A stretch of DNA of 64,000 nt, taken from positions 21,924 through 85,923 of the forward strand of contig JAHWKM010000001.1 of assembly GCA_019347895.1 (NCBI GenBank), read 5' to 3'. Position numbers and translations under genes: made by a program. Each line of letters begins with the position of its first letter. The first letter of the stretch is position 1. Under the pieces are notes generated by a model. It had not been told where the DNA came from and ran no database searches. It was given only the letters and a program-made list of their open reading frames with translations. Of the stretch, positions 1-64,000 are shown in pieces. Origin of the DNA: Candidatus Parcubacteria bacterium (GTDB lineage: Bacteria > Patescibacteriota > Saccharimonadia > Saccharimonadales > 2-12-FULL-41-12).

Positions 1-47
1 ACCAAAGCTATGAAGACAAGTCGGCTCCTGAGATTATTGGCGATGGC

Positions 48-635
48 ATGATTATACCGAAAATATATGCCAAGAATGGCGTAGTTGATTTTGTCAGAAT
101 TATGGACGATATCAACGGCGGAACTTTTTATGGTCAAAAGCTGCCAAGACAAGATTATCTAGAGCATAAAATTTTTTGCGAGCAGCGAGCGGCAAGATTC
201 AAAGACGATGTGGTTGATATAAGAAATCAATTGATAAGAGAGATAGACAGCCTTCCAACGGCAGTTGATGCCAGCAAGCGCTTGGCTAAGCTTGTAGAGG
301 GAAGAATGGTCGATAAAGCGCTAAATGACACATCAATAGACCCTAGTGTATTTGGTGCGGAAAGCGCAGCCAGTCTAGTCAGAGCTCGTGAATTAAAAGC
401 TTTCGGGAATCATCATGAAGCCCAGGCGTTTATGCAACATGCCCGGGCAACAGCCAAAGGTGGTTCATGCCCAGCCGCCTTCCTGTTAGAAAAAGGTTTA
501 AGCAATAATGTTAGCAAGGAGGATGCTTGGGCTGGTGGAGAGCAAAAGGGTGGAACTTGCGTAAACTGCAGTAAGAAAACCACGGTAGGCGTAAAAAATT
601 GGTGCAAAGGCTGTATTAAAGGAAATTGCGGCTAA
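48..635 (+). CDS. Hypothetical protein with C-terminal Cys-rich zinc-ribbon-like tail (CxxC...CxxC). The reading frame is open back to base 3, so the gene may be 5'-truncated by the window edge.
   Basis: ORF of 195 aa with a C-terminus of GGTCVNCSKK...WCKGCIKGNCG. There is no in-frame stop between position 3 and the ATG at 48. Confidence 0.45.
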   Translation: MIIPKIYAKNGVVDFVRIMDDINGGTFYGQKLPRQDYLEHKIFCEQRAARFKDDVVDIRNQLIREIDSLPTAVDASKRLAKLVEGRMVDKALNDTSIDPSVFGAESAASLVRARELKAFGNHHEAQAFMQHARATAKGGSCPAAFLLEKGLSNNVSKEDAWAGGEQKGGTCVNCSKKTTVGVKNWCKGCIKGNCG

Positions 636-704
636 TTTTAATGAAATGAAACTTCCAGGAATACGGCACTTGATATCTTCGTTAATTAACTATAAGTTTA
701 CTAG

Positions 705-1199
705 ATGAGAAGAATGGGCGTTTTGGCTGGGGTGTTTGATCCGATTCATTTGGGGCATATTGATTTTATTGAGCGTACAATTCTCGATAATTCACTGGAT
801 AAAGTTTATTTGCTGGTTGAGAAAAACCCCAAACACAAGCCGGTTTTTGCTAATTATAATCAGCGTGTGGAAATGATTAATCTGGCCGTAGAGAAACATC
901 CAAAAATAAAGGTTTATGATTGCGGCGCAGACAGCTATCCGATCAGCAATTGTTTACCGGAGATTAAAAAAATTTACCAGCCAGCTAAGCTTTACTTGCT
1001 AGTTGGCCATGATGTGGCCGATCACATAAAGTTCTGGCCTAATGCGGGCAAATTGCTTGAAGGTGTTGAGCTGGTGATAGCGGAGCGGAACGACGGCATA
1101 ACTTCAGGCAAAATCCGAAACGCTTTTTCCAGCCACCAAGACCCAGCCGGCCTCGACCACAAAATTCATCAATACATCCTAGCCAATCACCTGTACTAA
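705..1199 (+). CDS. nadD: Nicotinate-nucleotide adenylyltransferase (NaMN adenylyltransferase).
   Basis: The N-terminal GVFDPIHLGH matches the (H/T)xGH nucleotidyltransferase motif of NadD. The size of 164 aa is compact but consistent. Confidence 0.75.
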   Translation: MRRMGVLAGVFDPIHLGHIDFIERTILDNSLDKVYLLVEKNPKHKPVFANYNQRVEMINLAVEKHPKIKVYDCGADSYPISNCLPEIKKIYQPAKLYLLVGHDVADHIKFWPNAGKLLEGVELVIAERNDGITSGKIRNAFSSHQDPAGLDHKIHQYILANHLY

Positions 1200-1285
1200 A
1201 ACACCCTCAAAAAAGTGACGATCGTCGCAAAAGTGTTAGTGTTTTTGTCGCATGCTAAGGAAGGTATTGACAAGAAAGGCTGGGG

Positions 1286-2980
1286 CTAGAGAGAAGTGAT
1301 GTCCGGGGCGTGGTTTTCCAGATGGGCAAGATGACGGTCGCGGAATTTTTTAAATTCGGCTTTGTTGAGTCCGGTTCGTTTAATAAACTGGCCGATTTTC
1401 TCCGAGCCGATATAGTGTGGAATCATCACGTAACTGGCGCCAAGATCATACAGCTCAGTGGCCTGATGGACATTTTCGGCGTGGCATATTATAGCGCAGT
1501 CCGGATTGGATTTTAGGATCAAATTAACCAAAAAAACGTTGGTGGAATGGTCGCTGATAGTTGAAACCACCAGCTTGGATTTTTCTATATTAGCTTCCTT
1601 GAGCAGCTCAGTATCGGTCACGTCGCCATACAGATAGGCGATTTTTTGCTGTTCCATTAAGTCAATTATTTCCGGGTCGTAATCAATCACCATAAAGCGG
1701 TGTTTCATCTGTTTAAAAATACGCACAAACTCGTGTCCGCCGTGATGATAACCCAGCAGTACGATCGGGTAACCCTCTGAGCGTTTGTGCTCGCGGTAAG
1801 TAACTTCTTTTTCAAACAGCTTAAATTTTATCTGGTCAAATTTAGCAAACAGCTGGTCGTCGTAATGCATTAAGTAGGTGGATATGGCGATTGTAATAAT
1901 AGCCACCAGCGTAATGATAGAAGCTACCTCAGGCCGGGCCAAACCTGAACTGACCGCAAGAACCACTAGTATTATGGAAAATTCACTGATTTGAGATAAA
2001 TTTATACCGGTTTTAAAGCTAACACGCTTTGTGTAACCTAAAAATCCCATAGTAGACGTTATAATCAGCGGCTTGCCTATAATTACAATGGCCGACAAGA
2101 TCATTGCCGGTATAATTCCGCTGGCAATATTACCGAGGCTCATGCTTTGGCCCAGGGTGATAAAGAACAGCACTACGAAGAAATCGCGAAGCGGCTTTAG
2201 CCTGGAGGCTATTTCCTGCACATATGGTGAAGCGGCCAGCGCAACACCGGCGAACAAAGCGCCTACTTCTATAGAAAAACCGCTGATTTTGAACAAGGTG
2301 GCGATACCGAACCCCCAGGCAATTGCAAATAAAAACAATAACTCCTGGGTTCCGGCCATGTATCTGGAAACTTTTGGCAGGATTCTTGTGCTGCAAATTG
2401 CCAGGAATGCCAGCAGCAGCAGCCCCTTGCCAAGCAGCAGCAGAATCTGTTCTAGGTTAAACTGCCCATCCTCGCCCGCCACAATAAACAGCAAGGCAAA
2501 GGTGGCTATAATGTCTTCGACAAGAATAACCCCAATGGCAATCTGGCCGTGCAGGCGGCCTTGCTCGCGCTTGTCGCTGAGGATTTTGATGATAATAATG
2601 GTGCTGGAAAAAAACAACGCCAAGCCGATGAGCAAGGCTTCCGTTATGCTAAAACCCATCAAACTGCTAGAGGCGAATCCGAGCAGGGTGATGGTAAGGA
2701 GGGACATGCCGGCAATCAGCGGCACCACTTTGCCGAGCTTGCGCAGCTCCGATACGTTCATGCCAAGCCCGATAATAAACAGCAGAAGGGCAATACCTAG
2801 GGCGGAAAATGTCTGGAACATCTCGACGGATTGGATTAGGTTAAAAATAGACGGCCCTACCAAAAGTCCGGCCAGTATGTAGCCCAGTATCAACGGCTGC
2901 CGCAGGATTTTCATGACAATAGAAACAATGGCCGTTACCAGTATCACAACGCTAAGTTCGGTAAAAATCGTATCGTGCAT
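1286..2980 (-). CDS. Monovalent cation:proton antiporter of the CPA2 (Kef-type) family with C-terminal RCK/TrkA regulatory domains.
   Basis: 564 aa. The N-terminal approximately 380 aa are polytopic membrane sequence typical of Na_H_Exchanger. The C-terminal soluble region (PIVLLGYHHGGHEFVRIF...) resembles TrkA-N and TrkA-C domains. Confidence 0.7.
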   Translation of the reverse strand: MHDTIFTELSVVILVTAIVSIVMKILRQPLILGYILAGLLVGPSIFNLIQSVEMFQTFSALGIALLLFIIGLGMNVSELRKLGKVVPLIAGMSLLTITLLGFASSSLMGFSITEALLIGLALFFSSTIIIIKILSDKREQGRLHGQIAIGVILVEDIIATFALLFIVAGEDGQFNLEQILLLLGKGLLLLAFLAICSTRILPKVSRYMAGTQELLFLFAIAWGFGIATLFKISGFSIEVGALFAGVALAASPYVQEIASRLKPLRDFFVVLFFITLGQSMSLGNIASGIIPAMILSAIVIIGKPLIITSTMGFLGYTKRVSFKTGINLSQISEFSIILVVLAVSSGLARPEVASIITLVAIITIAISTYLMHYDDQLFAKFDQIKFKLFEKEVTYREHKRSEGYPIVLLGYHHGGHEFVRIFKQMKHRFMVIDYDPEIIDLMEQQKIAYLYGDVTDTELLKEANIEKSKLVVSTISDHSTNVFLVNLILKSNPDCAIICHAENVHQATELYDLGASYVMIPHYIGSEKIGQFIKRTGLNKAEFKKFRDRHLAHLENHAPDITSL

Positions 2981-3053
2981 GTTTCTTTTAGCAGGCTAGT
3001 TTTATTTAGCTTATACTTCCAATCAATTATATAGTATTGTTAAGTTAGAAACC

Positions 3054-3530
3054 ATGAAGCCAGTATTTAGAAAAATATCAGCCAAAATTTCTAATGCCGC
3101 CGGTACGGCTTACGCTTTTTTAGGTGCCGTATTCGTAGTTTTAGTTTGGTCCTTCAGCGGGCCGTTATTTAACTTTTCAGATACCTGGCAGCTGGTCATT
3201 AATACCGGCACGACCATTGTGACGTTTTTGATGGTATTTTTGATTCAAAACACCCAAAACCGCGACTCCAAAGCGGTTCATTTAAAATTGGACGAGCTAA
3301 TCCGAGCCACCAAAGCCCGCGATGCCTTCGTAGATCTGGAAGATTTAACAGACGAGGAATTGAGCCAGCTGGATAAAGAATTTCACGAAATCCACGACCA
3401 GCAAGCAACTGGTCCGGTTATGAAAAAGCTGCAAAAAAGCATCAAGATAGAGCATGAACTGCGCAAAACCGGCAATCGATATTCGGTTGAAAAACTTAAT
3501 GAGATTATCAAAAAGATAACTGATTATTAG
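3054..3530 (+). CDS. Low-affinity iron permease family small membrane protein (PF04120-like).
   Basis: 158 aa with two N-terminal TM helices, then LIQNTQNRDSKAVHLKLDELIRA. This recalls the conserved core of the low-affinity iron permease family. Confidence 0.5.
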   Translation: MKPVFRKISAKISNAAGTAYAFLGAVFVVLVWSFSGPLFNFSDTWQLVINTGTTIVTFLMVFLIQNTQNRDSKAVHLKLDELIRATKARDAFVDLEDLTDEELSQLDKEFHEIHDQQATGPVMKKLQKSIKIEHELRKTGNRYSVEKLNEIIKKITDY

Positions 3531-3604
3531 TTTCAAGGTTTGTAACCTAACCATGCTATCCCTAAAACCTAAGGATCTCGCAGTGATATAGTGAGGTTTA
3601 ACGA

Positions 3605-4522
3605 ATGGATATATTCTTTGAACTGCTTACAAAACTAATCCCGATATTTTTATTAATATTACTAGGCTATATAGCCGGTAAATATTTTAAGGTTAATAAA
3701 AATACAGTTGCCAATCTGCTAATTTACATTATTTCTCCGGTTGTTGTTTTTTATGGCGTGGTTACTACAGAAATAAATGCCGGAACTCTTGCTTTGCCCA
3801 TTATATTTTTTGCTGTCAGCTGCTTGGTAGCACTTATCACTTACGGTGTCGCAAACTTTGTTTGGAAGGACGGTAACAGGAATGCCGTAGCTTTTATTGG
3901 TGGAAGCAGTAATTCTGGTTTTTTTGGGTTGCCTGTAGCGGTGGCCCTGTTTGGCGAAGGTTCGATCAGCGTAGTTGCGCTAGCTATACTTGGCACAACA
4001 CTATATCTCACTACGTTCGGCTACTTCCTGGCAGCTAAAGGCAAACACACGTCGCGAGAGAGCTTGATTAAGGTTTTAACAATGCCGATTTTGTACGGAT
4101 TTATTATCGGAGTCTTTATCCACTATATTAATTTTTCAGTACCGTCTAATTTTCTTGATATCGCCAGGAGCTTCAACGGCGCGTTTATTGTACTGGGCAT
4201 GATGATGGTTGGACTTGGCCTTGCTGACATTAAAAGATATGAATTTGATAAGGTTTTTGTCTTTTTATCCTTTTTCGCTAAATTTGTTATCTGGCCGGCG
4301 GTAATTCTTGGAATTATTTTAGTCGATAGAAAGTTTTTTGGTTTTTACGATGAATACACTCAAAAAATATTGGTGATGCTTTCATTAGTACCTGTGGCTG
4401 GCAATATTGTGGCCTATTCAACGATTTTAAAATCTCATCCAGAGAAGTCGGCACTATCGGTTTTCTTAACGACTATCTTCGGATTAATTTTTATACCAAT
4501 TGTAGCCGTCTTGTTTTTTTAA
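3605..4522 (+). CDS. Auxin efflux carrier (AEC) family transporter.
   Basis: 305 aa polytopic membrane protein. The N-terminal MDIFFELLTKLIPIFLLILLGY and a two-halves organisation are typical of Mem_trans/AEC permeases. Confidence 0.6.
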   Translation: MDIFFELLTKLIPIFLLILLGYIAGKYFKVNKNTVANLLIYIISPVVVFYGVVTTEINAGTLALPIIFFAVSCLVALITYGVANFVWKDGNRNAVAFIGGSSNSGFFGLPVAVALFGEGSISVVALAILGTTLYLTTFGYFLAAKGKHTSRESLIKVLTMPILYGFIIGVFIHYINFSVPSNFLDIARSFNGAFIVLGMMMVGLGLADIKRYEFDKVFVFLSFFAKFVIWPAVILGIILVDRKFFGFYDEYTQKILVMLSLVPVAGNIVAYSTILKSHPEKSALSVFLTTIFGLIFIPIVAVLFF

Positions 4523-4767
4523 CTATTGGGGGTTGGCGTTGGCGATGGCTTCGTCTATTACCTTTTTGAATTCTCTTTTAAGGTTTTTTGGTTTCGACTT
4601 TTGGATTCACGCTCGAGAAAATGAACGAGTGACAGGCTAATTTAATGGAGTTTTTATGACGCTCTGACTGTCCAGGAGGTAACTGATCTGAAACGCAAAA
4701 CGCTTTACAGCGAAGACTTGCCAGCCGGACAAAAGTTTGGCTAGCTGAAAACCATAAATCCATTTGT

Positions 4768-5304
4768 TTAAGGGGCGGTAGGTTCAGGACTTTTGCCGAT
4801 GTTGGCTAGATAAAATTGAACCAATAAATCCTCGTTGAACTCATCTAGCTCATATGTTTTTGTCCAGCTAGCAAGTTGGATTGGTTTGGAATTGCTGGCT
4901 CTAGGCATAACCAAGGCTTTGCTGGGTTGAAAATTTTCTCTGGAGTAGGGCGGTCCAAACAAAGCTTTTAATTTTTCAATCTGATCTTGAGGCAAATCCG
5001 GTTTGTAAGCTATAACTACGCCTCCATGCTCCAAGTTGTGCACGAAAGTTTCCGGTGGCACCTCGGTCTCGTGTATGCCCCAGTTGGTAGGCTGCTGGGC
5101 ATGGGGTCCGGAACTGGGCAGGTCTGAATTATATTGGCCGTAAGTAGCCCCGTTAGCCAAGTGCTCACGACCTTGATCCTCATGGGACTGGCCTAGTTCC
5201 AGCCCGGCCTTGCCGGGATCTACGCTGTCATCTTTAGTGAAATAAAATAAACCGAACATTAGTCCGATTACAATTACTACAACTACGATAAATTGTTTAC
5301 CCAT
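4768..5304 (-). CDS. DUF3105-like membrane-anchored protein.
   Basis: N-terminal TM helix and a conserved HNLEHGGVVIAYKPDLP core resembling DUF3105. Confidence 0.45.
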   Translation of the reverse strand: MGKQFIVVVVIVIGLMFGLFYFTKDDSVDPGKAGLELGQSHEDQGREHLANGATYGQYNSDLPSSGPHAQQPTNWGIHETEVPPETFVHNLEHGGVVIAYKPDLPQDQIEKLKALFGPPYSRENFQPSKALVMPRASNSKPIQLASWTKTYELDEFNEDLLVQFYLANIGKSPEPTAP

Positions 5305-5306
5305 AA

Positions 5307-6305
5307 ATGGGAGTACTCCTTAAATTTATCTCAATAATAACATTTTTTGCCTGGGGCGTAGAAAAATCTTACAATACAAGCATGTGGGGCCAAGTGCTGA
5401 CAATCTTACTATTTACTATAAGCGCCCTGGCTGTCAGTTTGCGGAAATATTATCTGCAAAGCCCGGTTATAGAACCTCCTGCCAGACAAGCCAACCCGGC
5501 CCTAAAGCGCCGCACGGTAAAGTCAACCAAGCGCGAACATGTTTTATCCGCCCTTTTAATAATTATAGCCGTTATTTGCTTTAGCTTATTCGCGGCCATA
5601 CTGCCGGCTTATGTACCGAAGATAGTTTATTTCGCTATATTAGCGCTGGGTGTATACTTTGTATTTTTTTATCTGCCGGGCAAAAACAGCGGACGTTTTA
5701 TAACGGACTTGGCCGGCCTGTTGACGCCGCTTTTTATTGCCTTGTTAAGTAAAACCAAAAACCAGACCAAAAGCCTGGAGAAGCGTTTGGCCGAGCGGGA
5801 AAAGTCCAAAAACGTCTACAGGCATTTGACTAAAACCGAAATCCTGGAGATGCTAAACCGGCAAAAAGCCAATTACGACGGCCGCAGCCTGGCCAAAGGG
5901 CTAAATTTTGCCATAAATTCCATCAACCTGGGAGGTAAGCAAATTGAAGACTATACGATGCCGCTGGCAGACGTGCATCTGGTTGGCGCTCAAGAAACCG
6001 CCGGCCCGATTTTAATAGACGAACTGCATAAGTCAGGCTACCGAATTTTTCCCGTTAACAACAAGAACGAGGGGATTATTGGTACGGTCAGGCTGTCAGA
6101 CTTAATCGATCTGAGCGAGGGCGGCAGGGCAATCAAGGACGTGATGAACAATGACCTGCAGTATCTAGATGAGGATGACAGCGTTATGGCCGCATTTGAT
6201 AAATTCGTTAACTATGGAACCACTATGTTCATAGTTAAAGCCGGCAATAAAGATTCCGGCATTTTATATCTTGAAGATCTCACCAGTGAACTCATAGAAG
6301 AATAG
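5307..6305 (+). CDS. Membrane protein with a C-terminal CBS domain pair.
   Basis: The N-terminal approximately 150 aa are hydrophobic (4-5 TM). The C-terminal approximately 130 aa show a tandem CBS-like pattern (...IIGTVRLSDLID... and ...FIVKAGNKDSGILYLEDL). Confidence 0.5.
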   Translation: MGVLLKFISIITFFAWGVEKSYNTSMWGQVLTILLFTISALAVSLRKYYLQSPVIEPPARQANPALKRRTVKSTKREHVLSALLIIIAVICFSLFAAILPAYVPKIVYFAILALGVYFVFFYLPGKNSGRFITDLAGLLTPLFIALLSKTKNQTKSLEKRLAEREKSKNVYRHLTKTEILEMLNRQKANYDGRSLAKGLNFAINSINLGGKQIEDYTMPLADVHLVGAQETAGPILIDELHKSGYRIFPVNNKNEGIIGTVRLSDLIDLSEGGRAIKDVMNNDLQYLDEDDSVMAAFDKFVNYGTTMFIVKAGNKDSGILYLEDLTSELIEE

Positions 6306-6314
6306 TCCGGGGCT

Positions 6315-8183
6315 TTATTTGATTAGCTGGTTGCGCAGCTCCTGGTTTAGATTTATAAGCCGAAGTGTATCAGGAATATCGCCTGGCAAGCCGACGCATA
6401 CGCCAAATAGCTGCTTGACAGTCCAGCCGGAATTTTCCGCCTTTCTAATTTCGTAGCGGTTTATGCTGTATCTTACCTGGCCGGATTTGGTTAACTCATA
6501 AAGGAAACTGCCGGGGATTAAGCTGCCCCCGCAGCGGCGAATTCTTTCCGCCCCTAGAATTTCACCCGTAAAACGATAAGTAATCGGCGGATTGAATAAG
6601 TCGATGCTGCGGTTAAGCGCTTTGTCGACTACAGTAACGCCGAAGCCATAGCTATTGTGGCGAGGGCTGGCGGCTGTCAGGCTGCGGCGGTCGGAATTCT
6701 CAAACAGTGTGCCGGTTAATTCATCCCAAGAAGCATCAGGCTGCTGGCTGCGAAGCAAGGCCAGCGCACCGCTTACGAAGGGCGTGGCAAAGGACGTGCC
6801 GGCCGCTCCGCTGGCGTAGGCTGAAGTTTTATTGGTTTTGGTCCAATTGGTGGTTGTCATATCCGTACCGGGAGCCACGATATCCAAATTGGAGCCGTAG
6901 TTGCTAAACGAAGCAGCATTGCTGGATGAGTTTGAGGCGCCGACGGCCACAACTTCAGGGTAGTTGGCAGGGTAGACAATACAGTCGCAGCCGTCGTTGC
7001 CTGAGGCGGCTACTATCAAAATGCCTTTACTCTGCGCGTATAACATGGCTTCGCGCAAAAACGGGTCCTCAAGGTCTGTTCCTAGACTGATACTGATGAC
7101 ATCTACGCCTCGATCGCTGGCGTAATATATGGCATCGGCCACGGTGTAACTATTGCCGTAGCTGTCGTCGTTTAGAGCTTGCAGCGGCAAAATTTTAGTT
7201 TGCCAGTTAACCCCGGCAATACCTACGCTATTGTTACCAGTAGCGCCTAAAATGCCTGTTACCAAGCTGCCATGCTGTGTGCCGTCGCCGTCGGGATTGG
7301 TTTCACCGGCTTCGGCGCTGCGCTCAAAATTTATAAAATCCCAGCCTAGATAATCATCTGCCAGCCCGTTGCCGTCATCATCCAGGCGGTTGCAGGATTT
7401 ATTAAGAACGATCAGTCGGTCGGTGCAATTAAGAGTAGAAACATGTTCGACGGTTGTCGGCCCTGATTCGTTATCGACAATGCGGTCGAAATCGTCGTCT
7501 ATGTTATTGCAAGATTTGTCTAAGGCTAAACTCCGGTCCGTGCAGTTTAAACGGCTTGGACCTTCCTGCGTGGTAGCGCCTGACTCGCCGCTATTATAGG
7601 CCCAGCGGTTGGAAAACTCCTGGTGGTTTAGGGCGAAACCGGTATCGATTACCGCCACGGTTGTCTGCTTAGCGCCTGGCGGCTTGCCCCAAGCTGACTG
7701 CATTCCGGTTGGCGCGACCCACCACTGGTCGGCGTAAGGATCATTTGGTGTCAGCTGCGGTTCGTAAATTCTAAGCGGATAAGTCTTGCCGTTTTTGGTT
7801 ATGGTCTGGTTTTTTTCGCTGACTTGAGCGTCTGAAGCGTAGGCCGGGGGTTTTTTCGGCCGACTGTTAGTTGGCGGGGAAAGCCGGCGGGTTTTTTCGG
7901 AACCATCCGGCCGCACGCCGGTCTTGGCGTCTTCGTGACCCGTCAGGTTATCGGGCGCAACGGCAGCGGCCGTCGAAGAGCCGGCAGCCAAGTCTCCCGG
8001 AGGATAACTTGAGCGAACATTTACCAAGGCTATAACTAGGGTTAATACTAAAAAGCCCCAGACAGACTGCTGAAGGTAGATTTTATTTTTTGGCATTTTT
8101 ATTTTTGTTAACACTTTATAATTATAGCAAAAATTTGCTTTAAAGTCAATAGCCTTTAGCGGTTTAAATATGGTATAGTACAC
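6315..8183 (-). CDS. Subtilisin-like serine protease (peptidase S8). It is membrane-anchored or secreted and carries a duplicated Cys-containing insert.
   Basis: Catalytic triad contexts are VAVIDTGF (Asp), HGSLVTGILGA (His) and GTSFATPFVSGALALL (Ser). It has an N-terminal TM or signal peptide and a Pro-rich linker. The tandem repeat is LNCTDRxLxLxKSCNxxDDD, present twice. Confidence 0.85.
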   Translation of the reverse strand: MYYTIFKPLKAIDFKANFCYNYKVLTKIKMPKNKIYLQQSVWGFLVLTLVIALVNVRSSYPPGDLAAGSSTAAAVAPDNLTGHEDAKTGVRPDGSEKTRRLSPPTNSRPKKPPAYASDAQVSEKNQTITKNGKTYPLRIYEPQLTPNDPYADQWWVAPTGMQSAWGKPPGAKQTTVAVIDTGFALNHQEFSNRWAYNSGESGATTQEGPSRLNCTDRSLALDKSCNNIDDDFDRIVDNESGPTTVEHVSTLNCTDRLIVLNKSCNRLDDDGNGLADDYLGWDFINFERSAEAGETNPDGDGTQHGSLVTGILGATGNNSVGIAGVNWQTKILPLQALNDDSYGNSYTVADAIYYASDRGVDVISISLGTDLEDPFLREAMLYAQSKGILIVAASGNDGCDCIVYPANYPEVVAVGASNSSSNAASFSNYGSNLDIVAPGTDMTTTNWTKTNKTSAYASGAAGTSFATPFVSGALALLRSQQPDASWDELTGTLFENSDRRSLTAASPRHNSYGFGVTVVDKALNRSIDLFNPPITYRFTGEILGAERIRRCGGSLIPGSFLYELTKSGQVRYSINRYEIRKAENSGWTVKQLFGVCVGLPGDIPDTLRLINLNQELRNQLIK

Positions 8184-8188
8184 TTCTA

Positions 8189-9517
8189 ATGATTAAAAAA
8201 GATCCTAGAATCCTCAGTTCGAACGTTTCCAAGCATATCGGTACCTCTATAACCATCCAAGGCTGGCTGCATAAAAAGCGGCTGCTGGGCGGCCTGAATT
8301 TTATAAATTTGCGCGACCGACGCGGTTTGGTACAAATTTTGGTCGAGGCTAAAGACGAGGTTGAGAAACTGCGCGGCTTGCAGATTGGCACGGTACTGGA
8401 AATAACGGGGCAAGTCATAAAAGATGAGCGGGCTCCGGGCGGGGCGGAGATTCATGAGCCGAAAATTAACGTTTTAGTGCCGGTTACCGAGGAACCGCCG
8501 ATTGAAGTCGATAAGCCGATCCAGCATAAGCCGGAAAACCTTGATACCCTGCTTGATCATCGTGTTTTAAACATCCGGAATCTGCAAGAACAAAAAATTT
8601 TTAAGATTAGAGCCAGCCTGTTTCGCTACATTCGGGAGTATTTGTACCAGCATGATTTCGTGGAAATCCAAACGCCAAAATTACTGCCTGGTGCAACCGA
8701 AGGCGGGGCTGAGGTTTTTAAGTTGGACTATTTTGGCAAAGAGGCGACGCTGGCTCAAAGCCCGCAGTTTTATAAGCAAATCATGGTCGGTGCCTACGAG
8801 CGTGTATTTGAAATCGGGCCGGCTTATCGCGCCGAGCCAAGCGCGACTACCCGGCATACGACCGAACTTACCATGCTGGATATCGAGATGGGCTTCGTAG
8901 CCGACCATGATGAAGTGCTCAATATGGTAGGCGGGATGACGATTGATATTTTGAAACGAGTTTATGAGGAACATGCGGCTGACTTGAAAAGCTTGAATGC
9001 ACCGGAGTTGAAGCTGCCGGAAGATGGCATTGTGCCGCAGTTTACCGTCGCTGAGATTCACGAAATGTACACTAAAGCCACAAAAATTGACACGACCGAT
9101 GAAAAAGATCTGACTCCCGATGAAGAGCGCTGGATTGCCGACTATGCTCTTAAGCAGCTGGGCAGTGACTTGGTCTACGCCGTCCGCTTTCCAATTGAAG
9201 CGATGAAATTTTACCACCGGGCAGCCGATGACGGTAAAACGGTGCTGTGGGGGGATTTGATTTACCGCGGCATTGAGATTGCTACCGTTCCGCTGCGCGA
9301 ACATAGATATCAAAAAATGATTGAACAGATGAAAAATGCCGGACTGAACCCCGAAGAAGAGGGCTTTAAGTACTACCTGCAGGCCTTTAAATACGGCTTG
9401 CCGCAACACGGAGGCTGCGGTTATGGCCCTGACCGGCTGGTTCAAAAAACGGTCGGCCTCAACAATGTTAAAGAAGCCACTCTCTTCCCCCGCGACATGA
9501 ACCGCTTGGCGCCATGA
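8189..9517 (+). CDS. aspS: Class IIb aminoacyl-tRNA synthetase, most like archaeal/eukaryotic-type (type 2) aspartyl-tRNA synthetase. AsnRS is not excluded.
   Basis: 442 aa with an N-terminal OB-fold anticodon-binding region. It shows class II motifs QSPQFYKQ and FEIGPAYRAE...TTRHTTELTMLDIEMGF and a C-terminal GGCGYGPDRL motif 3. The length fits type-2 AspRS. Confidence 0.65.
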   Translation: MIKKDPRILSSNVSKHIGTSITIQGWLHKKRLLGGLNFINLRDRRGLVQILVEAKDEVEKLRGLQIGTVLEITGQVIKDERAPGGAEIHEPKINVLVPVTEEPPIEVDKPIQHKPENLDTLLDHRVLNIRNLQEQKIFKIRASLFRYIREYLYQHDFVEIQTPKLLPGATEGGAEVFKLDYFGKEATLAQSPQFYKQIMVGAYERVFEIGPAYRAEPSATTRHTTELTMLDIEMGFVADHDEVLNMVGGMTIDILKRVYEEHAADLKSLNAPELKLPEDGIVPQFTVAEIHEMYTKATKIDTTDEKDLTPDEERWIADYALKQLGSDLVYAVRFPIEAMKFYHRAADDGKTVLWGDLIYRGIEIATVPLREHRYQKMIEQMKNAGLNPEEEGFKYYLQAFKYGLPQHGGCGYGPDRLVQKTVGLNNVKEATLFPRDMNRLAP

Positions 9518-10128
9518 TCTACGACTTAACGCAAACGACCAACGAAGATTTACCGGTTTATCCGGGCGATCCGAAGGTTAAGCTGGAGCCGATTGGCGGA
9601 GTTGATGAGACTGGGTTTTTAGACCACTTGCTAACCATGGATACGCACAACGGCACGCACATTGACGCGCCGGCGCATATAATTGCCGACGGCAAGGAAT
9701 TAAAAGATTATCCGATTGAGCGGTTTGTGCTTAAGGGAATATGCATTGATGCACGCGGTGGTTTTAAGCCGGCGGATATTAAGCGGCAAGTTAATGAAGA
9801 TGGTTTGGCCGTATTGTTCTGTACTGGCATGAGCCGGTATTTTTATGAGGAAAAATACTGGCAAGATTATCCGGTCTTGGATGACTCTTGCATGCAAGCA
9901 CTAATCAATAAAAAAGTCTCGTTGGTCGGCATTGATGCGGGAAGCTTGGACAATCAAGACGACTTTCCGGTCCATAAAGCTTTGTTGCTGGCTGATATTT
10001 TACCTGTAGAAAACCTAACCGGACTTGAACCCATAATCGGTAAAACTTTCAATCTGTACGCTTTGCCGCTAAAGCTGGAAAAAGACGGCGCCCCCGCTCG
10101 GGTAATCGCAACGCTAAACCATCTGTGA
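9514..10128 (+). CDS. Putative cyclase family protein (kynurenine formamidase-like, PF04199).
   Basis: It carries MDTHNGTHIDAPAH, the HxGTHxDAPxH metal-binding signature of the cyclase/arylformamidase family. It overlaps the preceding gene by 4 bp (ATGA). Confidence 0.7.
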   Translation: MIYDLTQTTNEDLPVYPGDPKVKLEPIGGVDETGFLDHLLTMDTHNGTHIDAPAHIIADGKELKDYPIERFVLKGICIDARGGFKPADIKRQVNEDGLAVLFCTGMSRYFYEEKYWQDYPVLDDSCMQALINKKVSLVGIDAGSLDNQDDFPVHKALLLADILPVENLTGLEPIIGKTFNLYALPLKLEKDGAPARVIATLNHL

Positions 10129-10281
10129 CAAACGTAAAATTTACTTGTTTAGACTTAACTTTTGATAGTATTAAGGTTTTCCGCTGGGAGTGAAAGTAAA
10201 CTACAAGCCGTGGTGCGTAGGTTGTGGAGGGTTTTCTGGTATAATCTAGTCTAAAGCTTAAGTAGAATTGCAATAGATAAA

Positions 10282-12387
10282 ATGGCTAAAAATACAAACC
10301 CCGATGCTCAAAATCCCGACTATGCCGTCGAAGGTGTTGACCCTGAAATTGAGGCAAAAATTGACGCCATGATGAGTCCCGACGCACCAAAAAAACCGGC
10401 CGCCGGCAAAAAGCTAAAAATTAATGTTAAAGATTCTGCCGGCAATATAGACAACGCAAAAGCAGGAAGCGCCAGCGCGCCGCTCTTACCCAACGACAAA
10501 CTGCCTAAATTCGAAGACAATAAAAAGGCTGAGGAGACGGAGGAAACAACCGAAGCCTTCGAAGAACTGCCCGAGCAAGCGGACGAGGCTCCTCCTCAGG
10601 CGGAAGACGCAGCGGCCGGGGAAGAAATAACTATTGCCGATGAACAGCCAGCCGCACCTAACCTAAAGGATGAAATCGGCGTCGAAGACCGTGCTACACA
10701 GCAGGCGGTTGATGAAATCGTGGCCGAGGAATCAGACAGAATTTTAGCCATAGATGATGCCAAGGCCGAGCTGGCCAAGGATGGAACAGCTTTTAAGAAA
10801 AAAGGCTTGACGAATAAAATTAAGTCAAAACTAAGAGATTTTTGGGCCAACCCGCTAGCCCGCCGGTTAACTCTCGGCGGTGTTTTCTTAGCAATTATTA
10901 TTATTTTTTCCGTGCCGGCCAGCCGTTACTTTGTCTTAAACTTAGCCGGGGTTAGGGCGTCAGCTTCCATGAAAATTGTCGACGGGAAAACCGGCCAGCC
11001 GTTGAAAAATGTCGAGGTCAGCTTGTCTGGCAAAACTAATACAACTGATATCGACGGTCAGGTTAAACTGGATAAAATCAAGCTTGGCGAACAGAAAGTA
11101 ACGGCTAAAAAACCGGCCTTTGCCGAGCTTGACCGTAAAATTACCGTTGGCTGGGGGAGTAATCCAATGGGTGATTTTAGTCTAACGGCAGTCGGTAGCC
11201 GCTATGTATTTTCAGTCAAAGATTTTTTGTCAGACCGGCCGGTTGACGCGGAAGCCATCAGCGGACAATACAGCGCGCGGGCAAATGATGCAGGCGAGAT
11301 TGTTCTGGCGGTAGAGGACGAAAAACTTGAAGATATTGCCATAGAAATAGTCGCACAAAACTATCGTTCCGAAAAAATAAATCTGCCGGTTGGCAGCAAG
11401 AAAACCAATGAATTAAAGCTAGTGCCCGCACGCAAACACGTATTTGTATCCAAGCGGAGCGGCAAATACGACTTATATAAGATTGATGTCGACGGAAAAA
11501 ACGAGGAGCTGGTGCTAAAGGGGACGGGTAATGAAAACGAAGAAAACATGGTTATACTGCCTCATAAAACTAAAGGCAAGGTAGCTTTCGTATCAACACG
11601 GGGGGATAAATATAACAAGGACGGCTACGCGCTCAGCAGTTTAAATATTATTGATCTGGATACCAACGAAGCTACTAATATAGCCGAGTCCGAGCGAATA
11701 CAGCTGGTTGATTTTATTGATGACAAGCTCATTTTCGTAAAAATTAGAGCCGGCGAAAGCGCCGCCAGTCCTACTCGCCACCGACTGGCTTCTTACGATA
11801 TAGAAAGCGGCAAGGAGAAGCAGCTGGCTAGCAGCAATTACTTTAATGACGTATTAAGCGCCCGCGGAATAATCTATTACAGCCCGGCAGAGTATAAACT
11901 AAAGGGCCAGGTCGGATTTTATCAAATCAAGCCCGACGGCAGTGAAAAATACACGGTTTTTCCAGAGGAAGTATGGAATTTATTTAGAGTCAGCTACTTC
12001 AAAATCAATGCTTCTGTCAATCAAGACTGGTATGAATACGACATTGGCGGCGGGCAGTTTGATAAGCTTGAGGGAGCTCCGCCGGTTTTGAAATCACGGG
12101 TTTATGTCGACGCGCCGGACAGCCCAAACAGTATATGGGTGGATGAGCGCGACGGCAAAGGCGTATTGTTGCTATATAACACCGAAACCAACCAAGAAGA
12201 TAAGGCTCTGCAAACGCAGGGAGGGCTGCGCAATCCAATTCGCTGGCTGGATAACGACCATGTAATTTACCGGGTGTCGGACAATTCTCAAACAGCGGAT
12301 TACGTGTTGAGCATTAGCGGTGGAGAGCCTCGGAAAATCATAGACGTCACAAATATAGCCGGCCTAGACCGCTGGTACTATTATTAG
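10282..12387 (+). CDS. Large membrane-anchored protein. It has an acidic, low-complexity N-terminus, a single TM helix and a roughly 480-aa extracytoplasmic domain, possibly beta-propeller-like.
   Basis: 701 aa. The acidic disordered N-terminus covers about 190 aa. The TM helix is LTLGGVFLAIIIIFSVPA. The C-terminal region is rich in beta-strand-like repeats. There is no confident family match. Confidence 0.5.
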   Translation: MAKNTNPDAQNPDYAVEGVDPEIEAKIDAMMSPDAPKKPAAGKKLKINVKDSAGNIDNAKAGSASAPLLPNDKLPKFEDNKKAEETEETTEAFEELPEQADEAPPQAEDAAAGEEITIADEQPAAPNLKDEIGVEDRATQQAVDEIVAEESDRILAIDDAKAELAKDGTAFKKKGLTNKIKSKLRDFWANPLARRLTLGGVFLAIIIIFSVPASRYFVLNLAGVRASASMKIVDGKTGQPLKNVEVSLSGKTNTTDIDGQVKLDKIKLGEQKVTAKKPAFAELDRKITVGWGSNPMGDFSLTAVGSRYVFSVKDFLSDRPVDAEAISGQYSARANDAGEIVLAVEDEKLEDIAIEIVAQNYRSEKINLPVGSKKTNELKLVPARKHVFVSKRSGKYDLYKIDVDGKNEELVLKGTGNENEENMVILPHKTKGKVAFVSTRGDKYNKDGYALSSLNIIDLDTNEATNIAESERIQLVDFIDDKLIFVKIRAGESAASPTRHRLASYDIESGKEKQLASSNYFNDVLSARGIIYYSPAEYKLKGQVGFYQIKPDGSEKYTVFPEEVWNLFRVSYFKINASVNQDWYEYDIGGGQFDKLEGAPPVLKSRVYVDAPDSPNSIWVDERDGKGVLLLYNTETNQEDKALQTQGGLRNPIRWLDNDHVIYRVSDNSQTADYVLSISGGEPRKIIDVTNIAGLDRWYYY

Positions 12388-12395
12388 ACGCCTAC

Positions 12396-12550
12396 ACCAG
12401 CCAGTCTGCTTCCTGCCGGAGCCAGAAACCCCACTGGCTTCTTGGCACCAGGCACAATTTTCTTCTGCGGTATTCACTTCACCGTACCTTATGTACGGCT
12501 CGCTCCATTCCTCAAAGAGAAATTGCACCTGGCACTCAAGTGTAAGCGTC
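12396..12550. repeat. Intergenic repeat element of about 155 bp, copy A. It begins with a tandem-hairpin, terminator-like module immediately after the stop codon of 10282..12387.
   Basis: Hairpins are GCCAG-TCTGCTTC-CTGCC and AGCCAG-AAACCCCA-CTGGCT. Modules ttcttggcac, cttcaccgtacCTTATgtacggctcgCtcc and cctggcactcaa recur at 56398..56560, and the hairpin module recurs at 15511..15558. Confidence 0.6.
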
Positions 12551-12710
12551 TAATCGACCCTAATTTAGCTGCTCTCCCCTCAAACGGAATAAATTAATAC
12601 GAAGTAAATTCGCAATAATTTATGCTTAATTTTTTGGGGCTACGTACAGCATTCAGACTGGGGAGATCTAGGGTTGAATTGGTGAGAATGCTAAAATAAG
12701 GTTTAAGAGA

Positions 12711-13394
12711 ATGACTGGAATACATAGCTTCAGAGCAAAAACATGGCTTCGACTGATTTTACCGGCAGTGATTTACAGCCTTCTTTTTGCTCTAATTGTT
12801 ATTTTTCCTTTGTACATCTTCCATATTTCGGAGATATCGCTTAGTTTGCAAAGCGCAACCTCAGTCTCTTTGCTCGGCTTTGCATTAATTGAGTTAATTA
12901 TCCTGGCCTTAGTTGTTTATTGGCTAAAAAAAGACGGCCGCTCCCTTAAAGATTTAGGCCTTGGCAAGCCGACTACAAGAAAAGCTTTAGCTTTGGGGGT
13001 GCTAGTTGGGCTTTTGTGGGCCGGGGGCATTGTTGCTGACCTTGGTTTTAAAGCCGAACAGCTATTGACTTTAGATCAATTTAAGCTCTGGGGGATACTC
13101 ACAGGGATAGTGATAGCATTTTCAGAAGAGGTAATTTTTAGAGGATTTTTAATCACCGAATTAAAGAGACTAAAGTATAACGTTTGGATCCAGCTACTAG
13201 TTTCTTCGTTGCTGTTTGCTTTTATACATGGTCCGACAGCGCCCTTCGCCTTTGTGCTTGGCATAATATTGGGTGGACTTTATATATTCAGTCGATACAG
13301 CCTAACACCCATAATAGTCGCCCACATACTAGTCATTCTTTTGGTCGAACCATATTTAGTCATGGAAAGTGTAGCAGAATTCTATAAATTTTAA
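12711..13394 (+). CDS. CPBP family intramembrane metalloprotease (CAAX protease / Abi family).
   Basis: Polytopic membrane protein with FSEEVIFRGF (the EExxxR motif) and the downstream FIHGP and HILV His motifs characteristic of CPBP proteases. Confidence 0.7.
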   Translation: MTGIHSFRAKTWLRLILPAVIYSLLFALIVIFPLYIFHISEISLSLQSATSVSLLGFALIELIILALVVYWLKKDGRSLKDLGLGKPTTRKALALGVLVGLLWAGGIVADLGFKAEQLLTLDQFKLWGILTGIVIAFSEEVIFRGFLITELKRLKYNVWIQLLVSSLLFAFIHGPTAPFAFVLGIILGGLYIFSRYSLTPIIVAHILVILLVEPYLVMESVAEFYKF

Positions 13395-13435
13395 CCGCGT
13401 CGCTAATAGATGCTTATGCTACAATTATTAATGCT

Positions 13436-14017
13436 TTGTTTATGAAAAAGAAATATTTAATTTTGGTGCTGGTGCTGGTTTTTTCAAGCCTGCCAGGTTT
13501 TGTTTCTGCCCAAGATGATCAGACCAATCCAGTTCGACTGGAACGCGAAAAACGCGTCAGCGAGCGGATTAGCCGCTTCAACGTAAAATTGTCAGACCAG
13601 CAGAAAAGCTCGTATAAAGCTAGCTGCAAAGGCGCCCAAACCAAGGTGTCGGCACACCTGGAAAATGCCAAACGATTTTCACAAAAACACGATAAAAAAT
13701 TCTTTGAGATCATCGAAAAAACCAATAAACTTGCCGAGAGACTAAAAGCCAAGGGACAGGACGTAGAAGCCGTTCAAGCAGCGGTGAACAACGCAGTTGA
13801 AACAAATGAAAAGCTCAAGGCAGCTTATGGGGACTACATTTTAGCGCTAAGCGACACATCGCAAATGGACTGTCAGTTAGATCCGGAAGGTTTCAGGGCC
13901 TCCATTGACGGAGCCAAACAAAAATTTGCCGAACTGAGAAAATTCCGCCAAGAAGTCCGCAAACTGATCAAACAAGATTTAGTAGTGGCCTTGCAGTCAA
14001 TTTTAGCCGAGAACTAA
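13436..14017 (+). CDS. Secreted hypothetical protein with a signal peptide and coiled-coil character.
   Basis: N-terminal signal-like LILVLVLVFSSLPGFVSAQ. The remainder is charged and helical. No recognisable family. Confidence 0.4.
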   Translation: MFMKKKYLILVLVLVFSSLPGFVSAQDDQTNPVRLEREKRVSERISRFNVKLSDQQKSSYKASCKGAQTKVSAHLENAKRFSQKHDKKFFEIIEKTNKLAERLKAKGQDVEAVQAAVNNAVETNEKLKAAYGDYILALSDTSQMDCQLDPEGFRASIDGAKQKFAELRKFRQEVRKLIKQDLVVALQSILAEN

Positions 14018-14018
14018 C

Positions 14019-14528
14019 ATGAAAGATGATATTAAAACTGAACCAAACAACCAACCGCCGCAGTTCAGGCAGCCGCTTTCTAGCCCGCCCAGAAATCTCG
14101 ACGGCAAAGTCCCGCCGGATTCGGTCAACCTAAATACCGTGCAGAGCCAATCTGGCAAGCCTGATCAAACCACGTTAAACCAGCAAGATAACCAAGAATT
14201 AAAACCACAAACTGATGAACAAAAACCAGATCAGCAAAATAAGCCGCCCTCGCCTGCAAAACCTAAAAAGAAACGCGGTATTTTGCCAATAGCCATTTCG
14301 ATTATTATTCTACTGGCGCTCAGCTCGCTGGCGGTTTATGCCGGCTTAATTAAAAAAGATGAATCCCAAAGAAATTTGGATAATACCGATGCATCTGCCC
14401 ACCAGCCGGCGATAAGCGACGCTGAAGACAGGCAGGCCTTGCAGCAAGTCATAGACCAAATTGATGAGCTGCCTGACGATAAAGATACTTCGGGCGACAA
14501 TTTGACTGATCAAAAACTGGGACTGTAA
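14019..14528 (+). CDS. Hypothetical Pro/Gln-rich protein with one TM helix.
   Basis: Its start is 1 nt after the upstream stop, so it is probably co-transcribed. It has a low-complexity PQ-rich N-terminus, the TM helix ILPIAISIIILLALSSLAVYAGLI and an acidic C-terminus. Confidence 0.4.
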   Translation: MKDDIKTEPNNQPPQFRQPLSSPPRNLDGKVPPDSVNLNTVQSQSGKPDQTTLNQQDNQELKPQTDEQKPDQQNKPPSPAKPKKKRGILPIAISIIILLALSSLAVYAGLIKKDESQRNLDNTDASAHQPAISDAEDRQALQQVIDQIDELPDDKDTSGDNLTDQKLGL

Positions 14529-14559
14529 GTAAAGTCGCCGGTTTTGGTATATTGTTAGC

Positions 14560-15156
14560 ATGAAAGATAAAGTAGCGGTGCTTAAAATCAACGACCCGAA
14601 GCTGGTTGAATTATTCAATAGCGGCAAAGTTGTCGTCATACCAACCGACACGGTGTATGGACTCAGCGTCAAAGCTAATAATGAAAAGGCGGTTGAAGCT
14701 CTATACGGCCTTAAAAATCGCGAATCCAAACCCGGAACCGTTATAGCCGCTTCGATTGACCAGCTGGTTGAGCTCGGTATAAAACGGCGTTACATAACGG
14801 CAGTTGCAGATTACTGGCCCGGTTCAATTAGCATCGAAATACCGCACGGCTTAGGCTACCTTAGCCAAGAAACCGGACGGCAAGCCTTCCGCGTAGTATC
14901 GGATCCTACGCTGCTAAAATTGCTGCAAGGTACAGGACCTCTTCTTACTACCAGTTGCAATTTGCCGGGCCAGCCGCCGGCCAACAACATCAATGAAGCC
15001 ATGATTTATTTTGGCGATAAAGTTGCGGCTTATGTAGACGGAGGCGATTTATCAGGCAGAGAACCATCGACTTTAATCCGTATTGTTGACGATGTAGTAG
15101 AGGTTATTCGCGAGGGAGCTGTTAAAATTGATGAATCGGGGAGAATAATAAATTGA
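14560..15156 (+). CDS. tsaC: L-threonylcarbamoyladenylate synthase (YrdC/Sua5 domain, t6A biosynthesis).
   Basis: VVVIPTDTVYGLSVKANNEKAVEALYGLKNRESKPGTVIAAS matches the YrdC-domain signature. Confidence 0.75.
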   Translation: MKDKVAVLKINDPKLVELFNSGKVVVIPTDTVYGLSVKANNEKAVEALYGLKNRESKPGTVIAASIDQLVELGIKRRYITAVADYWPGSISIEIPHGLGYLSQETGRQAFRVVSDPTLLKLLQGTGPLLTTSCNLPGQPPANNINEAMIYFGDKVAAYVDGGDLSGREPSTLIRIVDDVVEVIREGAVKIDESGRIIN

Positions 15157-15494
15157 ACGATTTAAAATTTGATGATTATCAAAAGCAAGCTATTAAAACC
15201 GCCATTAACCAAGAGGAAGATTTTATGACCCTTATGTACAGGACGCTTGGCTTGGTGGGAGAGTCCGGTGAGGTGGCAGAGAAAATTAAGAAAATTCTGC
15301 GGGATAAAGGTGGCAATATCTCTGATTCAGACAAGCAGGAAATAATTAAGGAAATGGGCGACGTGTTGTGGTATTTGCAGGCCTTGGCTGATTGTTTAAA
15401 GGTGCCGTTTAGCCAGGTGGCGCATATAAATTTAGACAAAATCCATAGCCGCAAAAGCCGCGGCGTGACCAAAGGCTCCGGCGATAACCGCTAA
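15153..15494 (+). CDS. MazG-like nucleotide pyrophosphohydrolase.
   Basis: LGLVGESGEVAE...EMGDVLWYLQALA is the EExGE...E..D helical MazG/NTP-PPase signature. It overlaps tsaC by 4 bp. Confidence 0.7.
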   Translation: MNDLKFDDYQKQAIKTAINQEEDFMTLMYRTLGLVGESGEVAEKIKKILRDKGGNISDSDKQEIIKEMGDVLWYLQALADCLKVPFSQVAHINLDKIHSRKSRGVTKGSGDNR

Positions 15495-15510
15495 TCTTTG
15501 CCCTTGCAAC

Positions 15511-15558
15511 AGCCAGTCTGCTTCTGGCGGAGCCAGAAACCCCACTGGCTTCTTGCGA
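15511..15558. repeat. Partial copy (tandem-hairpin module) of the intergenic repeat family, directly after the mazG-like stop codon. It probably acts as a terminator.
   Basis: cagccagtctgcttctggcggagccagaaaccccactggcttcttg is near-identical to 12399..12446. Confidence 0.6.
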
Positions 15559-15589
15559 AATTAAAAAACTATAGATAATATATAACACT

Positions 15590-15787
15590 ATGCCAAAACA
15601 TGAAGCAGATTCAAATCCAGATCAAAAACCAGAAGCCAGGCATCCCATAGATAGAGATAATCCTATTCCAGCTGTTCTTCCAATGGTCATTGAGCAAGCA
15701 GGACGAATAAAGCCAGGAAACGCCGAGCATATAGTTGAGGGTGCAGCTATGCTTGCAAGGGTTGTAAGTCTTGGCCCTAAGGAATAG
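15590..15787 (+). CDS. Small hypothetical protein (65 aa).
   Basis: ORF only. No family recognised. Confidence 0.25.
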   Translation: MPKHEADSNPDQKPEARHPIDRDNPIPAVLPMVIEQAGRIKPGNAEHIVEGAAMLARVVSLGPKE

Positions 15788-15815
15788 TTTTAGATATTTA
15801 CTGGCTTGCTACAAC

Positions 15816-17114
15816 TTACTGCTTACTGCTGCGAACGAAGTTCGCTCGGATCCACTCATCCAGGCTGCTGCCGCCGCCGCCGGATAAGCAAACTACTAAG
15901 TCGCCATTTTCTAAGTGTTTTTTGATATTTTGTTTTAGCTGCTGGTTAAGCTCAGCGGGCTGGGCAATTTCCGCGTTCGACATGTAGCTAATCAGCTCTT
16001 TGGCCTTGAGAATTTTTTGGCTGGGATCTTCGCGGGCTAGATAGCTCGGTACCCAATAAAGCTGTTTGACTCCTTTGAACAAGTCCTTATATTCTTCCTT
16101 TATAAAATGCTGGCGGCGGTTTGTCAGCGGTTCGTAGACCACAACCACACTATCCGAGTATTCCCCGGCCGTTTGCAGGCAGCCGGCTATCTTGGCCGGT
16201 GTGTGGGCGTAATCGCTGTACAAGTTGGCCGTAATCCGTTCAAAGCGGCGTGACACGCCGGGGAATTTTTTCATCATTTCAATTAGGTTTTCAATGGGTT
16301 CGCCGGTTAGTTTATGGGCGGCAGCGATTACCAAAAAGCCGTTTTTTCGGTTTACTTCGCCTCCAATGCTTAACGCGTTAAGCATTTTGTCGTCATCATC
16401 CAAAACCATGTATTTTTCATCGGTGTTTTCAATACCCAGTTTCTCTAAGTCGCCCAGCCAGAGCACCTTATCAGTTGATTGGGCTAAGAAATCCCTGAAG
16501 GCCTGGAGATAGCTTTGTTTGGTAGGAAAAACTTCATGATGATCATAGTCAACGCCGGAAATAATACTCAAATGAGGATGGAAAGCCAAAAAATTGCGGT
16601 CAAATTCGTCGCATTCGTAGATAAAATATTTAGAATCAGCTTCAAAATAACCCATCTCGCCAAATGATATTTTGGCGCCTACAGAGTAGCTTGGCCTCAT
16701 ACCGAGCCGCTTGAATAACCAGATCGCCATGGCCGTAGTGGTTGTTTTGCCGTGCGTTCCGGCAACGGCCACAAGTTTTTTATTGGACTGGCCAATAATT
16801 TTATTTAAAAATTCGTCGCGCTTGGTGGCTTTTATATTATTTTCCCGGGCAAAAACTAATTCCGGATGGTTTGGATTTTCAATTTTCACAGCCGACGAAT
16901 AAACTATCCAGTCGATCGGTTTTTTGCTATGGACACCCGCGATCTGTTTGCCGGTTTGACCGATTTGTATATCATCTATGCCATTTTTCTTAAGATATTC
17001 AATATATTCGGAGTTTTGCTTGTCTGAACCGGATACAGCGTAGCCTGCTTGGCGAGCCAGCATCGCTAGCGGTCCGATAGCGGTTCCGCCAATGCCGGAG
17101 AAATATATATGCAT
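15816..17114 (-). CDS. murC: Mur ligase family protein, most like UDP-N-acetylmuramate--L-alanine ligase (MurC). An Mpl-like ligase is possible.
   Basis: The N-terminal IYFSGIGGTAIGPLAMLARQAGYAVSGSD is the MurC/Mpl Rossmann start. GTHGKTTTTAM is the Mur ligase P-loop. 432 aa. Confidence 0.6.
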   Translation of the reverse strand: MHIYFSGIGGTAIGPLAMLARQAGYAVSGSDKQNSEYIEYLKKNGIDDIQIGQTGKQIAGVHSKKPIDWIVYSSAVKIENPNHPELVFARENNIKATKRDEFLNKIIGQSNKKLVAVAGTHGKTTTTAMAIWLFKRLGMRPSYSVGAKISFGEMGYFEADSKYFIYECDEFDRNFLAFHPHLSIISGVDYDHHEVFPTKQSYLQAFRDFLAQSTDKVLWLGDLEKLGIENTDEKYMVLDDDDKMLNALSIGGEVNRKNGFLVIAAAHKLTGEPIENLIEMMKKFPGVSRRFERITANLYSDYAHTPAKIAGCLQTAGEYSDSVVVVYEPLTNRRQHFIKEEYKDLFKGVKQLYWVPSYLAREDPSQKILKAKELISYMSNAEIAQPAELNQQLKQNIKKHLENGDLVVCLSGGGGSSLDEWIRANFVRSSKQ

Positions 17115-17283
17115 AATATTAGAGTAAAGAGTAAAGGTTAAAGAGTAAAGTTAATAATCTAAAAAAAGAAACTCCTAATAAATTATGTGACCCACGTGAA
17201 AGTTAAAAAATTTTTTATGGCTAAAAGTGCTTAACTTACGACTGAAACTTTTAGCTTTTATCTTTTGGCTTTAAACTAGTGTT

Positions 17284-17886
17284 ATGAACAAGCGCAAACT
17301 CCATCACCAATATAAAAAGGTCAGGGTGATTAAACCGTGGTATTTTTTAGCTGCCAGCCTGATTTTTCTAGCGGTTGGGGTATATGGCCTCAGGCAAAAC
17401 AACTTTGAAGCGCTTAAGCTAAGGGACGAAGTAATAAAAGCCGATGAGCAAAATGGCGATATAGAGGGCGCGCTCAGAGACCTTCGCCAGCATACTTACT
17501 CGCATATGAATGCCGAGCTCTCCAGCGGGCCTACTACCATCAAGCAGCCCATACAGCTTAAGAACCGCTATGAGAAGCTGGTGGCTGCCGACGCTAAGAA
17601 GGTTAAGGCCAAGAATGTACAAGTTCAAAAAACTGCTGAAAATATCTGCGGCCAGAGGTATCCGGCGGCGGGGTTCAATAGTTCCAGGGTGGCCTGCGTG
17701 GTCGACTATGTCGGGAAGAACGCAGCCACGGAAAGCAACATTCCCCCGGAATTATATAAATTCGATTTTGTCAGTCCGGCTTGGACGGCTGATAAAACCG
17801 GGCTGAGCCTTCTAGCGGCAGGCTTTTTATTTATGGTTTTTATATTGCGTCTGGCTGTTGGCTGGTGGTATAAATACGAACTGTAG
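17284..17886 (+). CDS. Hypothetical membrane protein with N- and C-terminal TM helices.
   Basis: 200 aa with a TM helix near residues 20-40 and another near the C-terminus. No family recognised. Confidence 0.4.
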   Translation: MNKRKLHHQYKKVRVIKPWYFLAASLIFLAVGVYGLRQNNFEALKLRDEVIKADEQNGDIEGALRDLRQHTYSHMNAELSSGPTTIKQPIQLKNRYEKLVAADAKKVKAKNVQVQKTAENICGQRYPAAGFNSSRVACVVDYVGKNAATESNIPPELYKFDFVSPAWTADKTGLSLLAAGFLFMVFILRLAVGWWYKYEL

Positions 17887-17896
17887 ATTGGGCTGA

Positions 17897-18622
17897 TTAG
17901 CGTTCGTTTGGTTCGGTGTTTGCCGGTGGATTGTCGGTTGTGTTATCGGGCGAGTTTTCATTTGGAGCAGCCGAACCCGAATCTTCAGTTGAGGATGGCT
18001 TTGATGATTCAGGGTTTGGATTGTTCTGCTGATTTTGCTGCTCACAATCCTGGCCGTTTGGATTTGCCTTTTTATACTCCGCGACAGCTTTAGCTACTTG
18101 CCCGTCATCTTTTAGATTTTCCCAAAATGTAATTTGAGACCTGTTAATAACCATACTATCTTGCGGACCGTGCAGCTCGCAACCTAGCTTTACCAGCGAA
18201 ACATCATTTTGCGAAGCTTGTGGTTCTTTTTGATCTGGCTGGACTTGTTGGTTAACCCTAAGATAGTAGATGTCCGACACGCTTAGAAAGTCTCTGTTTA
18301 ACTCGTTAATGTGGCCGAAGTAGACCTGCCCGTTATTTAAAAATACGGCTTGATATTTTGAAGGATCAACAAATCTTTCTTCCCGCGAGTCATTTTTGAA
18401 AAACACCAGCGATAGAAGTACCCCGACAAGGACAACCGTAACTGAAAAAAGCAGAAATACGTAGGTTACCTTTAAGATTCCGCCGGTTCTAAAGCGGCTT
18501 ATTCTGCCGCCCTTTTTTGTGTTGCCTGGGCCCGGATGCGACTGTTGCGGCGCCGAGGCCGGTTCATTATGATTCGTATTGACCTGCTGACTAGGCCGGA
18601 AGCTTCTATTGTTTAGGTCCAT
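17897..18622 (-). CDS. Hypothetical membrane-anchored protein with a low-complexity Q/N/P-rich C-terminus.
   Basis: 241 aa with one TM helix (VTYVFLLFSVTVVLVGVLLSLVFF) and a compositionally biased tail. Confidence 0.4.
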   Translation of the reverse strand: MDLNNRSFRPSQQVNTNHNEPASAPQQSHPGPGNTKKGGRISRFRTGGILKVTYVFLLFSVTVVLVGVLLSLVFFKNDSREERFVDPSKYQAVFLNNGQVYFGHINELNRDFLSVSDIYYLRVNQQVQPDQKEPQASQNDVSLVKLGCELHGPQDSMVINRSQITFWENLKDDGQVAKAVAEYKKANPNGQDCEQQNQQNNPNPESSKPSSTEDSGSAAPNENSPDNTTDNPPANTEPNER

Positions 18623-18914
18623 TTAAATTTTCCACCTCTGTTTTATTAATCTTTATACCATGTAGTTTAATGCATAAGCGTCTTTGTTTGCAAGGTTATT
18701 ATCAAAAACTTGTACAACAACTAAGTTGTAAAATGTACTTTTAAGGTGTTTTGGTTGATTCTATGGTGAGATTTTTATAACCTTTAACTTCGGTGATTGT
18801 CTATATCATCTAGTATGAAGGCCGGTAAAAGTCATCTTCCGGGGTTGACAACTAAAATCCCAAAGGAGTATCGTAAGGGTACCATTTAATCTAACAGAGG
18901 GAGAATATAGCAAA

Positions 18915-19112
18915 ATGGGATATAGCCATACTAATAGCAAGGGTGTGAAATACTACCTAAACTCAAAAGACGTTGTACTTCGCGGTGGAAAGAAGCAGAC
19001 TATCTACTACTTCTCAAAAGACGACCGTCCAGAGACATCTACTGATCTGCCAAGCGGCATGAGCGTCAACGAAAATCCACGCAACGGCTTCCTTACCGTT
19101 AAGCGCGGCTAA
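18915..19112 (+). CDS. Small hypothetical protein (65 aa) with its own RBS and a downstream rho-independent terminator.
   Basis: GGGAG lies 8 nt upstream of the ATG. The ORF is followed by a strong terminator at 19131..19165. Confidence 0.45.
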   Translation: MGYSHTNSKGVKYYLNSKDVVLRGGKKQTIYYFSKDDRPETSTDLPSGMSVNENPRNGFLTVKRG

Positions 19113-19130
19113 TTTAGCTATAAGTTAGAT

Positions 19131-19165
19131 AAAACCGGCCGGGTTCGTCCCGAGCCGGTTTTAAT
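19131..19165 (+). terminator. Rho-independent terminator.
   Basis: AACCGGCCGGG-TTCG-TCCCGAGCCGGTT forms a stem, followed by TTTAATTT. Confidence 0.6.
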
Positions 19166-19181
19166 TTGCTAAAATATAGAT

Positions 19182-19574
19182 ATGCAAGATTCAATTTTTA
19201 CCAAGATTATCAAAGGCGAGATACCTTGCCATAAGGTATATGAAGACCATAAAACTTTTGCGTTTTTAGATATTCACCCGAAACAACAAGGACACACTCT
19301 TGTTATTCCTAAAAAACAGGTAGAATTCGTCTGGGATCTCGATGAAGAGGATTACCATGCGGTTATGTCGACAGTTAAAAAGGTAGCTCTTAGGATCAGG
19401 AAGGCTATAGGCAGTAAATATGTTGGCGAGCTAATCGTTGGCGAAGAAGTACCTCATGCTCACGTCCACGTCTATCCGTTTAATACACTAGAGGAATCAC
19501 GCGATATTCCTGATCCGAATATTGAGCCAGACCACGAAGCATTAGCTGAGATGGCTAAGCTATTGGCTTTTTAG
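19182..19574 (+). CDS. HIT family hydrolase (histidine triad protein).
   Basis: The HAHVHVYP histidine triad HxHxHxx is present. 130 aa. Confidence 0.8.
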   Translation: MQDSIFTKIIKGEIPCHKVYEDHKTFAFLDIHPKQQGHTLVIPKKQVEFVWDLDEEDYHAVMSTVKKVALRIRKAIGSKYVGELIVGEEVPHAHVHVYPFNTLEESRDIPDPNIEPDHEALAEMAKLLAF

Positions 19575-19586
19575 CTAATAATCCAG

Positions 19587-20582
19587 ATGAATTTCCTAGA
19601 TAAACTACCAAGGCCATTTTTTGTTTTGGCGCCAATGGACGACGTGACCGACACGGTTTTTCGGCAAGTTATTGCCGATTTGGCGCCGGCAGACTTATAT
19701 TTTACGGAATTTGTAAATGTCGACGGGCTGCAAAGTCCGGGCCGGGCCAATCTTATTAAAAAACTTAAGTTTAACGAAAAAGAACAGCCGCTAATCGCCC
19801 AAATCTGGGGTCTAGAGCCAGAAAATTTTTATAAAACCGCGAGAGAGCTGGTCGAGATGGGATTTGCCGGCATTGACTTAAACTTCGGCTGTCCGCAAAA
19901 AAATGAAATCAAATGCGGTGCTTGCGCCGCTCTTATGAATAACCGGACGCTGGCTGGTGAAATCATAAAGGCAACTCAAGAAGGCGCATGGTCCGCTGGC
20001 CAGCGCACTCCTGTCAGTGTCAAAACCCGCTTGGGTTTTAGCGAAGTAGATTTTAGCTGGCAGGAGTTTTTACTGGGGCAAAAGCTTAACATGTTAAGCA
20101 TCCATGGCAGAACTAAGCGGGAAATGAGCAAAGTACCGGCGCATTGGGACGAGATAGGCCAAATTCGCCAGCTGCGCGACAAGATTTCGCCCGGAACGTT
20201 AATGGTTGGAAACGGCGACATTCTTAGCCGCCAGCAAGGTGAAGAATTAGCAGATAAATATGGATTAGACGGTATAATGATCGGCCGCGGTGTCTTCCAA
20301 AACCCCTTTATATTTTCCAGGGTTAAACCCTGGAAATGGGGGGAGTGGGATGCGGCAAGTAAAATTAAGCTGTACCAAAAGCATGTCGAGTTATTTCGGG
20401 ATACCTGGTCCGCTGGTCAGCGGAGCGAGAGGCCGATAGCAACTCTCAATAAATTTTGCAAAATTTATATCAACGGCTTTGACGGCGCCAAAGAAATGCG
20501 CGAAGATTTGATGCACTGCAAAAGCGCCGAGGAATTACTTTCAAAATTACAGGCGCATAAGTATAATCAAGCAGAAGTTTAA
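19587..20582 (+). CDS. dus: tRNA-dihydrouridine synthase.
   Basis: FFVLAPMDDVTDTVFRQV matches the Dus N-terminal signature, within a TIM-barrel FMN enzyme of 331 aa. Confidence 0.75.
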   Translation: MNFLDKLPRPFFVLAPMDDVTDTVFRQVIADLAPADLYFTEFVNVDGLQSPGRANLIKKLKFNEKEQPLIAQIWGLEPENFYKTARELVEMGFAGIDLNFGCPQKNEIKCGACAALMNNRTLAGEIIKATQEGAWSAGQRTPVSVKTRLGFSEVDFSWQEFLLGQKLNMLSIHGRTKREMSKVPAHWDEIGQIRQLRDKISPGTLMVGNGDILSRQQGEELADKYGLDGIMIGRGVFQNPFIFSRVKPWKWGEWDAASKIKLYQKHVELFRDTWSAGQRSERPIATLNKFCKIYINGFDGAKEMREDLMHCKSAEELLSKLQAHKYNQAEV

Positions 20583-20592
20583 GGAAATATTT

Positions 20593-21270
20593 ATGTCGAA
20601 TTTAATGACGGAAGCCGAAGCCTTGCAAGCCTTAAAAGACAAAGGCTCATTATATGCGCCCGAAGATGGTTATCACTTCAAAGGTGCCAGCGGCAAGCAT
20701 ATCAGCGGATATTGCAACATTGATCCGGTTTTACCCTTTACGGACTTGCTATCCAAAATGACCGAAGCAATAATAGAAAATTTTATAGATGACGGAGTAG
20801 AAACCGTGATCGCGCCGGCTACAGGCGGAATTCCTTTGACCCAGTGGGGGTCTCATCATTTGCAGAAAATAAATGGCGGCGAAGTACTGGGGGTTTGGGC
20901 AGATAAAGCCAAACCCGAGGGTTTTGCAATCGAGCGGGCTGGTTTTGCCGAAGCCATTAAGGGCCAAAAAGTGTTAGTGCTTGAGGACGTTGTCAATACT
21001 ATGTACTCTATAAAGCAGGTTATCGAACTGGTGCGCGAACACGGAGGTGATGTTGTTGGCCTGGGATCGGTGGTTGCTAACCGCGGCGTCAGCGCCGAAG
21101 CCCTGGGGGTTAATAAATTCTTTAACTTAGCGACCTTTGCTTATGACTCTTGGAAAGAAGCGGAGTGCGAGCTGTGCGCCCGTAAAGTTCCGATGGTAAT
21201 TGATATAGGCCACGGTGATAAATTCGCTGCAGCACACCCGGATTATCCGACCGTAAAAGTTTTAAAATAA
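20593..21270 (+). CDS. Phosphoribosyltransferase-fold protein (type I PRTase-like, OPRT-like).
   Basis: KVLVLEDVVNTMYSIKQVIELV sits at the PRPP-binding loop position of type I PRTases. 225 aa. The exact substrate is unknown. Confidence 0.45.
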   Translation: MSNLMTEAEALQALKDKGSLYAPEDGYHFKGASGKHISGYCNIDPVLPFTDLLSKMTEAIIENFIDDGVETVIAPATGGIPLTQWGSHHLQKINGGEVLGVWADKAKPEGFAIERAGFAEAIKGQKVLVLEDVVNTMYSIKQVIELVREHGGDVVGLGSVVANRGVSAEALGVNKFFNLATFAYDSWKEAECELCARKVPMVIDIGHGDKFAAAHPDYPTVKVLK

Positions 21271-21312
21271 TATTCGATGGTGGGGTATGGCCTAAGCATT
21301 TTACCGAGAGTA

Positions 21313-21969
21313 TTATTTTGAAGGCACATTAAATTCCTGACAAATAGCAGTAAGAGTATCGAGATCTTCTTGCCATGCCAATGAACCATGTGTGCTATCT
21401 ACAGGAGGAATAAACCAACCGGTCAAATTCAGTTTGATGTCAGTATCAGAATCTGCATCCCTGAGCACTACACTAAAACGTTCATCATTATGGTGTTTAC
21501 CGTCCATGCTAACTTGCAGTAACCGTTCTACATTTATAGTGCGGGTTTCGTCTACCGATATGGACCTAAATAGCATAAGTTTTTTGCCCATATCAACTTC
21601 TACTAAATCACTGAAGGAAGAATGCTTAAAGTCCGGATTCATTAATGAGTCGAGTGCTGCAGTGCAACCTTTTCGTGCTTCTTGGGTACGCGCACTATTT
21701 TGCTGTCTTTCTGATACTGATAATTCCGAATCGGGTATTGATGCTTCAAATGCTGTCTTTAGGATTCTTTGGCTCTCCTCGGCAGATATGCCCGGGCGAG
21801 TAAGGGCAATTTCTCGAGACGTTCTAAATAAAGTTTCGCAATCCATATTTAAGTTAAGAATAACAGGTAATTTTAAAAATGTCAATTGATGGTAGGTGTT
21901 GGCTCGAATTTGGAACCAAGTGAAGCGGGAACTGATAGCTTTGCATGGAATAGTAATAAGGTGCGGCAA
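21313..21969 (-). CDS. Hypothetical protein. The true start may be the internal MDCETLF.
   Basis: ORF only. It lies in a run of three unknown genes downstream of the tRNA-Ile2 3' end. Confidence 0.35.
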   Translation of the reverse strand: MPHLITIPCKAISSRFTWFQIRANTYHQLTFLKLPVILNLNMDCETLFRTSREIALTRPGISAEESQRILKTAFEASIPDSELSVSERQQNSARTQEARKGCTAALDSLMNPDFKHSSFSDLVEVDMGKKLMLFRSISVDETRTINVERLLQVSMDGKHHNDERFSVVLRDADSDTDIKLNLTGWFIPPVDSTHGSLAWQEDLDTLTAICQEFNVPSK

Positions 21970-22155
21970 CTAATGATGGTGAAATATTAAGTGTATTATA
22001 GTATTAAACCAAGCATTTTTTCACAGAGAAAATGCTTGTATAGGTGTGTGAGCATTTAGACTACCCGCCTGGCATAGTAAAGCTGATTAGGTAGGGGGCA
22101 AACTATATAACTTATGGCTCAATACTGTACAGAGAGTAGACACAACTTAGATATA

Positions 22156-22578
22156 CTATTCTTGTGGCTGGCGCTTCTCTGCTACGTCATTCACTACGAG
22201 AAACGCTAGGCCGGAGACTAAATAGGAATTATAGGCGGCATTGCGATTACCAAACGTTATGCTTAGCCCAGGATCTCTCATGATATTATCGACTCTGGCT
22301 TCTGTTAATGCCTCTATGGCCTTAACAGCTTCAGCCGTAGAAGGGTCTAAGTCGGTCGGCAGTTGACCATGGTCGGCTTTATGTTTCTTGGCTCTAAAAT
22401 ATGTGCTTAGGAAATCTACTCCGGGCGGAGTGACTATAGCTGCTTCAACCTTAGACATTGCTGTTTCGTACAACTCTTCCGTACCGGCGACAGTAGTCTC
22501 GTGAATGTGCTGTTTTATTGATTCAAATGGATCTGCCATATTCGCAAATACTATATCGCAGAAATAGGTATATGTCAA
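22156..22578 (-). CDS. Hypothetical protein.
   Basis: ORF only. Confidence 0.35.
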   Translation of the reverse strand: MTYTYFCDIVFANMADPFESIKQHIHETTVAGTEELYETAMSKVEAAIVTPPGVDFLSTYFRAKKHKADHGQLPTDLDPSTAEAVKAIEALTEARVDNIMRDPGLSITFGNRNAAYNSYLVSGLAFLVVNDVAEKRQPQE

Positions 22579-22920
22579 ATGACGGGCAGAAGATACAATT
22601 TTTGAACTTATGATAGCAGAACTGGAGGGTGGTTTATTGATAATCCGCTACCACCTGGCGTAAAGAATACAGACAGGTTGCCAGCACCTTAATCGAGCAA
22701 GCTTACAGATATTAAGCCGGTTATTATGTATAGCGTGAAGTGTTTTGAACCTTCGTTCGCAATGGAACCAGATAAGGTTTTATCTCTTAGATTTGTATAG
22801 CGCTATTAAGAGTAGCAATCTGATGAAGTTGCCTGAATAGGCTAGAACCTTCATTTAATATGATGCCTCCAAAATTTCTTTTATTCTTTACTCGTAAGTC
22901 CGAGTTCTTTGCCAAAGGAA

Positions 22921-23364
22921 CTAGTCTCTTTTGAGTACGCCCCAGTCTGTAACATAGTTCATAAAGAATGCTTCTTCGTCAGGGTTATACCCACGGAAAC
23001 GACCTTCGCGACGATAAGCTTGCACTAAATCAAGAGGTGCAAATCTGTCAGGGTCTAACGATGCTTTAAGAACTATGCGCCCCATATGATTGCCCCGGTA
23101 ATTCTCCAAAATGTCATCGGGAACTTCTAAGCCATCTTCTAAGTCATCTAAGTATGAATCTACTAGCTGACGCTCAGCCGAAAAACTCCCCGCATCTAGT
23201 ATATATAAGCCATATGCAACTTCGACAGGAGAAGTGGTTGAAGAGGTAGCTATATCAGCTTTAACTATTCTCACTTCACTGTTCTCTGGAAGCCATAATT
23301 TCGCCGGAATAACTTCGGGTATCTGCTCAACAGACTCAAAAACAGGCAAGCCAGGATAATTCAT
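22921..23364 (-). CDS. Hypothetical protein.
   Basis: ORF only. Its start is 40 nt from the tRNA 3' end. Confidence 0.35.
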   Translation of the reverse strand: MNYPGLPVFESVEQIPEVIPAKLWLPENSEVRIVKADIATSSTTSPVEVAYGLYILDAGSFSAERQLVDSYLDDLEDGLEVPDDILENYRGNHMGRIVLKASLDPDRFAPLDLVQAYRREGRFRGYNPDEEAFFMNYVTDWGVLKRD

Positions 23365-23403
23365 GTATTAATTATAACATTGTAAACTATATAATGCAAG
23401 TTG

Positions 23404-23480
23404 TGGTGGGGGTGCCTGGATTTGAACCAGGGACCAATCGGTTATGAGCCGACTGCTCTAACCACTGAGCTACACCCCCA
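23404..23480 (-). tRNA. tRNA with a CAU anticodon, most consistent with tRNA-Ile2 (lysidine-modified, k2CAU).
   Basis: The reverse complement reads TGGGGGTGTAGCTCAGTGGTTAGAGCAGTCGGCTCATAACCGATTGGTCCCTGGTTCAAATCCAGGCACCCCCACCA. It forms a cloverleaf with a 7-bp acceptor stem, a CTCATAA anticodon loop and an encoded CCA. The D-arm and T-arm closely resemble E. coli ileX, and tilS is present in the same window. Confidence 0.8.
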
Positions 23481-23530
23481 GTGAAGTACCGCTCCAGAAC
23501 TGCAATAGTAACAGATAGAGTATAGCAGAT

Positions 23531-24004
23531 TTGAAGAAGTTGTATAATTGGTATGGTATGCAAGCTAAAATAAAAATTTCTGATCTGCGCCGAGTTATCA
23601 AGACTCTCAGCGACGTAAGGCTGGTCGGGCTAATTATGTTCGGTGTGGTGGCGGTCTTGGTGGCCTGGAGCAGTCTCAAAACTCTGCAAGTGAATTATGA
23701 ACTGCAAAAAAAAGAAGCGGTCCTGCGCCAAAAAAATACCAACCAAAAATTGTCAAACGAAAATCTAAAACTAAAAAACACCTATCTGGAAACGGATGAA
23801 TATCTGGAACTCACGGCCCGCCGGCAATTTAACAAAGCCGCTCCCGGCGAGAAACTCTACCTGATACCGGAAGAAGTAGCCCTAAGCAAAACAGCTGAAT
23901 TGCCGTTAGACCAGCCAGAAACCAAAGAAGAATTAGACAAGAGTAAGCCCAAATACCAGCAAAACTTTGAAGCTTGGCTAGATTTCCTACTGCAAAGAAA
24001 TTAA
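23531..24004 (+). CDS. ftsB: Septum formation initiator family protein (FtsB/DivIC-like). The true start is probably at the MQAKIK methionine, near position 23558.
   Basis: A short cytoplasmic N-terminus, one TM helix (LVGLIMFGVVAVLVAWSSL) and a coiled coil (NYELQKKEAVLRQKNTNQKLSNENLKLKNTYLE) are typical of FtsB/DivIC. Confidence 0.55.
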   Translation: MKKLYNWYGMQAKIKISDLRRVIKTLSDVRLVGLIMFGVVAVLVAWSSLKTLQVNYELQKKEAVLRQKNTNQKLSNENLKLKNTYLETDEYLELTARRQFNKAAPGEKLYLIPEEVALSKTAELPLDQPETKEELDKSKPKYQQNFEAWLDFLLQRN

Positions 24005-24058
24005 AACAGTGTACTATTTCCCTATATTACTGCGATAATAAATGGCAGAGGAGAAAAA

Positions 24059-24328
24059 ATGAGTCCAGAAGGCTATAGTAAAAGAGAAGGTGCAGGATGG
24101 CTTAGAGCCTTAGGGGAAGAGTCACTAATAGGCGGCGAAATTAATGGGAAACCGGCTGAACGTTTTTTGGATGAGTGTCCTGATAAGCACCGAGACCGGG
24201 CAATAAATTTGTTGACAGGCCTTGCGAAAATGCAAAGAGAAGGCCATCCCCAGTTTGAAAGCTACCGGGAGGTTCTAAGAGAAAGATTTGACAGATATGT
24301 AAATAATCCACAGGAACCTGGGGGTTAA
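24059..24328 (+). CDS. Hypothetical protein (89 aa).
   Basis: ORF with a plausible RBS (GGCAGAGGAG upstream). Confidence 0.35.
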   Translation: MSPEGYSKREGAGWLRALGEESLIGGEINGKPAERFLDECPDKHRDRAINLLTGLAKMQREGHPQFESYREVLRERFDRYVNNPQEPGG

Positions 24329-24333
24329 GAAAT

Positions 24334-25917
24334 ATGGGTGGGGGCGTTCAATCAATTCAATCAGAAGAAACACAAATATCATTTGAATATCAACACGGTA
24401 GCGGCGAAACATTCAAGGTTGATTCTGTAGAGGAGGCTCATGCCGCCTGTCCCTTCTTGGGTAAGCTTAGTCTTGAAGAAGCTGAGATGATGCTGGAAAT
24501 GCAAGCGCTAGGTAAACAAGAGCAAGAGGATCTCCAACAAAAACAAAATGAAGCTGAAATGTCAGCTCGTGACAGAGAAAAAGATCAGGATTTTTCTAAA
24601 AGTTTGTCTGATATATTGGCCAAAAATACTATATCAGAAGAAACCACAAGCCAGGAGAACCGTAGGATTGAGTGGGCTCGCCAAGAACATGAAATGGCCG
24701 AAGCGCGGAGAAAATTGATCGACGATATACTGCAGGAACAGTCAGCTTCGCCTGAACCCAAAGCCAAGGAAAAACCTTCTCCTAAGAAAGAAAAAGCGGT
24801 TGCTGACAATAAGGCCCGTGCAGACAAAAATCCCAAACAAGTTAAAATTACTCCTGATGCAGAGAAAAGAGTTAAGCCAAAAATCAAAACAGCCCCTGAC
24901 CAGACCGCTGAAACCCAAGATACTCCAGCCAAAAAACCCCTAAAAAACTCGTCTGATGCAGAAGGGGCAAGACGGCCGCTGAAATTAGAAGAAGCTAAGC
25001 GTCAGCCGGCTAGGCCGGATTTAAGCGGCGATGAGTCTATTGCCGCAGCTGACCCCACTGCTGAAACGGTCGAGGCTCCAGGAAGGCGTGAATTTGCCGC
25101 CCTGGAACAGCCGGGGATCGCTCAAGATAACGTCTGGGCGGAAGATGCAGAACTGTCTGAGCATAGCGAACCGGACGAACTGGAATATATTGAGCCGGAA
25201 AGAGCACTGGCAGCGGAATTTGCTGAAGAAGACTATCGGCCCGCGGATCAAACACCAGCGCCAGACGGTGAAATTTTAACCGCTGCTTACGAAGAAGCCG
25301 TGCATGAAATTTACGAAGATGACAGGTTAAGCATTGTGAATGAAAAGCTGGTGGCTGACGAAATCGATCATTCCCAAGACAGCCAAATCTCATCCCAGCC
25401 GGAACAGGCGGATTACGCAGAGATTGACGAGAACATCGTGACTTTTAGCGAGCAGACACAGCTAGCTCTGCAAACGGCCGAACCTGAAATAATTGAGCGA
25501 GCGGAACATCTAATTGATCAAATTGAAAGCATTATTTTAGAACCTGCTCCAGGTGCCGCGGATTTAAGCGAGTCTATTGAAGCAGAAAATATAAAGCCAG
25601 CGGAAGATGACGAGGAAATTATTAAAGATGAAGTCGCAGCCTTGGTGACCGAGCTATCTGATACTCTTAAGCTGGATTATTCTAAAGAAGAAATAGCCGA
25701 AATCGCGGCCAGCTTGATTGAATTCAAGCAGAAACTTCAAGACCGTCCGCAGATTGCCAATTTATTGCCGGAAGAAAAAGGCACCAGAGAGTTCAAATTA
25801 AGCCGGATTAGCAGCCAGTTGGGGCAAATTAAAAACCGAGTCGCGCGGATTCATCCGCTTCTTGGTTTTATCGCCTTAGCCAAACGATTCGATCTGCAGC
25901 TTAAATTAGAAATTTAG
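24334..25917 (+). CDS. Highly acidic, low-complexity, probably disordered protein (527 aa, E/D/A/K-rich).
   Basis: Long ORF with strong compositional bias and no TM helix. Only the last approximately 60 residues look structured. Confidence 0.45.
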   Translation: MGGGVQSIQSEETQISFEYQHGSGETFKVDSVEEAHAACPFLGKLSLEEAEMMLEMQALGKQEQEDLQQKQNEAEMSARDREKDQDFSKSLSDILAKNTISEETTSQENRRIEWARQEHEMAEARRKLIDDILQEQSASPEPKAKEKPSPKKEKAVADNKARADKNPKQVKITPDAEKRVKPKIKTAPDQTAETQDTPAKKPLKNSSDAEGARRPLKLEEAKRQPARPDLSGDESIAAADPTAETVEAPGRREFAALEQPGIAQDNVWAEDAELSEHSEPDELEYIEPERALAAEFAEEDYRPADQTPAPDGEILTAAYEEAVHEIYEDDRLSIVNEKLVADEIDHSQDSQISSQPEQADYAEIDENIVTFSEQTQLALQTAEPEIIERAEHLIDQIESIILEPAPGAADLSESIEAENIKPAEDDEEIIKDEVAALVTELSDTLKLDYSKEEIAEIAASLIEFKQKLQDRPQIANLLPEEKGTREFKLSRISSQLGQIKNRVARIHPLLGFIALAKRFDLQLKLEI

Positions 25918-25965
25918 CCGAACTAAACCGGCGATTTTGCGCGAGTCCGGTATATAATAACCTTA

Positions 25966-26676
25966 ATGCTTAGAAAAAAAGGGGCTTTTTATTGTTTTTC
26001 ACCGCCGGTGATGCTGGCGACTTTTTTTATTGAGACCGCCTATATTTTGTACATACTGCTCCGCTACAAAGTCAGCCCGCTGACACGCCTGGCAATCGGC
26101 ATATTATCCCTTTTGGCATTATTCCAGCTAGCGGAATATTTCGTATGTACGGGTTCATCCTTTGCCGGCCAATTCTGGTCAAGAGTCGCGTTCGTTTCAA
26201 TTACATTTTTGCCGGCGCTTGGAATTCACTTTGTTTATAAGATCGCCGGCCGCCCTTGGAACAACCTTGTCGGCGCCGCTTACGGCATGGCCATAGCCTG
26301 GGTTGTAGTACTTGCTTTTCTGCCTGGTATTTTCAGCACATATAAATGCGGGGGCAATTACGTTATTTTCGATTTTAATAACCTGGGCGGGCCTTACTTT
26401 ATTTATTACTATTTTTGGCTGTTTATCGGTACCATCATGGCCTTGAAGTTCTCTTTGAATATGGCTAAGGCACAAAAGAAAACCAAGCAGGCGCTGATGA
26501 TGTTTATAGTTTCATACCTGGCTCTTCTTGTGCCAACTACGATATTAAACACCATAAATCCTCAAATCTACAAGGGGATACCCAGCATTATGTGCGGTTT
26601 CGCTGTTATTATGGCCACAATAATAACCTTCCTTATTTTGCCTCGTATAGCTAAGCTAAGGAATCAACAGGAGTAA
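25966..26676 (+). CDS. Polytopic membrane protein (about 6 TM), unknown family.
   Basis: 236 aa, strongly hydrophobic throughout. Confidence 0.45.
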   Translation: MLRKKGAFYCFSPPVMLATFFIETAYILYILLRYKVSPLTRLAIGILSLLALFQLAEYFVCTGSSFAGQFWSRVAFVSITFLPALGIHFVYKIAGRPWNNLVGAAYGMAIAWVVVLAFLPGIFSTYKCGGNYVIFDFNNLGGPYFIYYYFWLFIGTIMALKFSLNMAKAQKKTKQALMMFIVSYLALLVPTTILNTINPQIYKGIPSIMCGFAVIMATIITFLILPRIAKLRNQQE

Positions 26677-26682
26677 AGAGGA

Positions 26683-27507
26683 ATGACCTTGAAGCTTCCG
26701 CCCCGCCCGGCTAAGGGGCATAAGGGCACGTTCGGCAGCCTGGCTGTGGTAGGCGGGCAAATTAACGACGATAAGATTATGCTTGGCAGCGCAGCCTTCG
26801 CGGCTAAAGCCGGTATCCGCTCCGGGGTGGGCTTAGTTTATTTTGCAGCGGCTAGAGCCGTATTGAATCAGCTGATTCAAATGGTGCCCCAGGCAATTGG
26901 CGTGAATCTTGACCAGCTGGGAAAATCCGTAAAATCCAGCGCCTTAGTAATCGGACCCGGTTTAGGTGTTAGCCAAGCTACAGTTGAATTAATGGGAAAG
27001 GTTTTACCGCTTGGCCGGCCGACCGTGGTGGATGCCGACGGGCTGAATACTTTAGCCCAACAGCCTGATTTGCTTGACCTAATCCACAAACATTGCGTAT
27101 TGACGCCTCATCCAAAAGAGTTTGAGCGGCTGGCTAAAGCCGCCGCTGTAAAAACCGCTGACGAGTTAGCTGGGAAACTTGGTTGCTGCGTGGTTTTAAA
27201 AGGCGATAAAACCCTGGTAACTGACGGCCAAAAAAGCTGGCTTAACAACACAGCCAATCCGGCGTTAGCCACCGGCGGGACCGGCGATGTTTTAGCAGGC
27301 TTGATAGGCGGGCTGCTGGCCCAGTACGCGCCCAAACGGCTGTCCGTTTTTGAATGCGCTTGCCTGGGCGTTCAGATTCATTCCGAGGCAGGCTTAGCTT
27401 GGAAAGCCAAGCACGGCTCAGGCGGCCTGCTAATTGACGAGTTAATAAACTTAATTCCAAACATAATGGACCGCCTAAGAAAAGAGACCAAAAGGTCGGA
27501 CCTTTAA
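26683..27507 (+). CDS. nnrD: ADP-dependent NAD(P)H-hydrate dehydratase (YjeF C-terminal / carbohydrate-kinase-like domain).
   Basis: GHKGTFGSLAVVGG, VVDADGLN, TPHPKEFERL, VLKGDKTLVTDG and GGTGDVLAGLIGGLLAQ match the YjeF_C/NnrD signature motifs. Confidence 0.8.
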   Translation: MTLKLPPRPAKGHKGTFGSLAVVGGQINDDKIMLGSAAFAAKAGIRSGVGLVYFAAARAVLNQLIQMVPQAIGVNLDQLGKSVKSSALVIGPGLGVSQATVELMGKVLPLGRPTVVDADGLNTLAQQPDLLDLIHKHCVLTPHPKEFERLAKAAAVKTADELAGKLGCCVVLKGDKTLVTDGQKSWLNNTANPALATGGTGDVLAGLIGGLLAQYAPKRLSVFECACLGVQIHSEAGLAWKAKHGSGGLLIDELINLIPNIMDRLRKETKRSDL

Positions 27508-27586
27508 CAGATAGAGAAATTGCAATTTTGTCGGCTAAAACTTTTCGCTATCAACAGATAGATGTTAATTTGCTCTAAGCACTAAA

Positions 27587-28018
27587 CTATTTGCTCTTGC
27601 TCTTGACGGCAATCTTTTTAGGCTCAGGCAGCTTTTTGAACGGCACAACTACCTTTAGTACTCCTTCTTTCATGTCAGCTGAGATATTGTTCTCATCGGC
27701 CCGTTCTGGCAGGGCAATCCGGCGATAAAAGCTGGAGCTGCTTTCGCGAACCACATATTTTTTCTTCTTGTCTTCTTCTTTTTCGCGTTTCTCAGCGCTA
27801 ATTACCAGCGCTCCTTTATCTATATGCACATCCACGTCCTTTTCGGAAAAATTAGGCAGGTGCGCCTCGACGGTTAATTGTTTATCGTCATCGGTATAAA
27901 CGTCGGTAGTCGGTACGGTCAAGCCTTTAAACGGCGAAGCGAACAGGTCGTCGCCAAAAAATTGTTTTTGCAAAGCCCGCATTTCTTCAAACGGGTCAGA
28001 ACGAACTAGATTACTCAT
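27587..28018 (-). CDS. Hsp20/alpha-crystallin family small heat-shock protein.
   Basis: It has an alpha-crystallin domain (DVHIDKGALVISAEKRE...YRRIALPERADENNISADMKEGVLKVVVP). 143 aa. Confidence 0.8.
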   Translation of the reverse strand: MSNLVRSDPFEEMRALQKQFFGDDLFASPFKGLTVPTTDVYTDDDKQLTVEAHLPNFSEKDVDVHIDKGALVISAEKREKEEDKKKKYVVRESSSSFYRRIALPERADENNISADMKEGVLKVVVPFKKLPEPKKIAVKSKSK

Positions 28019-28312
28019 AACAACCTCCTTATTTGAAATTAAATTTACGGGCCTTTAGCCCAATATCCAATATAAAAAATTGGCACTCTGGTGTCAAGAG
28101 TGCCAATCAAATTATCGCTAGGGTTTTCTGGGTTGTTAGAGCTTGGTGATTTTTGAAGACCTGAGCAAGTTGTAGCCAGCTATACTTGCTGGGCTGGAGA
28201 AAAAAGCGCCAAGGTGTGGTGTCTCAAGGAAGCCTAGGAAAATTTGAGTGGCAGTTTTTGATGCCCTGTCAAGAATGCTAATTGGGATTTTAATGGAAGG
28301 AAAAGTTAGTGA

Positions 28313-28522
28313 TCAAACTCCCATTTCAAGGTACCCGAATTCGTGAGGTTTCTTAAATGGAGACGCTATTCTGCCTAAAGCTACAGCCGCACTATTTTTG
28401 TCAAAAATAGTTTTATCATACTCAATTCTTCCATCCACTTCGGTACGATCACCTTCAGACGACTCCCTAGTGCGTTCATCTTCTATTCGCTCATTATTCG
28501 AAGCCATTATATTTCCTTTCAA
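28313..28522 (-). CDS. Small hypothetical acidic protein (69 aa).
   Basis: ORF only. It is on the same strand as hsp20 and downstream of it. Confidence 0.3.
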   Translation of the reverse strand: MKGNIMASNNERIEDERTRESSEGDRTEVDGRIEYDKTIFDKNSAAVALGRIASPFKKPHEFGYLEMGV

Positions 28523-28708
28523 AATTTTGTTGACACTATAATGATACCTAATAGAAATTCTAAAATAGGCAAATCAGGCTAATTTCGCTTTGTATGTGTA
28601 TTTTATACGGTTGTTTAACTTATTATTGATATAAACCATTGGCCTATGTGAAATGATAGAATAAGAGCAGAATAGAAAACAAACAATAATTGCTGATGGA
28701 GCTTTAAT

Positions 28709-29953
28709 TTGCACGATAAACTTAAGAAACTCGCGTCAAAAGCCAGAATAGATAGATTTACCAGGCTGCCCGATATTCTACGGATCTTCTTAAAAGACGA
28801 AGCGATTGGCGGCAAATTAATTTTGGCCGCCGCGCTGCTGGCACTTTTGATAGCCAATTCACCCCTGGTCGGTTATTATGAATCTTTTTGGAAGCAGCAC
28901 CTGAGCGTCGGGGTAAATCAATTTATTATCGATTTGGATCTGCGGCACTGGGTGAGCGAAGGGCTTATGGCGCTTTTCTTTTTGGTGGTGGGGCTGGAGA
29001 TTAAGCGCGAGGTTATCAGGGGGAATTTGCTTAAATTCAAATCGGCTGTTTTGCCGATAGGCGCGGCCATCGGCGGCATGGTGGTGCCGGCCACAATTTT
29101 TGTTTTAATAAATTTAAACCACCCGGCTAATTTAGACGGCTGGGCAATACCCATAGCCACCGATATTGCCTTCGCATTGGCGGTTATCAGCCTGCTTGGG
29201 CGGCGGGTATCATCAACGCTAAAAGTGTTCCTGCTGACCATATCCATAGTCGACGATATTGGCGCGATTTTAATCATCGGGCTGTTTTACGGCGCGGGAT
29301 ATGAGCTGCCCGCCCTGGCAATCGCGGCGGTTATCGCCGCCGTATTGTATGCGTTCCGCGCCCATAAATACATGTCAGCGCCTGTTTTTATTTTGATCGG
29401 ACTGGGGTTTTGGCTGGCTATTTTTAATTCCGGCGTGCATGCCAGTCTGGCGGGTGCTTTCCTTGGTTTTCTGGCACCGCTCAATGCTCCAATAAACCGG
29501 TATTCCATCGCGGAAAGACTGGAGAGACTGGTTTTGCCGATTTCCACCTTCATAGTTCTGCCTCTTTTTGCGTTCGCTAATTTTGGGGTCAAGCTATCAT
29601 TCGAAGGCGTGCAGGCGCCCGGAGCATCATCGCTAATGTGGGGAATAATCTTAGGGTTGTTTTTGGGCAAGGCTATCGGCATCAGTCTAATCACCTGGAT
29701 ATTAGTCAAGCTCCGCATGACTCGATTGCCGGCCCATGCCAACTGGATGCAGGTTATCGGAGTCGGCTTTATTGCCGGAATCGGCTTTACGGTCTCGGTG
29801 TTTATAGCGGATTTGGCTTACACCGGCCAGCCGATGCTGGTAAATGCCGCTAAGCTGGCTATCTTGGCAGGTTCTACTATGAGCGCGATTTTTGGATATT
29901 TTTTCCTGCGCTATCGCCGCCGCATAAGAGAAGTTCTTGATACGGAGATTTAA
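28709..29953 (+). CDS. nhaA: Na+/H+ antiporter NhaA.
   Basis: 414 aa, about 11-12 TM. VGLEIKREVIRGNLL corresponds to the conserved NhaA ELKRE region. FIADLAYTG and the overall topology are NhaA-like. Confidence 0.75.
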   Translation: MHDKLKKLASKARIDRFTRLPDILRIFLKDEAIGGKLILAAALLALLIANSPLVGYYESFWKQHLSVGVNQFIIDLDLRHWVSEGLMALFFLVVGLEIKREVIRGNLLKFKSAVLPIGAAIGGMVVPATIFVLINLNHPANLDGWAIPIATDIAFALAVISLLGRRVSSTLKVFLLTISIVDDIGAILIIGLFYGAGYELPALAIAAVIAAVLYAFRAHKYMSAPVFILIGLGFWLAIFNSGVHASLAGAFLGFLAPLNAPINRYSIAERLERLVLPISTFIVLPLFAFANFGVKLSFEGVQAPGASSLMWGIILGLFLGKAIGISLITWILVKLRMTRLPAHANWMQVIGVGFIAGIGFTVSVFIADLAYTGQPMLVNAAKLAILAGSTMSAIFGYFFLRYRRRIREVLDTEI

Positions 29954-30090
29954 GCTTCGGATAATAAATATAGCTTAGATGGCTTAATACCGAGTCCTTA
30001 ACTACCGTTTGTAAATTATCCTACTGTGAGATATAGCAACCGCTAGTAAACTCCTGGACATATATTAATTAATGTAAAAAAGGAGTAAAA

Positions 30091-30390
30091 ATGCGACAAT
30101 CCGAAAGCACTGATAAAGCAGCCTATATTACGCTTGGATTAATGATGGGAGCTGCCGCCGGCGTAGCTGCCGGTTTGCTAACAGCCCCCAGAAGCGGGAA
30201 GGACACGCGAGCTCGTATACGTACCCAAGCCATGGACACCCGTGATCTAGCCACAGAGAAAATGAATAGGTCTCTACAGAAGTCAAAAGATATGGCTAGC
30301 AACATTGCCGAGAAGACGAAAACCCGGGCCAGGCGGGCATCCGATAAAGCTAAAACCGAAGCAGATAATTTTGCGCCCGATGAGGTCTAA
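30091..30390 (+). CDS. YtxH-like (DUF948) small membrane-associated protein.
   Basis: An N-terminal Gly/Ala-rich helix LGLMMGAAAGVAAGLLTAPRSGKDTR is followed by a charged helical tail, the pattern of YtxH family proteins. Confidence 0.6.
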   Translation: MRQSESTDKAAYITLGLMMGAAAGVAAGLLTAPRSGKDTRARIRTQAMDTRDLATEKMNRSLQKSKDMASNIAEKTKTRARRASDKAKTEADNFAPDEV

Positions 30391-30415
30391 ATTGTCCGCC
30401 CTAAGGTGAATAGCC

Positions 30416-30628
30416 ATGGATCTCGAAACTGTATATTATATTATCGCCATTGTTTTTATGGCCCTGATGCTTACCCTAATCTTTCTGCTAGTGGCCGCCG
30501 CGCTCGTAATTAGAGCCAAGATAAATAGACTGCACAGTATGCTGGATGATAAGGCCGGACAAGCCAAGGCTATGGCCGTTAGAGCCATGATCGGTCTCAA
30601 TACCCTAAGATACTTTATTAAAAAGTGA
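30416..30628 (+). CDS. Small single-TM protein (70 aa).
   Basis: ORF with a hydrophobic core IIAIVFMALMLTLIFLLVAAALVI. It follows the ytxH-like gene. Confidence 0.4.
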   Translation: MDLETVYYIIAIVFMALMLTLIFLLVAAALVIRAKINRLHSMLDDKAGQAKAMAVRAMIGLNTLRYFIKK

Positions 30629-30654
30629 TAATTTGTTTACCTTAGCCAGCGAGA

Positions 30655-31050
30655 CTAAGCATTGCGCAGATTAGTTCGTCTTGGCCTATCTATTTTACCT
30701 TTAGGTTGCTCAAATTTTTCAACTACTATGTAATTTTTTGCAGTGCTCACTATATGTTCAATACTTGGCACCTCATGGCCTGGCAGTATAACAAACTGGC
30801 TGCTATTTTTATGAAGAGCTTCGTATTTGCTTGGCTTCATCCGTATTCTTTTCGTACAATTCTCGTCTGAACATTCACAATAAAAATCTACAAGAGGGTT
30901 TGAATCATTTAGAAGCTCTTTTTGCTCTTGCTGCGTAGCAATTTCTCTAAGTTCCTTGAACCCGTCAGAGACTTTTTTATTTGGTTGCCTGAAATACAGC
31001 TGGTTTTCTGCCAGCCGCTGTTTGGTTATTGAATCATTAATAATTTACAC
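30655..31050 (-). pseudogene. Cys-rich ORF with no ATG at its 5' end. It is either a degenerate gene or one using a non-canonical start. Only the 61-aa tail (30655..30840) begins with ATG.
   Basis: The minus-strand frame reads ...RQPNKKVSDGFKELREIATQQEQKELLNDSNPLVDFYCECSDENCTKRIRMKPSKYEALHKN...LRNA*. This open frame of about 130 aa contains a CxC...C motif but has no in-frame ATG upstream of the Cys cluster. Confidence 0.35.
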
Positions 31051-31101
31051 CCATTCAATAACCATAATGGGCCTATATCAAGATTCTCACTGTAATAAAT
31101 T

Positions 31102-31689
31102 TCACATGTTTGCAGCAAAGGCTTCGGCAGGAGAGAGGGCGGGGCTAGAAAAGAAGGAATTATGCTGCTTAATTATTGCCCGCTTAGGCCCGGGGTCCAT
31201 GATGAAATGCAGCGCAGGGTAGGCACAGTAAAGAGAAAATGAGCATTTCTCAGCCAATTCATTCCATAGCTCTTCTAGCTGCGTAACAGCTTCTTTATTT
31301 CCTTGCTTCCAAAGCAGGGCTACCATTTCGCCGTAAGCGCGAATAGGCTTGCCGCTCCGAGTTAATTTCTCAATTTGCGAGCCTAATTTTTCATAAAAAA
31401 GCTCTTTGTCCGGCAGGCCGCCCACCATAAAATTGGCCAAGGTTGCTTCTGCGTCAAGAGCAATAAAATGATTATTTTTAAGTAACTCGGTTTTTTCTAA
31501 GCTTGAAATGAGCATCTCCGTGTGTTCCTGGGTAGCGATAACGATGCAAATTTCGTTGGTTTCCAAGCCCTCGCCAACGTATGAAGCAAGACTCTCAATC
31601 AAAAAATTTTTATTAGGATAAAAACCAACAAAGTGCTGAAGTTTTGCAGGGGGTACTTGACTATTTTGACTTTGGGTTTTTTTACTCAC
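31102..31689 (-). CDS. MEDS-domain protein (a putative sensory/regulatory domain of the DcmR family).
   Basis: HFVGFYPNKNFLIESLASYVGEGLETNEICIVIAT fits the MEDS Hx(V/I)xFY ... GE.C(I/V)(I/V)A pattern. 195 aa. Confidence 0.5.
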   Translation of the reverse strand: MSKKTQSQNSQVPPAKLQHFVGFYPNKNFLIESLASYVGEGLETNEICIVIATQEHTEMLISSLEKTELLKNNHFIALDAEATLANFMVGGLPDKELFYEKLGSQIEKLTRSGKPIRAYGEMVALLWKQGNKEAVTQLEELWNELAEKCSFSLYCAYPALHFIMDPGPKRAIIKQHNSFFSSPALSPAEAFAANM

Positions 31690-31767
31690 GAATTCAATAG
31701 TATCAAAGAAACCAATTGATTCTGTAAGATTTCTTGCATAATTTAGATTCTAGTTATGGCAGGCGTG

Positions 31768-32745
31768 CTAGCCGCGGTAGACCAAAAAGGTTAGGTAGGC
31801 GATGTATAAAACTACAAAGACAGCGCCTTCCCAGCGGATAAGACGGCGCTTGCCGGCCATGTGCATAAAGATAAAGAGCAAGGCCATAGAACCGACCGAA
31901 ACCAGCACGTCAAAATTAATATCACTAGTGAAAGGCAGCGGAGTAATTACACTGGTAAGGCCGAGTACCCAAAAAACATTAAAAATTATCGAGCCTATAA
32001 TGTTGCCGACCGCAATATCAGAACGCCCTTTTAAGGCCGCAACAATTGATGTCGCCAATTCGGGCAGGGACGTACCGATTGCCACTATGGTGAGGCCAAT
32101 CAATGCTTCGGACAGCCCGGCCGCCGCAGCTATATCAATAGCGCCGTTTACCAATAAGCGGCCGCCGATTACAAGAGCAATTAAACCGCCTACGGTTAAT
32201 CCGGTTGAAGCCAGGTAGGGATAGATCTTAATCTGCTCATCGTCTTGGTTTTTAGCATCGCTGTGGCTGCGTTCGGACTTGGCCATGCCAAAAATATAGT
32301 AGAGAAATATGGCCATCAAGGCCATAAGAGCGATGCCGTCTGTGCGGGTCAGCGCATTGAAGCCGACGCCGTCAAATAAAGCGTCATTACCCATGACAAA
32401 TAACAGCGTAACGCCCAGCAGGGCAAGGGGAATCTCTTTCCAAACAGTCGAGCTTTTGACTTTTAGAGTTCTTATCAGTGCCGTTATGCCCAAAATAAGC
32501 AGAACATTGGCAGTGTTGCTGCCAACGATGTTACCGATAGCCAAATCCGGCGAGTTATTAAGCGCGGACAATACGTTAACCGTCAGTTCAGGCGCCGAAG
32601 TACCAAAAGCTACTACTGTCAGCCCGATAACTAAGGGCGAAACCTTCAGCTTAGCGGCCAGCGACGAAGCGCCGCGCACCAAACCTTCAGCCCCTCCTAT
32701 CAAAATAATCAATCCGGCTGCGATAGCCAGTATGCTCAATACCAT
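31768..32745 (-). CDS. Ca2+/cation antiporter (CaCA family, YrbG-like Na+/Ca2+ exchanger).
   Basis: Two internal repeats each carry the GTS(A/L)PEL alpha-repeat motif (VAFGTSAPEL and AIGTSLPEL). 325 aa, about 10 TM. Confidence 0.8.
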   Translation of the reverse strand: MVLSILAIAAGLIILIGGAEGLVRGASSLAAKLKVSPLVIGLTVVAFGTSAPELTVNVLSALNNSPDLAIGNIVGSNTANVLLILGITALIRTLKVKSSTVWKEIPLALLGVTLLFVMGNDALFDGVGFNALTRTDGIALMALMAIFLYYIFGMAKSERSHSDAKNQDDEQIKIYPYLASTGLTVGGLIALVIGGRLLVNGAIDIAAAAGLSEALIGLTIVAIGTSLPELATSIVAALKGRSDIAVGNIIGSIIFNVFWVLGLTSVITPLPFTSDINFDVLVSVGSMALLFIFMHMAGKRRLIRWEGAVFVVLYIAYLTFLVYRG

Positions 32746-32803
32746 TAATTAATCATATCAAATAAAGACGCCAGCAGATCACTGGCAAATAGAGGTTTTG
32801 AGC

Positions 32804-33052
32804 CTACTTAACCTTGATGTTTTTGCGGGTCATTAAGCGCAAGTTGGCGATGTAGTGCTGGGGATTGGTTGAAGGGTGAGTTCGCAGATAACGTTTATGT
32901 TTTTCAACGAATGAAATTTTATTATCCGGATATAGCTCTCCATTAGCGCTATAGCTGGACTTGGTATGATACCCTTCATCTGTTGCCATTTGCAGAAGGA
33001 CGCGCTCTATATCAGCGCCATCCTCAGTTTCGAAAAAGTCTTGTTTAGCCAC
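32804..33052 (-). CDS. Hypothetical protein (82 aa).
   Basis: ORF only. Confidence 0.3.
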   Translation of the reverse strand: MAKQDFFETEDGADIERVLLQMATDEGYHTKSSYSANGELYPDNKISFVEKHKRYLRTHPSTNPQHYIANLRLMTRKNIKVK

Positions 33053-33097
33053 GTTAATTCCTTTGTAAACAATTATACACTACAGAGGCGGGAATTA

Positions 33098-34306
33098 CTA
33101 ATCAGTTATGAAAGTAAGCGCGTGGCCTATGCGCCCGGCCCGCCCGGCCCGGCCGATACGGTGGATGTAATCATCGTATCCTTTGGGCAGCGAGAAGTTG
33201 ATAACGTGCGTGATATCTACTACGTCAATACCGCGGGCTGCTACATCGGTAGCGACCAAGATAGTGACCTCGCTTTTCTTGAATCTGGACAATGCGCGTT
33301 CGCGGTGGCCCTGAGTTTTGCCGCCGTGTATGGCACCGGCAGAAAAACCGCGCTGTAGCAGCTCGTTGCTCAGGCGCTCCACGTTTCTTTGGGTTTCGTC
33401 AAAAACGATTACCTTTTCCACTTCTTCTTTCAGCAGTATATTATGCAGCTTTTCCATTCTGTCTGAATTGCCGGCGTAGCGGACTACGTTTTGGTGGACA
33501 TTTTCGCTGCCGCCGCTGGATTTTAGCGTGACGGTAAACGGGTCCTTGGTGAACCGGCTGATAAGATTTCGGATTTTCACGTCCATGGTGGCTGAGAAGA
33601 AAAACGACTGGCGGTTTTCGCTCAGCTCATCCAATATAGTCGTCACGTCATGTATGAAGCCCATGTCCAGCATGCGGTCTACCTCGTCTAATACTACAAG
33701 GTTGAATTTTTGCAGTTTTAAGGTACCGCGCTCAATATGGTCTTTGGTCCGGCCGGGCGTACCGATGACTATGCGCGGATTATACTTGAGGTCGCGCAAC
33801 TGGGTTCCCATGCTTGAACCGCCGATCAAAAGCGCGCCGGAAAGGCCGCTGCCCTTGCCCAGTTCACGGCATTCCTGCTCGATTTGCTGGGCTAACTCCC
33901 GGGTAGGGGCGATTATAAGAGCCGCCGAAGTATTGTCAGTGGTCAGCTTTTGAATAATTGGCACGGCGAAGGCCGCGGTTTTGCCGGTGCCGGTGCTGGC
34001 TATGCCGATTACATCTTGGCCCTTAAGCGCTGCCGGAATAGCCTGGTCTTGGATGGGCGAAGGAATTTCATAGCCTTTGGTCGCCAGGTTATCCTTCAGC
34101 CCTTGGCTGATCGCGAAGTCCGTGAAGCTGTGCCTGGGAACGTATTCCTCAGCCAACGTGAGATTAGCCGTTTTTACAAACCGGGCAGGGTCAATATATT
34201 GACCCATAGGCCGGCGGCTGCCTCTGGATTGATTATTCCGGCGGCCGTTGGTTGAAAAGCGCTTTGAAGCGCCAAATTTATTATTAGAACGAAATGTATA
34301 TGACAT
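33098..34306 (-). CDS. DEAD-box ATP-dependent RNA helicase.
   Basis: The Q-motif region is followed by motif I ASTGTGKTAAF, Ia PTRELAQQ, II VLDEVD, III SAT, V ATDVAARGID and VI HRIGRAGRAG. A basic N-terminal extension is present. Confidence 0.9.
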   Translation of the reverse strand: MSYTFRSNNKFGASKRFSTNGRRNNQSRGSRRPMGQYIDPARFVKTANLTLAEEYVPRHSFTDFAISQGLKDNLATKGYEIPSPIQDQAIPAALKGQDVIGIASTGTGKTAAFAVPIIQKLTTDNTSAALIIAPTRELAQQIEQECRELGKGSGLSGALLIGGSSMGTQLRDLKYNPRIVIGTPGRTKDHIERGTLKLQKFNLVVLDEVDRMLDMGFIHDVTTILDELSENRQSFFFSATMDVKIRNLISRFTKDPFTVTLKSSGGSENVHQNVVRYAGNSDRMEKLHNILLKEEVEKVIVFDETQRNVERLSNELLQRGFSAGAIHGGKTQGHRERALSRFKKSEVTILVATDVAARGIDVVDITHVINFSLPKGYDDYIHRIGRAGRAGRIGHALTFITD

Positions 34307-34455
34307 TAAAAAATGATCTCCGTGTTGTTTATAGTTATTACTTATTGTCTTTTAGAATGACACCTAAGTAACTTGACCTATAAACCCGGGATCATTGAAA
34401 ACAATTAACTTAATATTAGCATAAAAGAATTTTGCCGTCAAACTTTATTATAATG

Positions 34456-34953
34456 TCAGGTTCTGCTTACGGTATAATTTTGCTCGACTGTGGTTGCCGC
34501 GACTTCGTCCAGCTGCTCCAACAGCCAATCCGCCATCTCTTCTTCCTGGGCGGCGATGCGTTCGCATACTTCCGATATGGTTTTTTCATCGCAGGCCTCG
34601 GCTCCCGCTGCCAGCGCGCTGTAAGCAGCATGTTCGAAATGCTCGCCGGCATGCAGCATAAGCATATTTTTTACGGCTTCGTCCTTATATAGGCCGGTAC
34701 TAATGCCTTCTAAAGCGCCCATAGCCTGAGAAAACCCTGATTTTACGGCGGAAGTTTTTTCGCCCAGGCTTTCGAGACAGCTTTCCACGTCTTCAATTTG
34801 CAGCCTGGTATCCTTCAGGTGCTGGTTCAGCCCGCTTTGAATTTCCGGAAACTCGTCAAAATCTTTAATAAACCGTTCCAGCATTTTTATTTGGGCTTGT
34901 TCCATCGCATAAGCGTCGTTTAACCAAGAAATAAGTAAATTCGTTTTTGCCAT
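34456..34953 (-). CDS. Ferritin-like DUF892 (YciE/YciF family) stress protein.
   Basis: LISWLNDAYAMEQAQIKMLERF matches the DUF892 N-terminal signature. The protein is helical, acidic and 165 aa. Confidence 0.6.
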   Translation of the reverse strand: MAKTNLLISWLNDAYAMEQAQIKMLERFIKDFDEFPEIQSGLNQHLKDTRLQIEDVESCLESLGEKTSAVKSGFSQAMGALEGISTGLYKDEAVKNMLMLHAGEHFEHAAYSALAAGAEACDEKTISEVCERIAAQEEEMADWLLEQLDEVAATTVEQNYTVSRT

Positions 34954-35022
34954 TTTGCTGCCTCCTTTGTTAAGTATGCATCTACTTTATCTCGCCGGAC
35001 GGCAGGCCCGCTGTAAGCATTC

Positions 35023-35595
35023 TCACAATTCCTGGCGGGCGGTTTTCATGTGTTTTGCCCAAAATATCAGGCTGGAAAGCTGTTTTTCAAGCTTAGATTC
35101 TTGCCGATCACTAAATTGGTATTCGCCTTTTTCGTCCCTATTGTCCCAGTAGTTCGGTATAAGCATTTGTTCCCTTATATCAAACATATAAAGTTCGCCG
35201 GCAATTCCGCGCAAATGCTCGGTTACCCTGGCGCCTCCGGCCAACGAGCCGTAGCTGACAATAGTCACCGGCTTGTAATTCCACTCGGCAAACAAAAAGT
35301 CCAGGGCGTTTTTAAGAGCCGCCGAAACCGAATGGTTGTATTCAGGGGTAACGAATACAAAGCCGTCGGCGCCCCCGATAATCGAGGCCCATTTTTTAGT
35401 GTGTTCGTTTTGATATTTTCCCTTCGAGGGCGGTATTGGCTCATCCAAAAACGGCAAGTTTATCTCGGCTAAATCAAGCAGCTCTACATTGGCGGATTCT
35501 TTATGTTTCTTGGCTTGTTCGACTACCCAGTTCGCAACCTGTATGTTGAATCTGCCAGGCCGGGTTGATCCGGCTATAACCTTAATATTTACCAT
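35023..35595 (-). CDS. NAD(P)H-dependent FMN reductase family oxidoreductase.
   Basis: IKVIAGSTRPGRFN...ADGFVFVTPEYNHSVSAALKNALDFL is the flavodoxin-like FMN_red signature. Confidence 0.75.
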   Translation of the reverse strand: MVNIKVIAGSTRPGRFNIQVANWVVEQAKKHKESANVELLDLAEINLPFLDEPIPPSKGKYQNEHTKKWASIIGGADGFVFVTPEYNHSVSAALKNALDFLFAEWNYKPVTIVSYGSLAGGARVTEHLRGIAGELYMFDIREQMLIPNYWDNRDEKGEYQFSDRQESKLEKQLSSLIFWAKHMKTARQEL

Positions 35596-35603
35596 TAATC
35601 TCC

Positions 35604-36539
35604 TTAATTTTTGGTTATTATGACTTTGCCTTTGGGATGTTTTTCTTCGGCATACTTAAATCCTTCGGCGGTTTTATCAAGAGGGAATTGCTTGTCGATC
35701 TGCGCCTTTATAATCCCGCTGTCCGCTAGTTTGGCCAAATGTTTTAACGTAGCCGTGTTGGTCTGGCTTTGCTGTCCGACAGCTCTGACTCTGTATTTTG
35801 ACATTAACTCATCATCAGGCTGCTCAGTCATGGATACGATAATACCGCCTTCCCCCAGCACCTTAAATGAATTTTTATACACCTCGCCCCCTACAGTGTC
35901 GAAAACCGCGTCGTATCCTTTTAATTTTTCTGTAAAATCTTCTTTCTCATAATTTATCACTTCATCGGCACCAAGGCGGCGAACAAATTCCACATCCGCT
36001 TCTCTGGCTGTGGCCGCCACGTAAGCTCCCAAGAATTTGGCATATTGAACGGCTATGGAGCCAATTCCTCCGGCTCCACCTTGAATCAATATTTTTTGCC
36101 CGTTCGCTAATCCGATATGCCCGTCTAGGGCCTGCACTGCGCTGACCCCGACCAGCACCAAGGCCGCCGCTTCTTCAAAGCTGACGCTTTTTGGCTTTTT
36201 AGCAATGCTGGCGGTATTGGCCGCGGCAAACTCGGCAATAGCTCCGGAACCTCCTCCCAAAATGATTGCCGAGCCGTACACTTCATCGCCTGGCTTGTAT
36301 TCATTTACGCCGGCTCCCATGCCGCTAACCACTCCGGAAAAGTCAGCGCCGATCGTCACGGGGAACTGTAGCGAGATCGCGTCTTTCATGTAGCCGCGCC
36401 GAAGTTTCCAGTCAAAAGGATTTATGGCTGCCGCCCGAATCTCCACCAGGACCTGCCCGTCTTTCGGTACCGGTCTGCCCACTTCTTGTATGGCGATTAC
36501 GCCAGCGTCGCCGTATTCGCTATATTGGGCTGCCTTCAC
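35604..36539 (-). CDS. qor: Zinc-independent medium-chain dehydrogenase/reductase, NADPH:quinone oxidoreductase-like.
   Basis: MKAAQYSEYGD...VLVEIRAAAINPFDWKLRRG is the quinone oxidoreductase N-terminus. GGAGGIGSIAVQYAK is the NAD(P)-binding glycine motif. Confidence 0.75.
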   Translation of the reverse strand: MKAAQYSEYGDAGVIAIQEVGRPVPKDGQVLVEIRAAAINPFDWKLRRGYMKDAISLQFPVTIGADFSGVVSGMGAGVNEYKPGDEVYGSAIILGGGSGAIAEFAAANTASIAKKPKSVSFEEAAALVLVGVSAVQALDGHIGLANGQKILIQGGAGGIGSIAVQYAKFLGAYVAATAREADVEFVRRLGADEVINYEKEDFTEKLKGYDAVFDTVGGEVYKNSFKVLGEGGIIVSMTEQPDDELMSKYRVRAVGQQSQTNTATLKHLAKLADSGIIKAQIDKQFPLDKTAEGFKYAEEKHPKGKVIITKN

Positions 36540-36574
36540 GGTAGCTCCTTAATTTTAAATGTTTTTTGATGTCT

Positions 36575-36787
36575 CTAACGCCTGCTCAACAAATAAATAA
36601 TAGCAGTTAGGGCGATGGATAGGAGTATAGAAGTAACAATAGGGAAGAAAAAGGTCATGTTGCCTTTCCGTATCACGATATCGCCCGGCAGTTTGCCGAT
36701 CGCTAACAAGATAATACCAAAAAGCACTAAAACCACGCCGCTTATGATAACTATGCCCGCCAGCATCTTCGATTCATTCATAATCAC
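36575..36787 (-). CDS. DUF2905 small membrane protein.
   Basis: 70 aa with two TM helices and GKLPGDIVIRKGN, the conserved DUF2905 core. Confidence 0.55.
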   Translation of the reverse strand: MIMNESKMLAGIVIISGVVLVLFGIILLAIGKLPGDIVIRKGNMTFFFPIVTSILLSIALTAIIYLLSRR

Positions 36788-36995
36788 ATTATGCGGCGAT
36801 TATATGCCCCCTAATATGGCTTTTTTTACAAAAACCTTAAAAGCGAAGCTAGTATTGGTTCATTTAGGTAATTTATGATTAAATAGTGTTAATGAATATG
36901 AATGTCCTTAAACCTGGGTTGAGAGTTGGTGAAGAAGTAGCAAAAAGGTTGTTAACGCTTCGCAAGCGGCGGGTGAAATACTTATACGCGGTAGC

Positions 36996-37196
36996 TTGTC
37001 TGATGGCGGCCAAAAAACATCAGAGACAGGTGACTTAACTCCAAAAAAGTTTTTATTGCCCGGTGCAGATCTAGTTGATCTTACGCTAGGTAATGCGGCG
37101 GTGGTTTCATCAAACGAAGGTCCTAATCCCGGATATATTACAATAGCAGGCGATTTAGATCCAAATAACCCCACTCAAATCACCCTTTTAGGCTAA
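36996..37196 (+). CDS. Doubtful small ORF with a TTG start.
   Basis: 66-aa ORF with no ATG, in an otherwise gene-poor 500-bp stretch. An equally weak antisense ORF overlaps it. Confidence 0.15.
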   Translation: MSDGGQKTSETGDLTPKKFLLPGADLVDLTLGNAAVVSSNEGPNPGYITIAGDLDPNNPTQITLLG

Positions 37197-37317
37197 TAAA
37201 CTGGGTATTTGCCGTACAATATAATCCCGCTTACAAGTAAGATGAACGAATTTCAGGCACGGAAATAGTCGCGGTAATTAGCAATCGCTCAGGAACAATA
37301 GATCTGGACAAGTAACT

Positions 37318-37797
37318 TTAGGCCGCCTGTAGTTCCGCGGAAACTAATCTCAAGACCGGCCTTGTCTCTGAAGCAGCCGCTTCTCTCATTGCTCGCATTC
37401 TTTCCCTAAATCTTAAATAATCTTCCGGATAGTCGAGCCTATAGTCTGGCCCTACAGGAACAGGTCTTCTATCGAAAGGATCGCTTAGTCTTTCATGAGG
37501 GTCTAGATAGCTAAATAAATCGGCGCCTTCTTCATCGTCAGGTGATTTCATAAATTTTCTCAAGCTTGCTCTCAGGGTGTCTATTGCATCATGTGGGTTT
37601 TGAGGGAAATATTCTATCGTGGGGGCTGATTTATCCGTATATTTTGTAAGTATACCGATAAAACCATCAACATTTGCAAAAAATGTCCGGCTAATTTCTT
37701 CTCGTGGTCTATCTGGGTCGGTAAGTTCTACTGCCCATGACCAAAGCGTCGTCGGTTCCTTCACAGGGTTATTGACATCCTCTCCGTTTATGGACAA
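37318..37797 (-). CDS. Hypothetical protein (159 aa).
   Basis: ORF only. Charged, with no TM helix. Confidence 0.35.
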   Translation of the reverse strand: MSINGEDVNNPVKEPTTLWSWAVELTDPDRPREEISRTFFANVDGFIGILTKYTDKSAPTIEYFPQNPHDAIDTLRASLRKFMKSPDDEEGADLFSYLDPHERLSDPFDRRPVPVGPDYRLDYPEDYLRFRERMRAMREAAASETRPVLRLVSAELQAA

Positions 37798-37823
37798 ATT
37801 AGGGCATTCATCAAGCCTTGGCT

Positions 37824-38261
37824 CTAAAACTTCGCCTTCCCGGCGGCATAAATGCTTACGGATGCCATTGGCCGCCTTTCTCCTAGACTTCTAGCACCTA
37901 TAGATCTTTCAATTGCGTTCCTGCCTTCATTTTTACTCAGCCATAGTCCGTTAAACGGCTCAAGCTTTCCTCCTACGGTAGCTAAATCAATCTCATTATT
38001 AGTCAAGAATCCCATCACTTTTGCTGCATTTTGCTGCAGCTCTCTTACTTGCTTCTCTTTTGCTTGTTCTGAAGCCCTTAAATCAATACCATTATTAGTC
38101 AAAGGCTGCTTTTTTGCTTCAGCTGCAGCCTTCAAATCAGCATCATTATTAGTCAAAGCTATCTCTTCTGTTTGCAACTCTCCGTCAGGAATGCCTAATT
38201 CACTTAAGCTCTCTGGGGATGATCCAGGAAAATGAACTAAGTTTCGTTCTTGGAAAGCCAT
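37824..38261 (-). CDS. Hypothetical protein with three tandem repeats of about 20 aa (LTNN[DGE][AI]DL...).
   Basis: IALTNNDADLKAAAEAKKQP, LTNNGIDLRASEQAKEKQ and LTNNEIDLATVGGK. The nucleotide-level repeat is visible at about 37985..38170. Confidence 0.4.
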   Translation of the reverse strand: MAFQERNLVHFPGSSPESLSELGIPDGELQTEEIALTNNDADLKAAAEAKKQPLTNNGIDLRASEQAKEKQVRELQQNAAKVMGFLTNNEIDLATVGGKLEPFNGLWLSKNEGRNAIERSIGARSLGERRPMASVSIYAAGKAKF

Positions 38262-38550
38262 TTTTATTTATTTAATTTTCTTGGGCACCTGCCGCTTATT
38301 TTCTATTTTCACCCTTAATTATTTCTTAGTATCTGCCATGATTATACTTATGTCAATCGTTTATTTTATGGTTGTAAAATGTTAGAGTTTATCATTTTTT
38401 GTCAGCATATTATTAGGACCCTCACAGAGGAGAGTAAGCTAGATTTCGCGAAGATAACGAAAGTTATAAAGCGCTTAGTTTTTGATTCTGAACTGCCCTC
38501 TTTGATCTTCTTTTTAGATATACCGTGTAACCTTATGCAGGCTGCTTAAT

Positions 38551-38742
38551 TTATTTTTGCCAGGCTTTTTCGGTTTTATTCATAAAGTGATCGAATGCGG
38601 TTTCCAAACCGTTAATGGCCTCGGCGCTGGTTTCACAGAGAGCGGCGCACTGCGGATCATCCACAATATCTGCGTGCGAGCTTAGTTCCTCCTGCAATTC
38701 CACTAGCTTTCTATGCAGTTCTATTACTTTTTTGTCCACCAT
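38551..38742 (-). CDS. Small hypothetical protein (63 aa).
   Basis: ORF only. It is on the same strand as the adjacent 54-aa ORF and 60 nt from it. Confidence 0.35.
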   Translation of the reverse strand: MVDKKVIELHRKLVELQEELSSHADIVDDPQCAALCETSAEAINGLETAFDHFMNKTEKAWQK

Positions 38743-38802
38743 AATTTTCTCCTCTACTTAGTTGCAATTACTAATATCCATCCATTAGCGGTTCATGCTT
38801 GG

Positions 38803-38967
38803 CTAGCTATTATCATTCTTTTCAGGCACGTCTTTGCCTTTTTGCCTGGCCTTGCTAAGACCTACGGCCACGGCTTGTTGTTTGTTTTTGAACTTGCCTT
38901 TGTGCTTGTGCTCATGCATGGTTTGCTCTACGTCTTCGCTGGCTTTGGGATCATATTTTCTTGTCAT
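38803..38967 (-). CDS. Small basic conserved-looking protein (54 aa, MTRKYDPKASEDVEQTMHEHKHKGKFKNKQQAVAVGLSKARQKGKDVPEKNDNS). It is absent from the ORF track because it is under 60 aa.
   Basis: The minus-strand ATG is at 38965..38967 and the stop at 38803..38805. The lysine-rich 'KGKFKNKQQAVAIGLSKARKKG'-type sequence resembles a widespread family of small bacterial proteins. The overlapping plus-strand ORF 38713..39003 is probably spurious. Confidence 0.45.
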   Translation of the reverse strand: MTRKYDPKASEDVEQTMHEHKHKGKFKNKQQAVAVGLSKARQKGKDVPEKNDNS

Positions 38968-39075
38968 AAAAATCCTTTCATTAACACGATTAACAATAGT
39001 TGAATAAGGGATTAAGATCAGTTAGCTTTCTTACAAATTACTTACAGGTAGTGAAATGCCAGGCATTGTAGCGGA

Positions 39076-39495
39076 TTATTTTCTATTTTTTCTCATAATG
39101 CGGACAGCGCTGAGCTGCGAAACGGCAAGGGTGGCGTATAGCACTGTAGCTGCGAATGGTCCGGCTACCCAGGCAGCTGTTTTATCCAGCCATGACGCGA
39201 TAGCAAAAACCGCGGACACCGACACCGTTACCGATAAGATATTCAAGGAATTACCGAGCTGGACTACTTTTTCAGTCTCTTCTTCTTCCCCTCTGAGCAC
39301 AAAGTTGCCAATAAGCTCCAGGATTGAAAATCCCACTGCGGCACTAAGGCTTCCTAGAATTACTTCCATTCCGGACGGCGAACCGGCAGTAGATGCAAGA
39401 GTCGCGGCGCTACCGGTGATAGTTATTGTATAGCCAAACGCCGGGCCATTATCGAATATGGTCCTTTTTATGCTTCTTAAGTATTCACGCGTCAT
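39076..39495 (-). CDS. Hypothetical membrane protein (139 aa, about 3 TM).
   Basis: ORF with hydrophobic Ala/Ser/Gly-rich segments. Confidence 0.4.
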   Translation of the reverse strand: MTREYLRSIKRTIFDNGPAFGYTITITGSAATLASTAGSPSGMEVILGSLSAAVGFSILELIGNFVLRGEEEETEKVVQLGNSLNILSVTVSVSAVFAIASWLDKTAAWVAGPFAATVLYATLAVSQLSAVRIMRKNRK

Positions 39496-39621
39496 AGTTG
39501 GCGCTTAGTATGCCCGCAAAACGGCTGGTTTGTATGTTAATTTTTTAACAACCGTATTCCTCGGCAAATCCGTCTTCTATTAAAAAATTAACAGATTTTT
39601 AATTTTGCCTGTTTATTATTA

Positions 39622-39888
39622 ATGAGTATGGGTGAAGAAAAAAATTTTGAACTGCCAGCGCCTATGTATGCTACCGCTCCGCTGGAAGACTCTGATCCAC
39701 CGGAAGACTCTGGAGCCGCGCCTAATCCATTTGGTGTTCGTGCAGAAGGAGAACCTCCAGCCGCTCCACCGGAAATCCATCCCCTGCCAGGCCACGATGG
39801 CGAGGCAGGAGATGTGTATGTGACTGCTGTTGACTACCCGCTTGGACCCGAAGACGAGTCTAGTCAAGGTTCCGGCTCCACCGGTTAG
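39622..39888 (+). CDS. Hypothetical acidic Pro-rich protein (88 aa). The strand assignment is uncertain.
   Basis: A competing antisense ORF exists at 39619..39894. The plus-strand product is an acidic, Pro-rich, low-complexity sequence. Confidence 0.25.
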   Translation: MSMGEEKNFELPAPMYATAPLEDSDPPEDSGAAPNPFGVRAEGEPPAAPPEIHPLPGHDGEAGDVYVTAVDYPLGPEDESSQGSGSTG

Positions 39889-39915
39889 ACTCAAGCCGTT
39901 AGAAACTCTTTACTG

Positions 39916-40914
39916 TTAGGGTTGCTTTTTCGTAAGCAATTTGTGTCCGGCGTTGCCGGTCTTTAACAAGCGTTTGGCATCCTTCATGGCAGTCGGCATG
40001 CTGTGGGCCCCGAGTACCGCGGCTACGGAAATTTCATCTTGGTTTACTCCCCGGATATCAGCTACCAGGAAAGTATTTCTGGCTTCATCCGTGTAGCCGA
40101 CCTTCAGGCCCGTCACGCCGTCTTGGTTGATGAGGGCATTGTAGTTAGTTACCACTCCGGCAAACGGTATGGTGGCCTCGGGCTGCAATGCAATTTCCCG
40201 CAATAGGGGATTTTGCATATAAAGCAGGCCAATGTTTACCATATCCGAAGCGGTACTTTTGGTCAGCGGAGAGTACCCGCTGGCATCGGCTACGATAGTG
40301 TCGGTAAGGCCGAGTTCGTCGAGCATTTCATTGGCATACGTATTATATTCCTCCATTGAGCCGAATGCCCAGCGAACCAATGTATCTGACATATTATTAG
40401 CTGATCGCAATAATGTGGCTTGAAGTGCTTGATATTGAGTAATTTGTCCGCCTGCCTGGACCGGTACGACCGTTCCGCTTTTGGCTACATATTCCCGATA
40501 CAAAGTTACGTCTTCTTCACTCAGCGTAATAGCCGGACCCTGTTCTCCTGGCGCCAGAGGCTTTTGTTTCAGAACGGCCAAGGCAGTAATGAGCTTTGCC
40601 AGGCTGGCTATGGGCACCGGTTCGGTTTTTTCAGTCGACTGAGCGAGGACTCCTTCGTCAACGGCACCATACGCCGCCTGTCCATAATCCGGCCAAGGCA
40701 ACGGCGCGGTAATTTTAGCCGGTTGACCCCCCGCAGGCGGAACCGACGAAGGTTGGCTCATAAGCTGCGCTGCAGCCGTCTGCGCCTGTTGCTGGCTGTT
40801 GCCATAAATATTGCCGACAAGATAAATCCCAACGGCTAGCAACAGGGCGGCATAAATAATATGCGACCAGCGCTTGTTTTTGCGGTAGCCATGTTCAATA
40901 TTGTAAATGCCCAT
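39916..40914 (-). CDS. dacA: D-alanyl-D-alanine carboxypeptidase (serine-type PBP, peptidase S11, DacA-like).
   Basis: It has an N-terminal TM anchor, SxxK (ASLAKLIT), SxN (LLRSANN) and KTG-like (KVGYTDEA) motifs. 332 aa. Confidence 0.75.
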   Translation of the reverse strand: MGIYNIEHGYRKNKRWSHIIYAALLLAVGIYLVGNIYGNSQQQAQTAAAQLMSQPSSVPPAGGQPAKITAPLPWPDYGQAAYGAVDEGVLAQSTEKTEPVPIASLAKLITALAVLKQKPLAPGEQGPAITLSEEDVTLYREYVAKSGTVVPVQAGGQITQYQALQATLLRSANNMSDTLVRWAFGSMEEYNTYANEMLDELGLTDTIVADASGYSPLTKSTASDMVNIGLLYMQNPLLREIALQPEATIPFAGVVTNYNALINQDGVTGLKVGYTDEARNTFLVADIRGVNQDEISVAAVLGAHSMPTAMKDAKRLLKTGNAGHKLLTKKQP

Positions 40915-41002
40915 AACAGATGATTATACCGCTTTCGTTTAAATAGTAAACGCCGGGAAGGTATCATAAAGCGTGGCGAGCTAAGTCTTGCAAAGTCCAA
41001 AC

Positions 41003-41263
41003 TTACGCCTGGGACTGGTCCTTCAATTTTTTAGTTTCTATTGCGTGTTGGGTTATTTCCAAGTTACAGCTCTTGTGTTTACTGCACCAGGCTGCGCATT
41101 TTTTAGCGATTGCCTCATCCTCATAATGTAGCCCGCACTCCGGGCACCTATATTGCTTGGCTGGCGCAGTTTCATTTAGCTTTGCAGTAGGTTCTTTCAT
41201 GAGACCTCCCAGGTCTTTTATATTTTTAAAATCCTCGCGGCTTATTAGTGTTTGATTAAGCAA
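41003..41263 (-). CDS. Small zinc-ribbon protein (86 aa).
   Basis: CPECG...C(18)C gives a four-Cys arrangement (RCPECGLHYEDEAIAKKCAAWCSKHKSC). Confidence 0.4.
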   Translation of the reverse strand: MLNQTLISREDFKNIKDLGGLMKEPTAKLNETAPAKQYRCPECGLHYEDEAIAKKCAAWCSKHKSCNLEITQHAIETKKLKDQSQA

Positions 41264-41278
41264 ACACTTAATCTTTAG

Positions 41279-41848
41279 TCAAGCTCGGGATGCGAATATG
41301 TATGAACAAATGAGCCCTAATTTGTATATGGAATAAGTTATCAGCAGGATACCGACGAAAGTGAATAAGGTGGCCAAGTCTCTAATCAATGGTGTTACAG
41401 ATGCTCCGAAGGTAGCCAGCAGCGGGGCTATCAAAGACGTGCCGCAGGCGATACAGCCGCCGCCAATTATGGCCATGGCAAAGCCGCCCGCACCGCTTTT
41501 CTTTGGAATCGATTGAAAGCCGCGGTGTTTTAGCACAAAAACCAGCAGCGCCAGGTTTATACCAAAAAGAATTGAAAATATTACCACGCCGGCATTTTGG
41601 ACGTTATTGTAGGTGGTGTAAATATCTTTGTATACATCAAAGAAAAAATTCAATTTTTGAAAAGTGCTGATCGGCGCTTCAACAATAACGTATCTGATCA
41701 GATCAAAATTAAGCGACCAGAGGATCAAGCCGCTGGTCAGCAAGCTACCAAAAATAGCCAAAAAAATGTACGCTGGCCGGGCAAATACTTTTACTGACGA
41801 CCTCACGCTTACCTTAAACCTCAGAAGAAGAGATACCTTCTTGCTCAT
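41279..41848 (-). CDS. Polytopic membrane protein with an intramembrane CxxC (GGGCIACG). It is translationally coupled to the upstream DsbA-like gene.
   Basis: 189 aa, about 4-5 TM. Its start overlaps the dsbA-like stop by 4 bp. Confidence 0.45.
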   Translation of the reverse strand: MSKKVSLLLRFKVSVRSSVKVFARPAYIFLAIFGSLLTSGLILWSLNFDLIRYVIVEAPISTFQKLNFFFDVYKDIYTTYNNVQNAGVVIFSILFGINLALLVFVLKHRGFQSIPKKSGAGGFAMAIIGGGCIACGTSLIAPLLATFGASVTPLIRDLATLFTFVGILLITYSIYKLGLICSYIFASRA

Positions 41849-42549
41849 CGCAGTTGAATGTCCACGAGTGTTTTAAACACGCTGTACGGCTGCGGCCCGA
41901 CGATCTTTTGGTCGTTGATTATGAAGCTCGGGGTACCTTGGATATCATCCGGCGCAGCCAGCTCAATCGTATCGTAATATGCTTTTTCGTGTCGCTTGCT
42001 GTCCATACACTCTTTATAGGCTTTGGCGTCCATTCCTATTTTTCCTAACAGGTCATTCATTACTTTTTCTGTCAGTACGGAATCAATAGCTTTTTGATAA
42101 TCTCCCGCCCGGAAATGGTTTACCCACATATACTCAAATAAAGCATCGTGATATTCGCTAAATTTTTGCTGGTCTAGCGCGCAGTAAGATCCGATGAGGG
42201 CTTGGGCTCCATCTACCGCGTAGACCGGAAACGGTCTGAATATTATTTTCACCAGGCCTTTGTCTACGTAATTAGCCCGCAACTGTTTGCCGGCATTTTG
42301 ATGAAATTCGCCGCAAGACGGGCATTTATAATCGGCGTACTCGATTATGGTTGCTTTAGCATCAGGATCTCCAATAATAAGTTCGGTGGTTTGAGCCGAG
42401 GGCATGTCGGGAAAGGCGGCTGTAGAAGCACTGGTATTTTGGGTTGTTGCCGGCGTTTCATCCGGCCAAAATATAAAAATGCCGGCAGCAATTATTAAAA
42501 TACCAATAATGGTACCAATAACAAATCTCATGTTTAGATATTTAAGCAA
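41845..42549 (-). CDS. DsbA-like thiol:disulfide oxidoreductase (thioredoxin fold), membrane-anchored.
   Basis: N-terminal TM helix and a CPSC active site within YKCPSCGEFH. The DsbA-family fold is about 200 aa. Confidence 0.75.
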   Translation of the reverse strand: MLKYLNMRFVIGTIIGILIIAAGIFIFWPDETPATTQNTSASTAAFPDMPSAQTTELIIGDPDAKATIIEYADYKCPSCGEFHQNAGKQLRANYVDKGLVKIIFRPFPVYAVDGAQALIGSYCALDQQKFSEYHDALFEYMWVNHFRAGDYQKAIDSVLTEKVMNDLLGKIGMDAKAYKECMDSKRHEKAYYDTIELAAPDDIQGTPSFIINDQKIVGPQPYSVFKTLVDIQLR

Positions 42550-42642
42550 ACACTTAACTAAATGTAAATGCCTTGATGCTCAGAAAGCACGTTCTCCATA
42601 AATGTCTGCTTGCCGGCAGCATTCACACCCACAACCATACTA

Positions 42643-42951
42643 TTAATAGGACGAGTCGCCGACGGGGACTTGATTAGTATCTACGCCGCCCGCCGGGCTC
42701 GGTCTTCCCAGTTCCGGGTCGTTACTTGTATTGTTGCCGGCACCGTCGCTGCCACCGGTCACGTTGGGGTCAGTCGGTTCAGGCGGTACAGTCTCGGTGG
42801 ATTGTTCACTTGATCCGCGCTCCTTATCTCGACCATCTTCAACCCCGCGCGTCAAAAGCCAGCTGAATGCGAACAGCAAGATAATTACAATTACTATTAC
42901 AGCTATGACAGGCTTAAGAACTTTTTGACGGGGAGCGGAGTCCATTGCCAA
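42643..42951 (-). CDS. Small single-TM protein with a Ser/Gly/Pro/Asp-rich tail.
   Basis: ORF with the TM helix VIAVIVIVIILLFAFSWLL. Confidence 0.35.
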   Translation of the reverse strand: MAMDSAPRQKVLKPVIAVIVIVIILLFAFSWLLTRGVEDGRDKERGSSEQSTETVPPEPTDPNVTGGSDGAGNNTSNDPELGRPSPAGGVDTNQVPVGDSSY

Positions 42952-43076
42952 CCTCCATTTTATACGTATAATTCTGGCAATTAATAAAAAGTATGACTAT
43001 ACAATTTGTTACAAATTTTAGAGTCGGGGGCAGGGTAGCGGACACGTTCTCCCTTAAGGCAAATTGATAAATAAGA

Positions 43077-43814
43077 CTAGTTGAGTAAGGTTTGTATGGC
43101 TTGGTGGCCAACACCTGAAACTATAGGATCCTCGCCTGATACTACCTTGCGCCCTGTTGAGACTTTCACCTCTCCAGATCCTCGGTGCACATTTATTGTA
43201 TTCTTCGCCCAAGAAAAATCTTTCGCAATAAACCTATCTAATTGAGACTCAGGTATGACATCAGTATATGGTTCACCGTCGGGTGACTCCGATTTAATGG
43301 CTTTAAAGTCGTTATAAAGGTTGATGCCATCATGCCCACTGACTCTTGTTAAGATGCCATCTCCGCACTTAATCTCAATCTCAGTTTTTGCTTCTTTACA
43401 GTGGACGTTTAGACTTCTTGGCTCATCATTATTGTCGCCAACTGTTACTGTCATAACCCCCCTTTGAAGGGCAACAGTATCTAACTGATTGTTACGACTT
43501 GAGGGGATTTTAGTGCTTTTAACCCAAACAGCATCATTTTGTAGTGTTACGGAAAGTTTGCCAGCAAATTGATGCGCTACTCCGTCGTTAATTCCAATGG
43601 GACTGTCAAATGGATCACGAGCTTCAACCGTGCTTAGCGGTGGAAGCTCTCCAGTTCGCCTAAAAGAGGCCATTTCGTATGGATCAGCTAAAGTAGTAGG
43701 CATATTAATAAATAGTATAATGTAAAATTTTTTACTGTAAATATTTAGCAGTGCTGGACCACCGCACATTCTTGTGCTCGGAGCGAGCTCCTGCGTGCAA
43801 GTTTGCTGAACCAA
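43077..43814 (-). CDS. Hypothetical protein. The start is probably at the internal MPTTLADPYE.
   Basis: ORF only. The C-terminal 200 aa look beta-rich. Confidence 0.35.
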   Translation of the reverse strand: MVQQTCTQELAPSTRMCGGPALLNIYSKKFYIILFINMPTTLADPYEMASFRRTGELPPLSTVEARDPFDSPIGINDGVAHQFAGKLSVTLQNDAVWVKSTKIPSSRNNQLDTVALQRGVMTVTVGDNNDEPRSLNVHCKEAKTEIEIKCGDGILTRVSGHDGINLYNDFKAIKSESPDGEPYTDVIPESQLDRFIAKDFSWAKNTINVHRGSGEVKVSTGRKVVSGEDPIVSGVGHQAIQTLLN

Positions 43815-43951
43815 CCAATAATCTTCTTTTAAGGTTTCTATATTAGTCTATTGATTATTTGTAAAGATTATGCTATAATTCCAACATAAATAAAGTGTGC
43901 GGGTTTTGCGAGATAACTTCTCGCAAGGACCGAAGGAATATTAGCTAAATA

Positions 43952-44917
43952 ATGATAACGTACCTGCAGGAAGAGATTTTTACCAAGCTGGACGGCCGTT
44001 ATATTGCGCGAAGGCTTAAACAGGCTCGAGTGCAAAATAGCCGGCTGTTAAAGGCTGGGGTTCGCAGCACACGCCGGGCATATTTAGCCTGGTATCGCCA
44101 GCAGTATTTTTTGTCGGTAGCTAATAAAGACTTGAAGATGGCTGTCCGGCGCAATGAAGACATATTTATCGCTGTAGTTTTTGCCGCAGCCGTTTTGAGC
44201 TTTGCCTGTGCGGTTATTGCTGCAGAGATGGTCATCGCGTTTTTCTTAACGGCTTTTACGGCCTCGGAAGTTAGCGGCATCAACATATTGATATTCGCTC
44301 TCATTGCCGGCGTCACTTTGACGACAATTTTAGCCTGGGTAGCGGCTTTTTTGCTCAACTCTATGTCGCTTGCCATAATTCAAGGTGCTAATCGCCACAA
44401 AATCCGTTCCCTGCGCTCGACACTTCGGCAAGGATTACGAATGGCCAGCCGCACGGCGACTTCATGGCTGATGTTAATTGGGGCAATAGCTTTGCCCGCA
44501 GCAGCAGTGTCTTTGGCCATGTTTGTTTATACCTTGTTATTTGCTGACAATTTGTATGACATTCTGGCTGTTGCGCCTTATGCAATAATTTTCGCCGCCG
44601 CGGGCGCGATATTAATGCTTTTACACTACAGTCTTGTGCCGGTCGTGGCCTTATTTGAGACTAAGCTGTCTTGGAGGCAGGTTTTTGCCCGCAGCCGACA
44701 ATTGGTTTACCGCCGGGGAAAGATGTTTGTTCTGGCTGCTTACGGTTTTTTGGCAATAGTTCTGTCGGCCGCTTATGTCCTATACAAGCTTCTTTATAAC
44801 CTGACTGGTTTGGACGGAACTTTGCTATTTAGCTTGATAGCTATTGTCGCCGTGGCATATTTTAACGGCATAATGACTGTCTTTTACCGCAAACGCCGTC
44901 TTGTGCGCAGTCGCTGA
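43952..44917 (+). CDS. Polytopic membrane protein (321 aa), unknown family.
   Basis: A basic N-terminal 60 aa is followed by about 6 TM helices. Confidence 0.45.
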   Translation: MITYLQEEIFTKLDGRYIARRLKQARVQNSRLLKAGVRSTRRAYLAWYRQQYFLSVANKDLKMAVRRNEDIFIAVVFAAAVLSFACAVIAAEMVIAFFLTAFTASEVSGINILIFALIAGVTLTTILAWVAAFLLNSMSLAIIQGANRHKIRSLRSTLRQGLRMASRTATSWLMLIGAIALPAAAVSLAMFVYTLLFADNLYDILAVAPYAIIFAAAGAILMLLHYSLVPVVALFETKLSWRQVFARSRQLVYRRGKMFVLAAYGFLAIVLSAAYVLYKLLYNLTGLDGTLLFSLIAIVAVAYFNGIMTVFYRKRRLVRSR

Positions 44918-45415
44918 TAGGCTCCTTGGAATAGAACTTTATCAGCAGTCTGTTAAAGCCGTTATTCTATAAATGCCTTAAACCGATTAGTCTTTACGCA
45001 TAGCTGAGTGCATACTTATAAATAACAGATTTAGTATGGCGAGCGATTAATTAAAAAGAAAGAAACATGTTAAACCCAACTTCACTAATAAATAAACACA
45101 TCAGAAGCATAAAAGTACGCTCACAGCACTATATAAGTAACAAAGGCGAGCCAAAAGACAACATTTCGCACGACACTCTCTTAAAAGATGAAACCGTAAT
45201 AACCGGGAGCAGTGTGCCTATGAGACGCCGGTTTAGGCATATAGCCAAACAAATAAGAATAATTAGAATAAATAAATTAAAAAATGAATATCTAAAGTAG
45301 TAATCAAAAAATCTCATCTTTTGATAAGGTTAATATTTTGTAGGCGGGCAGGTACGGCTTACTCTACCGGGCAGTAGTGGAACCTGCCTGATCTTATTTA
45401 GATATTGCTGGTATT

Positions 45416-46141
45416 TTAACTAAGCTCTGCCTGCAACTTAGATAAATCCCGGACTATAAAACGATGAGCTTTTTGACCCATGAGCTTTTCATTAAAAAGT
45501 AATTCCACGGCCCTACTGGCCGTCTCACGGTTCATATTTATAGAATCGGCTAAATCCTGATGAGTTATGGGAGCGTCAATGACAATTTCAGTGCCATGCT
45601 GCCTGCCAAATCTCTCAGCTAGATATAGTAACTCCGAGATAATTCTACCGCGAGCTGAGCGAAATTCCAGAGTTTGAATCCGCTTGGTATAACTGGTAAT
45701 TATATTTACTGACTGCTTTAAAATTTCTTGTGAGAGCCACGCATTGTGACCCAAGGCGGCACGCAGCTTGTTTTTGGGTACCCGGAGAATCGTAACGTCA
45801 TTCATAGCTTCATAAAATAACCCCGTGGTATGCGGTCCGTCCAGTGCCCAGGGCATTGGTATGAACTCATTAGCCTCATGAACTATCAGAAGATTCCCAT
45901 GACCATGATGTGATACAGAATGCGCCTTGACGAATCCCTTTTTAATGAGATAAACACCCTCGGGCTCGTCATATCCGTGGATAATCGTTTCTTCGCGTGC
46001 AAAGTGCAAAAGCAAGCCATCACTGAAGTGAGCGACGATACTTTCGTTCTCATTATGTCGAGCTGGCGTCGTATTCATTGATTGTCTGGCCATAAGTCTA
46101 GTATATACGAATACAAACGCTAAGTTTGTGATATAGCGCAC
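45416..46141 (-). CDS. Crp/Fnr family transcriptional regulator.
   Basis: It has a cNMP-binding-like beta-roll (GVYLIKKGFVKAH...) and a C-terminal HTH (ITHQDLADSINMNRETASRAVELLFNEKL). Confidence 0.75.
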   Translation of the reverse strand: MRYITNLAFVFVYTRLMARQSMNTTPARHNENESIVAHFSDGLLLHFAREETIIHGYDEPEGVYLIKKGFVKAHSVSHHGHGNLLIVHEANEFIPMPWALDGPHTTGLFYEAMNDVTILRVPKNKLRAALGHNAWLSQEILKQSVNIITSYTKRIQTLEFRSARGRIISELLYLAERFGRQHGTEIVIDAPITHQDLADSINMNRETASRAVELLFNEKLMGQKAHRFIVRDLSKLQAELS

Positions 46142-46253
46142 ATCCTTGTAAAAACACTCGTACTATACTTACTCCAGTAGAAGGTTAGCTTATTCCGCCC
46201 GCAGTAGTGGGAAGGGGCTTGCCGAAACTGATAGGTGATGTCTACGTAAGCAA

Positions 46254-47552
46254 GTGATAAGAGGGTCAATTATTTCTCACGCAACTTCGGAAATCAAGAA
46301 AAAACAACCCATTCAGGAGTATTTAGATAGTTCTGCCCAGCCACAGGATGATACTTCTAGTAATTCACAAGTAGCTGGTAGCCTACAAAAGATCAACAAC
46401 AAAAAAATCAGTCAACAAGAGACTCATATTACAGCTCTAAAAAAGCTGCTAGGCTATTACCAAGATATTACTGAGACTATCAGAGAACCCTTTATCATTC
46501 TTGATAAAGACTTTCGCGTCGTTACGGCCAACGAAGCGTTTTATCACCAATTTAAGGTACTTAAAAAAGATACGGAAAACAGATCATTCTACGAGCTGGG
46601 TAATAATCAATGGGACACCCCAGATTTAAGAGAATTACTAGAAAACATTCTCCCTAAGCATCAGGTACTCAACAACTACGAGATTACGCACGATTTTCCT
46701 GGTATCGGACATAAAACTATGCATCTCAATGCCAGACAGGTCGATGCCAAACAGCTCATACTACTTGCCATAGTAGACGTTACCCGGCAGAAGCAATTGC
46801 AAGATGATACTATCGAGATGACCGCAAGTCTGATTAAGCAACGAAACAAGCTCCAAGGGCTCAATGATGCTAAAGATGAATTTATTAATATGGCTTCCCA
46901 TCAGCTCCGTACTCCCGCCACAGCCGTGAAACAATATATTGGAATGTTGGCGGAAGGATATTGGGGCAAGCTGTCGGAAGTCCAAAACAAAATGCTTAAT
47001 ACAGCCTACGAAAGCAATGAGCGAGAGCTAGAAATAATAGAAGACATGCTTAGAGTGGCTAAGGTAGATGAGGGCAAGGTCTATTTAATAAAGTCGTCTT
47101 GCGACATGGCGCGGCAATTAGAGGAAGCTGTGAAGGATCAACTTGCCTCGTTCAATAACCGCGGGCAAAGCATTGTTTTCAACAAGCCCTTGGAACCGGT
47201 AATTGCCTCCATTGATAAAAAATTAATGCGTATGGTTATAGAAAATCTATTGGATAATGCCAGTAAGTATTCTTACGAAGACAAGCAGATTACGATTGAC
47301 CTCAAGCAGGACGACAAGCTTGCTGTTATTGCGATAAAAGACCAGGGCGTGGGGATACATAAAAAAGATCATGTAAAATTATTTCAAAGGTTCTCCCGTA
47401 TAGACAATCCTCTTTCGATATCTGCGGAGGGTACAGGCCTAGGCTTATACTGGGTCAAGAAAATATTAGATTTGCATGAAGGCAGTATGGAAGTAATTTC
47501 AAGAGTAGACTACGGCTCAACTTTTACGGTTAAACTACCCGTTCTGAACTAA
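46254..47552 (+). CDS. Cytoplasmic PAS-domain sensor histidine kinase.
   Basis: No TM helices. It has a PAS-like region, the HisKA H-box MASHQLRTPATAV, and HATPase_c motifs (N-box DNASKYS, G-boxes GTGLGLYWVKKI). Confidence 0.8.
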   Translation: MIRGSIISHATSEIKKKQPIQEYLDSSAQPQDDTSSNSQVAGSLQKINNKKISQQETHITALKKLLGYYQDITETIREPFIILDKDFRVVTANEAFYHQFKVLKKDTENRSFYELGNNQWDTPDLRELLENILPKHQVLNNYEITHDFPGIGHKTMHLNARQVDAKQLILLAIVDVTRQKQLQDDTIEMTASLIKQRNKLQGLNDAKDEFINMASHQLRTPATAVKQYIGMLAEGYWGKLSEVQNKMLNTAYESNERELEIIEDMLRVAKVDEGKVYLIKSSCDMARQLEEAVKDQLASFNNRGQSIVFNKPLEPVIASIDKKLMRMVIENLLDNASKYSYEDKQITIDLKQDDKLAVIAIKDQGVGIHKKDHVKLFQRFSRIDNPLSISAEGTGLGLYWVKKILDLHEGSMEVISRVDYGSTFTVKLPVLN

Positions 47553-47577
47553 AAAGAATCCATAATGCTTATGCTTA

Positions 47578-47640
47578 GTAGCGGGGGCCGGACAGCGGAC
47601 TTCGTCCTTCTTCGCTCCGGCGTGCTCGGAATAAATTCCT
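47578..47640 (-). repeat. Diverged partial copy of the element resembling the tRNA-fMet 3' end. It is the candidate outermost att site of the island.
   Basis: gtagcgggggcCgg... followed by tccttcttcgctccggcgtgctcggaataaa. It is related to 48125..48263 and 52730..52868. Confidence 0.5.
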
Positions 47641-48067
47641 AGCTTCGGGCTTCAGCCCCTGAAATTGTTCCAAATACTTGGTAAGACTCCCCGTTATCGT
47701 TGTTTATGCCTGCAATTATATGTTGCAATTCAACAGCGCTGTCTTCGTAGACGCCTTGCAGCATTAATTCAAAGTATGCTGCTGTATTTCTATTGCCAGC
47801 CGTTTTTTCCTCGGCTTCTCCCATAGCTCTTTTTACCAGATCAGGGTCAAAACCATGGTATATTCTGTCCGAATAATTATAGTGAGTTCCGGGGAGGTCT
47901 TGAATGCCTCTTCTCGGGAGTACTAAACCTTGAGCCAAGAAAATAGTTCTACCGCCAACAGACCTAGTAAATCTTTCGTCGGTAAAGTGGGGGTAGAGCA
48001 TATGCGAAGGAATTTCCTGATCCTTTAAGCGTACTGGTTCAAGCTCACCAAATGCTGTAAATGCCAT
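47639..48067 (-). CDS. Hypothetical protein (142 aa).
   Basis: ORF lying directly downstream, on the minus strand, of repeat copy 48125..48263. Confidence 0.4.
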   Translation of the reverse strand: MAFTAFGELEPVRLKDQEIPSHMLYPHFTDERFTRSVGGRTIFLAQGLVLPRRGIQDLPGTHYNYSDRIYHGFDPDLVKRAMGEAEEKTAGNRNTAAYFELMLQGVYEDSAVELQHIIAGINNDNGESYQVFGTISGAEARS

Positions 48068-48124
48068 AGTTATAATAAACTATCATATTGTTAAGATTAT
48101 GCCAACAACAGCAATGGTTCAATC

Positions 48125-48263
48125 GTAGCGGGGGCAGGGCATCGCGCGCCTTTGGCGCACTCCTTCTTGCGATGCTCGGCAATAAAATGTAAACACTTTA
48201 TTGTCCTGTGCTTCTCATTCGCCGAACCTCCGGTTCGTGTCCAGCCCCGCTGCTATCGAAGAT
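48125..48263 (-). repeat. 139-bp element, copy 1. Its first 14 nt (gtagcgggggcagg) are identical to the 3' end of tRNA-fMet. It is a candidate attR or integrative-element end.
   Basis: It is near-identical (about 4 mismatches) to 52730..52868. It contains the hairpins GCGCC-AAA-GGCGC and CGAACC-TCC-GGTTCG. Confidence 0.7.
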
Positions 48264-48287
48264 GTGAAATTTCGGTAAAACAAGTTA

Positions 48288-48656
48288 TTAACTTCTGCTT
48301 TGTACATACAGGCTGACGAAAAGTACCAAAATTCCGGAAAGTGCAAATATTCCAGAAGGAATCAACCAAATTAACCCACCCAATCCTTCGTAGAGGAATA
48401 TTGCCCCAAAGCAAAGGGCTGCTAGCAGTAATAAAACTAATGATAGCTTAAACGGTTTGCTCGTCGGCTTGCTAATACCCGGGGTACCATTTTTGAATGT
48501 CGTAATATGGTAGACTGGAATTAATAATATCCCTAATATAATCAAGCTTACACCTGGCCACCGGACCGCTCCTCCTCCGTCATTATCCAACAACACATAT
48601 AAACCCCATCCCGCTACGATCAGTATAGGTGAAAAGATTTTTATTATCATGTCCAC
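48288..48656 (-). CDS. Small 4-TM membrane protein (122 aa).
   Basis: ORF, strongly hydrophobic. It lies inside the AT-rich island. Confidence 0.4.
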   Translation of the reverse strand: MDMIIKIFSPILIVAGWGLYVLLDNDGGGAVRWPGVSLIILGILLIPVYHITTFKNGTPGISKPTSKPFKLSLVLLLLAALCFGAIFLYEGLGGLIWLIPSGIFALSGILVLFVSLYVQSRS

Positions 48657-49002
48657 ACTATAGCAAAAGAGGTCTTAACAACCTCAACTCGGGCAATAAT
48701 TTGCTCCGGGTTTCTGGCTGTCCGAACTACCATCTGGCAGTTCTCCCCTGCGACCTTTCTAGCGTCGCAGATTCGAGCCGTGGCTCCGACAAAGAAAAAA
48801 GCTCTGGAATGGGTCCAAAGCTTTTTTCTTGGTAGACATGACTTTGAAGAGTTGATTCATATTAAAAAAGAACTGTTGTCAATGCGGCAGATAGTGAATG
48901 AAGCACAGAGCTTAACGAAGGTTATAACATGAGCAACAGTACTAGAACCGTGCACTTAAATAAAGTAAGGCTTTACATTAATTACTCTGATAGAATACCT
49001 GT

Positions 49003-49575
49003 ATGAGTAAGTTAGATTTAAACAGTAAAGATATATTATTGTTGCTTATCTACACAAAAATAAACAACGAAGAAAATGGATCAATTTCAGGTAGAACAAG
49101 GATTATGAAGTTATTGTTTTTATTTAAGAAGGAAGTCTTCAAAAAATTTAAAAACGATGGCCAAGATTTAGATAAACTTAAATTCGATGCATGGAATTAC
49201 GGACCATTTTCAAAAGAAATCTATGATGATATAGAATTTCTTTCTAATATTGGTTTTTTAAGTGTAAGAATAAGTGAAGAAGATACGTCAATTGAGGAGG
49301 CAGCTGAATACAATCATTGGGAAGATGGATTTAGTGACTCTAATGATGTAGAAGAATTTACACAAGAGGAATTCTCGCTTACTGATCAAGGTAATAAATA
49401 CGTGGAAATAGAACTATGGAATAAGTTAAGCGAAGCTCAAAAAAGTGTGCTGGGCGAGTTCAAACAAAGCTTCGGAACTGTTCCATTGTATGCACTTCTT
49501 GAATACGTTTATAAAAAGTACCCCAAATACACAACCGAGTCTAAAATTAAAAATAGAGTACTTGGTAGGTCATGA
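49003..49575 (+). CDS. Panacea-domain (DUF4065) protein, SocA/PanA antitoxin-like.
   Basis: ILLLLIYTKINNEENGSISGRTRIMKLLFLFKKEVFKKF...KLKFDAWNYGPFSKEIYDDIEFL fits the DUF4065 core (hydrophobic KLLYL helix ... F.AW.YGP... Y). It is the first gene of a four-gene overlapping operon in an AT-rich island. Confidence 0.6.
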   Translation: MSKLDLNSKDILLLLIYTKINNEENGSISGRTRIMKLLFLFKKEVFKKFKNDGQDLDKLKFDAWNYGPFSKEIYDDIEFLSNIGFLSVRISEEDTSIEEAAEYNHWEDGFSDSNDVEEFTQEEFSLTDQGNKYVEIELWNKLSEAQKSVLGEFKQSFGTVPLYALLEYVYKKYPKYTTESKIKNRVLGRS

Positions 49576-50081
49576 ATCCGACGGCTGGTGAGGTTATAAC
49601 AGGGCTGTGGTGGATTCCCTTTCTTTTTCAAAGCATACCTCTTCTAGCATTTCTTTTTAGCCAGTTTTTAATAAAAGATCAAGATTATAGCGATAAAGTG
49701 GGATTATTTATTAATGCCAATAAAGCAAATCATGCAAAAGCACTAAAACGATTTGTTGTAACTGAAATAGATGGCGATATAGAGGAGAAGTGCCTAGAGT
49801 TTATCAATGAAAGTAGCCGTCGTTTTAAGCTTACGGCCGCGCTAAGCTCCTATGGGAAAATCTACACAAAATTAGCAAGTATATCCTTAAGGCTATTAAT
49901 AGCTTCAAGTGTTATATTCATTGCTGGAGTTGTAGCAGTTCTATTAAACGATAAAGCAGAAATATGGGCATTAAGCGTTAATACTGTTCTAGCAATTTCA
50001 AATATTACGATAATTTATGCTATGAGGCATTATCTCGTAAAGCTTCAGTCCCTGGCGGGTAATGAGGATATCAGTACATGA
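49572..50081 (+). CDS. Membrane protein with N-terminal and C-terminal TM helices flanking a soluble region. It is a candidate toxin or effector partner of the Panacea gene.
   Basis: Its start overlaps the upstream stop (ATGA). The TM helices are GLWWIPFLFQSIPLLAFLFSQFLI and LLIASSVIFIAGVVAVLL...VLAISNITIIYA. No family recognised. Confidence 0.45.
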   Translation: MNPTAGEVITGLWWIPFLFQSIPLLAFLFSQFLIKDQDYSDKVGLFINANKANHAKALKRFVVTEIDGDIEEKCLEFINESSRRFKLTAALSSYGKIYTKLASISLRLLIASSVIFIAGVVAVLLNDKAEIWALSVNTVLAISNITIIYAMRHYLVKLQSLAGNEDIST

Positions 50082-50476
50082 GTGAATATCAACTACAGCA
50101 ATGGTTTGCTGTCTATTTGCAGAGTCAAGGATTTACTGTTTATCAAGAAGTACCTTTTTTATCTCGATCAATTGATATTGTTGCGGAAAAAGATGACGTT
50201 ATTTTAGCCTATGAACTAAAACTTAACGATTGGCGTAAGGCAGTAGCGCAATCAAGCGACCATCTACATGGAGTCGATAGGTCATATGTGTGCATGCCCT
50301 TAAAGTCAAAGATCAATGAAGAATTGATTCACTTAATTCAGGCTAATGGACTTGGGCTTGTTGTTTTTAATATAGAAGCTCAGACTGTCGAGGAAATTAT
50401 TCCTGCCCTTGATTCCGGGTCAGTTTGGCAACCTGCGAGAAAGTGGTTAACTACGGGCATGGAGTTTGCGTTATGA
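50078..50476 (+). CDS. Small PD-(D/E)xK nuclease-fold-like protein (132 aa).
   Basis: It is coupled to the upstream gene by an ATGA overlap. The core ...EVPFLSRSIDIVAEKDDVILAYELKL... carries a D-x(n)-E-x-K arrangement (IDIV ... ELK) typical of restriction-endonuclease-like folds. Confidence 0.4.
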   Translation: MSEYQLQQWFAVYLQSQGFTVYQEVPFLSRSIDIVAEKDDVILAYELKLNDWRKAVAQSSDHLHGVDRSYVCMPLKSKINEELIHLIQANGLGLVVFNIEAQTVEEIIPALDSGSVWQPARKWLTTGMEFAL

Positions 50477-51792
50477 GCGTTACACATTATTTACGATTTG
50501 GAACACACGCTGAGAGCAAGTACTTTCTTGGTAACGGTAAAGACATGTACGATTCGATTATTTTTAATGGTAATATGGTCGCCTATACACAATCAGCAAT
50601 TGCAGCATTCATCATAAATACTCACGAAAAAGGTTTCCTAATTGATCCACAGACACATGCATTTCAGCATGATCTAAGCTACTTAAAAAGTAAAAACTCA
50701 AAAGGCGAAGAGAAGATTAAGCAATCTATTCAGCAATTGGCAGATATGCTGGGGAATCCTGTATTAAGTAAGCTTGAATCGAGCCTCCCAGTAACACCTT
50801 CTGACTTTGGAGAGCAGCCGGTCATCGATGCCTTTGCGGAAAAAGTTATTAAGTTTCAAAGCAACATTATAGATACTGTTAAAGAACAAGATGATTGGAA
50901 GTATCTTAAATTTAAACTTAAGGACCAGAAGTCTTCAGAGCCTGCACCTTCTGGTCTTATAGCACCTTATTTCTATATGAGCGAAGTTTCATACGATAGA
51001 TGGCTAGATATAAATGTAAAGCTTATAAATGCTTCAATCGCTCATAGTGGAGAATCTGAACTCATGGCACAACTTGTCATTGCTAAAGATGTTTTAACTA
51101 GCCCTGAAGATCCTATAAGTAAAATAATCGAAGAGTATGGAAACAGTGAGGCAAAAGCTGTTTTAATATGGGTTGATCAATTTAACACTGTAAATGCTTC
51201 CAAAACGGAATTAGCAGCTTTTAGGAGACTTGCAGAAGGCCTAAAGTCTAAGGGCAAAAGAGTAATCGACTTATATGGCGGTTACTTCTCTGTTCTTTTA
51301 AGTAAGAAAGAAATTCTTGATGGTGTCTGTCATGGACTTGAATATGGTGAATCTAGGGCCGTAAAACCAGTAGGAGGCGGTATACCTATGGCTAAATATT
51401 ATTTCTACCCACTTCATTACAGGATGAGATTCACAGATTTTCTTACGGTTCATAAAGCTATGGGTTGGGGAGTAAGTAAGAAATCATTTAATTCAAAGGT
51501 TTGCTCTTGCGAGAATTGCGAAGATGGAGATATCCAAAAGTTCGGCATAACAACACCAGTTAGAATAAAACGAAAATCGGGAATTGTAACACTAAACTAT
51601 CCTACCCAAGAGACTAAAGACCGTAGTCTTATTCACTATTTGAATTGCAAAAGACGAGAATTCAAAACTGTTCAGTCAAAAAGTATTGACGAGCTAAAGA
51701 AAGAACTAATCGACTCCATCAATACATACGAGAATGTGCTAGGTATAGAGTCAGTTTCCCATCTAAATAGATGGAACGATACTTTGAGCTAA
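50473..51792 (+). CDS. Large protein of unknown family (439 aa from the ATG at 50473) with a C-terminal Cys cluster (CSCENCEDGD).
   Basis: The ATG at 50473 overlaps the upstream stop (ATGA). The ORF track's earlier in-frame start at 50425 would overlap the upstream gene by 52 nt. No recognisable motifs beyond the Cys cluster. Confidence 0.45.
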   Translation: MSVTHYLRFGTHAESKYFLGNGKDMYDSIIFNGNMVAYTQSAIAAFIINTHEKGFLIDPQTHAFQHDLSYLKSKNSKGEEKIKQSIQQLADMLGNPVLSKLESSLPVTPSDFGEQPVIDAFAEKVIKFQSNIIDTVKEQDDWKYLKFKLKDQKSSEPAPSGLIAPYFYMSEVSYDRWLDINVKLINASIAHSGESELMAQLVIAKDVLTSPEDPISKIIEEYGNSEAKAVLIWVDQFNTVNASKTELAAFRRLAEGLKSKGKRVIDLYGGYFSVLLSKKEILDGVCHGLEYGESRAVKPVGGGIPMAKYYFYPLHYRMRFTDFLTVHKAMGWGVSKKSFNSKVCSCENCEDGDIQKFGITTPVRIKRKSGIVTLNYPTQETKDRSLIHYLNCKRREFKTVQSKSIDELKKELIDSINTYENVLGIESVSHLNRWNDTLS

Positions 51793-51819
51793 GATTTAAA
51801 AATCTATTTTGATTACTAA

Positions 51820-52182
51820 CTAGGTTTTCGCTTCGTTTGTTCCTAAGATGATGTATTTTGAAAGTGACCTAATTCCCAAATATAAAAGATACAGAGTAAG
51901 ACCGGACAGTATTATAGTTGCAATTTCTTCCGTCAAGACATCGCTTGAATCACAAATTTGTGTTCCTTGATCAAGATTATATCTAAGCCGCTTTTGTGCC
52001 ATTGAAGTGCCAGTGGTTCGAGCGGGGTCGTTATCCGCATTACATTCACTAATACTTCTAACACTGCTATCCAATATAAATACAAACACTATGATCGCTA
52101 AAAGAATATAAATTACTTTTATAAATCGCCACTTGGCATTTTCTTCTAATTTCTTAGTATGGTTTTTCTTCGGCTTGTTCAT
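51820..52182 (-). CDS. Small 2-TM membrane protein (120 aa) with a Cys-containing loop.
   Basis: ORF with the TM helices VIYILLAIIVFVFIL and IILSGLTLYLLYLGI. It lies in the AT-rich island. Confidence 0.4.
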   Translation of the reverse strand: MNKPKKNHTKKLEENAKWRFIKVIYILLAIIVFVFILDSSVRSISECNADNDPARTTGTSMAQKRLRYNLDQGTQICDSSDVLTEEIATIILSGLTLYLLYLGIRSLSKYIILGTNEAKT

Positions 52183-52224
52183 GTGTTTAGTTGCCTTTTA
52201 AATTTATTAAAAACTGTGACTAAT

Positions 52225-52653
52225 TTATCGTATTTTACGAAGTAAAGAAGCAAAGACATTAGCTGTGCGTTTTCTTTTAACATCATATCCAAAATGCCCA
52301 AGCACCATAGCTGCTGCTGCCTCTTGCTTATCAACAAGTGCTTCTGCTTGTTCTTGTTGAAACGCTGATCCGTGAATTTCGTTGTGTCGCTTGTATATTA
52401 ATCCGTCGCCGACCAATCCCCTTACCAAGGAAGTTGCGAGTTTAGGTCCACCCGAGTTATCAGTTAGGGTAATTGGGCTAGTGATAACCCTTCCTACTGG
52501 TATCATCTCACCAGTCTCTGGCTCATCGTATGCTACTAGAATAGTATCTACTACACCTTCTTGGTGCATTCTTTGCACAGGAGGTATAACAGGGTAGAAT
52601 TTAGCTTCGACCCCAGCAGTGTTTGCTAAGCCTAAAGTATCGGCACCAATCAT
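52225..52653 (-). CDS. Hypothetical protein (142 aa).
   Basis: ORF directly downstream (minus strand) of repeat copy 52730..52868. Confidence 0.4.
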   Translation of the reverse strand: MIGADTLGLANTAGVEAKFYPVIPPVQRMHQEGVVDTILVAYDEPETGEMIPVGRVITSPITLTDNSGGPKLATSLVRGLVGDGLIYKRHNEIHGSAFQQEQAEALVDKQEAAAAMVLGHFGYDVKRKRTANVFASLLRKIR

Positions 52654-52729
52654 ATTATGATTATAACATTATTGATGCTATATGTAAATTAACTTGTAAG
52701 TAAAATAATTTTACTGCCTTTTCCACGGA

Positions 52730-52868
52730 GTAGCGGGGGCAGGGCATCGCGTGCCTTTGGCGCACTCCTTCTTGCGATGCTCGGCAATAAAATGTAAACA
52801 CTTTATTGTCCTGCGCTTCTCATTCGCCGAACCTCCGGTTCGTGGCCAGCCTCGCTGCTATCGAAGAT
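52730..52868 (-). repeat. 139-bp element, copy 2. Its first 14 nt are identical to the 3' end of tRNA-fMet. It is a candidate proximal att site.
   Basis: It is near-identical to 48125..48263. It lies 205 bp downstream of the tRNA-fMet 3' end on the same strand. Confidence 0.7.
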
Positions 52869-53073
52869 ATGCAATTAAAACAATCGAAAAAATAGATGGG
52901 CAGGAATCCGTCGTCGGCTAAAGCCTCCTTTGGGATATGCCGCTGTCTTTCTCGAAGCAAGCTTCTGCGAGAGCCAGCCTGTTATCGAACCTGTGGTTCG
53001 CTGCGCTCTCGCATCAGGTTCGAGTCTGGCTCCGTACATGAAAAAAGCCCCTAAAATATAGGGACTCTTTTCA

Positions 53074-53148
53074 TGGTAGCGGGGGCAGGACTCGAACCTG
53101 CGACCTTGTGGTTATGAGCCACACGAGCTGCCGCTGCTCCACCCCGCG
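53074..53148 (-). tRNA. Initiator tRNA-fMet (CAU).
   Basis: The reverse complement reads CGCGGGGTGGAGCAGCGGCAGCTCGTGTGGCTCATAACCACAAGGTCGCAGGTTCGAGTCCTGCCCCCGCTACCA. The 5' CGCGGGGUGGAGCAGC is identical to the E. coli tRNAfMet start. Position 1:72 is unpaired (C1-U72), as in initiator tRNAs. The anticodon loop is CTCATAA and the CCA is encoded. Confidence 0.85.
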
Positions 53149-53270
53149 TCGTCGTCACAGCTCAGCAACTTTCTTGCCAAACTAAGACGTGACTTATAGT
53201 TTGGCAGCCATGTTTACTGGCTGCTCCTCTCAATTTTACAAACAGCTGTGCTTGGTTTGCAAAATTGGTT
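53149..53270 (-). promoter_or_regulatory. Promoter plus roughly 75-nt leader of tRNA-fMet. It is copy A of a duplicated module of about 120 bp shared with tRNA-Met.
   Basis: On the minus strand, TTGCAA (53257..53262) is followed 18 nt later by TAAAAT (53233..53238). The leader contains the hairpins CAGCCA-GTAAACA-TGGCTG and CCAAACTATAAG...CTTAGTTTGG. It is about 95% identical to 55347..55466. Confidence 0.6.
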
Positions 53271-53406
53271 CTGGGCTGCATTAAATCTTCGTAAACCCAG
53301 GAACCGAAGTAACATCTTAGCAAACAGGGGTAGGATTGTCAATCTATCGCAAAATAAATAGCCCGCGTTTTTACATGCGGACTATTTTGGCTTTAACCGT
53401 TACTGA

Positions 53407-53703
53407 TTAGTATCGGTTGCCGCCGCCGCCACCGAAACCGCCGCGGTTTTCGCGTGGTTTCATGGGGCGTGCTTCGTTGACGGTAATGCTGCGGCCGCCG
53501 ACATCGCTGCCGTTGGTAGCCTTTTCAGCTGCTTTACCTTCTTCGTCGTTTTCAAATTCGACGAAGCCGAAGCCTTTGCTGCGTCCAGTGTCGCGGTCAG
53601 TGATGACCTTGGCGCTGGCTACGCTGCCGTAAGCTGCAAACATTTGTTGCAACTCATCGTCATTGGTGGAAAATGGTAATCCACCTACGAATAGCTTGTA
53701 CAT
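53407..53703 (-). CDS. RRM (RNA recognition motif) glycine-rich RNA-binding protein.
   Basis: RNP-2 is LFVGGL and RNP-1 is KGFGFVEF. The tail is Gly-rich (RGGFGGGGGNRY). 98 aa. Confidence 0.85.
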   Translation of the reverse strand: MYKLFVGGLPFSTNDDELQQMFAAYGSVASAKVITDRDTGRSKGFGFVEFENDEEGKAAEKATNGSDVGGRSITVNEARPMKPRENRGGFGGGGGNRY

Positions 53704-53957
53704 GTGCTTGTTGTTTCCTTATTTTCTCTTATGACAATCGACCTAAAATCTACCTGACTTCCGACCTGACTGCAACTTGTCTATAAGAGAACCATTGAGC
53801 GATCTAGAAACATTTAAGATTCTGTATTGAGTATTGAATCACAAAAATGGCACGAGGTCAAAAGATATACACTTTTTTAGTTAACAAGACCATCTCGGTC
53901 GAGTGGCCGGGATGCCTAGTTCGCCAAAAGCGAACGGCTCAAAAGTCTACTACAGGG

Positions 53958-53985
53958 TTGACAAATCGTAATGCTTGTGTATAAT
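53958..53985 (+). promoter_or_regulatory. Near-consensus sigma70-type promoter (TTGACA, a 16-nt spacer with TGTG, then TATAAT). No CDS follows for more than 500 nt.
   Basis: TTGACA lies at 53958..53963 and TATAAT at 53980..53985, preceded by TGTG (an extended -10-like element). Confidence 0.55.
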
Positions 53986-53991
53986 GATAAT

Positions 53992-54352
53992 TGGTTTTAC
54001 AAAAACAAAAAATATTAAAAATAAAAAGGATGACAGGTGGCAGATTATATATTAAGTCCAACAAAAGAAAAATCGTTGATTAAAATTGACAAAATTCTAG
54101 TAAAAATCTAAGCGTTAGCGCAAAACAGGTAGAAGAGAAGCTATTTGTTTTTGAGCCACCATAATCACGGCAATGTTTTACTGTTCAAGAATTCTTGCAC
54201 CAGCTTAACCAGCTGTTGGAGCTGGTCTTGAGTTGGCATTTCGGGGCCGCAGAATGTGGCGAGATTTGAGCAAACGCACGATGTTAAACTAGCTTTGCTA
54301 TTTCAACATCTAACTATAAAAAGTAAACCGCCAGTCGGCGGTTGACTATTTT
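53992..54352 (+). ncRNA. Candidate non-coding RNA or long structured leader of about 360 nt. It runs from the orphan promoter to a terminator-like hairpin.
   Basis: No ORF above 20 codons has an RBS. There are multiple stable hairpins, for example ACCAGCT...AGCTGGT at about 54205..54232. A terminator-like AAACCGCC-AGTC-GGCGGTT plus a T-rich tract lies at 54325..54352. No match was recognised to RNase P, tmRNA, SRP or 6S signatures. Confidence 0.3.
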
Positions 54353-54518
54353 CTGCGACCTCATTTCGGTTGCAATTTCAACTCTCGACCAAAAATAAAA
54401 CCACCATAAAAGGCGGCATGATTTTTGGTAGCAGTGCCTTTGACGAAATGGAACAGTATTAAGGCTGAACTAATAACCATGTGGGAGATGGTAAAACAAA
54501 TCAGGGAAGAGACCGCTG

Positions 54519-55145
54519 TTGCAGCTAATGAGTGTTATTCAATCGCTCTGGTATTATTGTCTTATGGTAGATAAACATGAAATCGTAGGCCAGCACGTTT
54601 CTACATCGCTCGTGTATGGCAAGGACCTAAATCCCCAGGATTTGGGAACGATAAATCTTAATAGGAAGATTGAATTTAATTCAGAACCTTTCCAACCTAC
54701 TCCAGATAATGAGAACTGGGATAAACCCTACTTTATGGTAAAAGATGGCGATGAATTGCTAGCTTTTGGACGTTTACACTCAGTTGGTGTTGAACTTCAG
54801 GGTATGCCGAGTGAAATTTTAGGTGTTGCGACCATTATTTCTATTCATAAAAGCGAGGGTCATGGCAGAACATTGATGGAATACATGAGGCAACACATCG
54901 AAGAAACAGGCATGACGGCTATTGGATTTTGTGGTCAACACAATTCGGAATTTTATAGGAAATGTGGTTTCTCGATTCTTCCAAAAGGTACACATCGATT
55001 CACATTTCTGAATGATAAAGGCGAGATAGCAAAGCCGCACTATCCAGATAGTGATGTTCTGTATATTGACGGAAATGACCACTTAATTGAAACGCTAGTC
55101 GCAAATCCGACAGAGAGTATTACCGCGTACAGACCCGCTTGGTAG
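54519..55145 (+). CDS. GNAT family N-acetyltransferase. The probable start is at the internal ATG at 54564 (MVDKHE...).
   Basis: GVATIISIHKSEGHGRTLMEYMRQHIEETGMTAI...FYRKCGF is the GNAT motif A / acetyl-CoA-binding region (Q/RxxGxG/A) with a downstream FYxKxGF. Confidence 0.65.
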   Translation: MQLMSVIQSLWYYCLMVDKHEIVGQHVSTSLVYGKDLNPQDLGTINLNRKIEFNSEPFQPTPDNENWDKPYFMVKDGDELLAFGRLHSVGVELQGMPSEILGVATIISIHKSEGHGRTLMEYMRQHIEETGMTAIGFCGQHNSEFYRKCGFSILPKGTHRFTFLNDKGEIAKPHYPDSDVLYIDGNDHLIETLVANPTESITAYRPAW

Positions 55146-55269
55146 GTTGAGTAAAATAGTAGTTTGTAATACCTCAACAGCTTTATTTATACTTATTTTT
55201 GAAGCTTTGGCGCTTGGTGCCAGATATATCTAACTTTTCACATAATCTAATGATTAAAATGCTTATGTT

Positions 55270-55346
55270 TGGTAGCAGGGGCGAGATTTGAACTCGCGAC
55301 CTCAGGCTTATGAGTCCTGCGCTCTAACCAACTGAGCTACCCTGCC
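55270..55346 (-). tRNA. Elongator tRNA-Met (CAU).
   Basis: The reverse complement reads GGCAGGGTAGCTCAGTTGGTTAGAGCGCAGGACTCATAAGCCTGAGGTCGCGAGTTCAAATCTCGCCCCTGCTACCA. The D-arm GUAGCUCAGUUGGUUAGAGC is identical to E. coli elongator tRNA-Met. The anticodon loop is CTCATAA. The CCA is encoded. Confidence 0.8.
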
Positions 55347-55466
55347 GTCGTCACAGCTCAGCAACTTTCTTGGCAAACTAAGACGTAACTTATAGTTTGC
55401 CAGCCATGTTTGCTGACTGCTCCTCTCAATTTTACAAACAGCTGTGCTTGGTTTGCAAAATTGGTT
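55347..55466 (-). promoter_or_regulatory. Copy B of the duplicated tRNA promoter-leader module, upstream of tRNA-Met.
   Basis: It is about 95% identical to 53149..53270, including the -35, -10 and leader hairpins. Confidence 0.6.
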
Positions 55467-55538
55467 TGTGAAAACAGAGGTAAATAATAGCATATTTTAT
55501 GATCGTTATCTATGGCTTGCACTTGATATACTAAAGCA

Positions 55539-55988
55539 ATGAAGCTTAAGCATTTCGATAGCCGGATGATAAGTTTTTTTAACAGAGCTTTCATACCTTT
55601 GGCCAGACTTGCTTTTTTTGTTGTCTTTTTTTGGTTTGGATTTATCAAGCTTGTCGGTGCCAGTCCGGCCAGTCCGTTAGCCGAGGCTTTAGTAGCAAAA
55701 ACCGTTGGTATTGAGTGGTTTGATATTTTGTTTATAACTTTAGCCTTGATGGAATGCCTGATCGGGGTTTTGTTTTTAATTCCAAGGGCCGTTCGGCTGA
55801 CAATTTTGCTGCTATTCGTCCATATCTTGATCGTCAGTTCGCCGCTGTTATTACTGCCGGGTTACACCTGGGAAAGCTTCCTAATCCCGACGCTGGAAGG
55901 GCAGTATATTATCAAAAACATAGTAGTAATAGCCCTGGCTTTCGGCATCGCCGCCAACACAAAACCCCTCAAACTTCCTAAACTTTAA
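55539..55988 (+). CDS. DUF417/YkgB-like small polytopic membrane protein.
   Basis: 149 aa, 4 TM. RLAFFVVFFWFGFIKLVG resembles the DUF417 N-terminal signature. Confidence 0.4.
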   Translation: MKLKHFDSRMISFFNRAFIPLARLAFFVVFFWFGFIKLVGASPASPLAEALVAKTVGIEWFDILFITLALMECLIGVLFLIPRAVRLTILLLFVHILIVSSPLLLLPGYTWESFLIPTLEGQYIIKNIVVIALAFGIAANTKPLKLPKL

Positions 55989-56397
55989 ACAGATTAGGTT
56001 TGGATTTTTTTAGTTCCTGCACTGGTAAGAATAAGGGCTTGGGATGCTCAGCCAGCTTGTACCAGCCTACATCAGTAAATTTATCGGACTCAATAGTTCT
56101 TGGTTCGCCGCTGGCCCAATCGCATACAACGAAAATAGTGATGCTGTGGTGATGTTCATTCTTAAAAACATTGTTTACTGTCGCCAGCAGTTTGATGTTC
56201 TTAATCTTGACGCCGGTTTCCTCAAGGACTTCACGGACCGCGCAGTCTTCAAAAGTTTCGCCAAATTCAAGGTGGCCGCCCGGCACCGACCAAGTGTTTC
56301 TCCCGTGTTCGCCAACTCTTTTGCCGAGTAGGTATTTGCCGTCTTTTTGAACTAAAACACCAATGCCGACAAATGGCCGCTTTGGCTTACTGGCCAT
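55978..56397 (-). CDS. NUDIX hydrolase.
   Basis: GGHLEFGETFEDCAVREVLEETGV is the Nudix box Gx5Ex7REUxEExGU. Confidence 0.85.
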   Translation of the reverse strand: MASKPKRPFVGIGVLVQKDGKYLLGKRVGEHGRNTWSVPGGHLEFGETFEDCAVREVLEETGVKIKNIKLLATVNNVFKNEHHHSITIFVVCDWASGEPRTIESDKFTDVGWYKLAEHPKPLFLPVQELKKSKPNLFKV

Positions 56398-56560
56398 ACT
56401 GGCCTGCTTTCGAGCAGAGCTCGAAACTCTGCCAATATTCTTGGCACATGATCCTTATTTTTAGCTCAAATACTCCCTTCACCGTACTTTTTGTACGGCT
56501 CGGTCCGCTTTTCCCCAATAAATAAGATCCTGCACTCAAACCAGAAACCCAAAATATCAT
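56398..56560. repeat. Intergenic repeat element, copy B, of about 160 bp. It is a diverged relative of 12396..12550.
   Basis: It shares the modules ttcttggcac, cttcaccgtacTTTTTgtacggctcgGtcc (hairpin CCGTAC/GTACGG), cctgcactcaa and ccagaaaccc. Confidence 0.55.
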
Positions 56561-56721
56561 TGGCGCGATATCCACCATTTTTTCAGATATGAAACCGTTA
56601 ATGTCGAAAGCACAAAACCGGCTGCCGCTAATATGGAGTTGGCTAGGGGATGATCGTCTTTGCTCATTAACTATAAGTTTACATAAATATAGCTGGAAAT
56701 ACTTGATATACTTAAACGCAA

Positions 56722-57672
56722 ATGAATTTAACCGATAAACAAGAATACGAATTACTGGCCGCAATCTCTGCAAGAGGCCAAATACCAGATAAATTTTATT
56801 ACCTTGACGGCGGCGAGAAATTATGGGACGCAGTGTATAAAGAGAGAAGCAGCCCTGGCGGAATGGCGAATTCTGAAATGAAGCTACTACTAAACCATCT
56901 CCCTAGCTTCATTCATCCCTTTAAAGGCAATAAGGGTATCAATTTGATTGATCTCGGATGCGGAAATGGCCAGCCTGCAATACCAATAATACAAGAATTA
57001 CAAAAACAAAATTTTGACGTTATATATATAGCAGTGGATATTAGTGAAGCAATGATGGATCTAGCAGAAAAAAATATTCTAAAACGCTTCCCGCAATTGA
57101 AAATCAAAAAGCTACTTATTGATTTTGAAAAGGAAAGCCTTACAGATGAATTAATTAATTTGAAATTAGCGTATAAATATCCTAGTCTGCTAATTAATCT
57201 CGGAAACACGCTCGGTAATTATGTAAATGTTTCCAGCGTGCTTACAAATTTTTTGGAATCAATGACTCTTGATGATTATTTGCTTGTTGGCAATGGAATC
57301 GCCAATGAATATAACCCGCAAAAAATTATGTCTTCTTATACAACCGCCGCCCACGACACTGTTACAAGACCCGCTAAACTGCTCGGTCTGTATAAGGATA
57401 AAGATATATTCCGATGGGTGTGGAATGATGAAAAAAAGCAGGTCGAAGCGAGAATTCAACTTCAAGGCGAAAGGCAGATTAATTTAGCTGGCCAGAAGAT
57501 AAATCTGGAAAAAAATGAAGAATTTATGGTTATGAAATCGGTTAAATACTCAGAAGCGACATTGACAAAACTTTTATCAGAAGTTGGTTTTCGCACGGAG
57601 TTACTAACCACAACTAAAGAGCGCAACGATATCTTAGCCTTAGTCCAACCAACTCGTTATACTGCTATATAA
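56722..57672 (+). CDS. SAM-dependent methyltransferase of the EgtD-like (histidine N-alpha-methyltransferase, Methyltransf_33) family.
   Basis: LIDLGCGNGQ is SAM motif I. YIAVDIS and LINLGNTLGNY parallel the EgtD motifs (ELGSGSS, VPIDIS, LGSSIGN). 316 aa. Confidence 0.5.
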   Translation: MNLTDKQEYELLAAISARGQIPDKFYYLDGGEKLWDAVYKERSSPGGMANSEMKLLLNHLPSFIHPFKGNKGINLIDLGCGNGQPAIPIIQELQKQNFDVIYIAVDISEAMMDLAEKNILKRFPQLKIKKLLIDFEKESLTDELINLKLAYKYPSLLINLGNTLGNYVNVSSVLTNFLESMTLDDYLLVGNGIANEYNPQKIMSSYTTAAHDTVTRPAKLLGLYKDKDIFRWVWNDEKKQVEARIQLQGERQINLAGQKINLEKNEEFMVMKSVKYSEATLTKLLSEVGFRTELLTTTKERNDILALVQPTRYTAI

Positions 57673-57684
57673 TAGCGAAATTTG

Positions 57685-59427
57685 TTAATAATCTTCAAGG
57701 GTTGAGGTATCGCCGATGTCTTGGCCAAGTTCCTTTGATTTTAGGATTCGGCGCATGATTTTACCTGAGCGGGTTTTTGGCAATTTGTCGATGAATTCTA
57801 TTTCACGCGGATAAGCGTGGCCGGCCAAATGCTTTTTAACGTGGGCTTGGATTTTAGTCTTTAATTCCTCTGTCTGTTTGACCCCGGGTTGCGTTACAAC
57901 AAAAGCCTTTATAATTTGGCCGCGGATTTCATCGGGCTTGCCGATAACCCCGGCTTCAATAACGTCCGGATAGGTAACAAGTGCGCTCTCGACCTCAAAA
58001 GGACCGACGCGCTCGCCGGCGGTGTTGATGACGTCATCAGACCTGCCGACAAACCAGAAATAGCCGTCTTTATCTTTTATGCCTCGGTCGCCAGAGATAT
58101 ACCATTCGCCCCTGAAGTATGAATCGAATTTTTCCTGATTGTTCCAGATAGTTTTCATGAGCGACGATACAGTTGAAGCTTTTAAAGCCAGATCGCCTTC
58201 TTCGCCAGCCGGCAGTTCGCGGCCACCGTCATCAATCACCGCGGCATAAACACCGGGCAGGGGCTTACCCATAGACCCGGGCTTGATTTCTATGCCGGGA
58301 TAATTAGTGATGCTGATGGCGCCAAGCTCGGTTTGCCACCAGGTATCATGGAACGGCAGGCCGAAAGCGTCCATGCCCCACCAGATAGCCTCGGGATTAA
58401 GCGGCTCGCCAACGCTTGCCAGATGGCGCAGGGAAGAAAGGTCAAAGTCTTTGGGCTGGGTAGGCGCGCCCATCAGCATGCGAATAGCTGTCGGGGCTGA
58501 GTACCAAACCGTGACCTTGTAATCTTGCAAAACTTTATACCAAGCCTCCGGACTGAACCGGCCGTCAAAAATTACCGATGTGCCGCCAAGCCCCCAAATC
58601 CCCAAAACACCGTAAACCACGCCGGTAACCCAGCCTAAATCAGCCGTACACCAATAAATGTCGTCGTCTTGTATGTCTAGCGAATACTTGGTGCTGACCA
58701 TGGCCTGCAGTACATCCAAGTGGCCATGCACCACGCCCTTGGGCTTGCCGGTCGTGCCGGAGGTGTAGAGCATGTAAGAATAATCGTCCTTGCTCATTTT
58801 TGCTGGTTCAAATTCAGCGCTGGCATTAGCCATTTCTTTATCATATGAAACTATGTGTTCGCCCGCCGGCAATTCAGCAGAACCTCTCTCCACTAAAATT
58901 ACCTTCTGCAGCTTTGGCAAATCTTTTTTGATATTTTCTATCCTCGGGTACAGATCAGCGTTAGTAATAATTACGCTTGCTTGAGAATCCTGCAAACGGT
59001 CAAGCAAAGCCATTTCTTGAAAAGCGGCGAACATAGTTCCGGCAATCCCGCCCATTTTTAAAATGCCGAGGAAGGCTACGTAGCGCTCAGGGATAGAAGG
59101 CAAGAATATAAAAACCCGGTCGCCCTTTTTAACATCTTGACCGGTTAAAACATTGGCAAATTGACTGGTTAATTTTTTCATGTCGGCGAAAGTGTAGTCC
59201 TCTTTAGTGCCGTCATCGCCGTTGTAGATAAGGGCTTTCTTATCCTTTTTATCACCTTCGGCGTGCCGGTCAATGCAGTTATAGGCAATGTTCAATGTAC
59301 CGTCCGGGAAGAAATCGACCAGCTCGCCAGCCGCTTTATCCCACGAAAATTCTTGATAGGCTTGTTGGTAATTGGGTAGATTTGGGGTTTTGCGCGGCTT
59401 GCTTTGAATGATCTTTACGTCGGCCAC
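57685..59427 (-). CDS. acsA: AMP-forming acetyl-CoA synthetase family enzyme (short Acs-like).
   Basis: NIAYNCIDRH is the Acs N-terminal signature. YTSGTTGKPKGV is the AMP-binding P-loop. C-terminal PKTRSGKIMRR. 580 aa. Confidence 0.75.
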   Translation of the reverse strand: MADVKIIQSKPRKTPNLPNYQQAYQEFSWDKAAGELVDFFPDGTLNIAYNCIDRHAEGDKKDKKALIYNGDDGTKEDYTFADMKKLTSQFANVLTGQDVKKGDRVFIFLPSIPERYVAFLGILKMGGIAGTMFAAFQEMALLDRLQDSQASVIITNADLYPRIENIKKDLPKLQKVILVERGSAELPAGEHIVSYDKEMANASAEFEPAKMSKDDYSYMLYTSGTTGKPKGVVHGHLDVLQAMVSTKYSLDIQDDDIYWCTADLGWVTGVVYGVLGIWGLGGTSVIFDGRFSPEAWYKVLQDYKVTVWYSAPTAIRMLMGAPTQPKDFDLSSLRHLASVGEPLNPEAIWWGMDAFGLPFHDTWWQTELGAISITNYPGIEIKPGSMGKPLPGVYAAVIDDGGRELPAGEEGDLALKASTVSSLMKTIWNNQEKFDSYFRGEWYISGDRGIKDKDGYFWFVGRSDDVINTAGERVGPFEVESALVTYPDVIEAGVIGKPDEIRGQIIKAFVVTQPGVKQTEELKTKIQAHVKKHLAGHAYPREIEFIDKLPKTRSGKIMRRILKSKELGQDIGDTSTLEDY

Positions 59428-62204
59428 TAACTTTTTTCTCCTTTGGTCCGGAATTCTTTATCAACATCCATAATACATTGTGTAGTAACCATATGCAGGC
59501 CGTAATCTTCGGCAAATTCTTCCGCCTCGATACTGTTAGCCCCCTCTGCAAGCCAAACTGTTTTAATACCGCCCCGCTCTACAATTTCATCAAGATGTGG
59601 AATAACTTCTTCTGGTTTTCTAAAAATATCAACTATATCAATATGTATGGAATCAGGAACATCGAGGAGCGATTTGTAGGCTTTTTCACCTAAAGTCTCA
59701 GTAATTTTAGGGTTTATAGGTATTATTTTGTAGCCCATTTCTTGGAAATACCTGGCTACTCTATGGCTATGGCGTTCAGGCTTGTCGCTTAAACCGATAA
59801 AAGCGATAGTTCGAGCGTTTTTAAGCAAGTTAATCTGTAAATTATCAGAGGAATAAGTAACCACCGGTTCTTTAGCTGACCATTGCCAATTTTCTATATA
59901 CTCGGGGTCGGCACCGTTTTGAATAATATATTCTCTATGGGCTTCAAGTGCTTTTTTATACTTGGCTTGAAGTTTAGTACACTTGTTTTCGTCCATTACT
60001 TGCTGGGAATAGGCTAGACCTAATATTTCACAAGCCAGGTTATAGCGGTCGGTTTTATTTCTGACCTGCATATCAAAAGGGGTAGTAGTATCACCCTCTT
60101 CAACGTAGCCGTTAATAAAAAAGCGCTTTGGATTTTTGGTGTTAAACAAAATACTTTTCATTGCTTCAGGATAGCCGTGGAAGTTTACAATTACCGGCCG
60201 GTCGACGGTAAAGTATTTTTCGGCATTAGGAATTTGCGGGTGGTACTCGTCGCCACAGCTGCAAGCCGCTTGAAGCCTTAGTATATTAACAAATCGAATC
60301 TTTACATTTGGTGCATCAGCTTTAACCAACTCTATGGCAGCCATGGCCTCCTTAGTAACATAGTCGCCAACTCCAACTACTACTACGTCTGGGTTTTTAT
60401 CGCTAGCAAAATCCCAGACTGAAAGACCATCCTCAAGAGCTTCCTTTGACTGTTTATATGAAAGCCAGCGCGGTTCGGGTGTTTTGCCGGCAGATATTAC
60501 GTTCATGCGGTTTTTTGAGCCAAAAGATTCTTCTAAAATAGCTAGCATGCTATTGTCATCGACTGGAAAGTAGATTTTTATGAAATCGCTATGCTTTTCA
60601 AGCAAACCAGAAATGAAGCCAGGATTTTGATGGCTGTATCCATCGCGCTCCTGACGCCATACAGTCGAAGTCAAAAGATAGTTAAACGAAGGCAAATCTT
60701 GACGCCAGGGCATTTTAATAACCTGTTTGAGGAACTTTTGATAGGTGTGTGCCATACTGCCAAAAATTTGAGCAAAAGCTTCATAGGTTGTAAGCGCTAC
60801 ATGTCTGCCGGTTAAAACATAGCCCTGTGCCAGCCCGTGCATATTATGCTCGGAAAGCATTTCCATTACCTTGCCATCGCGGGTTATGTCTTTGTCATCT
60901 TCATCGTGTGGCCAAACCCAGCCGCGGCCGGTTACATCAAAAACGTTATCTAGCCGGTTGGAATAGGTTTCGTCAGGAGACATTAACCGAAAATTATTCT
61001 TTTCTTTGTTCATTTTGAATATCTCTTTTAGGTAAAACCCTGCCATTCGCATAGCGTTAGACTGGATTTCGCCCGGACTTTCTACAGGTTTCTCCAGTTT
61101 GCTGGCAGCGGGCAAAGATAGCGGCTTAAAGTTTTTTCCAAATACGTGAGGATTATTTCCTATTAAATATTCTTCGTCCGGGATAATATCAAGAATGTCT
61201 TTTGAAAAGCCGTTTTTCTTATCAAACAATTCTTCAAAATGGTAAGACTTAAGCCAGCCTTCTAGGGCTTCGAGTTCTTCGTAATCGCTTCGGACGGTTG
61301 GCATTACAACTTGATGGGCTAGAATAGTGCCTTCGATCTTCTGTCCCCTGAGTTCTTTGATTGTAGTCATTCCTTTGGGGGTACGCATAATAATTACCGG
61401 GTAGCGCGGTTTGAATGGCGGGTTATTACTTCGGGCGTCTTCTTGAATTTGCCGGATTCTTTGATAGGCGGATTCCAGCGTGGCTTGCATTTGCTCGTCC
61501 AGGTTATCTCCTTCAATAAAAAAGGCCTCATAACCATAGCCGCTAAATAAACTTTCTAACTCTTCATTATTCATCCTACCAAAAACAGTCGGGCCGGAAA
61601 TTTTATAACCATTGACATGGATTATAGGCAGCACGACGCCATTAACAGCCGGATCAACTAGCTTATTGATGTGCCAAGCGGCAGCAATGGCTCCTGTTTC
61701 GGCCTCTCCATCCCCGATTAAGCAGGCAGCGATCAAATCCGGATTATCTAAGACAGCACCGTAAGCGGAAGCTAGGGAATAGCCAAGCTCGCCGCCTTCT
61801 AAAATTGCTCCAGGTACTTCGGGGTTACAATGGCTTGAGAAGCCAAGAGGCCAGGTATAATTCTTTGATATATAGGTGATGCCTTCTGAATCTCTAGTCG
61901 CATTATCATAGTATTTTCCCAGGGTACCTTCTATTAAAAGATTTGCTTGAAGGGCGGACTGTCCATGGCCTGGCCCCATGATAAATATGGTTGATTGCCG
62001 GTGTTTCTTAACTAAATAATTGAGGTGAGCATAAACGAAATTAACACCAGGGCAAGTTCCCCAGTGGCCGACCAGTTTTGGCTTCACGTCAGTTGATTTA
62101 AGCGGCCGCTCGAGCAGGAAATTATCCTGCAGGTAAATTTGCGCGACAGACAGGTAATTAGCCGCCCGGACGTACTTTTGAATTTTATCGATGTCTTGTT
62201 GCAA
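59427..62204 (-). CDS. xfp: Xylulose-5-phosphate/fructose-6-phosphate phosphoketolase fused to a C-terminal CoA-binding domain (PF13380-like).
   Basis: The N-terminus LVGHWGTCPGVNF is the XFP_N signature. The TPP-binding GDGE region is present. 925 aa, against about 800 for canonical Xfp. The extra C-terminal 125 aa (IAFIGLSDKPERHSHRVARYFQEMGYKIIPINPK...IDIVDIFRKPEEV...) match the CoA_binding_2 pattern. Confidence 0.8.
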   Translation of the reverse strand: MQQDIDKIQKYVRAANYLSVAQIYLQDNFLLERPLKSTDVKPKLVGHWGTCPGVNFVYAHLNYLVKKHRQSTIFIMGPGHGQSALQANLLIEGTLGKYYDNATRDSEGITYISKNYTWPLGFSSHCNPEVPGAILEGGELGYSLASAYGAVLDNPDLIAACLIGDGEAETGAIAAAWHINKLVDPAVNGVVLPIIHVNGYKISGPTVFGRMNNEELESLFSGYGYEAFFIEGDNLDEQMQATLESAYQRIRQIQEDARSNNPPFKPRYPVIIMRTPKGMTTIKELRGQKIEGTILAHQVVMPTVRSDYEELEALEGWLKSYHFEELFDKKNGFSKDILDIIPDEEYLIGNNPHVFGKNFKPLSLPAASKLEKPVESPGEIQSNAMRMAGFYLKEIFKMNKEKNNFRLMSPDETYSNRLDNVFDVTGRGWVWPHDEDDKDITRDGKVMEMLSEHNMHGLAQGYVLTGRHVALTTYEAFAQIFGSMAHTYQKFLKQVIKMPWRQDLPSFNYLLTSTVWRQERDGYSHQNPGFISGLLEKHSDFIKIYFPVDDNSMLAILEESFGSKNRMNVISAGKTPEPRWLSYKQSKEALEDGLSVWDFASDKNPDVVVVGVGDYVTKEAMAAIELVKADAPNVKIRFVNILRLQAACSCGDEYHPQIPNAEKYFTVDRPVIVNFHGYPEAMKSILFNTKNPKRFFINGYVEEGDTTTPFDMQVRNKTDRYNLACEILGLAYSQQVMDENKCTKLQAKYKKALEAHREYIIQNGADPEYIENWQWSAKEPVVTYSSDNLQINLLKNARTIAFIGLSDKPERHSHRVARYFQEMGYKIIPINPKITETLGEKAYKSLLDVPDSIHIDIVDIFRKPEEVIPHLDEIVERGGIKTVWLAEGANSIEAEEFAEDYGLHMVTTQCIMDVDKEFRTKGEKS

Positions 62205-62313
62205 CCTCAGTGTCCCTTATTTAAGTTAAATAACAGTCTAGTCTATTATAAGGTCAGATAGGAGAAATGGCGAGTCAAAATGACTAAATGCCGGAGGATA
62301 TATCAAGCAAGGT

Positions 62314-63201
62314 ATGAACATCCATCTAAGGCCAGGAAAATACGTAGTAGCTGTCTCTGGCGGAGTAGATTCCGTCGTCCTGCTGCATTTGCTAACCGAA
62401 ATACGAAATACGAAATACGAAATACGACTTTTTGTGGCTCATTATGACCACGGCATCAGAAGCAATTCCCAAGATGACCGGTTATTTGTGGAAAATCTAG
62501 CGGCTGCGTACGGGTTGGCGTTTTTTTACGAAGAAGGAAATTTAGGCGCAAATGCCGGCGAGGCCGAAGCCCGCAAAGCCAGATATAAATTTTTGCGAAG
62601 GATAAAACAGCAAACGGATGCCAATGCGATTATTACGGCGCACCACCAGGACGATGTTATCGAAACAGCCATAATAAACCTGCTGCGCGGAACAACGGCC
62701 AAAGGCTTGGCGGCTTTAAAATCCACCGAAGAAATCGCTCGGCCGTTGCTAGAATTTACAAAACCACAAATTATCGCTTACGCTAAAAGCCGGGGGCTTA
62801 ACTGGCGTGAAGACGAAACCAATTTAGATCCGAAGTACCTGAGAAATTATGTGCGCTACAACCTAACCCCTAAATTAACCAAACAGCAAAAACACAAATT
62901 ACTGCAGCTTATTAGATCATCCTCCGAGACTTTGGGCGAAATTTCAGAAATCATAAAAGAGCTGCTGCCGAAGAAAGGCGAGATTGACCGCCAGGGTTTT
63001 ATAAATTTGCCCCATAGCGTGGCCTGCGAATTGGTCGCCAGCTGGCTAAAAGCCGGGAACCTGGCCGTCGATAAAAAAACAGTCGAGAGGCTGGTGGTCG
63101 GGCTTAAGGCCGCCAAGAATGGGACAAGATTGGATATTAATAAAAACTATCAATTTTTGATTGAAAATGGCATTATTAAAATCCAGCTTTCCTCGAAATA
63201 A
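62314..63201 (+). CDS. tilS: tRNA(Ile)-lysidine synthetase.
   Basis: The N-terminal PP-loop VAVSGGVDSVVLLHLL (SGGxDS). The size and the context with a CAU tRNA-Ile2 candidate are consistent. Confidence 0.8.
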   Translation: MNIHLRPGKYVVAVSGGVDSVVLLHLLTEIRNTKYEIRLFVAHYDHGIRSNSQDDRLFVENLAAAYGLAFFYEEGNLGANAGEAEARKARYKFLRRIKQQTDANAIITAHHQDDVIETAIINLLRGTTAKGLAALKSTEEIARPLLEFTKPQIIAYAKSRGLNWREDETNLDPKYLRNYVRYNLTPKLTKQQKHKLLQLIRSSSETLGEISEIIKELLPKKGEIDRQGFINLPHSVACELVASWLKAGNLAVDKKTVERLVVGLKAAKNGTRLDINKNYQFLIENGIIKIQLSSK

Positions 63202-63249
63202 GGAAAACTTTAGAAATACTTTTATGAAAGGTATAATAGTCACTGTTAA

Positions 63250-64000
63250 ATGGATAAAGAGCCTTTTAAGCTAAAAAGCGGCGGTCCGAAAGGACCCAAG
63301 AATAAGAAGCAAAATTATAAAAATATTATTTTTATAATACTGATTGCTCTTTTTGGTTTGCTCATATTTTCTTCTTTCGGTCAAAAAGAAGAGCTTGATG
63401 AAGTTGCCTTCTCCGAGGTTATTACCCGAGCTAATAAAGGCGACATAAAGAAGATCGAGATAGCCGGCAATGAACTAAAAATTACCCCGGAAAAAAAAGA
63501 GGAAGCTACCCAGAAATCCCGCAAAGAGGCTGGTTCGAGTATTTATGAACAAGGGTTGGAAAAGGACGCCTCGGTAGTGGTTGATGTTCAGGAGGAATCT
63601 AGGACCGGCCAATTTTGGCAGCAGTTGGGCATGGCTTTGCTGCCAATCCTTCTCATCGGCGCGCTGCTTTTTTACATGCTTCGGAGCGCTCAAGGACAAG
63701 GCAACCAGGCGCTTAGCTTTGGTAAAAGCCGGGCCAGACTATACGGCAACGAAAAAGAGAAGGTTAACTTCAAAGACATCGCCGGTAGCGACGAGGCAAA
63801 ACAAGATTTAGAAGAAATTGTAGAGTTTTTAAAGTTTCCCAAAAAATTTGAGTCAGTCGGGGCCCGGATTCCAAAAGGAGTGTTGCTGGTCGGACCTCCG
63901 GGTACCGGTAAAACTATGCTGGCGCGAGCCACAGCCGGCGAAGCTAACGCGCCGTTCTTTTCTATCAGCGGCTCGGAGTTTGTGGAAATGTTTGTGGGCG
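63250..64000 (+). CDS. ftsH: ATP-dependent zinc metalloprotease FtsH (N-terminal part). The gene runs off the end of the window.
   Basis: The ATG is at 63250. Two TM helices flank a periplasmic region. The AAA region begins [25 protein letters not shown]. The frame is open to base 64000. The gene is missing from the ORF track because it has no stop in the window. Confidence 0.85.

Follow-up and report, generated by a model that had tools for sequence, protein, structure and literature searches.

A Patescibacterial phosphoketolase with a fused CoA_binding_2 domain, encoded in tandem with an AMP-forming acetate–CoA ligase

Among the closest known systems are the two-gene operons of Patescibacteria in which the gene for an unfused phosphoketolase (Xfp) overlaps that for acetate kinase (AckA, PF00871), the product of the second gene dealing with the acetyl unit according to the logic of the bifid shunt and the heterolactic pathway. 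These phosphoketolases (loci L082–L090) have the same catalytic residues as the enzyme described here, are 53 to 58% identical to its core, and form its sister clade. They differ in that they lack a CoA domain, end at an IE.W.W motif, and are partnered by acetate kinase rather than Acs; their acetyl unit is never brought to the level of CoA. The route that combines phosphoketolase with phosphotransacetylase (Pta) carries sugar phosphate through acetyl-phosphate to acetyl-CoA, which would be the same net conversion as that of our leading hypothesis. However, neither the fused protein nor its operon has a PTA_PTB domain, and the CoA module is instead an unrelated fold fused in cis.

CoA_binding_2 domains (PF13380) of the same fold family occur as single-domain proteins of ~140 aa, including Pyrococcus horikoshii PH1109 (2d59/2d5a; E 1e-24 to this protein), Thermus thermophilus TT1466 (1iuk), a Klebsiella protein (2duw), and the Escherichia coli YccU type. 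To our knowledge, no catalytic activity has been assigned to the stand-alone proteins, whereas the domain described here is attached to a 775-aa enzyme and carries 11 clade-specific substitutions. A homologous CoA-binding Rossmann domain forms domain 1 of the ACD alpha and succinyl-CoA synthetase (SCS) alpha subunits (4xyl, 2csu), where it positions CoA to react with an enzyme-bound acyl-phosphate (acyl-phosphate + CoA <-> acyl-CoA + Pi), the chemistry that we propose for the fusion. ACD and SCS also possess phosphohistidine and ATP-grasp parts, whereas in the fusion a ThDP enzyme, and not ATP, would be the source of the acyl-phosphate. Finally, the acetyl-CoA synthetase (Acs) SaAcs1 of Syntrophus aciditrophicus has been proposed to be ATP-forming in a bacterium that makes no use of acetate kinase (PMC13404658).

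Patescibacteria have tiny genomes and a minimal metabolism, and genome analyses have noted that the origin of their acetyl-CoA and their gain of ATP are puzzling; these bacteria are reported to be without pyruvate dehydrogenase and PFOR and mostly without acetate kinase (PMC6031116, PMC12361377). Our search of the literature on the fusion, on phosphoketolase in CPR bacteria, and on PF13380 function turned up no publication that describes the fusion.

We analyzed a 64-kb stretch of DNA from a Candidatus Parcubacteria bacterium (the window). Its minus strand carries a gene, xfp-CoA (59427..62204; MBW3568595.1), for a 925-aa phosphoketolase with a C-terminal CoA_binding_2 domain, and a gene, acs (57685..59427; MBW3568594.1), for a 580-aa AMP-forming acetate–CoA ligase of the PRK04319/NF003313 type. 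The two meet in the sequence TAGTG, wherein the stop codon of xfp-CoA (59429-59427) and the GTG start codon of acs (59425-59427) have base 59427 in common. This translational-coupling junction (59425..59444, minus strand) also includes a Shine-Dalgarno-like AAAGGAG, whose GGAG lies 10 nt upstream of the GTG. The genes lie head to tail with a 1-base overlap, and a divergent and a convergent neighbor flank the pair, which therefore looks like an operon of two genes. The 109-nt gap between the xfp-CoA start and the divergent tilS gene holds a best match to a sigma-70-like promoter (TCGCCA-17-TATAAT; 62245..62273, minus strand; 10 of 12 consensus positions) ~40 nt upstream of the start. This promoter candidate is only suggestive, and the number of sigma-70 consensus matches in the upstream region is not above that expected from shuffled sequence. 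A tblastn search of the window with AckA proteins gave no match, and inspection of its open reading frame list revealed no conspicuous Pta-size frame, although 64 kb says little about a whole genome.

A Pfam search of the fused protein recovered, in order along the minus strand, XFP_N (61137..62198, aa 3-356, E 2.7e-136), the central XFP domain (60522..61043, aa 388-561, E 4.7e-64), and XFP_C (59880..60485, aa 574-775, E 1.3e-57), each with near-complete profile coverage and with scores of 454.6, 215.8, and 194.9 bits against gathering thresholds of 23.7, 22, and 23.4. A linker (59814..59879, aa 776-797) then leads into CoA_binding_2 (59469..59813, aa 798-912, E 2.6e-33), which matches profile positions 1-112 of 116 at 115.4 bits against a threshold of 22.8. 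Unfused phosphoketolases stop 1 to 8 residues past the IE.W.W motif (residues 770-775 of the window protein), and the C-terminal extension is ~150 aa long with the linker, or 125 to 145 aa beyond the 780 to 800 aa of typical phosphoketolases. An earlier note on this DNA had described such a CoA_binding_2 extension of ~125 aa and a 1-nt overlap with an AMP-forming Acs, and both descriptions hold, as do the peptide strings that it quoted, which are present in the translation. Its remark that the domain, where it does not stand alone, is normally associated with acyl-CoA ligases is correct for the NDP-forming (ADP-forming) acyl-CoA synthetases but not for the AMP-forming class to which the neighboring Acs belongs.

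The fused protein passes the NCBIfam phosphoketolase model NF003616 (898.3 bits; cut-off 777) and falls below the individual cut-offs of the remaining phosphoketolase subfamily models. Only the CoA-binding part of ACD is matched, and no phosphohistidine (ligase-CoA) or ATP-grasp domain was detected in the protein. Since those domains are absent and the ACD model TIGR02717 gives just 34.8 bits where its cut-off is 567 (NF045494, 34.4 against 1200), the window protein is not an ACD. The Pfam scan likewise detected PTA_PTB neither in the fused protein nor in Acs, and ten more neighboring proteins (nine encoded at related loci, one by an open reading frame of the window) gave no such match either.

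The same four-domain architecture is present in all 120 of the best database homologues (67 to 100% identical to the window protein), in 30 loci from species-representative genomes, and in 29 metagenome contigs, in every case as a single open reading frame. The merging of two genes by a frameshift, which the earlier note had named as a way in which its reading could fail, is thereby excluded, as is an assembly error. These loci are apparently all Patescibacterial. A search of a 50%-identity library recovered no representative of at least 900 aa and was uninformative for counting fused proteins, which came up there only as short fragments (P0121-P0123) and seem to stand under other representative sequences.

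Catalytic residues were mapped by alignment to 3ai7 and 3ahc. In Bifidobacterium numbering, His64, His97, His142, His320, and His553 correspond to H47, H80, H125, H297, and H525 of the window protein, and Glu437, Glu479, Tyr501, Gln546, and Lys605 to E412, E452, Y474, Q518, and K574. The first four histidines and the ThDP motif GDGEAETG fall within XFP_N, and E412, E452, Y474, and H525 within the central domain. Because all ten residues are invariant in the 120 fused homologues and the NCBIfam subfamily cut-off is passed, the Xfp core looks catalytically competent; the GDGE ThDP/Mg motif is retained as well.

A departure is evident at the acceptor site, where R520-D521 (60642..60647, minus strand) replaces the canonical His548-Asn549 pair, giving WRQ-ERDG in place of WRQ-EHNG or WRQ-DHNG. 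This pair sits outside the formal phosphoketolase family definition. The four solved phosphoketolases that were aligned keep it, as do 119 of the 120 sister-clade enzymes, all 119 with EHNG. Asn549 has been described as crucial for acceptor-substrate orientation and activity (PMC11648648). Among the 120 fused enzymes, 79 have EHNG, 36 ERDG, and 5 ERNG; thus Arg or Arg-Asp at these positions (41/120 fused versus 0/120 unfused) is a derived state confined to the fused clade. Canonical phosphorolysis should not be assumed for the window enzyme. The double replacement was rejected as a hallmark of the fusion, given that two thirds of the fused enzymes keep His-Asn, and is better regarded as a clade-restricted oddity. 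Wholesale remodeling of the active site was not found either, as just 13 core positions discriminate fused from unfused enzymes. Because so few positions differ and EHNG persists in two thirds of the clade, free acetyl-phosphate is probably still made by fused enzymes.

The C-terminal domain is predicted to be a bona fide CoA-binding Rossmann domain. It matches the solved CoA-binding proteins 2d59 (E 1.3e-24), 2duw (4e-22), and 1iuk (1e-21), and is homologous to the CoA-binding domain of the ACD alpha subunit (4xyl, E 9e-8). The CoA-site motifs of PF13380 (A-x-x-G-x-S...R-x-S, G-Y...P-x-N-P, D-x-V-x-x-F-R, W-x-x-x-G, and G...C) are represented by family-conserved residues that are all retained (A801, G804, S806, R811, S813, Y819, G824, Y825, P829, N831, P832, G839, Y843, D856, V858, F861, R862, W884, G888, G902, and C910), the cysteine being 95 to 100% conserved. 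In the AlphaFold model, residues 800-850 alternate between strand and helix with a pLDDT of ~91, and linker residues 779-786 fall below 50. The CoA domain has a mean identity of 0.75 and the Xfp domains have values of 0.66 to 0.78, whereas the linker, which contains indels, averages 0.30. Because the fusion is found in 120 of 120 homologues, its CoA domain is as conserved as the Xfp domains, and the PF13380 invariants are kept, we infer that the architecture is real and under selection. The nearest stand-alone domains in the 50%-identity library are 45 to 53% identical to the fused one. Eleven positions are conserved in the fused clade only (F802, H812, F820, H870, I880, T882, A886, E895, F897, D900, Y901), among them A886 in the W-x-Q-x-G motif, whose Gln is present in 90% of the stand-alone proteins compared. 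Stand-alone PF13380 genes also occur in Patescibacteria (L032, L036, L040), and other PF13380 fusions involve thiol/redox proteins (thioredoxin, Pyr_redox_2, CcmH).

Gene neighborhoods separate the fused clade from its sister. Of 29 evaluable genome loci, 28 have an acs gene next to fused xfp, as do 21 of the 29 metagenome loci, including all 15 in which both flanks are intact. None of the flanks fetched for the 59 fused loci encodes AckA. In the unfused Patescibacterial clade (~780 aa), ackA lies directly downstream of xfp and overlaps it for 8 of 8 proteins checked (9 loci), and neither acs nor a CoA domain is found near xfp at those 9 loci. All 30 bootstrap replicates recover the fused and the unfused proteins as sister clades, each monophyletic; therefore, the change of domain and the change of partner each map to a single branch. 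The swap of AckA for Acs correlates with the presence of the CoA domain. This swap, and the recruitment of the Acs partner from two families in three gene arrangements, are new here.

The window Acs scores 793.7 bits on the acetate–CoA ligase model NF003313 (cut-off 729), contains AMP-binding (PF00501, E 1.5e-81) and AMP-binding_C (PF13193, E 5.6e-25) domains, and has in its translation the catalytic-lysine motif PKTRSGKIMRR near the C terminus. The studied member of the NF003313 type, Bacillus AcsA, is a forward-acting, acetate-activating enzyme. At some other loci, the partner belongs to TIGR02188 rather than NF003313, and it may lie upstream or downstream of xfp. Because partners come from two families and from either side, the linkage has been re-made or maintained by selection and not simply inherited. 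In the five AcsA-type partners (L011, L013, L019, L020, L022), the CoA loop does not begin with the Glu-Gly pair, a deviation shared with SaAcs1; a 2026 preprint on the Syntrophus enzyme ties that pair to an AMP-forming bias (PMC13404658). The missing pair is only a lead as to the direction of Acs. For the window Acs this criterion is inapplicable, because the shorter NF003313 subfamily has a different loop.

The earlier note had suggested an unusual acetyl-phosphate to acetyl-CoA node or CoA-dependent regulation. This idea is strengthened by our comparisons, since the fusion is conserved and monophyletic, acs from two families is almost always adjacent, and the sister clade has AckA in its place. 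We tentatively favor, at a little under even confidence, the view that the CoA domain serves to pass the acetyl unit on to CoA, and that Acs converts acetyl-CoA and acetate into each other and may make ATP in doing so. The phosphoketolase core would cleave xylulose-5-phosphate or fructose-6-phosphate to yield an activated acetyl unit (2-acetyl-ThDP or acetyl-phosphate), and the tethered domain would present CoA-SH to receive it, amounting to a phosphotransacetylase-like step without a Pta fold. Acs would then act on acetyl-CoA. If run in reverse (acetyl-CoA + AMP + PPi -> acetate + ATP + CoA), as in S. aciditrophicus, it would conserve energy and recycle CoA, and so fill the place of acetate kinase in the sister module. 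The two proteins could thus supply acetyl-CoA in genomes that typically lack pyruvate dehydrogenase and PFOR.

Several observations weigh against such a transfer. The PF13380 domain stands alone, with neither the ACD phosphohistidine and ATP-grasp parts nor anything Pta-like in the protein; the linker is variable and includes the low-confidence stretch; and the few discriminating core positions and common EHNG motif also speak against it. The PF13380 fusions to thiol/redox proteins hint at sensing or thiol chemistry over acyl transfer. Reverse operation of Acs needs high AMP and PPi, and the short-type window Acs belongs to the family of forward-acting Bacillus AcsA. A more radical version, in which CoA replaces phosphate as the acceptor or follows directly upon it, and in which this CoA-acetylating phosphoketolase forms with an ATP-forming Acs an unrecognized substrate-level phosphorylation module that took the place of Xfp-AckA in one Patescibacterial lineage, is somewhat unlikely. 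In that version, one polypeptide would turn sugar phosphates into acetyl-CoA without Pta, and R520/D521 would mark the most specialized members.

The main rival, which we consider a serious possibility though a doubtful one, is that CoA_binding_2 senses CoA or acetyl-CoA and allosterically tunes an ordinary phosphoketolase. Acetyl-phosphate would become acetate by hydrolysis or through an acetate kinase or acylphosphatase encoded elsewhere, Acs would work forward to acetyl-CoA, and the end product or a precursor would feed back on the first enzyme. Regulatory add-ons commonly take this form, a small ligand-binding domain held by a variable linker that is partly of low confidence; the catalytic core is essentially that of the unfused sister clade, and the NF003313 type of the window Acs fits acetate activation. 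Acylphosphatase genes are reported to be common in Patescibacterial single-cell genomes (PMC12361377), and phosphoketolases are known to be under metabolite control, for example by ATP in cyanobacteria (PMC10365998). However, this explanation places the step from acetyl-phosphate to acetate outside a tightly coupled operon, and ackA, the constant neighbor in the sister clade, is missing from the fused-clade flanks fetched. Acetyl-CoA made by way of free acetate would also cost two ATP equivalents, whereas transfer from acetyl-phosphate is free, and we found no earlier case of PF13380 serving by itself as an allosteric module.

It is clearly improbable that the domain has no part in phosphoketolase chemistry or regulation and instead stores scarce salvaged CoA and hands it to the co-translated Acs, docks Acs, or has a thiol/redox role through Cys910. 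Translational coupling would provide the two products in comparable amounts, the 11 clade-specific conserved surface positions could form a protein interface, and the thiol/redox variant agrees with the repeated fusions to such proteins and with the conserved Cys. Nevertheless, Acs enzymes bind CoA unaided, and this proposal gives no reason for the domain to be on phosphoketolase rather than on Acs and leaves the loss of the ackA partner without explanation. That a frameshift joined separate phosphoketolase and CoA-binding-protein genes beside a coincidental acs is already refuted: 120 database proteins and 59 contigs, all independent and drawn from many studies, have the same continuous frame, the CoA domain is as conserved as the core, and acs recurs at almost all loci.

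The fused pair points to an undescribed link between sugar breakdown and acetyl-CoA, and the coupled genes are a concrete candidate for the source of acetyl-CoA and the gain of ATP in Patescibacteria. If acetyl transfer to CoA does occur, the enzyme would represent a new way of getting from acetyl-phosphate to acetyl-CoA. The enzyme would then be directly relevant to engineered non-oxidative glycolysis, for which both phosphoketolase and Pta are required at present, and would give the widespread, uncharacterized PF13380 "CoA-binding protein" family its first physiological role. A sensor function would make this apparently the first CoA-responsive phosphoketolase.

No third conserved partner of the xfp-acs pair is present among the flanking genes of the loci compared, and the outer flanking genes vary by lineage (GreA/MurB/LysA, FtsH/TilS, Pgl/PGM-like). 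At five loci, genes lie between xfp and acs (opposite-strand NUDIX, HAD, PP2C, DUF5615), and these we judged to be unrelated insertions.

The earlier note described a phosphoketolase with a fused C-terminal CoA-binding domain, the gene for which overlaps that of an AMP-forming acetate–CoA ligase by 1 nt. The open reading frames, Pfam and NCBIfam matches, gene junction, and NCBI records all agree with this description, which is therefore accurate. The 925-amino acid product of xfp-CoA (59427–62204, minus strand; NCBI MBW3568595.1, "phosphoketolase") matches XFP_N (residues 3–356), XFP (388–561), and XFP_C (574–775) near full length with E values of 1e-57 or better, followed by CoA_binding_2 (PF13380; 798–912, E 2.6e-33). 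By homology, it is a phosphoketolase family member that carries PF13380, and its body falls in NCBIfam subfamily NF003616 (898 bits versus a cut-off of 777). The 580-amino acid product of acs (57685–59427, minus strand; MBW3568594.1, "acetate--CoA ligase") is assigned to acetate–CoA ligase NF003313 (794 bits versus a cut-off of 729), and both records derive from a Candidatus Parcubacteria MAG. At the junction (AAAGGAGAAAAAAGTTAGTG), base 59427 is common to the TAG stop codon of xfp-CoA and the GTG start codon of acs, with a GGAG located 10 nt 5′ of the GTG. From this overlap, the two genes are predicted to be translationally coupled. A convergent gene on the plus strand (56722–57672), only 12 nt from the acs stop codon, encodes a Methyltransf_33 protein (histidine-specific, EgtD-like SAM methyltransferase family); such a gene is unusual in a reduced genome.

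The fusion is genuine and conserved. The same four Pfam domains occur in every one of the best 120 database homologues (67–100% identity, 916–949 amino acids), which come from sources named Saccharimonadales, Levyibacteriota, Parcubacteria, and Patescibacteria. When one genome per GTDB species was scanned, a continuous fusion turned up at 30 loci, among whose labels are Saccharimonadia and Levy-, Doudna-, Kaiser-, Lipton-, and Wildermuthbacteria, and a metagenome scan added 29 fused loci. The extension is missing from all 334 phosphoketolase-containing plasmid records, where canonical enzymes terminate at query residues 775–779. Unfused relatives end 1–8 residues past an IE.W.W motif, which is the exact point at which the extension begins in the window protein. 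Six fused loci (L006, L014, L016, L017, L026, and L027) are labeled outside Patescibacteria. Five of these, labeled Gammaproteobacteria, Limnocylindrales, or Acidiferrales, are probably Patescibacterial contigs in mislabeled bins because their flanking clusters (GreA, MurB, LysA, and others) recur in Levybacteria loci. The sixth, L006 (labeled Dormibacterota/Dormiibacterota), has unique flanks. On the Kaiserbacteria contig MFLZ01000027.1 (locus L013), the fused gene is followed after ~400 nt by a second CoA_binding_2 coding stretch (L013:7197–7406), which shares 63% identity with the fused domain, is cut off by the contig end, and is possibly a stand-alone paralogue adjoining the fusion.

The CoA-binding domain is tethered to the phosphoketolase and selectively maintained. 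Its conservation (0.75) is comparable with that of the catalytic domains (0.66–0.78), whereas the linker at residues 776–797 is poorly conserved (0.30) and contains indels. In addition to all residues conserved across stand-alone PF13380 proteins, the domain has eleven positions whose conservation is specific to its clade, among them H812, H870, and Ala886, the last replacing a Gln found in 90% of stand-alone proteins. An AlphaFold model of the fused protein (pLDDT 84, pTM 0.83) has a confident CoA domain, with pLDDT values below 50 for linker residues 779–786. The nearest solved relatives of the domain are PH1109, 2duw, and TT1466, and a more distant relative is the CoA-binding domain of ADP-forming acyl-CoA synthetases. 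Assignment of the fused protein to the latter enzymes was ruled out because it lacks their phosphohistidine and ATP-grasp domains, and the Pfam/NCBIfam search likewise detected no Pta fold.

Catalytic residues were mapped by alignment to Bifidobacterium structures. His64, His97, His142, His320, and His553 correspond to H47, H80, H125, H297, and H525 of the window protein, and Glu437, Glu479, Tyr501, Gln546, and Lys605 correspond to E412, E452, Y474, Q518, and K574. None of these ten residues varies among the 120 fused homologues. The His548–Asn549 pair is replaced in the window protein by Arg520–Asp521 (60642–60647, WRQ-ERDG), and Asp521 is reminiscent of the residue that transketolase has at this site. 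The acceptor motif in the fused clade (n = 120) is EHNG in 79, ERDG in 36, and ERNG in 5, whereas the unfused sister clade has EHNG in 119 of 120 and neither ERDG nor ERNG in any. Published work gives Asn549 a crucial part in the orientation of the acceptor substrate (PMC11648648).

Within the plasmid set, the closest unfused phosphoketolase is encoded by the conjugative Legionella fallonii plasmid II (NZ_LN614828.1, 10218–12554) and is ~70% identical to Patescibacterial enzymes. Its gene neighbors ribose-phosphate pyrophosphokinase and thymidine phosphorylase genes, with no acetate kinase annotated within ~4 kb on either side, and looks like a case of horizontal transfer between CPR-type bacteria and Legionella. 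A search with this enzyme gave 120 unfused proteins of 768–799 amino acids, most of the named ones Patescibacterial (Azam-, Harrison-, Yanofsky-, and Vogelbacteria, WWE3, and Paceibacterota). For all eight proteins looked up (nine loci), the next gene downstream encodes an acetate kinase (AckA), has the same orientation, and overlaps the phosphoketolase gene; none of the nine loci contains an acs gene or a CoA domain. Conversely, tblastn with eight sister-module AckA proteins found no match in the window or any fused locus. In a tree built from 771 core columns, all 30 bootstraps recover the fused and the unfused enzymes as sister clades, each monophyletic with respect to the other (57% identity between clades, 43–45% to outgroups). 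Because these clades differ in both domain and neighbor, it appears that one branch gained the CoA domain with Acs rather than acetate kinase as neighbor, or that the reverse change occurred on the other branch.

The xfp-CoA and acs genes are the sole conserved unit, and the flanks differ by lineage. Of the 29 genome loci that could be evaluated, 28 have acs next to the fusion, usually directly downstream and in many cases overlapping it by 1 or 4 nt; one to three small unrelated genes on the opposite strand intervene in five loci. Adjacency also holds for 21 of 29 metagenome loci, among them every one of the 15 that extend 2 kb or more to each side, and the other eight are each truncated on at least one side. 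The partners belong to two Acs families, the commonest being the 584-amino acid NF003313 type, while the TIGR02188 AcsA type lies upstream of the fusion in three loci (L011, L013, and L019) and downstream in two (L020 and L022). Since the partner is drawn from two families in different gene orders, linkage to an Acs is evidently maintained through changes of both, which argues for functional coupling. In four Saccharimonadales-type loci (L004, L009, L012, and L030), a phosphoglucosamine/phosphogluco-mutase-like gene and a small unannotated gene adjoin the pair, joined in two of them by a 6-phosphogluconolactonase/NagB-family gene, giving a sugar-phosphate context.

Thus, an intact-looking phosphoketolase with a tethered CoA domain adjoins an AMP-forming Acs in place of the Xfp–AckA arrangement, a clear comparative-genomic signal that the acetyl output may be handled at the CoA level. 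Acetyl-phosphate is not usable by Acs, and therefore the pair would make up an unbroken pathway only if the acetyl group reaches the CoA level through the fused enzyme; otherwise, acetyl-phosphate would be converted to acetate by an unlinked enzyme. [quoted passage not shown] Against it, we know of no catalytic activity for a lone PF13380 domain, only 13 core positions are diagnostic relative to the sister clade, the canonical acceptor motif persists in most of the fused enzymes, and the linker is variable and partly of low confidence.

The main rival, somewhat less probable in our view, is that the domain senses CoA or acetyl-CoA and exerts feedback control on an ordinary phosphoketolase, with Acs working forward. 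Close relatives of the CoA_binding_2 domain are fused elsewhere to YjeF_N, pyridine-nucleotide disulfide oxidoreductase, CcmH, thioredoxin, and ThiS (jointly, database proteins P0128, P0138, P0208, P0264, and P0141), which suggests sensing or thiol chemistry and speaks against CoA-level transfer. Together with a Cys910-equivalent that is 95–100% conserved in the PF13380 family, these partners hint at a thiol- or redox-linked role for the family. A CoA hand-off, scaffold, or redox function of the fused domain is a third, less probable possibility.

If acetyl is indeed transferred to the CoA level by the fused enzyme, Acs could run in reverse, for which the Syntrophus aciditrophicus enzyme offers a precedent (PMC13404658), and would then form ATP and release CoA for reuse, a part parallel to that of AckA. 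A 2026 preprint (PMC13404658) links AMP-forming bias to a Glu-Gly pair that it reports as conserved in forward-biased Acs; the ATP-forming Syntrophus enzyme has Gly-Thr instead. The pair is absent at the start of the CoA-binding loop in all five TIGR02188-type partners, which have WT (L011, L013, and L019), VG (L020), or IA (L022); this offers only a lead on Acs direction.

CPR genome papers mention phosphoketolase solely as an acetyl-phosphate source, and acetate kinase adjoins it in one soil Saccharibacterium (PMC6031116; PMC12361377). We found no mention of the fusion, or of the contrast between AckA and Acs partners, in the searchable literature. The fused sequences are publicly available under the plain annotation "phosphoketolase"; the enzyme is a real, conserved, and apparently undescribed variant of a well-known one.

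Elsewhere in the window, a low-GC island (48000–52000; 0.37–0.38 versus ~0.44) is possibly a toxin–antitoxin or defense insert. It carries a SocA/Panacea antitoxin-like ORF (49003–49575). Three overlapping ORFs come next, none of them with a significant Pfam match; the 455-amino acid one has only a sub-threshold match to S6PP_C. A TilS-like PP-loop gene (62314–63201) is divergent from xfp, and one of three tRNA genes with a CAT anticodon (23404–23479, 53074–53148, and 55270–55346) presumably encodes the lysidine-modified tRNA-Ile2.
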